This document shows, piece by piece, positions 1 to 64,000 of a DNA stretch of 64,000 nt. Made by a program: the position numbers and the translations under genes. The number at the start of each line of letters is the position of its first letter. The stretch's first letter is position 1. The DNA comes from Paragordius varius. Taxonomy: Eukaryota > Animalia > Nematomorpha. The notes under the pieces were generated by a model. The model was not told where the DNA came from. It worked only from the letters and a program-made list of their open reading frames with translations, and made no database searches. Where the stretch lies: positions 10,292,001 to 10,356,000 of the forward strand of contig OZ176051.1 of the NCBI GenBank assembly GCA_964247055.1, in the 5' to 3' direction.

Positions 1-60
1 ATAAAGACAACCATATTTTTTTTAAAAACCTTAATTTTATATTGTAACCTACCTTTTTAG

Positions 61-357
61 GTTGCGAAAAAAGGAATAGATATTTACACTCTCTCTATTA
101 TCACAGATTATATGGTAAATGTATGTAGAAAAAACGGTGTGCTGGTAAAATATTTGTCTTTTAATTTTTGTTTCATTATAATTTTTATGTGTAATTTAAT
201 CACTTTTCCAATCAATAAATCAATTATGGCCAAATTTTATTTAAACCATGAAAGAAAGAATATTCCAATTTTATCACATTTTTTCCATATCTCAAGCATG
301 ATATATAATAGTATGGAGCGCGTGAAGTTTGCAACACCATTTTGTAAAAACTTTTGA
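61..357 (+). CDS. Possible terminal exon(s) of an unidentified gene, convergent with CCDC124
   Basis: A tttttag acceptor at 59-60 opens a frame (VAKKGIDIYTLSIITDYMVNVCRKNGVL...) that stays open to TGA at 357. No family recognised, and the middle part looks intronic. Confidence 0.25.
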   Translation, partial: VAKKGIDIYTLSIITDYMVNVCRKNGVLVKYLSFNFCFIIIFMCNLITFPINKSIMAKFYLNHERKNIPILSHFFHISSMIYNSMERVKFATPFCKNF

Positions 358-371
358 TATTTTGAATATTG

Positions 372-2825
372 TTATGTCGTTATCGAAGATATAAGATGTT
401 CACCATTATTTATATTATTATCATCACCATTGATTTCTGCAGCCATAATCCGTGCCTTATTCGCTTGTTGGATATGTTGATTCATAGGGTTTTCAGGAGA
501 TTTTAGCCATTCTTTTCGAAGCATTTGTTTAACCTGACTGAGCCGTAAGTGTGGATTTTCTTTCTTTAAACGTTCCAGATGGCATGATTCAAAAGCGGCA
601 AATGCGGCCCGCATTCTACGTTCCGGGTGTTGGTCTATATCACTAATTTTTCCATCATTTGTGCTATAATGGATAAAAAAATGTGACAAAAAAACGGAAA
701 ATGAAAAACTAAATTTGGAGGGGGAAAATGGAAAACAAAGTGGCAGTTTTTTATTCTGAGTTAAGTTTGAATGGCTATATTTTTTCAATTATAATTTTGA
801 TTGTAATTCATCGAGCCCTAAACGGCTTGATTAGATAATTTTACGGAAATTGTATATTGATATTTTTCAATAATTTTTTTTTAATTTTATCCTATCTATA
901 AAATAACCCATTTTTAAATTATTAAAGCTGGTGGTTTTCTGTATCTTGATATCAGAAATTTTTAAAAAGTATAAGGCCCCGAGATAACAGAAACTATTGG
1001 ATATAAATGTATGAGATTTCAATAAATAAACTACTGCGAACTTATGCGACTTAAAAAAATGTCATATTGGGTAGGCAAGTATCTAAGGGGAAAATTAAAT
1101 ATGCTGGTCGTGCTTATCGATATACTGTAAATTTTAACTGACAACAATAATTATTGATTAGCTTTATATAAGTTAGTGGTGGGTTAAAACCATTTCTACC
1201 TTATACCAAATTTTTTTATCAAAAAATGAGCATAAAAATAGATGTATACATATACAAATGGTTCTATATATATATTTATGCCAATTTTTAAAAAAAAAAT
1301 TTTTTAAAGTTAAAGCTGGTAAAATTTTGCAACTTAATAGAATTAAGGCAACGGTATTCCCGAAAGAGGGGCGTGAAAAATTTGGAGAATTTAATTATAT
1401 AAAACTAGAAACAAAATGAAGGATTCCAGGTGCGAATTAAAGATTTGTCACCGATATGTAAAATATATTTCAAAAATGCAGATATAAGGATCTCATTGAT
1501 TGGGATTTACATAATATTGTGATTTTATATTTTTTGATTTTTTTGAGAGGGGGGCGCAAGAATTTATATTTTAATTTGGTGGGGCGTGAACAAAAAGTTG
1601 GAAACCAGTGTCTTAAGGCATACACAATTACAAAGATATAAAACTTAAAAATAATTTCGAAAACTATAAAACTGCCGCTCTTTAACTAATATTTGGCTTT
1701 GGTATTTTATGATTTGACTTTGCATTAAAATAAAAGTGTGAATAATTCCTATACCACAAATCGGGTCCTTGTTAAACGAAGCCCAAAAAAACATAAATAA
1801 ACGTTTTAAATGTGTTAGTATGTAACAAATATATAATTATAATGTAAGAGTTATATATAGTTTTCATTTTTGTAAAAAAGGGTTGGCGCATAGACATTTT
1901 CTTTAATATAATCGAATTTCGCTTAAAAACCTGTGTAAGAGAACAACTAAAAGACTTTTGCAAATATGGTTACTGCAAAACTATTATATATAAAATGATA
2001 TTAATGCATACTTTAAAAGTGACAATGCTTGATCAACATTCCTGGCCTGGTCATCTAAGCTAAAACTTTTGTTAAAATTTTCTTCCAATTCAATCGGTTG
2101 AACGACATTCGATAATTTTGTGGATATCTCTATATTTATTATTGTTACAAAAGGGTTTACTGTTGTTTAGGGCTTCCAGTTCGGAAGATTTCTTATTTGC
2201 GATAGAAAAATGGGTTACTTTGTTGACCATTTGTGTGGTTGGTTTTCCCTTCAATTGACTCATTTCATCCTCATACACTTTTTTATTTTCCATTTTTCGC
2301 ATCAGCGCTTCTTGTTTTTTGCGTTCCATCTCGTCCTAAAAATAAAAAGTTTATAACTGATAAAACAAATCTAAAATGATTAGAAAAAGAGGCTACATTA
2401 TATAAAAAGTTATTTGCTAATTTTAAATTCTTCCGAACTCCATTAATTCGTAAAGTTGATCTATATTTCAACAAATGTTAGTACATATCTAATTAAAATA
2501 AAAAATTGTATCAATTTGATATTCCTAGTAATGAGAAAAACATAAAATTATTCAATCAACGTTAATAACTGCGGTTAAGAAATATAATTTTATAAGCGCT
2601 AAATACTGAAGTGATTCGCAACTATAATTATTAATTGATGATGGCTTAAAATAGAATTGATATTACCTTTCTTTGGTTTTTTCGGTTAATAATTTTATCA
2701 TCATCTCTCCATAATTCATCTTCTTTCTCTTGTTTTATTTTTTCTTTTTCTTGTAACTTTTTTTCCTCAATCCGTGCTCTGGCCTCTGCAGCTTTTGAAT
2801 TTTCTCCTTTAAATTTTTTGGGCAT
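372..2825 (-). CDS. CCDC124: Coiled-coil domain-containing protein 124 (Lso2-like hibernation factor), 4 exons, 247 aa
   Basis: Exons complement(2667-2825, 2161-2335, 2012-2129, 372-663) give one open frame. It starts MPKKFKGENSKAAEARAR and contains LEENFNK..ARNVDQALSLL and HPERRMRAAFAAFE..LERLKKENPHLRLSQVKQMLRKEWLKSPENPMNQ. Introns are 331, 31 and 1348 nt, all GT-AG. Confidence 0.95.
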
Positions 2826-2873
2826 TTAAAATTTTGAGCCAAATGATTATCTGAATGTAATGTTAACAGATGT

Positions 2874-5800
2874 ATGGATATCCAGAGGGAAACAGTAAAT
2901 ATTTTTCATGTCCCCAACGAAATTATAATTGATTGCTTATGCTCAGATATTTTAAGCGATAATGATATATTATCATTTGCTTCATCTTGTCATTTATACA
3001 ATAATCTAGTCAAACCATCTCAAAAATTATGGAAATTGAGATTTGTTAGAAGGTAATTAATTTGGATTACCTACTATAGATGGCCAAATGTAATTTTAAC
3101 TATTGTTGATGATTGGTTTGGTTGTTATAGGTCTCGTATATATTTTAACAAGAAATTCCGAGAACTCATAGCCAAATTGGCTTACGAACAATATTACGTA
3201 ATTATTTTTGTTATATTAGAAAAAAAATATATCATCCAAACAACTCACTCAATTTTATGTGTTAATGACAACTTCCGATAACGGATATCATTTTATTATT
3301 GATGAATTAACATCTCTAATATTTTGCACAGACAAATATCAAGAATTGACTCTAAAATATTATGCCGAAATAATCCTCAACTATATATCACAACATATAA
3401 CTCGAAGAGATTTGGACATATATTTACAATCAACTGAAAAAAATCTAGAAAAAGGTAGAAATTAATTTAATATGCAAATTTGTAATGCAATCAACCTCTT
3501 TCCCTTTATACTAATCTCATAAAATTAATTTAAAAAAATGCATTTTTTCCCAAAAATTAATATTTTTCTAAATATGCTTTGGAAAAATAACTAAATTTTG
3601 TTTTTTAATTATTTTTAGCGTATTATCAGGTTTTTAAAGTAGAGTTTACTTATATGATAATTTTAAAAAAAACCTTATAAACCAGATTGCCAGATGATTT
3701 TACAAGAACTCATTATTATTTGTCACTATTTTTTTGAAGAGATTATAATAGCTTTTTACCCTAAAAAATTGAAGCATTTTAAATATGCTATCATTAATTA
3801 GTATGATGAAAAGCCACACTTATCAAATCAAACTACAGGATTCACGTTCCAAAGAGTTTTGTGGCTAATATAAAGGGAAAGTCTATGTTTTAGAACTGAT
3901 CTTTTTTATTCGTAGCTAAACATGGTTTAAAGGCGAAAAAAGATAATTATTGAAAATATAGTTGCGGACAAGGAAGCCTACCCTACAAACTTTTTGTTTG
4001 ATGAGGACTTTATTTTAGTATAATAATTTATTGAAATGGGGTATCTGGAAGACATATTATGTGTAGTCATCAATTCATGGTGAGTGTTTTGATTAAATTA
4101 AGGTTAAGATATATCATATTAAGAGTGACAAAAGAATGAATGACAGACGATATTAAAAGGTCAATATCATTATCATAGACAATCTTTGCACATTTTAGGA
4201 CGCATTTATCGAAACCTGATTGTTGTTTTATAATTCACAAATAATCGATTTTAATAATAATTTATCTAGGTGTTAATCTTGTCCCAGAACGATCTTAACC
4301 GATTTACAAAAAGTCGGATAATAGATCACATTATAAAATTTGTTAAAGAAATATCATTATTTTTCCATCGTCTCTAAAATTAAGCATTGTCTATGAGGAC
4401 TGACCTTTTAGTAACGGCATTTATAGTTAATAAAATATTCTCTATTTATTCTTTCTATATAACCTTCACATAATCAATTATAAATTCTTTTATCCAAAAA
4501 TACAAAAATGAATATATTTGATCATCAATTATATGTCTACTAGATACACCACTCAATTAAGTATGATAATTTATTAAAAAACTTTTAAATACATCTTATT
4601 CGAATAAAAAGTTTTCTGGATTAGGCTTATTTTTCCCACCAACACTCTACATTGGACAGATAATTTTTTTGCCTTTAAACCATGTTTGTTGTTGTTGAGC
4701 TTGTAATCGATTATCCACCATTAGCGATTTTATAAGAAAACTTCCTCAACTTGGTCGTAATCTTTTTGATATAGTTTTTGCAGTGACATTTTGGAAAGTG
4801 ATAAAATTTTGTCTATCCAACAAATACGTGTTCGGCCTCTTCCTCTCTTATTTTTCCTAAACACCCTATTCTTGTCAGAAATCCCCGATTTATGTGTACA
4901 AAATAACCAACTGACAATAAATTAGACCATATCTAAAACACATTTACCCTTATTAAATTAGCCACGAAATCTCTTCAGTTTGGGAAACCAGGCTGCTCAA
5001 AAGGGTTAATCTTGTAGTTTGATTTGATATATTATCCACTCATCAAGTGACACTGTATTCCTACATTAGCCTTTTGTCAATAGTTCCAAAATTAAATGTG
5101 ATACAACAACACTCAAATTTCCTAATTTATTAGTGAGAGTGGCAATAATGGACTATCGATTGTTTTACACTTCCTTTTCATGCGATCGTGTGTTACTTTC
5201 AATCGAGACGCTTAACCGAATTTAAAATTCTTTTGACAATTATTATCGCTAAAATTAATGAAATTGACTAGTAGTCGTACTTCCCATATAATATTCTTTG
5301 ATGTTTTATTGGTGACCATTCATACAAAGTTTTTTTGATTGGATAATTCAAATTTAATCGAACTTGTTTGGGGCATTGTAGGTTTAAATTTGGTTTTATG
5401 TAGGATTCAATGATTTATTTAAATGCATACATATGGATGAATCCTGGGTTTTTAAAACATACTCATGCATTAGCCCACACACCAATGTATTTTTATTTAA
5501 AGTTATTTATTATTATTCTTTCCCAAATTATTCGACTATTGTTGTCAAATCGCCACTAATTTTAGTATTAAATGTTGACACCTTTCATCTATCGACAGTG
5601 TTGTTTCGTTCTTGTATTCTATATTTTGCTGTATAACGTTTATTGTTTTTGTGGTGTCCAGAATCGGTGGCATGGTGTGTATCTCAGCAAGCATTTTTCA
5701 TTTGATTTCGGTCCAAAGAGTTTGGTTTGCATTTTTAAGTTTTCTCCAGCATTTAATCTATAATCATATATTTTTTATGTTCCTTTAATGAGTTTTTTAC

Positions 5801-8800
5801 TATATATACTTGTTTACGACCTTGTCAAACAGGTGAACTCTCTCTAAAATGTACATACATATAAAATTTCATATTATTATCATTAGCGTACCAGGTAAAG
5901 CGCAAAGTGGGTACATTTTAACATTGTAACGGTGGGTATATTAAGTGGAAATTTTGTGCAAAGTAGCTTTAAAATTGGGTTTTTTTAGGCGCTAAAAAAT
6001 AAACTTATTTAAATTATTTTACCAATTTTTGCTGGTCCATTTAAAAAAAGCATATCTATATCGCCAATTTTCGAGATAGGTTGCACATCTGCATTTAATA
6101 GATTATTCAGTTTGATAAAAAGATTCACTATTCGAAGCGCATTGTTTATCGAAGCTGTTGATTAGTATTTTATCACAATGCAGCATTCTTTATAATTATA
6201 TATCACGCGCACTTTAAAAGCAAGTTGGTCCTTAAACATTTCTGGGATTTGAACGTTGGTTTTTGAACACTTAAAGTTGGTCCTTGAACATTTTAAGCTG
6301 GTATAACTTATTGTCTTGTTTTCTTTTATTATCATTCATTTATTTTATCATTGTTAACCTATTTTCTTTATTTATCATAAACTTTAAAGATAATATCATT
6401 TTTAATCATTCAGAAACCGTATATCTTTATTATCATAAAATATATTATATTAATTAGATATTAACATGTAAATTGAAAATATACAAGTTTTCTGATATAA
6501 TAATTACAATTTTTGTTAGAAATATTTAGTTAATAATTATGTTAAATTGGCGAAAATTTGTTTGAAACAAAAAATTAGTTTTTGAGTAAAAAAATTTATT
6601 TTTAAATGAATAATATAAAAAATAAAGGAAATTAGGTTAAAAAAATAAAATAAAAAACAAAAGAAAATATATGGCTAAATTTAAAAATTTAAGGGCCAAG
6701 TCTAAATAAAATTAACCTAATTGATAATAAAGACACTTTTTTGAGCATGCTCTTAAACTTCCATTTGTTAAAAAAATTTATACTTTTTCTTACAAAAATT
6801 TAATGTTTTATCACGTATCTAATTTAATTTTTTTGGTAACTTATTTTTAAAAAGTTATTTTGTACTATATTTTAGGAATTTATTTATTCAATTTATGGCA
6901 TCAACCTAAACTCTTGCTAACGAATGAATTGGAAAAAACCGCACAAACTTTGGACGAAATGGCTAATGATATATGGAATGAATTAGTATGTGAATCATCA
7001 AATAATATAAAATTATTTGCAAAATATTGCAGTGATAGTATCTCACTTCATTCAGGCACTGATAAGAAGAAAACTCTGATAACTAGATCCGGTAAAAATA
7101 TTTTTTTAATTATTGGACAGAACATGACTCTTTTTTTTTAAACTGTTTAGATACTATAACGGGTAGAAATACGGTTTTAAAAACGTGTTTTTTTTTCAGT
7201 TTTTATAAGAGTTTATCTTGTTTTTGATTAATAAAAGTTCAGTTTTTTAGATAATCAAAATAAAATTTAATAAAAATATTTTGAGCTTGCTCATTTTAAA
7301 GTAGCTATCTCTATTAACAAAAATTAGACAATTTATCTTATTGATAAAAGAACGGCATAGACTTAACTTTTTTAGCGCAACAAAATGATGTTGAACCGAA
7401 AATAATTTTAATTTTTATGAAATAAAATATTTTATTTATATTTTTATATAATCCATATAGAATATCTTAATTTACGCCTTACCAATAAAATATCCGCATT
7501 GACCAGTGAAATGGAAATAAGCATACTTAAGGCGATTGGCAATTATTTATTTTTACAAAAAGGATTTACAGGAAATTTGGATCATGATCAGTGGATTGAA
7601 AATACTTTCTTAAATATTGTAAGATTTATTTGCTGAATTTTGCTTTAATATATTTGATATTCTTCGCCTTTTAATTTTATATCAGTAAATAACTATTTTA
7701 TTAGTAATTATGCTGGAAAGTTGTTAATTATTGCCAAATAGTAAATACAACTGTTAAAAGGGTTATTATCATACGTTGTTTAAGTTTGCGGATGATGAGG
7801 CAGGAATGCTGATTGATATTTCCGGGTTATCTAGATTTTTAGTCTTTTACTTCTCCCGTCTTCTCCTTCGGCCGACCAATCCATGCGATTCTTTAATTGA
7901 TCAGCATGTTTGCGGATAATTTTGCCATTGTCGTTGACATTGTACGATAACCCGATTTGTCCCTCCCTCCAACCAGTACACAATTCATTCTTCATATATA
8001 CCTTTTGCCCCTTTTCAAACTCCTGCGGAATGTCGGGAGTATCCATAAATTCGTTGGGTTTCGTTTTCATCCATGTAAATGGGCTTTGCATACTTCTTTT
8101 TAGAAACAAATGCGCGGGGGTCTTGGCGCGTTATATCAAGAATGAATTGTGTACTGGTTGGAGGGAGGGACAAATCGTCGACAGAACGGGACGGTTATCG
8201 TACAATGTCAACGACAATGGCAAAATTATCCGCAAACATGCTGATCAATTAAATATCGCATGGATTGGTCGGCCGAAGGAGAAGACGGGAGAAGTGAGGA
8301 AAAGACTAAAAATCTAGATAACCTGGAAATATCAATCAGCATTCCTAACTCATCATCCGCAAACTTAAACAACGTATGATAATAACCCTTTTAACAACAA
8401 CAAAAGACAATAATATTGGCATATAGTTATTTTTTTCACTTTTTACTATTATTAGATAGGCACAACGCAATATAGGCCAATAATATAATTCTCTTTGCGA
8501 TTTGGCAATAATTAATAACTTTCCAGCAATAACTTGCTATTACTCTATTTTCAGTCCATATGCGAATAACCGAAAATTATATAATGTTTTTGTTTAGGTT
8601 CTAACCAAAAAAACTGGACTTCCTATATCTCTTTGCGTTCTTTACGTATTATTGGCCCAAAGATTGGGCATATCGGATAATTTGAAAATATTGGATTTCC
8701 CTAAACGTGTTATATTACGTTATACCCCTCATGAAAATAACTCGTATGTATCATCTTTTAAGTGAGTTAGTTGTTTTACAATCAAATATGCAGTAAAACT

Positions 8801-11238
8801 TAAAATCACACGGACAAAACGTAAAATATAAAGACAAATATATTTTTCTAAATGACAACCATGCTTTTTAAATCTTGATTTATTGAATATAACTCATTGT
8901 TTTAAACAACAAAGTATGAAAAGATAATCATGGGTAACACAATCAATTATATATATTATAATTGTAAATATATCATTTATGAGAAAAATTAAAATTTAAA
9001 AAACTATGGTTTTCTTTTAGAAAAAAATATTTGTCTTTGTATTTTTACGTTTTGTCCGTATAATTTCAGTTTTTACTGTATTATTATTTTGTTTTTTAGT
9101 TTTTTTTTAATTTATTTTGAATATGATAATAAAAATAAGCGAAATTTTCGCTGTTTATACATAAATATTTCATTAAATATTTTAGCGATAATCGAAATTC
9201 TGATACTATATTTATTGACCCATACAACGGGGGTTCCTTCATGAATTACAATGAATTGCAAGTCGCACCATTCGTCGATCATATATTGGAGGAAAATGAT
9301 TTTCCTATCGCTGATACCAAAATGGTATATAAATTTGTGTTTCAATAAATTTTTGTTGTAAACATATAAATAATAAATTTAATTATGATTATTATTTTGT
9401 GTTTGTATAAATTCCATTTTTTACCATTTATTTTTGTATTTTAATTATTATTTAGACTTTTAATTAAATATTCCATTTTTTATTATTAGTGAGATTAATA
9501 AATTACTACAGATATATGGATATATCGTTCGGTTATGGTTAAAATATTTATGTTGAAACTTTATTGCTAAAATTTTATTATAGGCTGTTCGATTTATAAA
9601 AAATAATTTTATGTTTACAATGCTGCAAATGATATTAGGTTTTGCAACGGATGGCCCGCAATTTGATAGCCAATTTGTACGTTAACACGGAAGATATGAT
9701 CACATTTTCCCGTTTTCGTTACGCAGTTGAATGTTCACTCATTTTAGATCCTGAAGATTTTGATATGCGTTTCTTGCTTTTAAAATTGTACCTTTACCTC
9801 GATATAGAATTTGAAAAGGTAAAATATTTTTCGCACTATTGTTAATTACTTTTATAATTCTTATAATTTAATTTTTGATTCCGTAAAAGGTCATAGAAAA
9901 TTTGAATGATTTAGCTGGCCGTGGATTGCATAAAGCTTTATGTCAAACGTTGTTAACTGAAGCTAAACACAAAATGTTGTTAGATGAAAATAGAACAGTA
10001 ATATTATAATTTATACAAATAATTTTTTGTTTGAAAGAATTGGTGTTTTTGTAAAGGAAGGAGAATACCCCTAAAATTAAAGGTATGAAACGATTAACTG
10101 GTACAAAAACTCACTCATCAAGTTTAAATTTTTCAAAATTTAATAAAAAAATTTAAATTTCAAACATATAGCTTTTTATTGGAACAGCTAAATTTAATTT
10201 TGGTTGCATTTTTTGATTTTTCAACAAAAAAATAATTTCAAATATTTGGTTAAAATACTAATCTAATTAACACAATGAATTGAGCTTATATTTATAAGTA
10301 CGGTGTCTTCCAATTTTTAGATTACCTGTGTTTAAATATTTCACCCATATTTAATTTTACTTTTTAATCACCAAGTTAGAAATTGTTAAACGAAGTGATC
10401 CCATAAACTGCAACGTTTTGTACAGTGTTGGTATGATTATGCAACATAAACGGTAGATTGTTCTAAAATTTAATGATTTATTGGATAATTTTGATAAAAT
10501 AACTTTATGTTTTAGATATCAATATACCTGTGTAATAATATCGTGGGATCCGGTTTGTAAAGCTTCTGATGAATGGAAACTCCAAATGGGTGTTGCTAAT
10601 CTTGAACAAAATGGTGAATATCAACCATTTTATCATGTATTGGTTCAGGATGGTACTAATCGATACGCAGCTCAGGGTAGGCCTCCTGTATAATTTTGTA
10701 GATTTAATCACAATATGCATTTTAATGGAGCTTATTACAAACTATAGTAGGGTCATTTGCAAACAGGAATGTATGGAAAAAACGAAAGGAAATAATTGTT
10801 TATTCAATATTTTGTTGTTTTATCCATATGCTACTGAACCAAAATTACCCAACTAAGCAACCATTTAAATACTTTATTATGAAGTTTTAAACTATTAAGA
10901 TAAATTGAAAGATTGATAACTAGAAAACATTAAGTGATTCTATATTACGTATGATCAGTATGACTTTTCTAAAAAAATATTTTTATATTTATTATATATA
11001 TTCTTTCATTTCATTTTTTGGCACAGAAAATTTGACTTACTGTCCGAATCCTATATTTGTTGATCATAATCAAATCGGAATGTATTTTGAAGAGTTCATG
11101 GGAACCCATTTTGTCGCCAATCCTCGAAAAAGAGAGGAATATCCTGAAGATTATGAATATCTCTCTCATATAGTTCAAAAACTTTATCGCCCTGTTGATA
11201 TGAAAAATAGAATATATACCCTAATAAATGAAATTTAG
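2874..11238 (+). CDS. FBXO21: F-box only protein 21 (F-box + transglutaminase-like core + YccV/HspQ-like C-terminal domain), about 13 exons
   Basis: Exons 2874-3052, 3080-3197, 3220-3454, 6876-7091, 7461-7618, 8598-8743, 9186-9324, 9639-9818, 9890-9997, 10061-10082 (uncertain), 10380-10452, 10516-10676 and 11027-11238 join in frame. Motifs follow FBXO21 order: F-box..LWKLRFVRRWP, VLTKKTGLPISLCVLY, IFIDPYNGG, VLQRMARNL, YSVGMIMQHKRYQYTCVIISWDP, QPFYHVLVQDGTNRYAAQENL, IGMYFEEFMGTHF. Confidence 0.95.
4750..5850 (-). mobile_element. Decayed RTE-like LINE fragment in FBXO21 intron 3
   Basis: The minus strand near 4770-4870 reads ..KIRGRGRTRICWIDKILSLSKMSL, resembling the RTE C-terminal GKRxRGRPRxRWxD motif. 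Upstream sequence is stop-riddled. Boundaries are approximate. Confidence 0.45.
7752..8396. mobile_element. Palindromic non-autonomous element with TGT...ACA ends and a 5-bp TSD, built from a Gypsy-type integrase 3' end (Ginger-like)
   Basis: Inverted arms 7752-7998 and 8132-8396 flank a 133-bp spacer. ACAAC sits on both sides (7747-7751, 8397-8401). The minus strand encodes TPAHLFLKR..FEKGQKVYMKNELCTGWREGQI..GRLSYNVNDNGKIIRKHADQLK, a typical Gypsy integrase C-terminus. Confidence 0.8.
8791..9078. mobile_element. Tc1/mariner-like MITE (family D), FBXO21 intron 6
   Basis: About 50-bp TIRs (CAGTAAAA..acggacaaaacgtaaaa / ttttacgttttgtccgt..TTTTACTG) with TA at the right flank. Related copies lie at 37157-37434 and 47990-48045. 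Confidence 0.7.
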
Positions 11239-11320
11239 TATTAATTATTTCTTTCGTTTATTATTCTCTTTTCAAAAATTTTAAAACAATAAACTGGTGT
11301 AATGCGTTTTCTATGCCGAA

Positions 11321-12460
11321 TCTATATATTTATAAAAATGGAAAATGCTGGCTTTGTGATCTGGTACAGGAAAAACGGTAGACCCAATCAAATCCAAACT
11401 TCGAAAAAATATAATCATTAATGAATGCCCCGACAATAGCTTCGCCCTTTTTGTGAAATAGGTCCCAAGTTCGGGCCCACCCCGTGTGAAAAACGGTTTT
11501 TTTTTGAAAACAGAAGTCCACAAAAATCGTGTCTTTGAGACAATTTTCTGGAGAACGTGTTGGACCATTCAATTTCAAATACGATTTTTGTTTACTTATT
11601 TTCGATTGCGCCGAACATAGTCGAGTCACTTTCTTGATTTAGACCCTCTTTTTACCCGCTACCCCCGTAAAATGCCACCTTTTTCAAAAAACAAAGTCCA
11701 CAAAAATAATTTTTTAAATCGATTTTTCGCCCTAGGTATGAGACCGTAAAAATTCAATATGGATTCCACGTATTCCCTGTTTAAAGGCAAAAATTTTAGT
11801 CAGGCGTTTCTTTGATGATAGCTGCTGGGTAAGGAGCTACCCGCTAAAAACTGATTCCTCATGTAACTTTGTGATCTGTTTCCGGAAAACCGCCCATATA
11901 AATTCAAACATCGAAAAAATTTAATCATTAATGAATGCCCCGACAATAGCTTCGCCCTTTTTTGGAATTAGGTCCCCAGTTCGGGCCTACCCCGTGTGAA
12001 AAATGGGTTAAGTCAATTTTTTGAAGAACGTGTTGGACCATTCAATTTTAAATATGATTTTTGTTTACTTATTTTTGATCGCGCTGAACATAGGCGACTC
12101 ACTTTTTTGATTTAGGCCCTCTTTTTACCCGATACCCCTGTAAAATGCCATTTTTTTCAAAAAAAATTAAGTCCACAAAAATAATTTTTTGATTGTATTT
12201 TTTTGCCCAAGGTATGAGACTGTAAAAATTCGAGAAGGATTTTTCGTATTGCCTGTTAAAAGGCAAAAATTTTAGTCAAGCGTTTCTTTGATGATAGCTG
12301 CTGGGTAAGGAGCTACCCGCTAAAAACTGATTCCTCATGTAACTTTGTGATCTGCTACCGGAAAACCGGTAGACCCATTCAAATCCAAACTTCGAACCCC
12401 CCCTCCCCAGAAGTCCGAAGGACTTCCTCGGGCTGCTTAGCAGCACGAGATTTACGCTAG
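11321..12460 (+). mobile_element. Non-autonomous Helitron, copy 1
   Basis: 5' a|TCTATATATTTATAAAAATGG. The 3' end has GC hairpins (GAAGTCCgaaGGACTTC; CTCGgGCTGCttaGCAGCaCGAG) then CTAG|t. Inserted between A and T with no TSD, and carries internal repeats of about 400-450 bp. Confidence 0.9.
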
Positions 12461-12702
12461 TAATATTATATAAATAGAGGTCTAGTTATCATAAAAAAAT
12501 TTTTTATCATTAAATAAAAGAAAAATCAAATAATTTATTAACTAACATCAATGTGACTTAAAAAATCTTCATTAATGGGACAATATCAAATAATAGTTCT
12601 CAAGTTAAGGAATAATTTAAATACCTATTATTAATTCAATTATTTTCAGAGGAGTGTCTTTCAGAAATTACTTAAATTGCCCGCAAAAACCTCAAAATAA
12701 TA

Positions 12703-12984
12703 TACCATTTACAGTTCAAATTCACCCTTGAACAATTCAAATTTACCCTGGAACAATTTAAATTCACCCTAAAATAAATCAGTTGTTTTAAGATTAAAAA
12801 TTACCCTTTTTTAATAATATTTTTAAAATAATATGAAATTCTGTTTAAAATTAATGTAATGTGTAAAAATATATTTCATTTTAATGATGATATCCGAAAA
12901 GACATAATTTATTTTTTGGGTGAATTCGAATTGTTCAGGAGTGAATTTGAATTGTTCAAGGGTGAATTTAAATCGTAAATGGTA
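12703..12984. mobile_element. MITE (family B) with about 75-bp TIRs containing ttcacccttgaacaattc subrepeats
   Basis: Left TACCATTTAC..aattcacccttgaacaattc is the reverse complement of right gaattgttcaagggtgaattt..GTAAATGGTA. TA on both flanks. Second copy at 23726-24030. Confidence 0.75.
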
Positions 12985-14149
12985 TATTATAATAAATTTT
13001 AAATTTTATCTTTCTTTTTTTGGGATGAAGGTAGAAGGAGGCGCAAGCCTCTTTTATTTGGTGGAATGTGAACAAAAAAATGTTGGGAACCACTGGCATA
13101 AAGGGTTTGGTCAGTTATGATATTAATTTCGACTTGTCACAGTTTATAAAAAAACAAAAACTTAATAAAATACAGTGCTACCGCCCCTTCTCATTTTCTA
13201 ATTAACAGTGCATATAAATTATTTCGCTTATCTTGAAATCTCATGTACTTTCCCGATTTTTAAATAAGGCTATAATTTTTTGGTTACATATTTAATTGTT
13301 TGATCGAAAAAATAATTTATTTTATAATCAAAGGTTCAATTTATTATTTTTTAAGAAAAAGATTTAGATGCGGATAGTGACCCATGTATTTTTCTAACAA
13401 TCGGAGTTTATATTTATGGCGTGATTTAAATTAATGCAATATAATGAATGGTATAAAATAAAAGGATTATTTTAATGTTTGAGGGTACTGCAACCGATTT
13501 GAACAGTTATTTTAATTTGGGTTTGTTAGACACAAAAACCTTTTGTGTGGTTATTTTTAAATATATTTTATGAATTTTTATAGATTGGCGTACCAATAAA
13601 ACACTTGCATAAAAACGTTATTCGATAGAAAATAGCCCTACTACACCTTAGTTATTCTACTATAAGGTTTTTTTAACACATTAAATTTCATCACAGCGCA
13701 GAAAAATATATAAATTAGCATTTATAATCAATATATCTTTTTTTCGGTTGTGAATTATAAATTAGAGATTATCGATATTAATGTTTGAGTATCGCGCTTT
13801 AATTAAAATTTGTATAGGACTTTGAAATATTGAAGCATGTAAAATTCTGGAACAAAATACATCAATTTTATAAAAATGATTCTATTCATAAATTTTTTAG
13901 TGGTTAATAGAACATAATCGGTTGTTCCTCTATATTGTCATTTAAGATATTAACATATCGTTTATTAATTGGAATATTTTGTGCTATCGAAATCCTTGAT
14001 TGATAAATTAGATATGTTATAACAAATAAAACTATACATAGCGGTGGGTATATTGTTTTAATAAATATAAATCCATTAGATGATTAAAACTCTTATTCTG
14101 AAATTTTTCCAAACATCTTTGTTTATAATCATCTATTCTGTTCATTATC

Positions 14150-14720
14150 GAAAAGCGAGATTAATGTAATTTAAAGGATTTTTGTGCCCTCTCACCTAGA
14201 GTCTATGGACTTGTTATAATTGATGGTAAAAATATTAAGTGGTCAATAATCCGGTTAATTTAGAATATTCATACTTTAACCTCATGTCTCTCAAACATAT
14301 ATTGACCACAGGGAGAGTTGGACTTATAAACAGCGATTTAAAGATTCAAGCCTTTTTGTTAGCCATAAAGGGTTACAATGACTCACAGTTTTAATACTTC
14401 GTGGGTGTAAAATTTATTGATTATTAGTGGTTTGATCATTCAAGGTCCAGGTGCATTGGAACGTAAAATAATTTGACATTTGGTAACTTGGTTTGCGCTT
14501 TGTTTCATTTTGGATAAATTATTTTGCATCTTTTTCCAAAATAAAGATGGATTATTGGCATTAATGGTCAGCCCAGAATCCTTCCTTTTTGATGTTCGCT
14601 AAAGCGAAAAATTTTAACGGCCGTTTCAACTGTCGAAACAGTTTCACATGTATCTTTATGCTATGAAAGCATTTTTCACACGCTAAAACGTATACTGGCT
14701 AAAAATTTGGGATTAGACTT
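14150..14720 (-). pseudogene. Tigger/pogo (DDE_1) transposase relic
   Basis: Frameshifted minus-strand peptides SLFWKKMQ..CQIILRSNAPGP*MIKPLIINK and LIFLPSIITSP*TLGERAQKSFKLHY resemble Tigger GLFWKxMP..LLLxxNAxGxxKLKPLxI and FLPPNTTSxLQPLDQGxIxSFKxHY. Confidence 0.55.
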
Positions 14721-15333
14721 GAAGTAATTATTTGGTTTGAATCTTAAACCTGGTTGAAATAAACTTTTATTTGAATTGTCCGTTTACGACACATTCTATA
14801 TTTAATCACCGAGCCATATAATATGTTCATTTTTTGTCTATTTTATGATTACATTACTAGAATAAGATGCATTTTGCCATGATCAATCGTAAAATGATGA
14901 GTTTGGTTGATTTTAGTAAAGTTTCTATGCCTATAATAACCTCCAAAAAAATTTATAAACATAATTTGCGCGAATTTTGCCATTTTAGATGCGAAGCACT
15001 TACCACAGAAATGTAAAAAATATTCTTAAATCACATAATGGCTAAAACCAAAATCATCATCATAAATCATACATTTTTGCATCCCAATATATATATATAT
15101 ATATATATAACTAATGCTATATATATTTGTTTGTGGAGACTGTGTAAGTTGCCCATTTTAAACGAATTTCATTGTTTAGAGGCGACATATTAAATCACTT
15201 CTATATAAAGTTTTGATATATTTTAGTATTTTTTGCGAAGCATTTTTGAGAAACAATAGCAAATGGGCAAATTTTTCCATTGTTGGATAATTTTTTAACA
15301 ATCACTACCTTTTTACTTGTTAACATATTGGAG

Positions 15334-17664
15334 CAGTGGTACTCACCAAAAAAATTTACGTGCCAAATTAAATATATTTTTTTTCGAGGGCCATGAACTT
15401 TATAATGGCAAATATCCTATAACTATTTGCACATATTTATACTTTAAATTAGCACAATGATTTTTTTGCGGATGTAATCCAGCTAAAAACTCGTTTTTCA
15501 CCATTTAGTTTAAAAAATTAAAATATTTTAATAACAACATTTATTTTTATATTAACCAATAATTTTTGACAAATTTGGTTTCTCCTCATGACAGGCCAAT
15601 ATCAATACGTCGTCCATATAATCATCGGTTAAATGATTTCTGTATGTATTCTTGACATACTTCATCTTTGAATATGCCGTCTCAAATGTGTAAGGGTAGG
15701 GAAAAACAGTTAGGATAACTTGAGCACATTTTTTTATACTTTCATATTTATTTGGCATTAAAACTCTACATATATTTCTACTCACGATTCTCCTTGAATA
15801 TAGCCTCCATATTGGAATCATTTTTAAAATCTACGAATTTTTCAATGATAGCACCTGATCAAAACCGAAATGCTCAAGTTGCTTAATATTGGATAGATCC
15901 ATATGCCAGGGATTTTCAATATTTTAAGCAACTTTTAATATTTCTTTATTCCTGAACTCTGAATTTCATCTCATCAGATAAAATTAAATAATTTTCTATG
16001 ATTAATTTAATTTCAATTACCATATTGGGTTATTATTTTGCTCCCTTGACTTGTATTTAAAATACTAAGTTTATAAGTAATGTCACAAAGGTAGGCTATA
16101 AAACCCACCATTTATCACTATTAATTTCCTCGTCAAATTTTCTGTTATCCTTTATAAATAATATCATGTTTTAAAAGAAAAAATCTATTTAATACTTTGC
16201 TAAGGCTTAACCATCTTACAGTGGTATACAAAAGAATATCATCAAACTCACTGTGGATATCTTTCAGAAGGTTTTTGAATTTACGGCGGTACACTCTGCC
16301 CCTGTTGTTTACTATATCCACAACCGTTTTAAATTACTGAATTTAGCATTCATCTTTTACACTCGAAACCAGGTTTTGCTTATGAGTAAAGCAGTTAAAT
16401 GATCAAATATTTTATATTTGTTTTTCAAAAGAGGAATAAATCCTTTGTTTCCAATCATAGAGGAACAGCCATCTGTGCAGATCGAAACCAATTTTCTCAT
16501 AGATATACCATTATTATCGAAAAAAGGCTAATTATTCGAGAAAATAACTCTCTTTCGTGGTATTATATATTGGTAAAAATAATAAATATTTTTCGTTGAT
16601 TATGTTGTCGTTGCAAAATCTCACAAGAGCGCACACTGAGGAGCTGACCAATATCAGTGCTAGAATCAATAGCGATACTAAAATATTTGCAGTTTTTTCA
16701 GAGCCAATAAATATATTTAGATAATGCGTCGAGCACATGTTGAATCAGAAAGTTTAAGTTTTTAATTGCCTCATGATTTGATCTTTACTATGTATTTATT
16801 AAATAAAAAAGTGCAACCATTTATTAGACATTCTTTTATTAATTGGCAATCAGTAAACGGTTTCATATTTTTTCCTAAAATATAGCAAATTCCATACGAA
16901 GCTAATGTTACAGCTTTTTCCTGGTAGCTATGGACATAATAGATTTTTCTTCCTGATGTAATTCCTTAATCTTTTAACATTTTTCGTTTCTTTCCTTATG
17001 ATTTTCTGGTTTGTGAGAATGATGGATTGTAAAATGTCTTTCAATATTGTATTTTAATTAGTGTCCTTACATATAAGCCAGGTGACATTTTTATTTAAAA
17101 AGACAAAAAAATTTTCTTCCCATTCTCTTTTTAAACGGAGCGATTTTCTCGGATAATTTACGTTTTCCAGCATTATATGTCATCCTTTAAATTTATGTTT
17201 AAATATTATGTAAATATCTTCAAAAAAATGGGAATATAATTTGAATTATGCAATAAAAAACAGATTAAAATTTAATGATGTGAGTTATATAAAATTATGC
17301 AGGATAGCAATGAAAGAATAAGTATATGCAAATTTGGGTGAAAGGATTGCTTAAATACAAAAAAGGAATGCAGTAACAAAATAGAAAAGAAAATAATGCA
17401 GATACAAAAACAACGTGTTCCAAAATTTTGAAATCATTTTAATGTAGGAAAATTTTTCTACATTTTAAATTGTGTAAAAATAAAAATCATTAAAATTAAA
17501 TCTAAATAAAATAAATTAATATTGAAATAAGCGAAAATCCGATAATGTGTATTTTAAGATTTCATCAAAAAAATAATAATTTTAGTATCAATATGGTCAT
17601 AGGGCAATTTTAAAGCACTCTTAGGGCCGCATGCGGCCCGCGGGCCGCGGTTTGAGTATCACTG
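15334..17664 (-). mobile_element. Full-length decayed hAT (Charlie/SPIN/GTF2IRD2-type) DNA transposon, 2331 bp
   Basis: TIRs CAGTGGTACTCA / TGAGTATCACTG, a perfect 8-bp TSD TATTGGAG (15326-15333, 17665-17672), and a subterminal gggccgcatgcggcccgcgggccgc palindrome. Confidence 0.92.
15552..17185 (-). pseudogene. hAT transposase pseudogene inside the 15334-17664 element
   Basis: BED-like start (KRKL..FKREWEE..KYNIERHF), catalytic region (DSSTDI..LVRFCNDNIINEKYLLFLPI) and hAT dimerisation domain (FETAYSKMKYVKNTYRNHLTDDYMDDVLILA), with several frameshifts and stops. Confidence 0.85.
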
Positions 17665-18198
17665 TATTGGAGTATTCATAATTTTTGTAGTTAATCCACT
17701 TTTGAAACTAGTTAAATTTTAATCAATCAGTGCTCATGCGGCAAAAAAGTTTGAGATGAGGCTTTACATACTATGTTACCTTTTTTAAAATAAATTTATA
17801 ACGCTTATAACGCCTAAAAGCCTAAAGAAAGCATATTTAATTCGGCTTAATACCTTAAATAAAAATTGAAGTTTCAAATCAATCTTGGATATTAAACTAC
17901 TCCAAATGGTAGAAGATACTAAGGTAGGGTCTGAATAAACATTTTCAAAATTCCTAAATATATTCCCCTTGTGTACCTATTTTTCATTTAATTTTTCTGT
18001 GCACTATATATTTTAGTTTAAAAACATTAAAATAATGATATTCTTATTGTTTATAAATATGCCTATTATCGAATACATTTAAGAATCTGTTAGTGGTGTT
18101 TTTTTGTAAAACTGATATTCATATATTTATGATATATAAATATGCCAAAAAAATCGATTTATTTTTGAACATGCTACTAATGTTTTTCTGTAAAATCA

Positions 18199-19365
18199 AT
18201 GAGGTTACCACTCCCAGCCGATACTGAAGAATTAAAGGAAATTTTCGAAAAAAATGACCTTAACGAAATAAAAAAAATAAAATTTAAGCTTAACCAAAAC
18301 ATAGAAGAAAGCAATGATGTCTTGCGAAACACTGTGGGGTATATTAACCTTCTATATTAGCAAACGCTACCAAGAACTGTTATATTCAGCTTTAACAGTA
18401 TCTAATCTTCGTGATAAATCCTTAGCAGTATAATTTTTTATTAATTAGATGGTGCAAGGTATCGAGTCGTTGTCCGATAAAGTTAATACGGTGTTGAGAG
18501 AAGCGCTGATTGTAAGCGAAAAGACATGGTAATTTTATATGTAACAAAAGTCCCCAATTCATTATAACTAATGATGCCTTAAAGAATTATTTGATGCAAA
18601 TTAATTTTTTGTTATTAACCGCCAAAGAGCATATTGATTATATATTCATATATAAAATGTTATCAGATTTTATATATCAATCTTATGCAAAAGATCTAAA
18701 AGCAGATGAAAAAGAATTATGGATTACCGAAAGGACAATAAAGACTTTGCATCATAGAATTTTTAAGGTTAATCACATTATAAATTTTTAGATTTTTAAA
18801 TCTAACATTGTTGATCAATTGATATCTGACGAAAAAATTTACACTTATCTATGCTTTCTTGCTATCATTGATAAATCTTTTTTAAAACCAATTGAAACTT
18901 TTTTGAACATGTCGTTTCAACACATCAGTGAACAATTTAGTTCTATCAATTTTATCACTTACAAAGTATTACCTAAAAATTTTTATTTAATTCATATCCA
19001 ACTTAACAACACTTAATATATATTTGAAGATCAATGAATTTTGGGTGTTTTTCCATCAAACTCTCATCCGTGTAAAAAAACTTTTAGTAATAGAACGTAT
19101 CACCAATATCTCAAATGTGTTACTACCAAATAATTTAGCGATTTCGGATATTTTATCCAAAATTGGAATTTCGAAACAGGATCATCCTTTAGCTGTCGCA
19201 TTTAAACTCTTTTTAAATGATAAAATGACGGATTACAAAAATTTAAAAGCGTTACATGACAATAAAAATCTGAATGATAACGAAATTGGCTTTGTACATG
19301 ATTGGATAAAACGGTTATACAAATTTTTTATTTTTACGTGAGTCATAGATCCAATTATATTTGGT

Positions 19366-19402
<37 letters not shown>

Positions 19403-22400
19403 CAGGACTTTGATAAACCGCATTTTCTGTTTCTTGAAATTTAGAAACCACCTCGGTTCTATTTTTAATTTCTTAGGAACCAGACCTGTTTTAATTTCAA
19501 ACCTCCAGATTCCGGTTTAACATTTTTAGAACCAGAGAAGCCGATATGTTTAATGGATTGGCTAATTACCAAAATTATTTTTTTTATTTGTTGTTCCTAA
19601 ATCAATTTTAAAAGAAGCAATTATTGTTATATTAATTTTGTAAACACTAATTATAATTTGATGTTACTTAATTATTATATTTTTTTATATTAATCAGTTT
19701 AATATTTCGTACAATCTCAATATAGCATTACAACAATTTTAAAATATAGATCGATATTACATACCTAAAATCAAAGCATTATCAATTACTATTTCACAAT
19801 CTTGATTTCTGTTATTATTTGATGTTAGTATTAAGCCTCTATCTAATTGTTAAGATGAGGCCAATATATTATTGAAATATTTTATATTTTTTACATTAAA
19901 ATATATAAATTATTTAAATTTTTTTTATCATTTAGTGTTTTAGCTTTATTTTACAAGAAAATGGGTGATTATATGTTGAGCGAAGAAAAACAACCCAATG
20001 ATTCAAAGTCGGATTCATCTGTAAAACATCCAAAAGATTTGTTTCCATCAATGATTACAGTTTGTGTCAAGTTCTTATTCGAAAATCAAAGGTTTTTTTA
20101 TACTTGTTTCGGCTAACAATAACAAAATTGTTATATTATATGATTTTTTTTATTGTAAGTGAATAGAATATACTTAACTAGTATATAGTATATATTGTCA
20201 GATAGAATTTTACACTAAAGAGCTTTATATTGGCTCTAAATAGGATTAAAAGGGTATTTTTTATATGCAATAATTACCAATAATTTTGCTTTATACCTGA
20301 GATTCTGGCAAATACGCTATATATGTAAATATTCTAACGTGAAAAATAATTAATAAGGGGGAAAAAATAAACTACTTGTAGCTAAGTTTAAGCCTTGTAT
20401 AGTGAAATATTAATAACAATTCACATGCTATTTTCGTTCCCCTAGAGTTTTTTAGTTAAAAATAATTATTTTTATGGAATTCGAACTTGGCCGAAAAAAT
20501 GAAACCGAATTACTTTGGTGATTTCTAAAATATTAACTGTTTTTAGTAAACGTCAATTTAATCGCTGTGGGAAATATAACTATCCCAAAAGGTAATTGAG
20601 TGTTAAATCATTGCGCGGCACTAACCATATGTTGTCTTAAGAATCATCAGGCATTTAAATATTTTTTATGTTGGAACAACTTTCTTTGATTAGTATATAC
20701 TATTTCTGTAAAGCGAATTGGCTTTATATAACTTATTTTCACCAGCATTTAACGATTATGTTCATCAATCTCTGTGCCCAACTACGCGGAGTAGTAGGAT
20801 GTTACCAATCTCAATGTTGACATGAATGCTTTCACAACATCCCCTTGTTTTAGTAAAATTGCAGGGCAAGTTGATGTTTAATAACTTACTTGGTAAAGTG
20901 TTTAATGATCGATGAAGCATTTCCTGTAGCATACCAAAATCCACATAACCTGATAAACAATATACAATCTTAACTGCTTATCAATTTTCTCCAAATCAAA
21001 GCACAGAATTTCGTTGACAGCTCTCGATATGTGGGCATCGATGAGTAGTGGAAAGTTAAAATAGGTTGAACATGACAAATAAAATTTTTAATGGACCAGG
21101 TTACTTATGGCAATCCAGGAAGGTGGCATCTATATTAATGGTAGCTCTCTGGTCATATAGATTTTTGGAGCAGTATTTCATTAAAACCAAAAATAAATAT
21201 TAACATACATAGGAAAACTTTTCACAAGTTTTTGTTAAAAAATAATCGTTGTTGTTTGAAATCATGTAGGAATGCCTATTTTAGCATGTAATACCTCAAT
21301 TTGGTAGTTTTTAAAAAAGTGCAACTTGGTTTTGGTAGTTTTAGCTTGAAGCTCTTATATTTGATGGGAATTCATTATTCACATTTTTTAGAAAAAAACT
21401 TTTATACGGATAAAATAATTAATGTATTAAAAACTAAATTTTTGTTACAGAGTCTGGGAATCAACATGTCAATCTCTTCGATTAACAAACCGAGTGTTTG
21501 AAAATGAATGCAAAATTAATGATAAAAATATATTTTTTGAGAACATCTCACTTGATCCGGGGAATGTTATAACTAGTATTATTATACCCCAAGCTATTTC
21601 ATCATTGATCGATGCAACAAATTCCTATTTACAAGCTCAAATAATAAACACACAAAATAATCTTGCCAAATTAGATAAAGGTACTTTAATTTTATTTTTA
21701 TTCACTATAGATATTTTTAAAACGGTAATCCTCTCATATCATAATTACTTAAATCATGTTAAACAAAAACGCATAATCGCATATGTAACATTTTTACAAA
21801 TAACTTTAAAACAAATTTTTTTGAAAAAAATTTTTTATAATAGATAATATATATTAACATATTATAAAAATTAAATATTTTATTTCTTGACTATATCTTA
21901 CAAAATATATAAAATCACAAAAACTTTAATTTGTAGATAGTTTCACACAATTTTTATCGATTTCATTGAAACTTTTATCTGATTGATTTTTGGCACTGCA
22001 TTCAAAAAAATAATGAAGAAGACATTAAATACATACACAATTAACTGTTTTAAAATCACTAATTATTAGATTCCTTTGAATGCGAAAATCTAGTAAGCAT
22101 AAAATACAATTCGGACTTTTGGTCAAATTTATCGCCCGTGCAATTGATTCTACCCAAATATAGCTGGGATTTAGTGAAGCATGATATATTATCCAAAAAC
22201 GAAAATAAAAAATATAGTGCTTCCTTTGAACACACATTCCAACATGTTACCAAGTAATTTATGTTTGTATTTATTTGATGATTTTAACAAATTTTTGCAT
22301 CATGAATGTTGAAATTATATTACTCGTGAATAGTAAATACGTGTTGCAAAAATATATTTTTTTTAATTTATCGGATTTATAGATGAATTTGTTCCTAAAA

Positions 22401-24637
22401 ACGAGTGTTAATATTATAAACAAAACTTTCCCAATAATTGCGGTTTTAGTTTTAGTCTTGAGTTCTACCAAATATTGGCTACTTTTAAATGTATTGTCCA
22501 CACCTTGTTCTTTTCAGCCTCTTCACATAAATCTCATAATGTGACCAAAATAGAATACTTTAAGGCGAATGGACTTGGCAAGCAACATTTCACGGTTGAT
22601 TATACACAGAATTGTATTATTATTTGTCGACCATTTTATTTGAAGAAATTTTCTATAGAAATTCGGATTTTTTAAAATTCATATACCTTACACCCAAAGA
22701 GAAGATTTTCGTTTTTAAACATTTTACATCATAAGATATCCGAATTATATTGTAATAAATTGTGGTTGTTTTAGTCATAATTTTGCTTTTAACAGATGTA
22801 TAATTTTCGGTCCTATTAAGCTACTGTTTCAAGCGAATGTCCGTTAAAAGCTACTGAATCGCTACCGAATTTTAGACTAATTTATGATACTTTTGTTTTA
22901 GATATCTATCTATAGAGACCATAATTTTTATAAACTATAAATTGTTGCAGTATTGAATTATAATTCTCAAATGCATATCATTTTTTTATTTAATTTTTGT
23001 TGGTATATAGGAAATTGTGTGATACCATTAGCGCTTCCATTGAATTGGTGTTATCCAATTCCAAAGAGCTGTGTGATACTATTTTTTTCAGAAATACATC
23101 AATTTTCGGTATGAATAATCATATCAACAACAGCACAGTAACCAAAACTTCAAATAATGACTTGTCAATTACGATTTGGTATACTACACAATTGGCTCAA
23201 TATGTTTGCCATGGCCTAAGAGATTATATTATCAGGTATATTTACATATAATGAACTCAATCGTGTGAAAATTTATTATTCCTATATCTGTATGACCCGT
23301 TTTTGAAATGAATATAATATTTTACCGATAAACTTGTCAGTTTATGGATAAGTATGTTTAATTTGAGAATATTAACCTAAAAGCTACGAAAATTACTTAA
23401 TATACACGATATTTATAACACTTAAAGCTTATTATTAAAGGGGCAAAATCAAAATTTAATTATTTTTTGGGCTATATATTTTATTTAAACATTTTCAGGT
23501 TAACGGATATATTAATGTCTTATCATCATGTTGACACCGAAAATATTATCAATCACAACAGGTATGTTGTGTTTATACAACTGTATCATTTTTTTGATTT
23601 TTTATATATTTCTTTGTAATATTTAGAGCTACAATATTGATTCGATTGCTAACACAACTTCAACAAACGTTGAATACGTTTAAATGCAAGTACAATATTT
23701 TTACCACATATTACCATGTTTTATATACCATTTACACTTTAAATTCACCCTTGAACAATTCATATTCATTCTCGAACAATTATTCACCCTTATATAAATT
23801 TTGTGTTTTTTAAGATTAAAAATTAGCTATATTTTTCCTATTTTTAAAAAATAATATTTTGTCTAAAATTAAGATAATACTGAAAAAATAATAAGCGATA
23901 AACATTAATTTTATATATTAATAATGAGTTATATTAGCCCGAAAACACATAATTTATTTTTAGGGTGAATTTGAATTGTTCAAGGGGGAAGTTGTTTTGT
24001 TCGAGGGTGAATATAATTGTTTAAGGGTAAATTTTTATTGTTAATGTTATATAAAATTATTTCCTCAGTATATATTTATAATGAATGTTAAATATCTTTA
24101 AAGTTATAGTTCTACAATCAATAATAATTGATATATATGAAACTTTTATTTTATTTAGCACTGTCGAGGAAATTTTTCACAATCTTATTCCATTCCATAT
24201 GCAATTCGACACACACGTGTCTGTTTTGTTTGATAATTTTCATGAAAATAGTGCAAATTATGATAATAAAAACACGTTCGCCGTTGAATATATTGAATAT
24301 CAACTACATCAGGTTTTGTATGAGGATTGGTCCAAATATCAAGCACAAAAGCTATTTAAACAAATTCAATCAAAATTTCATTCCATAATCGAAGAAAACA
24401 GTATTTTTGAAGGAGTTAATGTAAAAAATTTATATTATATAGGGTTAGATATTGTTAAGAGTTGGGACTCGATTAAAATTTGATATTACTCTTAAGGCTT
24501 TTTTAAAACATTTAAAAAAATTAGGACTGATATAACAAAAACCATTTTTTAATAAAATCCAATTTTGTTTTTTTGGTTATTTTAGTTTTTTATATATATT
24601 AACAGGTTATAACCATAATGACTGTAATGTTAAACCG

Positions 24638-24682
<45 letters not shown>

Positions 24683-26319
24683 ACAGTCATGGTAAATTAA
24701 ATGTTTTAGCAAAATTCAACCACATCAGTATCATAAATTATAATTACAAAATTTTTTATGTTTTCAAATTCTATGTTTAAGGACCTGGAAGCTTATGTTA
24801 TATCAAATCCTCCGAATAAAGTCAATTTCGAGGAGACATTAGATACAAAATCGGATTCTGTATCGGAAAACAACAGTATTCAAGAAAAGGGTTTTAAAGA
24901 TTCTAGTATTGGAATTAATAATAGCAAAGTATACATATATCTCCCTAAAACATGTTCATTATGGATTCAAGAGTTGTTGGCTAACATGAATAATGAAATT
25001 TATGAAGCATTTGACTGGCAATATCTTGGGTGAGTAACCTTTTTCTCTTGCTTTTTACTTCAAAATAATTAATACCAAATAAGTTTATTAAATTGGAAGA
25101 CACTAAGTATACATGTTGTTGACACATTTAACTGATTTTTTTCGGGGCATTTTCATAAATAGGAATAATCCCAACAACTTCTGTACACCCGTAAATGAAT
25201 ATTTTGAATGTCATTTTTTAACTTTATTTTTTGGATTTTTGAGACAAAATTAATGTAAATATGTTTGCGGCCATTTTGCATTTTATCACACTAGAAAATT
25301 AAAAAAATGAAAACAGAAAACTTTTTGAGCGACAAATGTTATTTCGTGCTTACTATTGTTTTTAGCAGGCTCACATCGTTTTGATTATTTTTATATTGTT
25401 ACCCTTTTCAGCATGCTCATTCTTAAGCCTTAAAATAAATATTATACCATATGCATTACGTAAAACTATAAAAGACTAATAAATGCTATAATTACATTTC
25501 ATTATTTGTGTGATGCAGGGCAATAAATTTATTTTTCATCGCTTAATGCGATTTAGATTGAAAGTTATTGGAAATTATAAAAAAGTTTAGAGTTAAGCTT
25601 TAACCTTAAAAAACCATTATTATAGCCTTGTAGATTGGGAATAAATTTGTTTGAATTCATAATGTGATTATAAATATTATATTATAGATCAAATATGATG
25701 GAGATATTAAAGAAAGAAGTAGCCAAAGCTTTTATAATTGAATTTACTACCCGATTCGAGCATTTAACACCAAATGCTCTGCTTCAAACTGTCGCGCTTC
25801 AGTGTTATTTTGATTTAGTGATCATGGAACACTTATTTGGAGTCAAAAAATTCCCAGAATTATACAATAAAGTAATTGTTACTTTACAACAAGGGTGTCT
25901 AACACGCGGGCCGCATACCACCCCCCCAAACCCTATAAATACCAAACACGAAATATATAGATTTATATTTTTAATAAGTTTTTGCGATGAAGTAGCCAAA
26001 ATTGTTAATATAAATAGTAGTTTTATTGTCTTCTCGTATCTTTGTTTAATAGCTAATTAAAATTTTATTAATGCCAAAATATTTTTCTAATGCGGCACCT
26101 CGGTATTTTTGAGTTAAAAACGAAGATATATGTTTTTCGACACCCCTGTATTAGAATAAATTTAAATTATATTAATGTTTTATATTTATTTTACAGTTTA
26201 AACAAGCAAAACAAATACTAATTGAAAACCATATCGATGCCCTTGAATACGAGTTAATTAGTGAAAGATTGCAAACAAACGTGATTTGCAATATATCAAA
26301 GTTCTCTCATGCATCCTAA
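18199..26319 (+). CDS. COG1: Conserved oligomeric Golgi complex subunit 1; middle exons only partly resolved
   Basis: 5' exons 18199-18338, 18361-18427, 18449-18528, 18551-18767, 18792-18967 give ..EIFEKNDLNEIKKIKFKLNQNIEESNDVLRNTVGKRYQELLYSALTVSNLR (Vps51/COG1 N-terminal domain). 3' exons give LPKTCSLWIQELLANMNNEI, QTVALQCYFDL and IENHIDALEYELISERL (last exon 26197-26319), matching the COG1 C-terminus. Confidence 0.85.
22050..22600 (-). pseudogene. Possible pogo/Tigger-like relic in a COG1 intron
   Basis: Minus-strand NTFKSSQYLVELKTKTKTAIIGK loosely resembles the CENP-B/Tigger FKASxGWLxRFK motif. Heavily decayed. Confidence 0.3.
23726..24030. mobile_element. MITE family B, copy 2 (COG1 intron)
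   Basis: Same TACCATTTAC..ttcacccttgaacaattc left arm and gggtgaatttgaattgttcaaggg right arm as 12703-12984. Confidence 0.7.
24643..24678. repeat. (TA)n microsatellite
   Basis: About 18 TA units. Other TA runs lie at about 15089-15108, 19370-19400 and 39888-39908. Confidence 0.9.
25890..26148. mobile_element. hAT-type MITE in the last COG1 intron
   Basis: Ends CAAGGGTGTCTAAC / TTCGACACCCCTG with gcgggccgca and tgcggcac subterminal motifs. TSD degenerate (5/8). Confidence 0.55.
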
Positions 26320-26634
26320 TATAATATTAATGAACACTTTGCAATGTTTTTATTTTACGGATTTTATTAATTTATTTTGTCATAAATTTATAGATATATA
26401 GTTAAAATTATCGGGTTTATTTAAATATATGTAATATATAAATAAATTTTATTAAATTAATTATATGTGAACATTGCAGATAAATACATTTAAAGGATAA
26501 TTTTGGCTTACATTGTATTTAAAATTTGAGATGAGGTGTGTAAATTTGCATTTTTATCCATAAATAGAAGTTAATCATATAGGTTAAAAATTTATGTAAT
26601 ATATTTGCATATTATTAAAAGTAAATAATTAATA

Positions 26635-27113
26635 TTATACGGAATAAGAATGTTCAGTGGATATATTTTGAGATGATTCAATAGTAATTTGAGAATTTGT
26701 ATGATTGGAATTATGTTGGTCGATCTTCCTGCTATCGTCTGTATCCTTTTTAACCTCAAACTTAATTTTCTGTAAATACATAACTAAACCATTATAAAAT
26801 AAATTAACTTTTCTGTTCTAATAGCCTATTTTGTTTTTGAATTTCTTCAATATCCATTTGATCATTCTTAGTTTGAGAGATCAATGCTTGTAAATATTCA
26901 GTGGCCTTTTTCAAAATTTGAGCTCTTGATATCTAAAATTTAATAAAACTATACCTTTGATTTATGTATAATAGGTACAACGTCTCTTAAGCTATGAAAA
27001 CTGTCCTTAATGTGATCTCTACGTTTTCTTTCAAGGGCATTATGGTGGGCACGTTTACCGTTCTAAAATTAAAATTGATATTCTACATTAATTTTTGCTG
27101 TAAGATAATCCAT
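26635..27113 (-). CDS. MAX: Myc-associated factor X (bHLH-ZIP), 4 exons, 135 aa
   Basis: complement(27087-27113, 26955-27062, 26809-26932, 26635-26783) is open: [52 protein letters not shown]. Introns are 24, 22 and 25 nt. Confidence 0.93.
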
Positions 27114-29459
27114 TTTTTTGGACGTAAACTTTGAAGGTTATTCGTTCTTTGTCATGTTGCTTTTGTTCAAAAATCACGTTATTTTTTGTATGTCGCCAAA
27201 ATTATACCGCTAGGTCATAATAAATTTTCATTATTTTATTTTTTTTTATGTGAGGCTAGAAACAAAAATTAAAATAATTGCTAATTTATTTTTTTTAAAA
27301 TTCGTGAGTTTTAATAACTTGGGGAAACATGCTATAAAAAAGTTAGAATTCGTATGGCGTTTTGGTTGTGGGAATCTTTTTGGTAAACAACCCTGCATAT
27401 GGGAAATCGCAATAGAATTCGCTAAAATTAATGCATACTCCATTTAACATTACCCTAGTTACGTTTTTGGGGTATCAGAGCTTAATTCTGTAAATAAACT
27501 ACTGTTTTGAAAGTTATTTTAGCTAAAATTAATTAGAAACATTGTTATTATTTATTAAATAAAAAAGTTTATATTTCTACAGTTTTGTTCTTTGAAGCAA
27601 AATTGTGACACCCCCAACACGACGATTGAAACAAACTGATATTAAAATTAAAATATATCGAGTTTTTGCTGATTGTTAATTCTTTACCTATCAAAATATA
27701 CCTTATTTCGACTGTTGCGTTAGCGGATTAAAAAAATTTAAGAGATGGGCAAAAAGTTTGATATGAGGATTTTTATATAACATTTTTTAAATTTGTATAA
27801 TGCGCTTAAAAGTTCGGCCTATTACCTTAAATTCTAAAAATATTTAAACTTCAAATCACTCTTGGATATAAAACTACTCTAACAGGCCGTGTAATAAAAT
27901 TTTGAGATGATAAAAACGTCCAGCATCATGAATTATATAATAAAGTGTTTTTATTATATCCCAAACGCCCTGTTTTCACCATGCACGATAATCTTCACAA
28001 ACCTTTGCCCATAAATTAAATTTTTAAGCAAAATATATATTTTTACCAAAACTTTCTCTGAACTCAAAATTTACCATTAATTTGTATTTTTAAGAAAAGT
28101 AGCACATTTTAAAAGGTTAATAACATTTAGCCCGGTAAGAATTAATAAATATTTGCCTTTTATAGATTTAATTTTTAGAATGAAGCATTTAACTTTCACC
28201 AAAAAAATTTTAATTAACAATATATGCTAAAAATTGCCATTTTCTGATATAGCAATCACAAAAGTCTGAAAAAAAATAACTCGCAAGCGCCAAAACCAAA
28301 AGCACCACATTTTCTTATCATATAAACTTTATCAGGATATTTTGTATACCCCGCGATTTAACGCTGTATTATAAAAATTGAATATTTAACCAAAAGTTCC
28401 CATTTGTGGTGATTTATAATATTAATAAACAAGTTTTGGAGTTTGCTAAATTTTAGATTCTAGCACCTGTAAAATTATATATATTTTATTATATAGGACA
28501 ACAATATTCAATTAAAATCACAAATAAAAAAATAGGTAATTACTTAAGCTCTGTGGTAGGCAGCTCTCTTGGTTAAAATTAGAATCGGAAATTAATAAAA
28601 GCCAAATAAAAGATTAAATATATTTAAATAGATTACCTAGGGATATATCATTTTTAACAGCATTTATCAATCGAGCGTGAAATTACTAGTCACTTGGATT
28701 TTAACGCTATAAATTTTTTAGACTCTAGATCTGTTTACAAAATTCAAAATAATTTAATAAATATTATCAGAGAAAAGGTATCAGAATTCTCATGGTGCTT
28801 TGGTTTTTAGGGCCAGATATAAAGGAGTTGTTTTGACTTTTGTTGCAATTCCTCCGTATCGAAAAATCGATGCTTAATATTATTTTTGGTGAAAAGGTGA
28901 ATCATTTCTCCATATATATAAAATATAATTATTAACTATATTATTAGCTAGCTTTATTTCTACAGATTTGGCATCTTAAGTCTCAAATTTTTGGTACACT
29001 CAAATATGGGACTAAAATACAAGCTAAAATGCAGAGATTGCTCGATAATCTTTTAATATACACAGTGTACACAAAAAATATAATAATATAATTTATAAAT
29101 TCGAATGTGTATCAGGAATCTCATGGTGCTTTTTTGGGGGCTTTTAGTGACATAAGAAGTTATTTACGCTTTTGCGGTAATCCAAATAGGAAAATGGCAA
29201 AATTTGAGCACAATTTTCGTAATAAATTTTTTGCTGAATGCTATATGCTTCATTCCAAAATATTTTACTAAAATATATCATAAACTACTTATAAAAAGCA
29301 AAACAATATTTAATTTTTAGGTGCGGGCTCCGAAAGTCCCAAATTTTTTTTGCTTCTCCAAGACAGGTTTGTTCTTTTTAAATAAATGATTACGCGATAA
29401 AATTTATAACAGAGTTAAAATTTGACCCAATTAAAATGAGCGAACATTGTTTAGAAACA

Positions 29460-29900
29460 TTAGGCTATATATTTAGGAGTGGAAATTAATAATAATAATA
29501 CAATACCAGAAATATAACGAGGACTAGCCATAGCCAGGGCTAAAAGGAAGTCGTATCGCAAGATATAAGCTACACAAAAATAACCAAAACTACCAATATA
29601 AAAATTTTAAATACCATAATATTCCCAGCTGCGAAAGCTGGGTTTGCAAAATCTAATTAAAAAGTTATGCAATCTTTTAAGCAAACTTGCAGGAAAACTT
29701 GTTAAAAGATGGACGACAAACGCACTAATGAATGGGTCCGCAATACAATCAACTCTAAGACCTTCAAATGATAACAAAACGGAGATTAGGCTACTTTGGG
29801 TACGTCATCCGCAAAAACGAATTGGGGAAAACAATCATGTAGAGGGTAAGCGTTAAAGAGGCAGACCCAGAAAAAGATTGTCACAATAATTAACAGACGA
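29460..29900 (+). mobile_element. Decayed RTE LINE 3' fragment
   Basis: Reads LQMITKRRLGYFGYVIRKNELGKTIM..EGKR*RGRPRKR, matching the RTE C-terminal KRKLRYFGHVxR..EGKRxRGRPRKRW. Confidence 0.7.
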
Positions 29901-32261
29901 CACCCACTTTACGGTTTTAATCTAATTAATTTACCCTCAGACAGATTTCACGAAATTCATCAAAAGTTTAAACTAACTATGTCATTCATTTATTGATATT
30001 TACAAAAGAATCAAAATCTTTAATGAATCCTAAGCTCCAAGATTTACAAGTACCATGAATCCTGATGCATTTTTCTGCATATACAGTCCACAGGGGGCGC
30101 AAAACATCTAAAGAAAAAACATATATTCGGATAAATTTAGGCTCCAATATTATCATATGATTTTGATTGGAGCCTTACAAGCCATTTAACAGAATTGTTT
30201 TACTTTTGTGGTATATGCTTCATAACGAAATTTTGTGATTCACTAAAGATTCAAACAAATATTTAATATAAAATAGCTTTTCAAACAAACAATGCATATC
30301 ATATACGGACCTACTTGTAGTGCAAAATGCTCTATCACGGGCTAAAAATTTAATTTTTTATTAGTTTTTTTGTATATTATTTAAATTTTTTTATAATAAC
30401 TACATATATATAAATTGATAATCGCCTTCAACAATGCATTTATAATGAATCCGAATTCCCTACTTCTATGTCTTTAATTTTGAAGGCGGAGAAAAAGGGC
30501 CTATAAAAATATATCAAATGAAAACACTTTTCTCAATAATGTTTTTATAACCTAACAATGCATTTATCATTTTGCAGCTGAAAAAGTTAAAAGGCGTGTT
30601 CTTTAATTTTTAAACAAATATACTTGTATAACCGTTTCGTTAATTAAATCAAAAGGTGCTTAATATAGTATAATTTAGAGATGATAAACTAGCAACCAAC
30701 CAAGCCGTTGTTATCCAACCGGTCGACCAGCATTTGATACCTACCTTAATTTTTTCCTTTGTAAAGTTTTATCTTTTAAGCTACAATTTTATTTAAATCT
30801 TAAAAACCACGTTGCGATTTTGAGAATTTCAGTTTTGTTTCAACTTTTTCCGACATCGTTTCCGGTGTCAATACATAATTTATTAAATACATTGTCTATC
30901 ATAAGATGTTGCAAAAATCATCCTTTTCAATTAATTCTATGGATGGGTGACTAGATTTATCTAAATCTGATTATTTGACTATCATGACAAAAATAAAGCA
31001 TTGCATTTTATATTATTAAAATAAAATAATATGAAATAGTTGGAAATTGGCTCATGAATTTCAAATTATATTGAAAAGAGAAAATTAATCACTTTTTGTC
31101 AGTAAAATTTAAGAGTGGTGTTGATATATGGTTCTCACATAAGTTGAAAAATACAAATTAACTAAAATACTAAAAAAAGGTTATTATCATATCTATATAA
31201 ATATATTAATGTGCGCATGAATAAATAATTTTTTAATTTATATTTCAACTCTTGTGTGATGGCTCAGTAAAAAATAATTTATAGAGCAATAACTCATCAC
31301 ATATCATATTTATTAAAAGTTTAATTTCCATGACGCAGTTTGGTTTTTTTATGGTTGACATCAAAATAAAATGCGTAAATGAAAGTTAAAATTATATTTC
31401 AATTTTTTCTTCTGTATCGTACATTAACATAATTTAAAATACTTTTTTCGAAAAAAATAATTTTATACCCCCTAAACAAGCCTTGCCAATTATGGCAAAA
31501 CAGAATATATCCGTTATAGGTATAAATGGTTCCGGTTCCTATTAGGGTTGTACTGTACATATGTATCCAATTATAATAATAATAATAATAATAAAAATTA
31601 GTAATATATGTGACATGGTAAATTGATTATGGTAATAAGACATATAAAAATATATCAATGTTGTTTTGAATAGGTTTGGTTGGGTACGTAATTTAACGGT
31701 AAAGAACGGTGGTTTAGTAAATAAATAGAACTTCTGCCAATCGTCATAACTTAAATGATAAAATACACCAAAAAATGCTAGAAAAAATGGTATTCAATTG
31801 AATTTTGGTTCAAATATTTTAATCTTAAATACAAATTTTACACATAATTTAAGTATAATTGTTTTCGGCAATTCAAAAATTAGGTTATAAACAACTGGCA
31901 ATGTTAAACAACAAGGAAACACTTAAAATATGATTTCTCCTGCCATGCTGCCAATTTTAATGAACGATTTAGTAAAGAAACTGGGTAATAAATAAATTAA
32001 TCTGATTTTATATCGCAAACCCTTAATAAGAATAACTATCCTCATTTTTATTTTGTTGCAAATATTGAGAGCCAATATGAGTGAATTTAAATGCAGAAAA
32101 ACTTTGCCCTTGAAGCTTAAAAGGGCATATAATTCCATGGTTTTAAATCATTTACACTGCGAACCTGATTTTGTATGTCCATTAATTTTCTTGCTATGCA
32201 ACAAAGGGTAAAAGGGTCTCTAATAACTAAATTTTAAACAGTTAGCATTCATCATGTTTAA

Positions 32262-32828
32262 CACTTCGATTCGAATTGGGGTGTCTAAATACCCCAGACT
32301 AAATTTAAGTTAGGATTTGAAAAAACTACTGAAGGAAACGGTCCCAATTTAAATTTATGCTTCTAATAAAAATTATATAAATATGTTAATATATCTAAAT
32401 AAAATTTTGTTTTGAAAAAAAAGTTCCATGTCAAACTACTTCGACTCCTTTTTATTTTACAAAATTTTTGCAAAATATCGTCTTCATTTAATTTTAAGAG
32501 TAAATATAAAGCTAAGTTTTTGTTTAAATTACATCTGATATTGATAGAAATAAAAAAAGCCGTTTATTTTGTGATAATTTTTAATTTTACCATTTCACAC
32601 ATGTCACGTTGACGAAATTTTTACCTTTCGGTTTTAGCTTAAAATAAGTAATATCAAGTATTTTTTGAATAAAATTTTTTTATATTTCGGTGTATTAATG
32701 TTATATAAGTGCAAATTGCCATTGTTTTGATTCCTTCCATATTTTTTAAATTTAATTTTAAACAGACCTGGGGTATCCAACTACCCAATTTGAATCGAAG
32801 GACTGAAATGAATGTGTTGTATCAAGTG
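32262..32828 (+). mobile_element. piggyBac-like MITE (family C), copy 1
   Basis: TTAA|CACTTCGATTC..GGGG ... CCCAATTTGAATCGAAG(insert)AAGTG|TTAA, with TTAA on both sides. Confidence 0.8.
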
Positions 32829-34244
32829 TTAATAAATTGGTCAATAAAAAATAACAAATACGTGTCCTTTATAGATTAATTTATAATATTATTTGCATAA
32901 TTTTTATTTCATATACAATTATCTATGCCCTGTCGCGCGTCACAGTGACATGGTCGAATATTATTTTCTAAGCAAGATATTGAAGATAAAATGGGGGCAC
33001 AGGAAAGATTAATATGAACCTATGTTTCTAGTGAATAATAACTCATTCGTCCAATTAATTTTACTACAGTTCTTCAGATTTATATACTGCGTTTTATATT
33101 TTTAATGATATTCTTTTCAATTAATACTTTTTTTTAATTAATTTATTTGCTAGCCCCCAAAATTATGACTAATTTAATTAAAGACATTTATATATTTGAT
33201 AAATTCCACAATCTATTCAAAAGGAGTAGATACTCACTAGTAATGGAATTTACTTAGAGTTGATGTTATATCCCCTCAATATTTCCCGTTGCCTCACGCG
33301 ATTTTACTAGATAGAAGCGTATTATGCGTCTACAAGTGCTGACTGAAAAAGCTCTATATTCAAATTTAACATTCACAAAACAAATAACCAAGATTCTAAA
33401 AACAAATTTGGTTTAGCAAATTTGGGGAATCTTACAAAAAAGTTATATTTTACAGGGCTAACCTATTATATGGTTCTCTACGACTTGAGATTCATTGAGA
33501 GTTAGCTCATATGTATAGTTAAGACAAACTCAAACTGGACTAATTCAGTACTTTCTTTCTAAATATTGTGCATTGTTTGAATCTTACTTTTGATATGTTA
33601 ATTTATTTATGGATATTTGAGAACAAATATTTATAGTATTTTAATCAATAAGCCAATCATTGTATTAAAATTACCTGGTAATTAGGTTAATTTGTTAATA
33701 AAATGAAATGAAATGGGTATGTTAGTCTATTTGCATCCAAGTTGTTATTTATGAAAGCCATTTAAATATTATAATTTTTTTTACATATTTGATGGAATAA
33801 TTATAATAGCTTTAATCATAAATAATTTATTAATTGCTTCTAGGCTTATTAAAAAATAAATCATTGGTTATATAAGTTCTAATTCTAGCTGGATAAGAGA
33901 TTTTAATATAAACGCGCATACAATAATTCGCTGAAAATATGAATTATGATAGCAATTAAGACAAAATCTGTGAAAAATTGGAAGTCAATTTTTACCAAAT
34001 CTGATATGTTTAATTCTGCGAATTCTTGATGTAAGAAATATATTTGTGGTATAATATATCCAAATAAGTTTTAGCTTTTACTTTGATATAAAAAGGTATT
34101 TTTATATAAACATTAGGTCGATTGAAAGCTTAAGATATGTCATTTTTATTAGACTATAGAGAGTATTAAATTTATGTCAGATAGATATAAATATATATGC
34201 AAATCAACAAAAAAAGATTTCGATAGAGAAATCTACGTATCAGT

Positions 34245-34441
34245 CAGTGGAGGAGCTAAAGGGGGAGGGGAGGCTGAGGCACCGGGTGTCATAGTAAAGG
34301 GGTCCCCGAATTATAAATTTTTTTATTTTATATAAAAAAAACACCCATTTATGAGTGGTCACGGTTAAAATTTAATTATTTTTTTAAAATGTTAGGGGTT
34401 GTATGGGGAAGGAAGGGGTGGTAATACAAGCTACGCTACTT
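34245..34441 (+). mobile_element. hAT-like MITE (family F, CAGTGGCGTAGCT-type TIR)
   Basis: Ends CAGTGGAGGAGCTA / AGCTACGCTACT. Internal cacccatttatgagtggtcacgg is shared, inverted, with 47717-47963. Confidence 0.6.
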
Positions 34442-37156
34442 TTAGATTTTATGCTGTTTTACATGTGGGGGTATTTTTGCCTTTTTTGCGAGAAGCTCTT
34501 GATCTCAAAAAAAATGTGTTTATCTTATAAAATATTAGTATTATATTAATAAACGTACAACTTTCAAACATGGTTAAAAAAGCTCGGCAAGTTCGCAGTA
34601 TTTTGAAAGAATCCATGCCACTGCGAAATGTTCCTGATAAAACTTGTACGGTTTAATTATAAAAGCTTTAAAAATCAATTTTTCTCGATCCAAGCTTTGT
34701 TATAGATTAAAGTTCTTTATTCTTGTAAAATATTTGTCAGAACTAGGGTTGCGCATTTGACTTTTTCAAAAAAGTCCTGTTAGACCCAGTCAGACCATGG
34801 TCATGACCAGTCATGACCACTTTTGTAAATAAATATCATGCGATATTGGATGGAAATAATGTTTGAACGACACTTGCGTTTTTCACTAATAATGTCATGT
34901 TTTTTCTCAAAAGTCTGTGTTATACATTTTTTTGATATTTATTATTTACAAATATTTTCAATCAAAGTTATCAAGAATTTTTGTTTCAAATAAATTTTGC
35001 CACATGCTTGTGGCCTTCTGAATCTTCAAATAAATAAAATTTAACCAGCTTGTTTTACACTTTCTTTCATCATTGAAATATCCAATTATAAAATGTTTTT
35101 ATTTTATTGGTTTACATATATGGAATAATTGTATATTTTGCAAAGTGCTTATTTTATTGTTTTTCGAAATAACTGGATGTGGTTAAATGCTAATGTAATA
35201 AGGATGCATGTTTGACAATTTTATATTGTTAAATTAGCATATTTAAATAAATTTATAATAAAAAATTATTAAAAAACAATTAAATCTTACTATCTCTCTT
35301 TTAAAAAAATTACCACCAATTTTTCAAAACAGCTGTTTTTTAAATGACAATGGTCAAAAAATTAATGGTCAACTAGTCAGAACCATACGTTTGTCGAAGT
35401 CGTTCTTCTCTGACATAGTATTTTAACCCATTATGCCCTCTTTTTTTGCGTTTATAAATTTAAATTTTTTGCTATGGTGTTACAGTATCAATTCTAATAC
35501 TAAATTGCCAAATTAAAATAATTCTTTTTATAAAATAACTTATGTTTTTAGGGATTTTTGAAATTGTTTAAACTGATCCATATCCATCTAAAAATTGAAT
35601 ATTATATTCCATGGACATCGATGGAAAAAATCATTACTATGTGTTTTAGATTTAAAATTGGGCGTTCTTTAATTCATTTAAATCGATACGAAAGTTGACC
35701 TTAATATAACACTTTGTACTTGTAGAATAATATTAGTAATTATTTAAAAGTTTACTTGTTTTTTAACTAACGTTTATTCGAAAATTAGAGTCATACCAAC
35801 TGGGGAAAAGACGTAACACAGTTTTCATTTCTACATTTATCTAAATTGATTTCTAACTGTAAAATAAGGCAAAAACATTCAAAAAAATTAAAAAAATGTT
35901 ATATGCACCACTTAAAAATTAAACTTTAAATTATTGTTCTTGTTATTCACATTTTATTTTTAATATCTTAAAGTTATAGTTTTTTAACTAAAGGACATAT
36001 TACTGCTGGATATCGTTTTCAAGCTTTTTATTCATTCTGCTTATTGAGCGTTGATCACCACCCAAATATTGTCAATATTCATTATACCGCCATTTAAAAT
36101 TAAACCAGAATTTTAAAGCAAGGTGCATAATGTGGGACGAAGGTTTCTCTAACCAGCTGGTAAAATAGTCGAGATAGGTGAAGTTTCTTTCATAATTATC
36201 GATTTCAAGTGCTAAAAATCTCACCAATATAACACAAACGATTAAAACTAAATGCGATTTAGGCTGTCACTAATTTTTTTCATAGTAAAAACTAGTCTAT
36301 TCAGCAAAATGTATAACTATACATATTTTTTAAATATTTTTTAATGTCAAACAGGATTTCGTGCAAAGACATAATTTGTTTTGCATTAGCTTTTATTTCA
36401 AATTATACATATTGCATTCCTTTTATACAGTAAAGGCCCAAAAAGCATATAAAATAGTGATTGATTTAATATTCCATTTATAGGCCATTTATTTTATATA
36501 CTTTGTTGGTATTCACGTCATTTTAAATGGTACGTATTTATCGGAAAATCAAATATAAATGCTAATATATCTCTGTCTATTCCATCACATTAAATTTTAT
36601 CATAAAAATTATTACACACTAAAATTTATAGTCATTTTTTTTAATATATATATGTCTATACATAAAAATAAATTAATTTTACAGTTTATTCTGCATATGA
36701 TTAATATTTTTGAAATAAAATAAACGAAACAAAGTTTGTTTAGAAATACAATTCTAAATAAATTAATTTTTTTCTGTTTTATGACTTATTTTGTTTAAGC
36801 TTATATTGGAAACCACGGTTTTGTTAAGGATTCCTATTGTACAGTTGTTATCTACTATAACTTTGAATAATATATATTTTTTTAAAACAAAAAATATAAA
36901 ATAAATAGCTAATAAAAAAAAGGTTAATATATCTCATACCATCAATAAAAATGTATTTATTGGTCACAATTTCAATATTTTTTTAAATATTTTATACAGA
37001 TAAATAAATTAATGTTAGTTGTTAGCTGAAATAAGCAGATATAAAATTATGCTTATGTAAGAGTATGATTTTAAATATATTAAAATATATTATAATATAC
37101 GTTAATTTGAACAAAAAATGTAAAAACAAACAGATATAATGCTTTTCTCACATATA

Positions 37157-37434
37157 AAGTAAAAATTGAAATTATACGGACAAAATGTAAAAATAAAAGA
37201 CAATTTTTTTTTTCAAAAAACAACATACTATTTTAAACCTTAATCTATCCTATCAAAAACACTTAATTACAATTGTAAAATACATAACTGATTGTTTTAC
37301 CAATTTACATTTCTATAGTCTGCTTTGTAATTTAAAAAAGTGAGTTATATAATATTAAAAAAATATGGTTATCTTTTAAAAAATATTTGTGTTTATATTT
37401 TCACGTTTTGTCCGTATAATTTCAATTTTTTCTG
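37157..37434. mobile_element. Tc1/mariner-like MITE family D, 36 bp downstream of the prohormone stop codon
   Basis: TA-flanked TIRs aagtaaaaattgaaattatacggacaaaa / ttttgtccgtataatttcaattttttctg. Confidence 0.7.
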
Positions 37435-37470
37435 TAATAAACATAAATAAATATAAATGGAAAGAAAGAG

Positions 37471-38436
37471 TTAAACATTTCGACTTTCAATCGGTTTAAG
37501 GCGTAAAAAAGCTTTTTTCTCTAATCTACCCCTTTGCACTTGATTTTTACTCTCGGGATAAAAATTCCCATGAATGTATCCTTCTTCGTCTTCTGCTTCT
37601 TGAAAATCATTGGTATTGAAATTACGGTGTTGACGTTTAACTTCATCCCTTGTGTTCATGGGTGAAAGTCGTAGGAAAGCACGCTTCATTAATTCATTAT
37701 TATTACCGCTAACGTCGATTTCACGTTTCCATTGATCAGTTAGGGGGTAGAGGCTAAGGAACGGTCGTTTATTTTTACCGGTTGAGAAAGCATTATTATA
37801 ATCTTCTTCCGTTTTCTGAACTACACCGCCATTTTCATAATTGGGGTTCAATGCAATACTTGGTGATGAGACAAACAGAGTTTGAGGTATGTCATACTCC
37901 TCACTGGCTTTATTGGCATCAAAAAAGGCGGACACTTTGGCCCTTCTATCCAACGGGTTTCGCACCATAAAAAAAGCTCTCTTATCCATTGCGTTCCTAA
38001 CATCGGCATCGCCGTAAGGCAAAAACCCATTGTAGGTATATCCCCGTTTAGAAAATACGGGTTGAACCTTGAGAAAAGCTCTCTTAGCAAACGGTTGTTG
38101 GATTTTAAGGAATGCTCTTTTGCCCAAGGCCGGATTTATTCGCATAAATGCCCGCCGTTCAAAAGCCGGTTTGATTTTCATGAAGGCGCGCCCTTGTCGT
38201 TCCATCAAACTCATTAGCTGGTAATCATCAGGCGATAACAATTGTCGTTTATGTCTCCCATGCGATTCTAAACCTTGTTGAGTCAAAAATGAGTTATCAT
38301 GGGTTAAAGGGTTAGCGTTTACATCAATCAAAGTTTTATCCCCATTCGTTTTAGCGAACGTTTTGTCAAAAATTAAAATGCCGCAGAATATTAGTGTCAA
38401 ATAGAGATATAGGATGCCAACTTTAATTTTTTTCAT
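37471..38436 (-). CDS. Neuropeptide-type prohormone (321 aa, single coding exon) with repeated AF[LMF][RK][ILV]..P peptides
   Basis: The true start is Met29 of the listed ORF (ATG at 38436). A signal peptide (MKKIKVGILYLYLTLIFCGILIFDKTFA) is followed by about a dozen dibasic sites releasing AFMKIKPAFE, AFMRINPAL(G), AFLKIQQPFA, AFLKVQPVFS, AFFMVRNPLD, PFLSLYPLTDQW, AFLRLSPMNTRDEV and AFLRLKPIESRNV. Confidence 0.92.
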   Translation of the reverse strand: MKKIKVGILYLYLTLIFCGILIFDKTFAKTNGDKTLIDVNANPLTHDNSFLTQQGLESHGRHKRQLLSPDDYQLMSLMERQGRAFMKIKPAFERRAFMRINPALGKRAFLKIQQPFAKRAFLKVQPVFSKRGYTYNGFLPYGDADVRNAMDKRAFFMVRNPLDRRAKVSAFFDANKASEEYDIPQTLFVSSPSIALNPNYENGGVVQKTEEDYNNAFSTGKNKRPFLSLYPLTDQWKREIDVSGNNNELMKRAFLRLSPMNTRDEVKRQHRNFNTNDFQEAEDEEGYIHGNFYPESKNQVQRGRLEKKAFLRLKPIESRNV

Positions 38437-40745
38437 TATCACAGTAAAGTTAAAACAAAATTTTTTTAAAAAAACGTAGAATATCCAAAAGTGAAAATTG
38501 TGGAAAAGTCCCTCTTTCAACGCCGCTTGGATGGAATTGTTTAAGTAGGATAATATATATATTTAAATCTAAATATTTTTGAAAAATGTTTTATGCAAAT
38601 CAAAAATATAAATTGGCATTTGTTATTTTCCGGGAATATGAGAGCTATAACGGAGCAACAATAAATAATATAATAAGTAATAGTTAATTAAACTAATGGA
38701 ATTGAAAAAATTAATATGTTTGTGTGTATGTGGGTAATTTAAGATAAGTTGTGTAATTAATTTGCAAAAACTTGCCAACCAGCCATAAAATGATAAAAAA
38801 ATTTAGTGTACACGGATTTTAATTATTTTAAAAGGATTGTTTTTGTGTGCCTTTGTTAAAAGTGTTGTAGATGTGTGTCTGAATGTCAAACTAACTATAA
38901 TACCCAGCGCGCATAAAAGAAAGATAAAACAAAAAATTGGAATATAAAATTCTTGTGTCTTTAAGAAAAATAAACTATTTGATGGGACAACAACACTGAT
39001 TTAGTAGATGGAGAAAGAATAAAGCATAAAGCAAACTCTAAGGAGGAATCCTGAAAATAAAAATGGAAAATGTGTGAAATGTGATAAAAAAATATTATAT
39101 ACAACAGCAATGTGGTGACGATGGAAATTATGAATAATAAATACAATATTAATAATAATGGAGTTTTAGAATTCTAGCTGCAATATACTTTACAGGGTTT
39201 GACATAAAATATGGAACAAACACAATTTTTCTTGTTGTCAAAGGAAACGGAACACTTTTAAAACTTCTTTTTCCTTGTAAAATGAATTTACAAAACAATA
39301 TAATAGTGAAAAGCTAAAAATGCATTAAAATCAATTAGTTAAAAATAATTTATCAAAAAGGAAAATTATTAATATTTCTCTAAAATCTTTTTAGTTCGAA
39401 CTTGGGGGCCATAAGTGAAAGCATCCAAAAAAATTAATTTGTTTAAATTAAATATATACATTTACGCATAAAAAATTAATTAAAACTAAAATTGTAAAAG
39501 TTAAATCTTTCCATATCTATATATCGCAAAATAACTTTATGTACCTGTCACCAATTAATTTATAGCAATTATATTTCAAAATGTAAATGAAGAGATGAGA
39601 ATCGTTTTTTAAATGCATACAGATATAAACGTTTGAATTCAATATTAGGAATAATATAGTAAGTTACACATTTTTGATTCCAAAAATATTGAGCAAGTAA
39701 TTCCAATAAAAAAATTATTATTTCAAAGAAAAAAAAGGAAAAAAAGTGACAGTTTTTTATTTTATACTTATTTAATTTTTTTACTGGGCTTAATAATTTT
39801 CTTTACCTGTATTTCACTTCTAAATATGAGATTTTTGAAAAAGCACATATTATTGTTTAAAATAATTATCCTTATATTCCTTCCGTTATATATATATATA
39901 TATATATAATATTGGGGGAAGGTGTCAGATATAATTAATAAAAATGCATAGAATTATGTAAAAAAAATCATTAAAATCTTAAAAAAAGTAACATAAGATT
40001 TTGGTTTATAGATTAATATAAAAATATATTTTATATAAAATAAAAAATGGTAATATATCTTTTATTTTTATGCGAAAAATGGCTTTTTCTAAATTAATTT
40101 TTTTTATTACCGGGCATTGGTTATATGTAAAAACTAAAAATAATAAATATTCATGATAAAATCCTTAGACTGTATTCTAATTTTTTCTTTTATTAATATA
40201 ACTAACTTTAACATGAAATATCTCTCTATTTAAAAGTATAAATTACCATTTACAGTTATTTTGTGGAGGAAATTGTCATTTTTGAAGCCATCCAAATTAA
40301 ATTTATGCATATAAAAACATTTTTTAAACTTTAAATTGCAGGAATCGCAAAACCTTTTTTTGTGTTTTCTTCGATCCAGGTTTAGATTCCATAATCCAAA
40401 TATCTTCATAACAAATTAGCTGTTATTTTAGTTAATGGTTCTGATCAATTAAATATATTTAGCTTTGATTATTTTATTTTGGATAAAAAAAATAGATATA
40501 AGCATAAAAATTTTACAATGAAAGCTAAAATTTTGTTGACCAAAATAATCTAACAATATTTTTAAAAGGCGAACAGTTAGCGAATCTAATAAAATATAAA
40601 AAGGAAATTGGTTAAAAATTAATATTATAAAGTTAAATTTATTTCAAATAAAAATTTCTTAGTTTTATACAAAGATCTTGATTTATTACATGTTTATATA
40701 ATTAAATAAATTATATTGTAGTATTGGTATTATTATATATAATTA

Positions 40746-41791
40746 CTAGCGTAAATCTCGTGCTGCTACGCAGCCCGAGGAAGTCCTTCGGACTTCTGGG
40801 GGGGCTATTTGAAATAAGGGACAATAAAATGATCCACATATGTGGATTATTTCGAAACATTATTTAATAGATATTATTTTATAGGAATTTTAAAACGGAG
40901 CATACATACTAATATATTGTTTAATTGGGGAAAAATAGATTTAAAAAATTATTTTTGTGGACTTTTTTTAAAAATGGCATTTTACGGGGGGAGCGGGTAA
41001 AAAGAGGGCCTACATTAAAAAGGTGAGTCGACTATGTTCGGCGCGATCAAAAATAAGTGAACAAAAATCATATTTGAAATTGAATTGTCCAACACGTTTT
41101 CCGGAAAATTGACTTAACCCATTTTTCACACGGGGTAGGCCCGAACTGGGGACCTAATTCCAAAAAAGGGCGAAGCTGTTGTCGGGACATTTATTAATAA
41201 TTAAAATTTTTCGATATTTGGATATGATTGGGTTCACCGGTTTTCCGGAAACAGAGCACAAAGTTACATGAGGAATCAGTTTTTAGCGGGTAGCTCCTCA
41301 CCCAGCAGCTATCATCAAAGAAACGCTTCACTAAAATTTTTGCTTTTTAACAGGGATGGAATTCCTATAGCATTTTTACGGTCTCATACCTAGAGCGAAA
41401 AATAGATTTAAAAAATTATTTTTGTGGATTTTGTTTTTTGAAAAAAATGGCATTTTACGGGGGGGGCGGGTAAAAAGAGGGCCTAAATCAAAAAGTGACT
41501 CGACTATGTTCGGCGCAATCGAAAATAAGTAAACAAAAATTAAGAATGGTCCAACACGTTCTCCAGAAAATTGTCTCAAAGACACGATTTTTGTGGACTT
41601 CAGTTTTCAAAAAAAACGTTTTTCACACGGGGTGGGCCCGAACTGGGGGCCTATTTCAAAAAACGGGCGAATCTATTGTCGGGGCATTCATTAATGATTA
41701 TATTTTTTCGAAGTTTGGATTTGAATGGGTCTACCGGTTTTCCGGTACCAGATCACAAAGCCAGCATTTTCCATTTTTATAAATATATACC
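40746..41791 (-). mobile_element. Non-autonomous Helitron, copy 2
   Basis: Reverse-oriented. CTAG end at 40746-40749 with the same double hairpin; the 5' TATATATTTATAAAAATGG lacks an intact TC. Confidence 0.9.
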
Positions 41792-44700
41792 AAAATATTG
41801 TTTAAAATTTTGGCTGAAAGACCGATTAAATTCTATTTATTAGGGTATTTGGTAAAGTGAATTTGTTGGGTCATATTGTAAAACATCTTAATTAAATATT
41901 TTTATGCTCTTTAACTAGCCATTATATAAATTTTAAAACATTATATTCGATTCCTGAATATTTCAGGCTAATTGAACGTTTTAATGTTAAAGAGCATTTA
42001 TTGAAAACATTATGGGTTAATCATTTTAGCGACATATTTTTAGATGTCATCGAGAATTCGTTTCCCATATAAACTATTTTACTTTGAAAACAAACCTTAA
42101 ATCCGTATATTTGATGATTAAATTTTGACATTTTGTTGTATTTTAAAAATTATGTCATTAGACACAGGGCCACAGTTCCAAATTTAAATCAATTTCTCGT
42201 CATTGGTAGTTATTAAAACCAGAACACATATATAGTTTATATTTTTATAAAATTTGGTCAGATCTCAAATACAATTGAAAAAATGCCTATTATTTAATAG
42301 TTTTGACTTATAAAACTTATAAATAAGATTATTATGCACAAAAAGCTGAATTAAAATGACAATATATGTGTAAAAAAATTAAATGTACCATTATGATAAT
42401 TTATAGTGTAAGTAGTTTTGAATGTTAATACATAATCCTAAATATACCATTTCCTATGTGGAAAAATTTTAAATTATATAGTATACAACAGTAATAATAT
42501 TGGTATTAAAGGGTGACTTTAATTGGTAAATTGGGAAAATATGAGGCGTGTGAGATATAGCTTAAATCTTGAAGAGCATTTACATTTTTTTTCTAAGCAC
42601 TAAATAGTAACCCTTAAAACCAATATAATATTTTTTACTGTAATGATATGTAAATGAATGCCTTTTTAACAATATTCGCGATATAATTATATTAACTGTA
42701 TCTATTTCAGTATGGTCTATTAATATTAATATCATAAAATAATAATGTGGTAATAATCTAGTTGCAGTTAAGTATGTTCCGTTAACGGAATATAAATCAA
42801 TTAATTATGATTTTATGTAATAAATAAGACGGTAAAACTCTAAAAACTTTTTTTAATAGCCACCACCAAATAATGAAGCCATTCTTATAGTATGTGATAA
42901 TCGAAAAATATGTTAAGATTTATGATAACAATAATAATATCATTCAAGATATTTTCATCATAAAATTAGAAAAGTAAAAAGCATAAGTGCAAAAAGTGTT
43001 TAATTGACATTAAATTGCTTAATTTTATAAATCAATCAATATATCAATCAACCAGTTTTCCGTTCAAAGGATTCAAGCTTAAAATAATAACAATATGCGC
43101 TAAAAATATGATTGAAAAAACAAAAACAAATAATGTTGTTATGGATTTCATATAGTAAAAATCTATCGATTGTTCGACTAATCAAATTAATCGTTAGTTG
43201 GAACTCATTTTTCTTGTTATGGTGGGAAAATTATACCACGCAGCCGAAAGACGAATTGATTCTCTACAGTGGTCCACACAATGAATAAATAGTAAGGTGG
43301 CTATAACTTATTTCAAATACCCTTTTTAAACCAATTCATTTTAACAAAATTTTTAATTCAAACAATGTGAATTGGAATGAAGAATAAAATCGTGTGACTT
43401 CAATATGTAAAGCTCTGTCTGGTCCCGATTATTAAAAGGTCAACCGAATAATAATTGTAAATTGTTTTATTGATTATTATCTAAAAACTTGTGATATTCT
43501 AGCTACTCATGCCCTATTATAAAAACTATAAAACTCAGTATATATGTATTTTATTCAAAGTTTATGCCAAGTGTCAGCAAACTAAAAATAAGCATAGTAA
43601 ATTCGATTATTGTTATTTAGCTCCACCTGTGGCCTCTATTCACTAAGAAAACAATCATTATAAATGAGAAATATACGCAAAATTTATTTAGTTAACAATA
43701 AAATATTAAACCGCACCTTTTTCTGCAAATACACGATCAGGGAGAATGCCTGGACCCTGTTACTCAAAATTGTAAAAAAAATCTATTTAGTACGGCAGTA
43801 GAAGTCCAAGATTTTTAACAACATTTAAATACCCTTTTATCTATATATAATACCGAAATGGTCATTAAAAGCTCTCGTTACTGTAATAAACATGCATAAT
43901 CTTACTTTCTCGAACTAAATTTATTACCTCTTATTTTAGGGATGAATAGGTTGTAAGATATTCATATATTTTAGGAAAATAATTTAATATAATAAACTAC
44001 AAGATATGATAATTTCATAAATATAGGGTCAAAAATATGGATGGTGTTTTCGGATAAATGAGTTACAAGCTTTAGTAATCTTAAAATTCAGAGATTAGGT
44101 TGCCTATAACGCAGCTAAAAATTTAATTAAACGGTGACCTTTTTTAGATTTTAGTCAAAATTAAAAATGTTTAAAATTAAATGAATGATAAGTTTATGAT
44201 TCAATTAACCGGCATGTATTATATTTTCCAAGAGTGTATTTTCTTCTATTGTATACAGGGAGTTTTAAAATTCTAGCTTCTTTACTTATAAAAAGTAACC
44301 CGTTTACCTGAGATGAGAAAAAAAACATATTTTTTTATAAAATAATTAAAAAACATAGTGTACCGAATTGGTTATCATGTTTATGGGAAAACTCAAAGTT
44401 TTTAAACCATTATTTTTAGTTATTATTATATGTCAAACCATTCAAATTTTTTTATTTTTTCAATTAAGACGCTCTACTTTATAAAAGCTAAGGTTTATTA
44501 AAACACCAAAATTACTACATCCTTATTTATAAGTTATTAAATAATATTTTATAACAAAATTTATGTAAAAGAACACCGCTGAAAATTATTTTTTTGGCGT
44601 TTTTTTAACGTACCCAATTTTTTTCGGATTTGAAAGGTGGTTACCAAAATTATATTAGTTTAAACTCATTAATATTATTTTAAAATATCTATTGATCATA

Positions 44701-44916
44701 ATTATTCAATCATTAATGCATATTAATGTTGCTTACCATTATTTTTAAATACAGTAGTGTATGATATAAAACAAATTTTGTTCATAATTAAGCAAATTCA
44801 AAAAATAATTATAATATGAACCATTTGTTGTTTTTTACCCATACGCTACTGTGTTGCCAATTGGCCAAAATACTGTGAATTGAACAACATTAATGTGCAT
44901 ACTGTATATTCTAAAC

Positions 44917-45195
44917 CAGGGGTGTCCAACATTCGGCGCTCCATGACATTAAGTGTGGCCCGTAAAAATTTTCATAATTAAATATGATCACATAATCTTA
45001 GTAAAATTGATAACTATAAAACAAATTATCTATTAAAAACTCCAACTAGAAATTGTTTTAGTCTGTTAACAGTTTACAGTTGTCATGTTTGTAACTAATA
45101 AAATAATATTTATTAATTCTCATTATATTTTGAATGCGGTATGTTGATTTTTTTGAAAATGCGGCCCATAAGTCGATTTGTGTTGTCCATCCCTG
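44917..45195. mobile_element. hAT (Charlie-type) MITE
   Basis: CAGGGGTGTCCAAC / GTTGTCCATCCCTG ends with flanks ttctaaac / ttgtaaat (6/8 TSD match). Confidence 0.7.
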
Positions 45196-45252
45196 TTGTA
45201 AATCCTTTTCAAATGCACATTCTTAAGTAGTTTGCATTTACAAATGCAATTT

Positions 45253-45586
45253 CAGGGGTGTCTAACACACAGGCCTTTGAAATATGTCCATTCAGCTAAA
45301 TAATTTAGCAAATACCAAATAATACGATATTCTATGATTTACAAAAATATGCTATTATATTTATCTGTATTAACAATTCGACAAATTTTCTAAAGAAGTC
45401 TTCCCATATTACGGCGATCGCGAAAATTGGTCAAACAAATAGTAGTTATATATGGTGGTTAGTTTAATACAGTCTTTGTAATCTAATAAAATTATTATAA
45501 AAAACTGATATACTTTTCGTATACGGGCCGCCGGTGTATTTGAGGGAAAATGCGGCCCGTTAAACCACTTGTGCTAAAAACCACTG
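45253..45586. mobile_element. hAT-type MITE related to 25890-26148
   Basis: Left end CAGGGGTGTCTAACAC, subterminal gggccgcc / gcggcccg, right end ..AACCACTG. No clear TSD. Confidence 0.4.
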
Positions 45587-45710
45587 TAAATGAAAAAAGC
45601 CGTTTAAATTAGTTGACCACTATAAATTATATCGTGTTAAAAAGACTAGGGTATTAAAAACTATTTGGATTGGAGAATACCTTTTGAGCTAATGCAAATT
45701 TGTCTTTTAA

Positions 45711-46261
45711 CACTTCGATTCAAATTGGGGTATCAAAATAACTCAGACTAAATTTAAATTAATATTTTCAAAAAAGTATTGAAGAAAACAGTCACAATTT
45801 AAATTTATGCTTCTATCCTAATAAAAATTATATAAATATGCCAAAATAAAATTGTGTTTTGAAAATCAAGTTCCATCTCAAACTACTTCGACGCCATTTT
45901 TATTTTACAAAACTTTTACAAAATATCGACTTCATTATATTTTAAAGGTAAAACTAAAGATAATTTTTTAAATAAATTACATTTAACATTGATAGAAATA
46001 GAAAAAGCGGTTTATTTTGTATTATTTTTTAATTTGAGAATTTGACACATGTCACGTTGACGAAATTTTTACCTTTCCAGTTTTAGCTTAAAATTAGTAT
46101 TATCAAGTATTTTTGAATTAAACTTTTTATATATTTCGGTTTATTAATGTTATATAAGTGAAAAATTTTGTCATGGTTTCGATTGATTTTTAACAGGCCT
46201 GGGGTATCCAACTACCCCAATTTGAATCGAAGGACTAAAATGAGTGTGTTGTATCCAAGTG
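45711..46261 (+). mobile_element. piggyBac-like MITE family C, copy 2
   Basis: TTAA at 45707-45710 and 46262-46265. Collinear with 32262-32828. Confidence 0.8.
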
Positions 46262-47079
46262 TTAATAAAGTGATTTTGAAAGTAATTGACAACCGCCTAC
46301 AAAAATGTTTACATAAGCCGCAATTTTTTTTGTAATGATACATGCAATTATTTCATCATTCATCTAAAACTTTATAGATTTTCAAAGGAACATCCTCTAA
46401 AGCTATCTAAATCATATTTTTTGTTTACCGATATATGCGTCTGAATTTTTAACATAAATAATTATTAAAAAAATTGTTGAATAGAAAATTTGAGAATAAT
46501 AATGAAACCGATTATTTAGCAGGCAAATTTGTCTTTCTCTTTTTATCATTTTACTTTTTAAAACGAATCACCAAAATATTTTTTAATTTAGTCATGAGTT
46601 AGGAATATATTTAGTCCTAAATAAATTAATTTTATATGGAAAAAATGTTAAGTGTTGATGAACAATTAGGTTTATTCATCCAAAAAATTTGGTTTTCACA
46701 ATGAATTGGAAAGAGACGACTGTCAAAAAATTAAATTAATCAAAATGTCACATTTTCTGTGATTGTATTCATAAAAGTTTTTTTTTCATAAAAAATAGAA
46801 AAACCTTAAAAATTATGGTTAACTAAGGATAGGATTAATGTTTGTACTAAATTTATTATCGTGTATATAAACGACTTCTTTTTTATGTCATAAACTTTCA
46901 GGCTAAAAATGAAAATCAATTATCAAATCATAATTTAAATCATGTGAGCTTAAATTTGATTTATATATGTTATAAGGGATTGGGATTTTGTCCATGCTAT
47001 CAAATTTTATATTATTTATAGTAAATGACTCTTTCATCTAAACAAGAGAAAGATTGATAAGAAAGAAATATAGGAATAA

Positions 47080-47634
47080 TCTATATATTTATAAAAATGG
47101 AAAATGCTAGCTTTGTGATCTGGTATCGGAAAACAGGTAGACCCATTCAAATCCACACTTCGAAAAAATATAATCATTAATGAATGCCCCGACAATAACT
47201 TCGCCTTTTTTAAAATAGGCCCCCAGTTCGGGTCCACCCCGTGTGAAAAACGGTTTTTTTGAAAATAGAAGTCCACAAAAATCGTGTCTTTGAGACAATT
47301 TTCTGGAAAACGTGTTGGATCATTCAATTTCAAATATGATTTTTGTTTACTTATTTTTGATTGCGCCGAAAATAGTCGTCTCGCTTTTTTGATTTGGTCC
47401 CTCTTTTTACCCGCTCCCCCCGTAAAATGCCATTTTCTTTAAAAAAACAAAGTCCACAAAAATAATTTTTTAAATCTATTTTTCCCCCTAATTAAACAAT
47501 ATATTAGTATGAATGCTCCGTTTTAAAATTCCTATAAAATAAAATCTATTAAATGTTTCGAAATAATCCACATAGGTCCCCCAGAAGTCCGAAGGACTTC
47601 CTCGGGCTGCGTAGCAGCACGAGATTTATGCTGG
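47080..47634 (+). mobile_element. Non-autonomous Helitron, copy 3 (short)
   Basis: a|TCTATATATTTATAAAAATGG ... double hairpin ... CTGG|t (CTRR end). Confidence 0.9.
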
Positions 47635-47716
47635 TAATTAATAAAAACCAAGGGACATGAATTTTATTGGTCGATGAAATGTATTTTGTTTTAATTTCGA
47701 TTCTGCATCTAGTTTA

Positions 47717-47963
47717 GAGAGGCATAGCTTGCATTTCTGGTACCCCTCTCATTCTCTATGCCACCCCTTGCATTTTAAAAAGTAATCAAATTCAAACCGT
47801 GGTGACCACTCATAAATGGGTGATTTTTTTACGCATTATTCAAAATAGAAACTTATAAATACCTATTTTTTTAAAAAAAATAAAATTTTTAATGATTCGG
47901 CGACCCTTCAACTATGGCACCCAGTACATCAGCCCCCCTTTCCGCTTTCTAGCTACGCCTTCT
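47717..47963 (-). mobile_element. hAT-like MITE family F, copy 2
   Basis: Ends GAGAGGCATAGCT / AGCTACGCCTTCT. Inverted homology to 34245-34441. Confidence 0.6.
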
Positions 47964-48833
47964 AATTAGATCATATTGGTTGTTTGACAAAAAATGTGTG
48001 TCTTACTTATTTTACATTTGTCTGTATAATTTTCAATTTTTACTGTATTTTTAAAATTGGATTATTATTATAAATAACGTATTGTTTGTGGTTCAAAATA
48101 AGCAATAGAAATGTTTATTGGTAACACGCTCAATTTTATAATTTATTTAGAAAGTTTTGATGGAAAACAGGTTTGAAAAGTTAGGGTTCACTTTATTTTA
48201 CGATTTGCTTCAATTTTTACAGTAATTAATATTGGAGATTTGTTAAGTAAAACAAACTTTTTTTTCTAATAACACGCTTTACTTTGATATATTATTATAC
48301 CCATCCATTTATAGGATTTACGCTAAAAATCCGTCAATGGTTACACATTAAATAAAATTATCCTCAATCTCGTGTGTTTAAAATCTTTATGTAGAAATAA
48401 ATAAAATTTTTAACAAAATAAAATTTACTAGTTATATGTTCAAAAGTTTCATTGATTAACACATTTGGGTATTAAAATTCAAAAGTTTTGGCATATGTAT
48501 CGAGATAAACATCTAACTTTTATGATATTACACAAATGAATCGAAAGCAACTTACCTAAAAAGCAATTTTTAAATATAATACCATATAATATTTTTACAA
48601 CTCACTAATTATATACGCTAAATACGAAAATCTTCATTAGTAATTTTCCAATATCATAAAGAAAAAATTAAGGCTTGTTTACACTGTGTTTTGTAAAATC
48701 ATCCAATACGTTTAGATTTAAGGCCGAATAACCCAAATTAAAAGGGTCCATGACTAAGAAAGTAAACAATGATGACGAAAATAGAGGACAAACCCACCAA
48801 AATTTCGATCATTACACATAATTCAATATTAAA

Positions 48834-49193
48834 ATGAAATTTATTGGATATTTTTTATTCCTTTCAATCCTTGGATTACGAATTATTGAAGGAACTAAAG
48901 GTAGTTGTTTTAACTAATATAAATAAATATACAATAAATTTTTATTTTACATCGTTTTTTAGTTAAAAATTTATTATAAGTATCAATAACTATATTCTTC
49001 ACATATTTTTTTATTACCATTAGATGACAGCAATAAAGTGGATATAACAGTCAATGTAAAACCAAAAGCTGATAGCTTTCAAATTCGTATTACGTGGGCG
49101 CTTACCGATAAAAGAGATGATGAGAAATTTTTTGCATACCGTGTTTTAGTAACACAAAACAATCAAAAAATAATGGATACTATGTTGTTAAAG
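48834..49193 (+). CDS. 5' exons of a probable secreted or membrane protein with a fibronectin type III-like segment; 3' end unresolved
   Basis: Exon 1 (48834-48900) encodes signal peptide MKFIGYFLFLSILGLRIIEG. Exon 2 (49024-49193) joins in frame: VDITVNVKPKADSFQIRITWALTDKRDDEKFFAYRVLVTQ, with an FN3-like W and Y pattern. A downstream ENTQYVVYL follows a ccag acceptor near 49386. Confidence 0.55.
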
Positions 49194-50653
49194 GTTTATG
49201 ATTTAGTTTATGATTATTATTTAAATATTTTGGTAAAATTTTACAGTTGTAACAGGGTTTCTAAAATCCATTTTTTCAATGTCAAGCACAATGCAATTAG
49301 TTTAGAGCACAAAACAAATCATTTTACTTCAACGTGTTAATTTATTTTGTTTATAAACGCTTATTGAACTTACTATTTTAACCAGGAAAATACACAGTAT
49401 GTCGTTTATTTGTCAGAGTACCCTTTTTAGGCCCTAAGTTGTTAAACCTTACCTTAAAATAGTGGAAGGGCGGAACAAGCAAGCTTGAAAAATCCAAATC
49501 GTTATTTAATTATCAATATTTTACGACACTGTTTAACATGAATGTATCTTATTATTATACAAGGTGTTAATTTCATCGCTAGCTTTTATATATATTGCCA
49601 GATAGCATATACGGGACAATAAGCATTTATATTGGTGAACAATATAAAAGCGAAAAGCCTATAATAGTGCTCTTTAATTTTATTACTAAGTGTGATATTA
49701 ATTGATGAAAAACGGAAAATATATATTTAATCATATGGTAATAAATACGAGCAAAGCCACCCTGCCAATAACCAAATACAGAAATGTTTATTTAACTATC
49801 GTATTCAAGTGTTTTTTTCAAAAATACTTTGGATTTTGACTCTTGGAAAAAATATTTGTTGTAAAAACAAAAAAATCATAGATAGCTTTTAATCTTTCTT
49901 TCACCCTTCAATATTTTTAATGAACAATTTAAAACGCTTTATTATAAATTTAGGTAAAAACTTGAAATGTTTAAGAAATTATACAGGGACTTATTTCAAA
50001 AATTGGCGACTATATCGGCGTTGTCGTAAATAAAAAATTAATTTTAAATTACTTAAGATAAATTATTTTAAAGCCAACATTCTACATTTTAATTCGTATA
50101 CCATCTTTTGCCAACTTAAGTGTGGTATGGGGTAAAATTATTTCATTTTCCGGATACGTATAAACCAAATATATGTCCTATATATAAGTTGTATAAATAT
50201 TTTCCTTTTAATCGCAGCGCAAATATATTACATAAAATTGATATTTTTGAATCCTATTCTCTGAATGATAACAATAATTTTAAAAAATATATAATTGATG
50301 AATTTAGGCTGCCACAAACAAACGTATTTTCGAAGTGGATCACAGAGGCAAATATCAAGTCACAATAAAGACAATGATTAATGAAAAGGAAATTTTATTG
50401 GGCACAAAATCGTTTGTGGTATAGCCTTTAAAAAACTGACATCCATTCAAAACTTGTCTTACATCTCAATTAAAAAAATTACCGTACCCTAAGCATTAAA
50501 TGAATTATTCATTCACTTATATCACATAAAACTTTATTTATATGTGTTGACGAAATATACAAATTATAGCAAATATATACAGTTTAAAAAGTAAGCAGGC
50601 AATAAATTCAAATCTAGTAATATATTATTATAATGGTAGGTATTATCAGAGCA

Positions 50654-53600
50654 TCAGTTTTTTGAGGACATACTTTGTTCAAGTTCGATTCTCTTTTGCA
50701 TAACCTAATTTTTTATAATATTTTAGAATGGTATATCAAATAAAAAAAAGATAATAAAATTTATAATTATCACCAATTTTAAAGGAAAGTGGTCCTTGTT
50801 TTAAAAAAATTTTGGTTATTTAAGCCATAACATAATTTACACACTATTTGATCATTTTTTTGTGAAAATTGAAAACAATATTACTATTGTTATAAAAATA
50901 TCAAATAAATTAATTAAGAACTAAAAATTTAATTTTATCAGTAAAATACGAAAACAATCATGATGTTGGTAATTAACTGCGAGTGTATTTTGCAAATAGT
51001 ATGTAATTCTATATAAGGGGCATTTAAATGTGTAATATCATTAAAAAAACCTTATTATGGATGTATCTTTGAACAGCCTCCTCTATCCACGGTAATGTAA
51101 AATAATTTGCCAATCGTTCGCTTTCGGGATTTCCTACTGTGTCCGTTATAACCTAATTAATAAAAAAATAACCGTTTATATAGTATTAGCAATCACAACT
51201 ATATAAATACATGGATCACAAAAATTATATATTCACAATAATCATAAAAAACTGTAAAAAGAGAATTTATGAAGAAGTGAACGGTAAACTTTTCAAATCC
51301 TCAAATGATATTTTATTTTCCAATCATTTTAAATTTTATTATATTTACGAAAAAATTAATTTACATTTTTGCATTTTCATATATAATCCCCCACATACAA
51401 ATGCAATTTCTTTCATTAAATTTATCAATAAAATTCATGCATTCAAATGTGAAAGGTTTAGTTTATGGCGGTTTCATAAAATAAAGAGTAAAAAATTTAT
51501 ACACCATAAAATTTAATATTTAAGGCAACATTTTTATGTTTTTTTTACCTTTAAATCTTCACTTTGATTGTGTAACCAAGTACTTATAAATTCTTGTGGA
51601 TCCTCAGCAAAATTCATAAAAAAATCACGATTAGTTTTGAGATTATATATGGTTTCAATTGTTTCTTGAATCTATGGATATGCAAGTAATAACAAATAAA
51701 TATATTATCAAAAGTGTTTATAAATTAAATTATTTGATATCAACATTTCAGCGAGATATATAACATTTTCTAGTAAAATATTCAACTTTATGATCCAATT
51801 GCGTAATTTCCGGTTGATTATTGGTTGCTATAATAAAATTTATCATCTGTGCTTTCAAAGGGTCATCCTATAAATTTAAAAAATTATAAAAATAACATAT
51901 AAAAATTAGCAAAAAATATTGTCATTATTTACAATTTTGTAGCTAATATGTTTTTAAAATCATAATTTTTTTTGACTTGATTTGCGAAAAAATTTACATT
52001 AAGCTGATAGATTCAAACTATGAAACTTGAAAAAGAGAGGTGTTAAAGACATATATGATCGGGTAAAATTTAATCTCTTTGACATGTGTGGTATAGGGTA
52101 AATTGACAAATATAAAATTATAAAACTAAAATTACACCAAACAACAAATTTTTCTGCCAAACGAGAATATTGATAAAATTTTGTTCTAATTTAGACTAAA
52201 AATTAAAAAACTAAGGATTTTTCAAAAAAATCTGTTTTTTGCTAAAAGGAAAATTTACATGTTAATTAAATATTTTAATGACTAAATTGCTTTATCCAAG
52301 CATATTATATATCAATTGAGATATCGTGAAGTTCTCTAGATAAAATTAAAAAAGTTAAGTATGCGATTGATATTAATAAGATATGTTTACATATCATTTG
52401 CGTTTGGTTTAATTATTATTTTTATTATATATTTAAAATGGTATAATTTGGATTATGTCAATTCACAGTTATTTGTAATATCTTAAGACTGATGAATTTA
52501 TAATAATAATCTGTTTTTTATTTATTTTTGTTTGTTTTCAATAAGATGATATGAATACCAATTGTGGTAGTGATACGTGAATATATTTATCATTAATTAG
52601 ATGGCCTATAAAGAAATTCTTTAAAATAATATTGTCCTTTTTTTATCCAATTTTTTTTCGTCAAATAAAAACTAATAAAAACGAAAAAATAAGATCTCTA
52701 TGGTATTAACAATATGATATTCATTGAAAAAGTAAAAGATGTGTGGGAGATCATTCATTAAAAAGTATATGTGTGGGCAAAAGGCGTCCAACAATGTTGT
52801 GCAACAAATAAACAAACAAAATTTTTTACTAAAAGATAATTATAAGATTTTGCTAAAAATTTACTACCAGTATCTTTTAACATAATTTTAAGATAAAGAG
52901 TAGGTACTCAGTATTTTCTGATTAAACATCATTAACAAATATGATTTTCCGCCCCCTTTTCCCACACTTCTTTTACTTTTTAACACTTGGAGACAACACA
53001 TTTATTTAGTCCTTCGATTCAAATTGGGGTAGTTAAATACCCCAGGCCTGTTTAAAATTAAATTCTTTAAAAAATATGGATCGAATCGAAATCATGGCAA
53101 AATTTTGCACTTATATAACATTAATAAACCGAAATATATAAAAAATTTTATTCAAAAATAATTGATATTACTTATTTTAAGCTAAAACCGAAAGGTAAAA
53201 ATTTAGTCAACGATACATGTGTACAATGGTAAAATTAAAAAATAATACAAAATAAACCGCTTTTTCAATTTCTATCAATGTTAAATGTAATTTTAATAAA
53301 AAATAAGCTTTAATTTTACCCTTAAAATTAAATGAAGACGATATTTTGCAAAATTTTTGCAAAATAAAAATGGCGTCGAAGTAGTTTGACATGGAACTTT
53401 TTTTTCAAAACAAAATTTTATTGAGATATTTTGGCATATTCATATAATTTTTATTAGGATAGAAGCATAAATTTAAATTTAAACCGTTTCCTTCAGTAGT
53501 TTTTTAAAAATCCTAACTCAAATTTAGTCTGGGGTATTTAGATACCCCAATTTGAATCGAAGTGTTAATGAATGATATTGTTTTTCCCATTCTTGAACAA

Positions 53601-56600
53601 ATATTAATATCCATTTAACGAAAAAAATATAAATTTTTGATCAAATAAGGAAAATGACTGTAATTTGTATATAAAACGGCAAAAATTGACACATTTAAGA
53701 ATAACTATAAAGATTGCGAATTATGATCGATTTAATAAACATTGCTCATTAAGAATAAAGAAATTTTTTTAATAAGAAACATTTAAGAACAAGTTTGATA
53801 TTTTTTCATAAGAAAATGATATCATGTATGGGTATTACCTATACTTTTTGATTTTTATTATTCATTTTTATCATAGATTGTGACAGAGAAAAAACTAAAT
53901 TTAAATTTATTTAATACAGTTTGAATCACATTTATTTATTGTATAGCATATATATTAACTATGTATTATTATTCCATATAAAATTAGATAAAATATTTTT
54001 CTGGTATCTATTTTTAAATCCTTTTAAATCTTAGGGCATCCCGCACCCACATGATCTGTTAAACAATTCAATGGAAAGTTATTTAGGTCGTCAACCAAAT
54101 AATGAAATATCTGGATGGTTTTTATATTAAACTTCTTATTCAGAAACAAAAGCAGGCATTTGATGCTATGCAAAAATTTAATTCTAAGGTTTTAGGTATA
54201 TATTTTATATTTATAAGCCCAATATAAGGAATTGGATATTTTATAAGAAATTTTTATATGGGCATCTCATTATTTTGAATAAAGGTTGGCAAATGAGCAT
54301 AAAAATGCAGATAGTTGACGACTCCTAAATAAATTTCCATTGAAATGTATTATAAGACTGAGTAAAAGAACCAAACTGAAAAGATTCGAAACCATAATAC
54401 ACATTACCTAATTTTTGATGGAATCATAATAAATAATATATTTATATGCTATATATTTACAAAAATGTAATTGATTTAAACCGAATTTATTTCATATATA
54501 TTGCAAGAATATATCACAGTCACAATCTAAGATAAAAAATATCATAAAAATCACCGTTAATAATCATTCATGCATAACGAACTCGTAAAGGAATAAATCA
54601 ATCATGAGATATTTTACTAAAAACTATAAATTTTCCTTATTATATATTTTGACGCATTTAAGCCAATCTTATATAGTTGAATATGGAAATTAATACCATA
54701 TCCATTTCAATTAAAAAAATAAAATCCGTGTCAGAAACATATTTTTTAACTTAAAAGTAGTTAGGGTTTTTTGTCACGGATGTACTCAAATTGGCTAATT
54801 AAAATAAAACTAAAATTAGACAAAAACCAATATATATTCTGAAAGCTGATGCTTTAAAATCCAGGAGTGTCCAACACAAATGGCTTCACAAGCCGAATTT
54901 CAAAAATTCCAGCTGGCCGGATTTGCATTATATATGGGCATTCATGAGTTTATTGGATTTTAAACAAAAGAGGCAATATAATTATTTTATATTAATTCTA
55001 TTGGGACTTATTTAGAAAAATTGTTTAAAAAAAGCTGCATATCTTTGCAAATTATAAATTTTCCAAATTTTTTGAGGTGGCATATAAAGTAAAGAGCCGC
55101 TTGTTGGAAACCCATGCATTAATCAATTATGTTACCATAGGACATATTTATATACGGTAATGAGCTCAAAAAATATTACTTATATAAGGTTAAAATTATT
55201 AATGAAACCTTTTATAATATATTTATAAGATAAAGTTTTGTATTCTTTACTTAATGTTATAAGTTTTATATTTTTAATATCCTTCTATCTTATAACATAT
55301 TTAGTAAGTTTCCGATTTTTCAATTTTTTAAAATTTACAAATAAAATTGCCCAAAATCTCTATATGTGGAGTCAAAAAATATTAGGATTCGGATACGGAA
55401 ACAATTAAATCGGTTAAAATTTAAATTTCTAGTAATGGCAATTAAAAAAGTCCATGTGGCAATTCTTATTTTTAATTTGATGAACCTTTTATTAAATTTT
55501 TCCACCAATTATTAAATCCAAATTCTAAAATTTAACACTTGAAGGATCGATTTAGAAATAGCATGGATTTAGAATAAACTATTTAAAAAATGTCAAAAAC
55601 TATATGTAGTTACATCTAAAAAATTTTAAAATTATAGGAGAAAATCTTTAAACCCTTTAGATATTACACCATTGTCAGGATCTGGGAATAATATATTATT
55701 CTAGTATTATTATAAATTATCATTTTATATAACTTAATCTTTAATAACTGATTCATCCAAATCTCCCAGGCTTAGTGTAAAGTAAAAGTTAATATCTCGT
55801 TTAAAAAATTATTATTTCCAACGAATCGTAATAAATCCAATTTTATTGTGATTTGTATTTATTTTTTTTATTATTTACTACAGAAGTTAAATGTTATATT
55901 AGAGTTCAGGGGTGAACATAATACCCTTTGTGTAATATGTGCAGCCCGGAAAATTTTTTTTTCATTATTTGAAAAGTATGCTCATTATATTAGAAATGGT
56001 ATAGGGCACCGGACCCTTAAAGTGCGTGCCAGAGTTCGAACCCCGAAACTACGCATTTTTCCATCGGGTTAAAGCCTTCAGATGTCCGAATACAATTTAA
56101 GTTCTTAGGTAAAAAAGGAAAAAAGAGACTCTAAACGGAATAAAATTGATATTTTTTAACTTTTTCTCAAGCCTTTTCGATTGGAAAGAAATGGGTGAAA
56201 AAACAGCAGTTATATAGTGTCTGCAATTTACATATTTTTACAGTCATATATTTCAAATATGGTAAGACAATCAATATTAATGTACACACATTTTTTTGAA
56301 TGCAGTTCATCAAATTAATTGAAAATTGGGCCCGCGAAGGCTTTTGCGCACACCTCCTGCTCAATAATTAACGTAATATGGCCTTTTTAAAAATTTTGCT
56401 CGCCATTTATATATGTATAATATTACAATACTTTTGCATTTTTAACCAAATAACCATAATACTTAATAATGATTGTACCAAAAAACAACCAAAACTCCTA
56501 TAAAATACATATAATATGATAAAATTATTCCTATTTTTTGTCCCAAAAAATGACTTACAATTTCAACATCCACATCATAACACGAGGTGTTTTTCCGTTC

Positions 56601-58925
56601 ATTTATGTTGTTGGCAGCATTTGTCATATCCCATTTAATTGTGTGATGGATTATGATTGGTTCAGGAGCGAACAATAAACCATTCAGTTTTTGTGGTATT
56701 TCAGCAAACTTAAGTCGAGGACACTCAAAAATCTTGTAATTTTAATTATAAAAAAATATGTAAAGACAAGATTGGGGTTTAAAAACATAATTAAATAGAA
56801 ATAGAGTCATGTATGGAAAATATATTGTTATCTACTCAATATGTATATTTTTATTTGTACAATATATTTAATTAAAATTGAAATAACCCAATTACACGGG
56901 ACTAAATCTAAATCTTAAACGTATTTTATTTTACAATATCAAAATACAAAAAACGCCATATATATAATATGTATGATAATACTTGACTAAGATACATATC
57001 ACAATTAATGTACTCCTTTTCATGGGCATCTTGTAATTTATGCGTCCTAATGTATTGCCAAAATGCCAAAACAATGTTTGCCCTTGTGCTGGTATGCAAG
57101 GCAAGTAATCTCCCTAACCTCGCATCTAATTTAAACTGTGGTGGCTAAAGAACGATGGTTATAAAAATAAGTAGTTTTTTATATAAAAGGAACCATAAAA
57201 TATCAAGTTTTTAGTAGATAAAAAAGTTATGAAGTGTTGGTATTATAACTCTAGCATATAATTTAAACTGTGGTGGCTAAAGAACGATGGTTATAAAAAT
57301 AAGTAGTTTTTTATATAAAAGGAACCATAAAATATCAAGTTTTTAGTAGATAAAAAAGTTATGAAGTGTTGGTATTATAACTCTAGCATATAATTTAAAC
57401 TGTGGTGGCTAAAGAACAATGGTTATAAAAATAAGTAGTTTTTTTCTATAAAAAGACCCATAAAATATCAAGTTTTCAGTAGCTAAAAAAGTTATGAGGT
57501 GTTTGTATTTTAACTCCTGCATATAATTTAAAGGGTCGTGGCTAAATGATATAAAATATATATTGTTTAGGGTACACTACTTTTTTATTAAACTTTAATT
57601 ATATTAAGGACCGACCCAAAAATGTTAATATTAACTCACTCAGGGCTAATGATGATGAAAAAATTGCGAAGTTTTGGAATTTATTAATAAACACACACGT
57701 AAAATTTAGTTTAATACTTTAAAAACTATATCGATTTGAGATATTCCATCACTTCTTTCAATTTCGGCAACCTATAAAAATTCAAAAAAATTGAAACACA
57801 TAAATATTATGTGTTTTAAGGCTAAAATGAATTATTGAGATAAAATAAATGTTTTCGGCGTATTATATTTTTATTACTCTCGTTCCATAATTTGAAAATT
57901 TTCATATTTATCAAAAATATAAAAATGATATAGTTATTTTTTTTGCCTTACTTGATGATCTAACATAAGCAAAAGCGTAGATTTAATCGGTTCAATAATT
58001 ACGCTATCTATCAGAGATGCTGGATTATGAGGATCAGGTGTCTTAACGATAGAAATGCCTCCCATACGTTTAACTTGAAATCCGTCAGTTTCTTGCGTAT
58101 GTGGTGTACGATGCCATTCAACCTTTAATTAATTATAATGTTTACAAATTATTTTTATTTATAAAAACAGTTCGTAGACCAAACTTTAATTGTATTCGTG
58201 ATGATTTTCAAATAAAATAAACATTCGAATCAACAAAAAATTTTAATTAGTAATAATAATCCTTCCATAATCCATTTATATAACAATGATAATTTGGAAA
58301 CATTTACCAAATGATTATCTGGACCGTACAAAGATTTATCCAATTCTATTACCAAACTCTTAAAGTAAGAAGAAAATTTTCTATTGGAATTTATTAGATC
58401 AATGTTCGGATTTGAATTTTCATTTGGAATTAATTTTCCTTCCACTCTTAATTCCCAAGATGGAGGGACCCGATTTTCTAAATAAATATATTTATATCAT
58501 AAATAAGATAAATATACCTATATTTGTGGCTATATCTGGATAAATGGATCCAGGGAAGCAAGTATGCGATATGCAAATGCGAAGTTTTCTTTTTACCTAA
58601 AACATATGCGTTAACTAATTACTTTAATAGGTTTTTTCAATATTTCCTGCATATCTAAACGCTTTCGCATTATAGTTGCATCTAGCTTTTTCTCAAAATT
58701 AACTAAATCTGTATAAGCTTGGGACTCGGGAACAAGTTCATTAATCTATAATTAATATATAAGGCCTTTACATTTTCTGGTAACGACCTTTCAATTATTC
58801 TGGGTTTACGTTTAGGTACATTGGCAGGATTAGGTTGTATATGGGATAATGACGGAGTAAAACTATATTAGATATCAAAAATATTTAAACCCTTTGTTGC
58901 GAGCTTCGTACCGTTTTTTATCCAT
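50654..58925 (-). CDS. SMARCD1: SWI/SNF BAF60 subunit (SWIB domain), 12 exons; one exon carries a +1 frameshift as assembled
   Basis: complement(58912-58925, 58772-58862, 58623-58745, 58518-58596, 58308-58477, 57952-58122, 56983-57145, 56559-56732, 51787-51867, 51549-51671, 51051-51152, 50654-50704). Motifs: [93 protein letters not shown]. The symbol denotes the SMARCD1/2/3 family. Confidence 0.93.
52984..53564 (-). mobile_element. piggyBac-like MITE family C, copy 3 (SMARCD intron 8)
   Basis: TTAA at 52980-52983 and 53565-53568. Reverse complement of copies 1 and 2. Confidence 0.8.
54064..54347. mobile_element. Small MITE with about 33-bp TIRs
   Basis: caattcaatggaaagttatttaggtcgtcaac pairs with gttgacgactcctaaataaatttccattgaaatg. 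Confidence 0.55.
54862..55116. mobile_element. hAT-type MITE
   Basis: CAGGAGTGTCCAAC / GTTGGAAACCCATG ends. TSD weak. Confidence 0.45.
55907..56359. mobile_element. GC-richer hAT-like element remnant
   Basis: CAGGGGTGAAC left end and CACACCTCCTG right end. No TSD found. Confidence 0.3.
57127..57548. repeat. Tandem repeat, about 3.2 x 132 bp, spanning a SMARCD 3' splice site
   Basis: Units begin at 57127, 57259, 57391 and about 57523. On the minus strand each contains ttctttag|CCACCACAGTTTAAATTA. Confidence 0.95.
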
Positions 58926-59009
58926 ATGGCTAAACGCTGTTTTTAATAAACACACATATAAACAGTAGTTTGATGTGAATGTCAAAAATTTTAAGAATTA
59001 TTTTTGGCA

Positions 59010-61510
59010 ATGTTCCCTAATGTCTTACTCCAATCAGCCGATGTAGCCTCTATATCAAACTATTTAAGTGTAGTATTTATTATAACTTTCCTATTTATAT
59101 CAACTTCCTTATTATTTAAGTAAGTCATATTTTTTATTTAATCTATTAGACTATGGCGTTTCCAAGGCATACCTAGTCCTGATTTTTATATAAAGAAAAA
59201 TATAGTATCTCCTTTAGAAAATGTACAAATGCAATCAATTAATTGTCCTTATGTGATTAGATTATCTGAAACTAATATTTCCAATTTAAATGGTATCATT
59301 TATTATTTATAGAGTAGATGGTTGTTATTTTGATTATTATTCCAAATTTGATTTCACCAAAGTTTATGGGTTTTGGGGCGTAAATATTAAACAATTATTT
59401 AATGCAATATATTGCGACTGGAATCATTGGATTACAAATATCAATAGCGGATTGATATTTGATCACATATATTCGGATGTCGATCCTATCGAGTATGTCT
59501 TTTAATTTTGGGGTTCATCGTAACTGGGTATAACGCATAGCTAGTCCGTGACTGTTATTTGAAGTAACCGTCGAAAAATTTTTAACTATGTTAAGTTAAA
59601 ATAATTATATAATAAAAATTATCGAATCTTTTTGTCATTTATTTTAAAGGTTTGTACTTTATAGTTACAACTTATATTTGCAGTATTATCAAATTTACGG
59701 GATATGTCATAAAAATGACCGCATTCTTAAGAACTGGTCACACCGGTTAAATTCTGACTGGTTAAAGACCTAACCCTTTAACAATATCTCTTTTTTTGCT
59801 TTATTGAAAAACTCTTTTATTTAAACCATATTTCTATAATATTACTATAGATGCAATAATTTTTCATCGTCTCCTCACACAGAGGTAGTTTCCCCAAAAC
59901 CATCGTCCCAATTAACAAATTTAACACAGAATCCAATTCCCTGGCAATCATTTCATGTGAGAAAACCGCGGACATTAAAGCCCGAATCTTTGGGTCAACC
60001 TCCGACTCGGGCCCTTTACCCTTTAGTACTTGTATCGATTCCTGATTACATTTCATATCATACCTACTACAATAATTATAATCATCATTATGATTCTTTG
60101 CATAATACAAATTCAAATACCGAAGGCCAAACCAAAAACAGCAATTTAACGTCGAATAATAAGTATGTTGGAAGATTGCGTCGAAGACCGTTGATCTCTG
60201 CCTTACATCCAAAATCTACTGGACCGGATGATGAGAATGCCGCCTTACATACAAATACCTCTTCTATCCTGTCATCCGATAATGAGTAAAATATTAATCT
60301 AAGATGGATGCTTTTTTTGTTATAGATTTTAGTAAGTAACGATTAAATGAAAAATATAGTAGAAACATATTAATAAAAATTATTTTATCTTCAATTTCGA
60401 AGACTTGCTCTCATGATTGAATAATCTTGCGCAAGGACTATAAATTTAGAACATAATTCATAAGAACAGTGGGGTGTTGATTTATTTTATTTTTTTAATC
60501 TCATACATTTGCGTTTATATTGATTAAGTGTTTGATTTATTAAGCTTACCAATTATTTTATCTTTCAAAAAATGGTTAATACCAACATTAATATATTTTC
60601 TTTTATATTATCCATATTTGTTATAATTTATGGCATTTTTTGCCAAACCTATTTCCATATAAATTTAAACCTAAATCACAATTTTCCATAGAATTGCGAA
60701 AAGTCAGTCATCAGATTTACCACATGAGCCGGTAAGTTTATAATTTATTTGTATTACATTTATATAACATATCCTTTTTTTATTTACCATTTGTTATTTT
60801 TTAAAAATTTAGAATTCTCTACTTATTACTATTGTACATCTAAGTGACTACCTAAGCAATCAACCATCGTCCATTATAGCACAATATCTGAAAATGTCGA
60901 ATGGTTCAATTTTTGTCATGCAAGTATTTAGTTTTACATGTTCTTTTGATCACTAAATAAAAGTTTATTTTAAGTAAAAAAAAGTTTTAAAAAGATTAAC
61001 ATTAAGTTACAATTTTATATTTATTCATTTTCCAATAGATAATTTTATATAATTAAAACACCAGTTTTTAAGATAGATTTGCCTTTGATTTGACAAAATA
61101 AAACGTTTATACGCAATAATCTATTTAAATAAATGCGTATTATAACTCTATAAATTTAATTTGTAGTTTGGAGATTTTCGAAAAATTGTTCCTTAAATAA
61201 AATTTTTTTTGCAAATTTTATTCTTTTTTCATAGCAATTGTACACGAATCCTTTGTCACCTACCAATCCCATTGATGTCTCATCAACTACTCTACCCATA
61301 AATATTAATGATATCAACGATATTGCTGATAATTTTGATACAAATTCTCCTTTGAATGCCCTAAAAAATGCATGTGTAATCTGTAATGAAAATGAATCAT
61401 CCCATGTTATTTTACCGTGTAGGCATGTGTGTTCATGTAATTCCTGTTTCCCTAAACTCGATAAATGTCCCATGTGTCGGGGTTACATACAATCCTATTG
61501 GATTTTATGA
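59010..61510 (+). CDS. CGRRF1: Cell growth regulator with RING finger domain 1, 7 exons
   Basis: Exons 59010-59119, 59150-59292, 59318-59492, 59851-60285, 60692-60731, 60813-60923, 61235-61510 are in frame. N-terminal TM helix, [44 protein letters not shown], and C-terminal [40 protein letters not shown]. Confidence 0.88.
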
Positions 61511-62059
61511 GAACATATTTGTTTTTTGAAACCAAATTTTATGAAATTTATTCGTTACTCAAAAAAAGTTTTTTTAAATTAGTATTTCACCACCGTTTGT
61601 AAAGGACAATGTTGGTTGATGATTGTATGTGATTATATACTTAATTAAATTTAATCAATTAGTAATGCTTAATGTGTGTTAAAAGAAGATTAAATAATTA
61701 TAATATATATCATATTAATTTTATAAATATAATACGGGTATTAAATTATTTGAAAAAATATTCATATGATAGAAATTAATTTAGTCGCTTTGTATACAAA
61801 ATTGGTCAAATAAATACAATTTATCATATATATATTTATTTCTTATAATTTTTAGAACTTTTTGGGCGCAATCAAGTGTTTTTTTCATTTTCGGTAAATT
61901 TTAAATATGTTTATGAATTGTATTGTGCAGATATCTGATGGGGTTTGTAAATTGATTTGTCAATGCTTTGCATTAATATCAATGGTATGAAATATAATTT
62001 CAATCAAATTTATTAGATAATTGCTTCCATTTTCGTGGGGGTTCCAAGGCATGGTCGGT

Positions 62060-63352
62060 AACCTTGTAAAGTGTTCTATGCCAAAAAAAATATAAAGATT
62101 TACTTTTTTAAAAAATGTTTTTTTGAAGTGCTTTGAATATATAAAAAAATAAGGATTTTTTTAAAAACAATTTACCATTTCTCTATCAAAAAAACGTTTT
62201 CCCAATTAAAAACATTTTCCCAATCAATAAAAACATTTTTCCAGTCAATAAAAACGGTTTTATTTTTGATGATAAATACCGAAACAAGCTATAAAAATAA
62301 TAAGTTTTAACCATTAAGAGAACACTAATAAGGAGATTATATTTTATAAATTCACATGAATGACAATATTTTAATATATGCAATTATACACATTAATGAC
62401 TTCTTAAAAGATATATTTAATTAATTGTGTGATATGTTATGATTTGACATATTTTTATACAATTTTTTACAAAGGTAACACTTCTAACGCAACATTTTTC
62501 ATTCAAACGAAATTAAAAATATTGCGTTTGTTTAGAAAAATGTTGCTTCAGACTGAAAAATGGTATAAAAATATGTCAAAACCATAAAATACTCATCAAT
62601 AAAATATAGCTTTCAATAAGAAGTCACCAATGATTATATATTTGATGACATAAAAAAATGTCATTCAATATTGATTTTATAAAAAATATATCCTTATCAA
62701 TGTTCTCTTAGTGGTTACTTATTTTTATACCTTGTGTTGATATTTATCATCGAGAATAAAACCGTTATTGACTTGGAAAATGTTTTTATTGATTGGGGAA
62801 ATCGTTTCGATTGACTGAATAATTGTTTTTATTGATTGGGAAAATGTTTTTCTTCGCTGGTAACATGTTTCGATTGAATGAGAAAACGTTTCAATTAATT
62901 GGAAAAATGTTACGATTGATTGAGAAAATGTTTTTATTGACTGGGTAATGGTAAATAAAATTTTACAACAATAATTGGGAATTTTTGTAAATCACCTGCA
63001 AATTAAGTATTTAATGTTTTTCTAATTGGTAAGAACTTGTATGAATATGTAATCATATTGCCCTTAACCCCTTATTATACCTTGTTTTGATTTCTTGTTT
63101 TTGATATTTATCATAAAAATGAAACCGTTTTTATTGATTTGGAAAATGTTTTATTGATTGGGAAAATGTTTTGATTGGGGAATTGGAAAAATGTTACGAT
63201 TGACTGAAAAAATGTTTTTATTGACTGAGTAATGGTAAATAAAATTTTACAACAATAATTGGTAAAATTTGTAAAATCACATGCAAATTAAGGATTTAAT
63301 GTTTTTTTATTGGTAAAAACTTTGTGTAAAAATTTATTCTTATTACCCTTAA
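62060..63352. repeat. Foldback-like repeat: one inverted and two tandem blocks made of about 20-bp AAAATGTTTTTATTGATTGGG subunits
   Basis: Blocks 62727-63070 and 63076-63352 are direct duplicates. Block 62170-62290 is an inverted partial copy. Confidence 0.75.
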
Positions 63353-64000
63353 ACATTTGGTATCAAAGTTTATAAATTTTAATGCATTATATATATTATA
63401 AACGCCTTTGCCTTTATTTATGAAATATTAGTTCTGGAAATACTAGAACCGCTTTAAATATTAAGGAAAGTAATTATTTTTCCTGCGATTTCTTATGTTT
63501 TTACGATTACAACAGTAAAAGTGGGTAGAGGCGAAAAACACTCGTTATTTAATAACCTAATTTTCAATAAAAAATAATATCGAGTATTACTGTTAAGTCC
63601 AATATATCGAAATCTTTTTTTATATATCAAGTAGTAGTTTATTGAGAGTGAGTCAGTCTATCATACCCTTGTTCTGAATCAAAAGTCACTAATTAAAGGA
63701 TTATATATCTACTAAACCTTTAAAAAAGATGTTATTTAAAAAATGGCGCATTAATGATTTGAGCCAATTTTTGATTTACATAAATTAATTAATATGTGCC
63801 GAATTCGAATTGAAAACAGTATTTCTTGATACTTAATAAAAAGTTTTGCAACTAAAGCATAATGTATTTTATTTGAATCCAAAAAAAATCGTGCAAGTCC
63901 CCTTCATACCGTATTTAATAACTTTAAAAACTCATTTTTATGAGTTTGGAACCGTATCCATACAGTTTATTTTTTAAAACGGATCAAAAATTTGATAACA

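Follow-up and report, generated by a model that had tools for sequence, protein, structure and literature searches.

We describe a 645-bp palindromic element in a stretch of 64,000 nucleotides of the Paragordius varius genome (hereafter, the window; contig OZ176051.1, positions 10,292,001 to 10,356,000 of the forward strand). With a probability of roughly three in four, this element is an aberrant cDNA of an ordinary Ty3/Gypsy-type LTR retrotransposon, present in a single copy and now dead, which the integrase of its own family inserted into a MITE. It is a by-product of an error-prone family and not a new kind of transposon. The genome searched comprises 110.6 Mb in 44 contigs, with a GC content of about 27% throughout; natural copies only were used for comparison, and the host exons were searched singly and unspliced.

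Structure of the palindromic element

The element occupies positions 7752 to 8396, and the pentanucleotide ACAAC lies immediately outside both of its ends, at 7747–7751 and 8397–8401. Four collinear inverted-repeat blocks of 41–100 nt, 96–100% complementary, were found in 7747–8401. When the two arms are aligned in coding orientation, 241 of the 246 aligned bases match, with 5 mismatches and 3 indels. The arms differ in length, 380 nt on the left versus 265 nt on the right, and positions 7999–8131 of the left arm have no partner in the right arm. The termini are of the form TGTT...AACA (start, TGTTAAAAGGG; end, CCCTTTTAACA), GCGCG is present at the centre, and both arms translate to the C-terminal part of a Gypsy-type integrase; in a related copy, the zinc-binding motif, the core and the C-terminal stretch encoded by the arms follow one another in a single frame. 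The original prediction had described a 645-bp element with inverted arms of about 250 bp, TGT/ACA termini, ACAAC on both sides, a Gypsy integrase C-terminus in each arm and GCGCG at the fold-back centre, and this description was borne out. The features of the element and its surroundings, by position in the window, are as follows.

7475–7621, + strand: probably part of an upstream exon in an FBXO21-like gene (Transglut_core2 model positions 13–59, E = 0.13, weak alone)
7711–7746, no strand: left part of the host MITE, its terminal inverted repeat (dozens of 95% matches)
7747–7751, no strand: left TSD copy, ACAAC (single ACAAC in six empty MITE paralogs)
7752–7775, + strand: first 24 nt of the LTR (U3 start, TGTTAAAAGGG...), outward-facing (24/24 versus the closest subfamily LTR start)
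7776–8123, − strand: left arm, coding for the integrase C-terminus (family copy L059, 4058 down to 3692)
8124–8131, no strand: central filler, TGGCGCG(T) (missing at this point from 26/26 family copies)
8132–8372, + strand: right arm, integrase coding in sense (L059 positions 3816 to 4058, 96.5% to L059)
8373–8396, − strand: inverted LTR nt 24 to 1, ending ...CCCTTTTAACA (identity to the LTR start)
8397–8401, no strand: right TSD copy, ACAAC (alignment to the empty MITE paralogs)
8402–8531, no strand: rest of the host MITE copy (MITE paralog alignment)
8598–8762, + strand: downstream host exon (Transglut_core2 model positions 59–111, E = 5e-11)
10514–10675, + strand: YccV-like exon, further downstream

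Mapped on L059, the element reads LTR 1–24, antisense 4058 to 3692, 8 filler bases, sense 3816–4058 and inverted LTR 24–1. Private deletions of 15 nt and 4 nt are present in the left arm, and one of 1 nt in the right arm. The first 7 nt of the filler, TGGCGCG, are the first 7 nt of the family PBS, a 7-mer otherwise absent from the 4.6-kb family element; this identity is a hint to the source of the filler and could be a chance match. The 645-bp element lacks a PPT, a promoter and a complete PBS, the PBS being represented by the 7-nt stub only, and in place of two direct LTRs it carries only the 24-nt inverted LTR stubs.

Insertion site and host gene

The flanks of the element belong to one of the very numerous genomic copies of a MITE about 170 bp long. 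When six uninterrupted paralogs of this MITE were aligned, both flanks proved continuous and overlapped in five invariant columns, ACAAC. Because the empty paralogs contain a single ACAAC, the element was inserted into the MITE with a 5-bp duplication, and the duplication that had been predicted is genuine. An outer inverted repeat (7711–7750 and 8489–8528) was considered as part of a larger palindrome and rejected, as these sequences are the two TIRs of the host MITE. LTR base 1 is found at both ends of the element, as in integrase-type insertion, and the TSD length of 5 bp is common to the element, three normal copies of the family and four other aberrant copies. With this 5-bp TSD, the evidence supports the prediction that the palindrome was formed before insertion and integrated normally, as one unit, through two like ends.

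The same boundaries bear on two other accounts of the palindrome. It might have arisen after insertion, from two oppositely oriented insertions, nested or side by side, or from a later inverted duplication of a single truncated copy by host replication or repair, and rearranged copies of the family do occur in clusters (L031 and L063, C8 cluster). However, the whole unit lies within a single TSD, directly beyond which the host MITE sequence continues, and a later fold-back would be expected to copy flanking host DNA or to end anywhere, instead of at LTR base 1 on each side, such that we regard a post-insertion origin as very improbable. There is a similarly slight chance that the palindrome is a fold-back chimeric long read built into the contig, palindromes being a known type of chimera in long-read data. 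Against such an artefact, the palindrome is flanked by the two parts of a single uninterrupted host MITE and by an exact duplication of 5 bp, the ends coincide with the LTR terminus to the base, 5 substitutions and 3 indels separate the arms, and palindromic or inverted-end copies with TSDs of their own are present at four other loci.

An open stretch upstream of the element (7421–7633) holds Transglut_core2 model positions 13–59, abutting those of the next exon, on the other side of the element. Transglut_core2 and YccV-like make up the domain pair of FBXO21-type proteins. Given that the Transglut_core2 pieces abut at model position 59 and that a YccV-like exon follows, these domain matches support a position of the element in an intron of a putative FBXO21-like gene, in agreement with the intronic location originally proposed but not extending to its number, intron 5.

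The parental family

A genome search with the left arm yielded 12 decayed copies with 89–92% identity and 14 further copies at about 90%, 7 of the latter with an unbroken frame across the fetched stretch. The arms are 90–96% identical to the family copies, and a closer parent copy (>92–96%) was not found in the assembly. Elements of the family are about 4.6 kb in length and their LTR pairs are 98–100% identical. The intact copy L036 has two 305-bp direct repeats (TGTT...GTCA) that are 100% identical, a 5-bp TSD (TAAAA), a PBS-like TGGCGCGGCTATTCGAGG two bases past the 5' LTR and a purine run, AAGGAAGAAGG, directly ahead of the 3' LTR; between these it encodes a single ORF of 1327 aa, in the order protease, RVT_1, RNase H, zinc-binding, rve. 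Two other normal copies have the 5-bp TSDs AGGGG and GACCG. A genome-wide search for the LTR start produced 60 matches, including about 14 same-orientation pairs at full-length spacing and several inward-facing inverted pairs. Judged by these sequences, the parent family is an ordinary, small Ty3/Gypsy-type LTR retrotransposon, and the palindromic element derives from a family that possesses PR-RT-RNaseH-IN, LTRs, PBS and PPT.

Both termini are U3 ends

The outer 24 nt of each arm are LTR nt 1–24, inverted relative to the adjoining integrase-tail sequence; compared with the LTR start of the intact copy L036, positions 7752–7775 are identical at 23 of 24 nt. In normal copies, the U3-start 24-mer lies about 190 nt farther downstream, in the same orientation as the integrase, and the integrase frame continues for about 190 nt beyond the point at which the arms end, up to the PPT. 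As the outer 24 nt are the start of the LTR, both termini are U3 ends, set by PPT cleavage and priming. Two other readings of the terminus were rejected, namely, the natural end of the integrase ORF, because the parent frames run past it, and a diverged integrase tail, because the terminal 24 nt match the coding sequence at about 18 of 26 positions versus 24/24 for the inverted LTR start.

At the joint between integrase tail and inverted U3 there is a 12-nt stretch, ATGATAATAACC, that occurs once in the integrase tail and, as its complement, at LTR nt 10–21. The actual crossover lies 3 nt outside this microhomology and includes one extra base, so that the switch was not cleanly guided by homology. 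When the 34-nt diagnostic joint was searched genome-wide with up to 3 mismatches allowed, only the two arms described here were recovered; the dispersed copies that characterize a MITE are lacking for this single-locus joint, so that the 645-bp unit was not amplified, and nothing points to later movement. Without promoter, PBS and PPT, it is incapable of a further retrotransposon cycle of transcription and reverse transcription.

These results bear on the derivation put forward in the original prediction, in which a Ginger-like, LTR-less DNA transposon gave rise to a product with two right ends, possibly a MITE in the making. Terminal inverted repeats are present in the element, and the combination of TGT..ACA termini with a TSD of 4–6 bp, here 5 bp, is found as it is in Ginger elements, but it is equally true of LTR elements, this family included, and does not discriminate between them. 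TIR-bounded relatives without RT and LTRs were not recovered; instead, 26 of 26 relatives are copies of an LTR retrotransposon that possesses RT and RNase H as well as a PBS and a PPT, and the close ones have 305-bp direct LTRs, RVT_1, RNase H and integrase. Furthermore, the termini of the element are the LTR start, that is, both are U3 or "left" ends and not right ends, the parental integrase frame extends beyond the supposed terminus, and the diagnostic joint is confined to a single locus in an element devoid of promoter, PBS and PPT, which is therefore not a MITE at birth. A Ginger-like origin is, in our estimate, next to negligible. The prediction was correct in that no PPT is present but not in that no LTR is, because the last 24 nt of the arms are inverted LTR nt 1–24; likewise, the reading frame does stop about 18 nt from the end, but within the LTR-derived piece and not at a natural ORF end. 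One condition that had been named as refuting it, an ordinary LTR parent combined with a coincidental ACAAC match, applies in its first half, whereas ACAAC is a true TSD.

Origin of the two arms

The joint between the integrase tail and the inverted U3 is identical to the base in both arms. When the differences between the arms were compared with 26 family copies, at all sites but one the variant was private to one arm and the other arm had the family state. From the private differences and the shared joint it follows that the arms were once identical and later decayed separately, with about 2% divergence plus three indels accumulated since identity. The identical joint together with the private differences favours copying of one molecule on itself or on its sister strand over a chance union of two fragments, and a single-molecule origin of both arms is what distinguishes a snap-back product. 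One point stands against a snap-back: in its pure form it would produce a hairpin with one open end and not a two-ended duplex.

That difficulty would not arise if two truncated cDNAs, with one U3 end each, had been inserted together by one integrase complex and their inner ends had been sealed by host end-joining, as no hairpin opening would be needed. The asymmetric centre (380 versus 265 nt) and the 7–8 filler bases fit end-joining, the joint of another aberrant copy, L057, is likewise off-centre and contains 6 unexplained bases, and concerted integration of two short donors is routine in vitro (PMC8487063). Nevertheless, the same odd joint, with its 3 off-homology bases and its extra base, would have to be produced twice independently, and the arm differences, except at the one site, are private and not family polymorphisms. 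We therefore consider two donors unlikely and retain the copying of a single molecule.

Other aberrant insertions of the family

Four further aberrant insertions of the family were identified, all flanked by 5-bp TSDs; three of them end in U3 on both sides, and the fourth is inverted internally. L057 consists of the LTR, AC plus 8 nt of the PBS, 6 bases and the inverted LTR; its arms of 299 nt are 100% identical and its TSD is GACAC. L058 (2143 bp; TSD GCCGT) starts with LTR 1–45 and ends with inverted LTR 66–1, and its interior is made up of antisense and sense internal pieces with junction microhomologies of 8–10 nt. In L062 + L015 (TSD ATAAG), LTR 1–11 is fused to the PBS, followed by the whole coding region and the PPT, and the far end consists of TG, eight T and inverted U3-R. 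In L021 + L064, the U3 and U5 tips are normal and the TSD is ATCAT, with the interior inverted after U3-R-A21. The poly(A) or poly(T) tracts at two of these joints place the polyadenylation site near LTR nt 280–285 and show that RNA-derived 3' ends took part. Common to these insertions is a strand that begins at LTR base 1, passes through a short microhomology and continues in the opposite sense. Altogether, the family contains at least 5 such polarity-switch insertions versus about 14 full-length copies. An element of a different family, L065, measures 1.7 kb and has inverted terminal repeats of 342 bp (99.4%).

A possible sequence of events

In the preferred reading, an aberrant cDNA copied from a single molecule, plus-strand DNA primed at the PPT would have copied 24 nt of U3, whereupon the 3' end of this strand would have re-annealed to plus-sense RNA, be it the co-packaged molecule or remnants, at the 12-nt complementary ATGATAATAACC, about 190 nt upstream of the PPT. 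Extension as an antisense strand for about 370 nt may have been followed, once 7–8 additional bases matching the PBS start had been added, by a second polarity switch, and the strand would then have copied itself or its sister strand back to its own 5' end. The result would be a palindromic duplex with two identical U3 ends, which integrase could join to the target with the 5-bp stagger of the family, and the arms would have decayed independently after insertion. Only the end product informs this order of events and the nature of the switches.

Several other routes were considered. Autointegration was rejected because it would place the odd joint at the LTR tip, whereas this joint is found at LTR nt 24, and homologous inversion across the 12-nt inverted repeats was rejected as the sole cause because the joint lies 3 nt outside them and has an extra base. 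Strong-stop DNAs mutually primed via a GCGC/CGCG core were rejected on account of the asymmetric centres in both the window element and L057. For tRNA priming at a pseudo-PBS near the fold-back, the nearest candidates miss the junction by at least 2 nt.

For Ty1 integrase, concerted-integration products with U3-only donors have been obtained, with U3 preferred over U5 (PMC8487063). Template switching yields integrated complex LTR-retrotransposon elements (Sabot & Schulman 2007, PMC1950507), self-priming of strong-stop DNA is a dead-end side reaction of reverse transcription (PMC6088434), and HIV-1 proviruses carrying inversions are on record (PMC9278108). In the light of this published self-priming, template switching, inverted proviruses and U3-only integration, each of the proposed steps is plausible. 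A literature search of limited extent returned no described U3/U3 palindromic insertion of an LTR element, which does not prove that none has been described.

Comparison with known systems

The element resembles complex LTR-retrotransposon and retroviral insertions (PMC1950507, PMC9278108) in that it would stem from one round of abnormal cDNA synthesis, with insertion by integrase, a normal TSD and microhomology. It differs from them in its polarity switches, its palindromic form, the presence of U3 at both termini and the retention of only 24 nt of LTR, whereas the published insertions have extra LTRs or internal deletions instead. With strong-stop self-priming (PMC6088434) it shares the folding back of a nascent strand and a hairpin-type product; the strong-stop cases, however, are minus-strand, in vitro and unintegrated, in contrast to a probably PPT-started strand whose product resides in the genome. 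Two identical U3 ends suffice here as in the oligonucleotide assay of Ty1 integrase (PMC8487063), but that is a test-tube system, whereas the insertions described here are natural and genomic, with as little as 11 nt of U3 (L062).

Ginger1 and Ginger2 have in common with the element a Gypsy-related integrase, TGT..ACA ends, a short TSD and terminal inverted repeats. Unlike it, they are without RT or LTR and move as DNA, whereas the element is single-copy and its family has RT, LTRs, PBS and PPT. In the "twin priming" of L1, an inverted segment with a microhomology junction and an ordinary TSD arises during insertion, by target-primed reverse transcription. Inversion, microhomology and TSD are thus shared with the element, but here the rearrangement most likely took place in the particle, prior to integration.

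Mu killer is an inverted duplication of part of a DNA transposon that yields a hairpin RNA. The element, too, repeats part of an active transposon in inverted form at a place where host transcription could read through, but its parent is a retrotransposon. If transcribed, it would form the long hairpin that had been predicted: the RNA fold amounts to −459.9 kcal/mol versus −161 for shuffles. In the family whose integrase region the arms match at 90–96% identity, some copies remain intact and have identical LTRs. That the intronic palindrome is transcribed with the FBXO21-like gene into a dsRNA hairpin of about 250 bp, the small RNAs of which silence the family in trans, is nonetheless a doubtful proposition to which we attach little weight.

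Implications

The locus in the window, taken by itself, is the relic of a copying accident and shows no sign of function. The five cases together constitute natural evidence that a plus strand primed at the PPT often reverses its polarity by switching to a plus-sense template, and that in vivo two U3 ends are acceptable to the integrase of the family, even when only 11–24 nt of LTR remain. The locus is also a warning for annotation, in that TIR-like ends, a TSD and integrase coding can together mimic a Ginger-type DNA transposon. Polarity-switch products land in genes, and RNA silencing of the active family could draw on the hairpin if it is transcribed; were this to be true, recurrent polarity-switch errors would be a route for the host to acquire silencers of the Mu killer type.

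Rearranged copies of the family

A palindromic counterpart of the window element was found in a stretch fetched from another part of the assembly (L057).

L057:1005-1624 (G000:C1:14936004-14936623): perfect palindrome of two entire LTRs of the family, facing each other

Its arms are 299 nt long and 100% identical, and the TSD GACAC flanks it. Between the arms stand AC, a PBS segment of 8 nt and 6 unexplained bases. The whole has the appearance of a doubled plus-strand strong-stop DNA that became integrated. At the fold-back of the window element, the filler TGGCGCG (window 8124-8130) is identical to the first 7 nt of the PBS of the family, and neither strand of the 4.6-kb element contains this heptamer anywhere else. 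The centre of the L057 palindrome likewise holds a stub of the PBS.

Three further rearranged copies, each with its own TSD, were delineated in other fetched stretches, two of which are split between neighbouring pieces.

L021:812-3307 with L064:1-380 (G000:C1:1832435-1835279): copy with inverted interior, TSD ATCAT
L058:1070-3212 (G000:C1:9459769-9461911): mosaic copy, 2.1 kb, TSD GCCGT
L062:2250-4501 with L015:1-2318 (G000:C10:~2578754-2582882): near full-length copy, TSD ATAAG

The copy with the inverted interior has normal U3 and U5 tips, between which U3-R is followed by an A21 tract, antisense U3 (nt 120-1), the PPT and pol; the position of the A21 tract places the poly(A) site near LTR nt 285. 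The mosaic copy starts and finishes with the LTR start (45 and 66 nt), and its interior combines two internal pieces in sense with a single one in antisense orientation, with microhomologies of 8-10 nt at the joints. In the near full-length copy, only 11 nt of the 5' LTR remain, fused to the PBS, and T8 plus an inverted U3-R occupy the place of the 3' LTR, showing that 11 nt of U3 were enough for integration.

Several copies of the family, in both orientations, form a tangled cluster, where one switch from sense to antisense, at element position ~4075, falls within a few bases of the joint of the window element.

L031:3865-10000 with L063:1-1487 (G000:C8:2953865-2961487): tangled cluster of copies

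The hallmark of an intact subfamily, the 'C-variant', is a 54-bp segment duplicated in tandem within the sequence coding for the integrase tail (L036:7208-7315); this explains why the match of its copies to the window arm ends at query position 296. Elsewhere, tandem repeats of a 35-bp unit form a long array (L035:1-3000; G000:C2:8553500-8556500), with an intact copy of the retrotransposon directly downstream.

A separate unit with inverted terminal repeats had no match to the retrotransposon family of the window element and belongs to an unrelated family.

L065:680-2400 (G000:C2:~14402680-14404400): 1.7-kb unit between 342-bp inverted repeats, 99.4% identity

Host MITE and intron

The palindrome is inserted in a MITE that has very many copies in the genome and terminal inverted repeats of roughly 40 bp.

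Window 7711-7751 and 8402-8531: host MITE, ~170 bp; paralogs, e.g., L055:1466-1623

The outer conserved bases (GTAAGTATACAT...) present in most copies are missing from the one in the window. The host intron (window 7622-8597) spans ~975 bp, including ~170 bp of MITE and 650 bp of palindrome with its TSD. Very short introns are a noted feature of this genome, and this one probably measured <160 bp before these two insertions.

Follow-up and report, generated by a model that had tools for sequence, protein, structure and literature searches.

The minus strand of the 64-kb stretch of DNA analysed here (the window) carries, at 37471-38436, an unbroken reading frame of 321 codons that runs from its first ATG to a TAA stop, and this is exactly the interval and the 321-residue product that the original prediction had assigned to a prohormone (Table 1). 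Counted from stop to stop, the frame spans 349 codons and is the longest in the window by a factor of 2.5 (the runner-up has 138), and the probability of 349 open codons arising by chance is about 4e-14 (27% GC, stop probability 0.084 per codon). The coding sequence is also a GC island: its GC content is 39% as a whole, against 25-26% in the flanks, and 300-nt bins give 38-43%, with flanking values of 17-27%. The earlier description of the gene as intronless holds for the coding sequence, but introns may still lie in the untranslated regions. Contig depth in one DNA run from the source organism is equal over the coding sequence and the unique flanks (about 300-900), and the gene is therefore single copy. 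A six-frame motif scan of the window found neither a paralogue nor a second motif array. The scan also picked up a lone AFFKIGP at 47203, which lies outside any cleavage context. At a distance of 35 nt beyond the stop codon, in the 3' flank or untranslated region and outside the coding sequence, starts a MITE-like element with a summed contig depth of about 1e6, compared with the few hundred given above for the gene and its unique flanks.

Table 1. The AF-peptide precursor gene, the parts of its predicted product and the neighbouring repeat element, with positions in the window
Feature	Position	Strand	Basis
Complete single-exon coding sequence, AF-peptide precursor	37471..38436	minus	open frame, GC island, chance probability
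282-nt high-copy element with 82-nt inverted terminal arms, MITE-like	37155..37436	none	inverted repeat I1; depth
Putative signal peptide, residues 1-28: MKKIK, 18-residue hydrophobic core, TFA/KT	38353..38436	minus	hydropathy, -3/-1 rule by inspection
N-terminal propeptide (residues 29-62), followed by RHKR furin-type site and Gln-initiated spacer QLLSPDDYQLMSLME with terminal RQGR	38188..38352	minus	sequence
Four exact 12-residue units in tandem, residues 84-131	38044..38187	minus	sequence, codon comparison
Spacer GYTYNGFLPYGDADVRNAMD and KR, residues 132-153	37978..38043	minus	haplotype comparison
Unit 5, AFFMVRNPLD-RR, residues 154-165	37942..37977	minus	sequence
57-residue spacer and KR, residues 166-224	37765..37941	minus	sequence, haplotype comparison
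Unit 6, PFLSLYPLTDQW-KR, residues 225-238	37723..37764	minus	sequence
Unit 7, AFLRLSPMNTRDEV-KR, residues 253-268	37633..37680	minus	sequence
Acidic Gln-initiated spacer QHRNFNTNDFQEAEDEEG... and KK, residues 269-308	37513..37632	minus	sequence
Unit 8, AFLRLKPIESRNV, and stop codon, residues 309-321	37471..37512	minus	sequence

In addition to delimiting the gene, we were able to dissect the precursor that it encodes. The N-terminus fits the signal peptide proposed in the original prediction: residues 6-23 have a mean Kyte-Doolittle hydropathy of 2.5, compared with -0.87 in the remaining protein, the most hydrophobic 15-residue segment (2.57, against at most 0.81 elsewhere) begins at residue 8, and the putative junction TFA/KT satisfies the -3/-1 rule as judged by inspection, the signal peptide and the cleavage sites having been called by rule and not by trained predictors. 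There are 12 internal dibasic sites, in agreement with the dozen or so KR, RR and KK sites reported earlier, and one RQGR, which has Arg at P4 and P1 and would itself be cleaved under the known convertase rules. The protein contains eight units of the form A/P-F-[LMF]-x-[ILV], seven of which follow KR, RR or KK, while the remaining one follows RQGR; the cores listed in the original prediction (AFMKIKP, AFMRINP, AFLKIQQP, AFLKVQP, AFFMVRNP, AFLRLSP, AFLRLKP and PFLSLYP) are all present in these positions. The tandem array reads, in order, AFMKIKPAFE-RR, AFMRINPAL-G-KR, AFLKIQQPFA-KR and AFLKVQPVFS-KR. Dibasic sites as such exceed expectation only slightly (12, where shuffles lead one to expect 7.9; p ~0.07). 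The dipeptide [AP]F stands directly behind seven of the 12, and AF occurs 10 times against 1.4 expected, a count that was reached in none of 20000 shuffles. Within the 57-residue spacer, SAFFDANK and NAFSTGKN are possibly decayed AF units.

The ends of the units are far less uniform than their beginnings. An amidation signal, G-KR, is confined to AFMRINPAL (one of the eight units), and Gln directly follows KR in two spacers, QLLSPDD... and QHRNFN..., just as had been noted earlier. The mature part contains no Cys and 35 Asp and Glu residues, which are concentrated in the spacers; its single Trp ends unit 6 and is followed by KR without an intervening Gly. Taken as generic features of multi-copy precursors, a signal peptide, flanked repeats, the lack of a Pfam domain, few Cys residues and acidic spacers were all found here.

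The codons of the repeats carry a clear record of constraint. Among the four tandem units, pairwise identity is 62-75% at codon positions 1+2 but 17-50%, mostly 25%, at third positions, which is essentially random, and, when the five core codons are compared pair by pair among the eight units, 48 of the comparisons show only synonymous differences. As third positions are saturated while positions 1+2 are retained, the duplications are old, and it is the peptide motif that has been kept and not the DNA. This pattern points to maintenance of the AF motif by purifying selection. A second haplotype, found in run X1, has two insertions in the coding sequence, both in frame: one of 3 nt, which adds N to the 57-residue spacer, and one of 21 nt, which adds SNYMGQG to the spacer behind the tandem array. 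The reading frame remains open, and there is no substitution in the coding sequence among the differences listed. In the flanks, the listed indels have lengths of 1, 1, 2, 1, 4, 1, 1, 3, 1 and 6 nt, and the 5' flank differs by 13 substitutions and 8 gap letters per 228 nt. Runs X5 and X6, which carry other organism labels, yielded a few short pieces with 0-2 differences per 151-184 nt in the coding sequence; so near an identity marks them as low-coverage data from the same taxon or one very close to it, and they offer no independent test of conservation. Thus, the interval 37471-38436 is a real gene under selection.

Evidence of expression was sought in the available runs, and no run recorded as RNA contains the coding sequence. 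Five presumed-RNA runs with the same species label, of unspecified stage and tissue, hold next to none of the sampled words of the coding sequence; their status as RNA is a guess, and they are small and date from 2015 and 2017 (the DNA runs are from 2024). One of these five, X7 (29 million letters of filtered contigs), has nothing that matches the 3.2 kb around the gene. We regard the missing transcript as weak counter-evidence, an absence of evidence, and the functional claim stays inferential.

The search for relatives covered very large collections. A Pfam scan with E up to 10 matched no family, and a word-indexed search of 5.8 billion proteins produced 969 candidates, none of them significant. 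That search did not return the precursor itself, which is therefore not in the collection. Exhaustive phmmer comparison with 1.84 billion cluster representatives gave one match, P0001 (E 5.9e-4), and nothing below 1e-10, and in a scan of JGI metagenome contigs none of 598 pattern matches was confirmed. A literature search with the pentapeptide cores retrieved nothing relevant except papers on FxRIamides. None of these searches gave a clear one-to-one match to a described prohormone; the earlier statement that these peptides cannot be assigned to a described family stands, with no match in Pfam and, among 1.84 billion proteins, a single marginal one that is driven by the repeats.

Comparison by protein embedding was more informative about class. 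The nearest ESM Atlas clusters for the whole protein are all arthropod multi-copy neuropeptide precursors (NPLP1 0.91, PBAN 0.90, tachykinin 0.90, allatostatin-A 0.89 and FMRFamide-related 0.87), and the repeat region alone again retrieved multi-copy neuropeptide precursors, with lower scores. Together with the empty Pfam scan, this agrees with the original reading of the protein as a prohormone, and it supports membership of the neuropeptide-precursor class but not of any one family. Four-residue coincidences, as we take them to be, link the AF-peptides to ecdysis-triggering hormone (FLKI...P..L-amide), to AKH/NLP-47 (through TDQW in unit 6) and to nematode NLP-8/15 (AFxx[LFM]), and the number of such coincidences indicates how easily matches this short arise.

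The gene probably encodes a multi-copy precursor of neuropeptides or peptide hormones, which is either restricted to its lineage or diverged past recognition. From the arrangement of the sequence, the AF-peptides are most likely the selected products, acting as neuropeptides or peptide hormones, and we infer their processing, their neuronal or endocrine secretion and their action on receptors as follows. The precursor would enter the secretory pathway co-translationally and lose its signal peptide at about residue 28. Subtilisin-like prohormone convertases would then cut RHKR, RQGR and 11 further KR, RR and KK sites, and the basic residues would be trimmed off by a carboxypeptidase. Eight peptides with the N-terminal core A/P-F-[LMF]-[KR..]-[ILV]-x-P would be freed, comprising five 9-10-mers (AFMKIKPAFE, AFMRINPAL-amide, AFLKIQQPFA, AFLKVQPVFS and AFFMVRNPLD) and three 12-14-mers (PFLSLYPLTDQW, AFLRLSPMNTRDEV and AFLRLKPIESRNV). 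AFMRINPAL alone would be amidated. The spacer peptides would also be released, and two of them could cyclise to pyroGlu. The eight AF-peptides would act on one or more receptors. Counting against this reading are the missing transcript, the lack of any orthologue in the collections searched, the single amidated peptide among eight and the marginal enrichment of dibasic sites.

Several other explanations have to be weighed against this one. It is extremely unlikely that the frame is functionless, whether as a chance or decaying ORF or as a fragment of a mobile element: neither a transcript nor homologues were found in the runs and databases searched, and a high-copy MITE-like element lies just beyond the stop codon, but so long a frame would hardly arise by chance, it coincides with a GC island, it is single copy by read depth, its motif has been kept although synonymous sites are saturated, and its frame is preserved in the second haplotype. 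The architecture indicates secretion and processing and not cell type, and the product may lie outside the nervous system, as a secreted multi-peptide precursor of, for example, a gland or the tegument, perhaps antimicrobial or aimed at the insect host in the parasitic stage. Stage-restricted expression would be in line with the lack of a transcript in the probable RNA runs, amides are missing from most of the peptides, and the sole database match is an insect neuropeptide precursor. However, the peptides are short and have a net charge of about 0 to +2, which by inspection is untypical of antimicrobial peptides, the resemblance to insect MIP falls far short of what mimicry that keeps the Trp pharmacophore would need, and the ESM neighbours are neuropeptide precursors; we therefore consider such a product improbable. 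The original prediction had also offered a derived FxRI-like family, in which an F-x-R-[IL] core of FxRIamide or FMRFamide-related type would have acquired C-terminal extensions. FxRIamides (S-Iamides) are described from lophotrochozoans, namely molluscs and annelids, by a C-terminal heptapeptide xSSFxRI-amide (PMC4200219), and the pearl oyster precursor contains IPSSAFMRI-amide (PMC4200219), a literal match to the AFMRI (and, in kind, the AFLRL) of our peptides. The nematode FLP-1 cluster is furthermore among the weak ESM neighbours, at 0.78. Against this, none of the eight units has Gly and a basic site directly after I, L or V; the residues behind position 5 are K, N, Q, Q, R, Y, S and K, and then comes Pro. 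The core is N-terminal, with Phe preceded by Ala or Pro directly at the cleavage site and without the SS of the xSSFxRI arrangement, so that no RI- or RL-amide ends would form. HMMER found no FaRP or FxRIamide precursor, the Pfam FARP family was unmatched, and the host is probably an ecdysozoan, whereas the FxRIamides were described in lophotrochozoans. A derivation from this family, with its defining amide after I or L found in none of the units, is very unlikely.

The one database match calls for closer treatment. MIP/allatostatin-B peptides are defined by a C-terminal W-X5-8-Wamide (PMC6380545, PMC11004728), and P0001 is an insect-type MIP/allatostatin-B precursor, with units such as AWQDLNSAW-G-KR that by inspection fit W-X6-W-G-KR. 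Its alignment with the AF-peptide precursor stays in register across 4-5 units because both proteins repeat every 12 residues. The Smith-Waterman score is 93. Shuffles that kept the architecture reached 79 at most, with a mean of 32 where the basic sites were preserved and of 40 where the first and last residue of each segment were preserved as well. As repeat units are not independent, whole columns were permuted instead, five 10-mers against 11 MIP units. For a match chosen post hoc, 28 of 200000 permutations of the 10 columns reached the score of the natural order (p = 1.4e-4) and, with the same proviso, 100 of the 40320 permutations of the eight interior columns did so (p = 2.5e-3). The pattern common to the 10-mers and the MIP units is Ala1, an aromatic residue at 2, an aliphatic one at 5, Ala8 and an aromatic residue or Leu at 9; F-X6-[FL] in the AF-peptides occupies the place of W-X6-W in MIPs, and Gly10 occurs in one unit. 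Copy number and peptide length are likewise compatible with MIP precursors (at least 5 copies, 9-12 aa). These observations speak for a strongly diverged MIP/allatostatin-B precursor, in which the Trp anchors became Phe or Leu and one amidated copy was left; such peptides may still signal via an SPR/MIP-type receptor.

However, the defining W-X5-8-Wamide is absent from the AF-peptides, which have Phe and Phe/Leu at the equivalent positions, and the sole Trp has no Gly behind it. Amidation, a feature of all copies in MIP precursors, is signalled in one unit of eight, and units 6-8 have no hydrophobic residue at position 9. Moreover, P0001 was singled out post hoc as the top match in an enormous library, the HMMER and shuffle statistics are inflated by tandem repeats, the permutation p-values become borderline once about 100 repeat-type precursor families are allowed for, and about one-third of the identity is made up of residues (K, R, A and G) that an architecture of this kind dictates in any case. 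The link to MIP is somewhat better supported than that to FxRIamide, yet the defining motif of MIPs fails, and we consider a diverged MIP precursor unlikely. The MIP/allatostatin-B system includes the insect MIPs and, in C. elegans, NLP-38/MIP-1 and NLP-42. That the gene is the horsehair-worm counterpart of this ancient system, with its ligand recoded by exchange of the Trp anchors for Phe or Leu and by loss of most of the amides, is quite doubtful. Were it true, the gene would join the few recorded examples in which a neuropeptide conserved across bilaterians has lost its pharmacophore, and it would reveal the extent to which such a ligand can change. A still more speculative idea is that the worm releases AF-peptides during its parasitic stage and that these engage the MIP/sex-peptide receptor of the insect host, as part of behavioural manipulation. 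If the link to MIP fails, the gene adds one more lineage-specific peptide family, of a kind common in nematodes, and its general interest is modest.

A lineage-restricted or unrecognisably diverged precursor of neuropeptides or peptide hormones remains the probable reading, and it has a bearing on a little-known group. Nematomorphs, which are sister to the nematodes, are known to manipulate the behaviour of their hosts. Horsehair worms have a brain and a ventral nerve cord, and the suggestion in the original prediction that the gene would be more striking in a nerve-reduced parasite does not apply if the host is a horsehair worm. Nematomorph neuropeptides are nearly unstudied in the literature searched: one paper reports only a CCHamide-type peptide from a nematomorph, and a study of nematode FLPs names Nematomorpha as a gap. 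An eight-copy motif claimed by no family is a concrete set of ligands for receptor deorphanisation, and the gene allows the rate of turnover of peptide families among nematodes, nematomorphs and arthropods to be tested.

In summary, the AF-peptide precursor can be set beside several known designs. It shares with FxRIamide and FMRFamide-related precursors the multi-copy layout and an F-[LMV]-R-[IL] core, found literally as AFMRI in the oyster peptide, but here the core is N-terminal, unamidated, without SSF and continued by an extension that contains Pro, and the host clade is probably a different one. With MIP precursors it has in common multiple copies, peptides of 9-12 residues and a 12-residue period (9 residues, 1 and 2 basic), as well as Ala or Gly at position 1, an aromatic residue at 2, an aliphatic one at 5 and an aromatic or hydrophobic one at 9, and AFMRINPAL-G-KR matches AWQDLNSAW-G-KR at A1, N6, A8 and G10; it differs in having Phe or Leu in place of the Trp anchors, one amide only, and three units (6-8) that do not fit. 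More generally, it is the C-terminus that is conserved in amide families, whereas in the AF-peptides it is the N-terminus, and amides are nearly absent.

Similar in plan are arthropod NPLP1, the orcokinin and pedal-peptide types and the nematode NLP-8/14/15 (AFD..) and NLP-9/21 (GGxRAF..) precursors, whose peptides mostly lack an amide and vary in the tail, the N-terminus being conserved. The likeness would lie in the many copies, the N-terminal core placed after KR, the variable and often acidic tails and the scarcity of amides; NLP-8/15 peptides also begin with A-F-x-x-[LFM], and among the ESM Atlas neighbours NPLP1 ranks first (0.91, with 174 of 256 features). No sequence match to NPLP1, orcokinin or NLP precursors was found by HMMER among 1.84 billion proteins, however, and the AF-peptides have neither the acidic Asp3 and SGF/GF motif of the orcokinin type nor the core that marks NPLP1, N-[ILV]-[AG]-x-L-A-R. 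Processed precursors of the multi-copy type are disordered proteins. Although its peptides fit no family established here, the AF-peptide precursor works like known multi-copy precursors.

The precursor gene, a single-exon coding sequence for a secreted AF-peptide precursor, is closely followed by what looks like a very high-copy MITE, placed in its 3′ flank or UTR. The inverted terminal arms of this element are 82 nt long and 77% complementary, and in run X1, the DNA sequencing run of the source organism, summed contig depth over the arms reached approximately 1e6, compared with approximately 300–900 in unique sequence. The element was also abundant in X5 and X6, two sequencing runs carrying other organism labels.

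Features mapped in the window around and beyond the precursor gene
Feature	Window positions	Strand	Remarks
Element with inverted terminal arms	37155-37436		282 nt; starts 35 nt past the precursor-gene stop codon
Large inverted repeat pair	40860-41790 and 47080-47555		Arms 84-94% complementary, in several blocks
ORF	372-788	(-)	Contains the stretch …RRMRAAFAAFE…ENPHLRLSQVKQMLRKEW…SPENPMNQ

On the 5′ side of the gene (38571-38794), run X1 contained a pair of haplotypes represented at comparable depths (186 and 217). The 13 substitutions and 8 gap letters that separate them across 228 nt indicate very high heterozygosity in the non-coding DNA of the sequenced individual(s).

The large inverted repeat pair may represent a composite transposon or a foldback element. 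Its arms enclose approximately 5.3 kb. Within the left arm lies an internal duplication, with direct repeats spaced approximately 470–500 nt apart, and ORFs across the arms have in common the peptide stretch …SGHSLMIIFFRS.DLNGST…. Apart from the precursor gene, which forms an isolated GC island, the approximately 20 kb at 28000-48000 are poor in ORFs. Finally, the stretch encoded by the tabulated ORF may resemble the C-terminal domain of CCDC124-type proteins.
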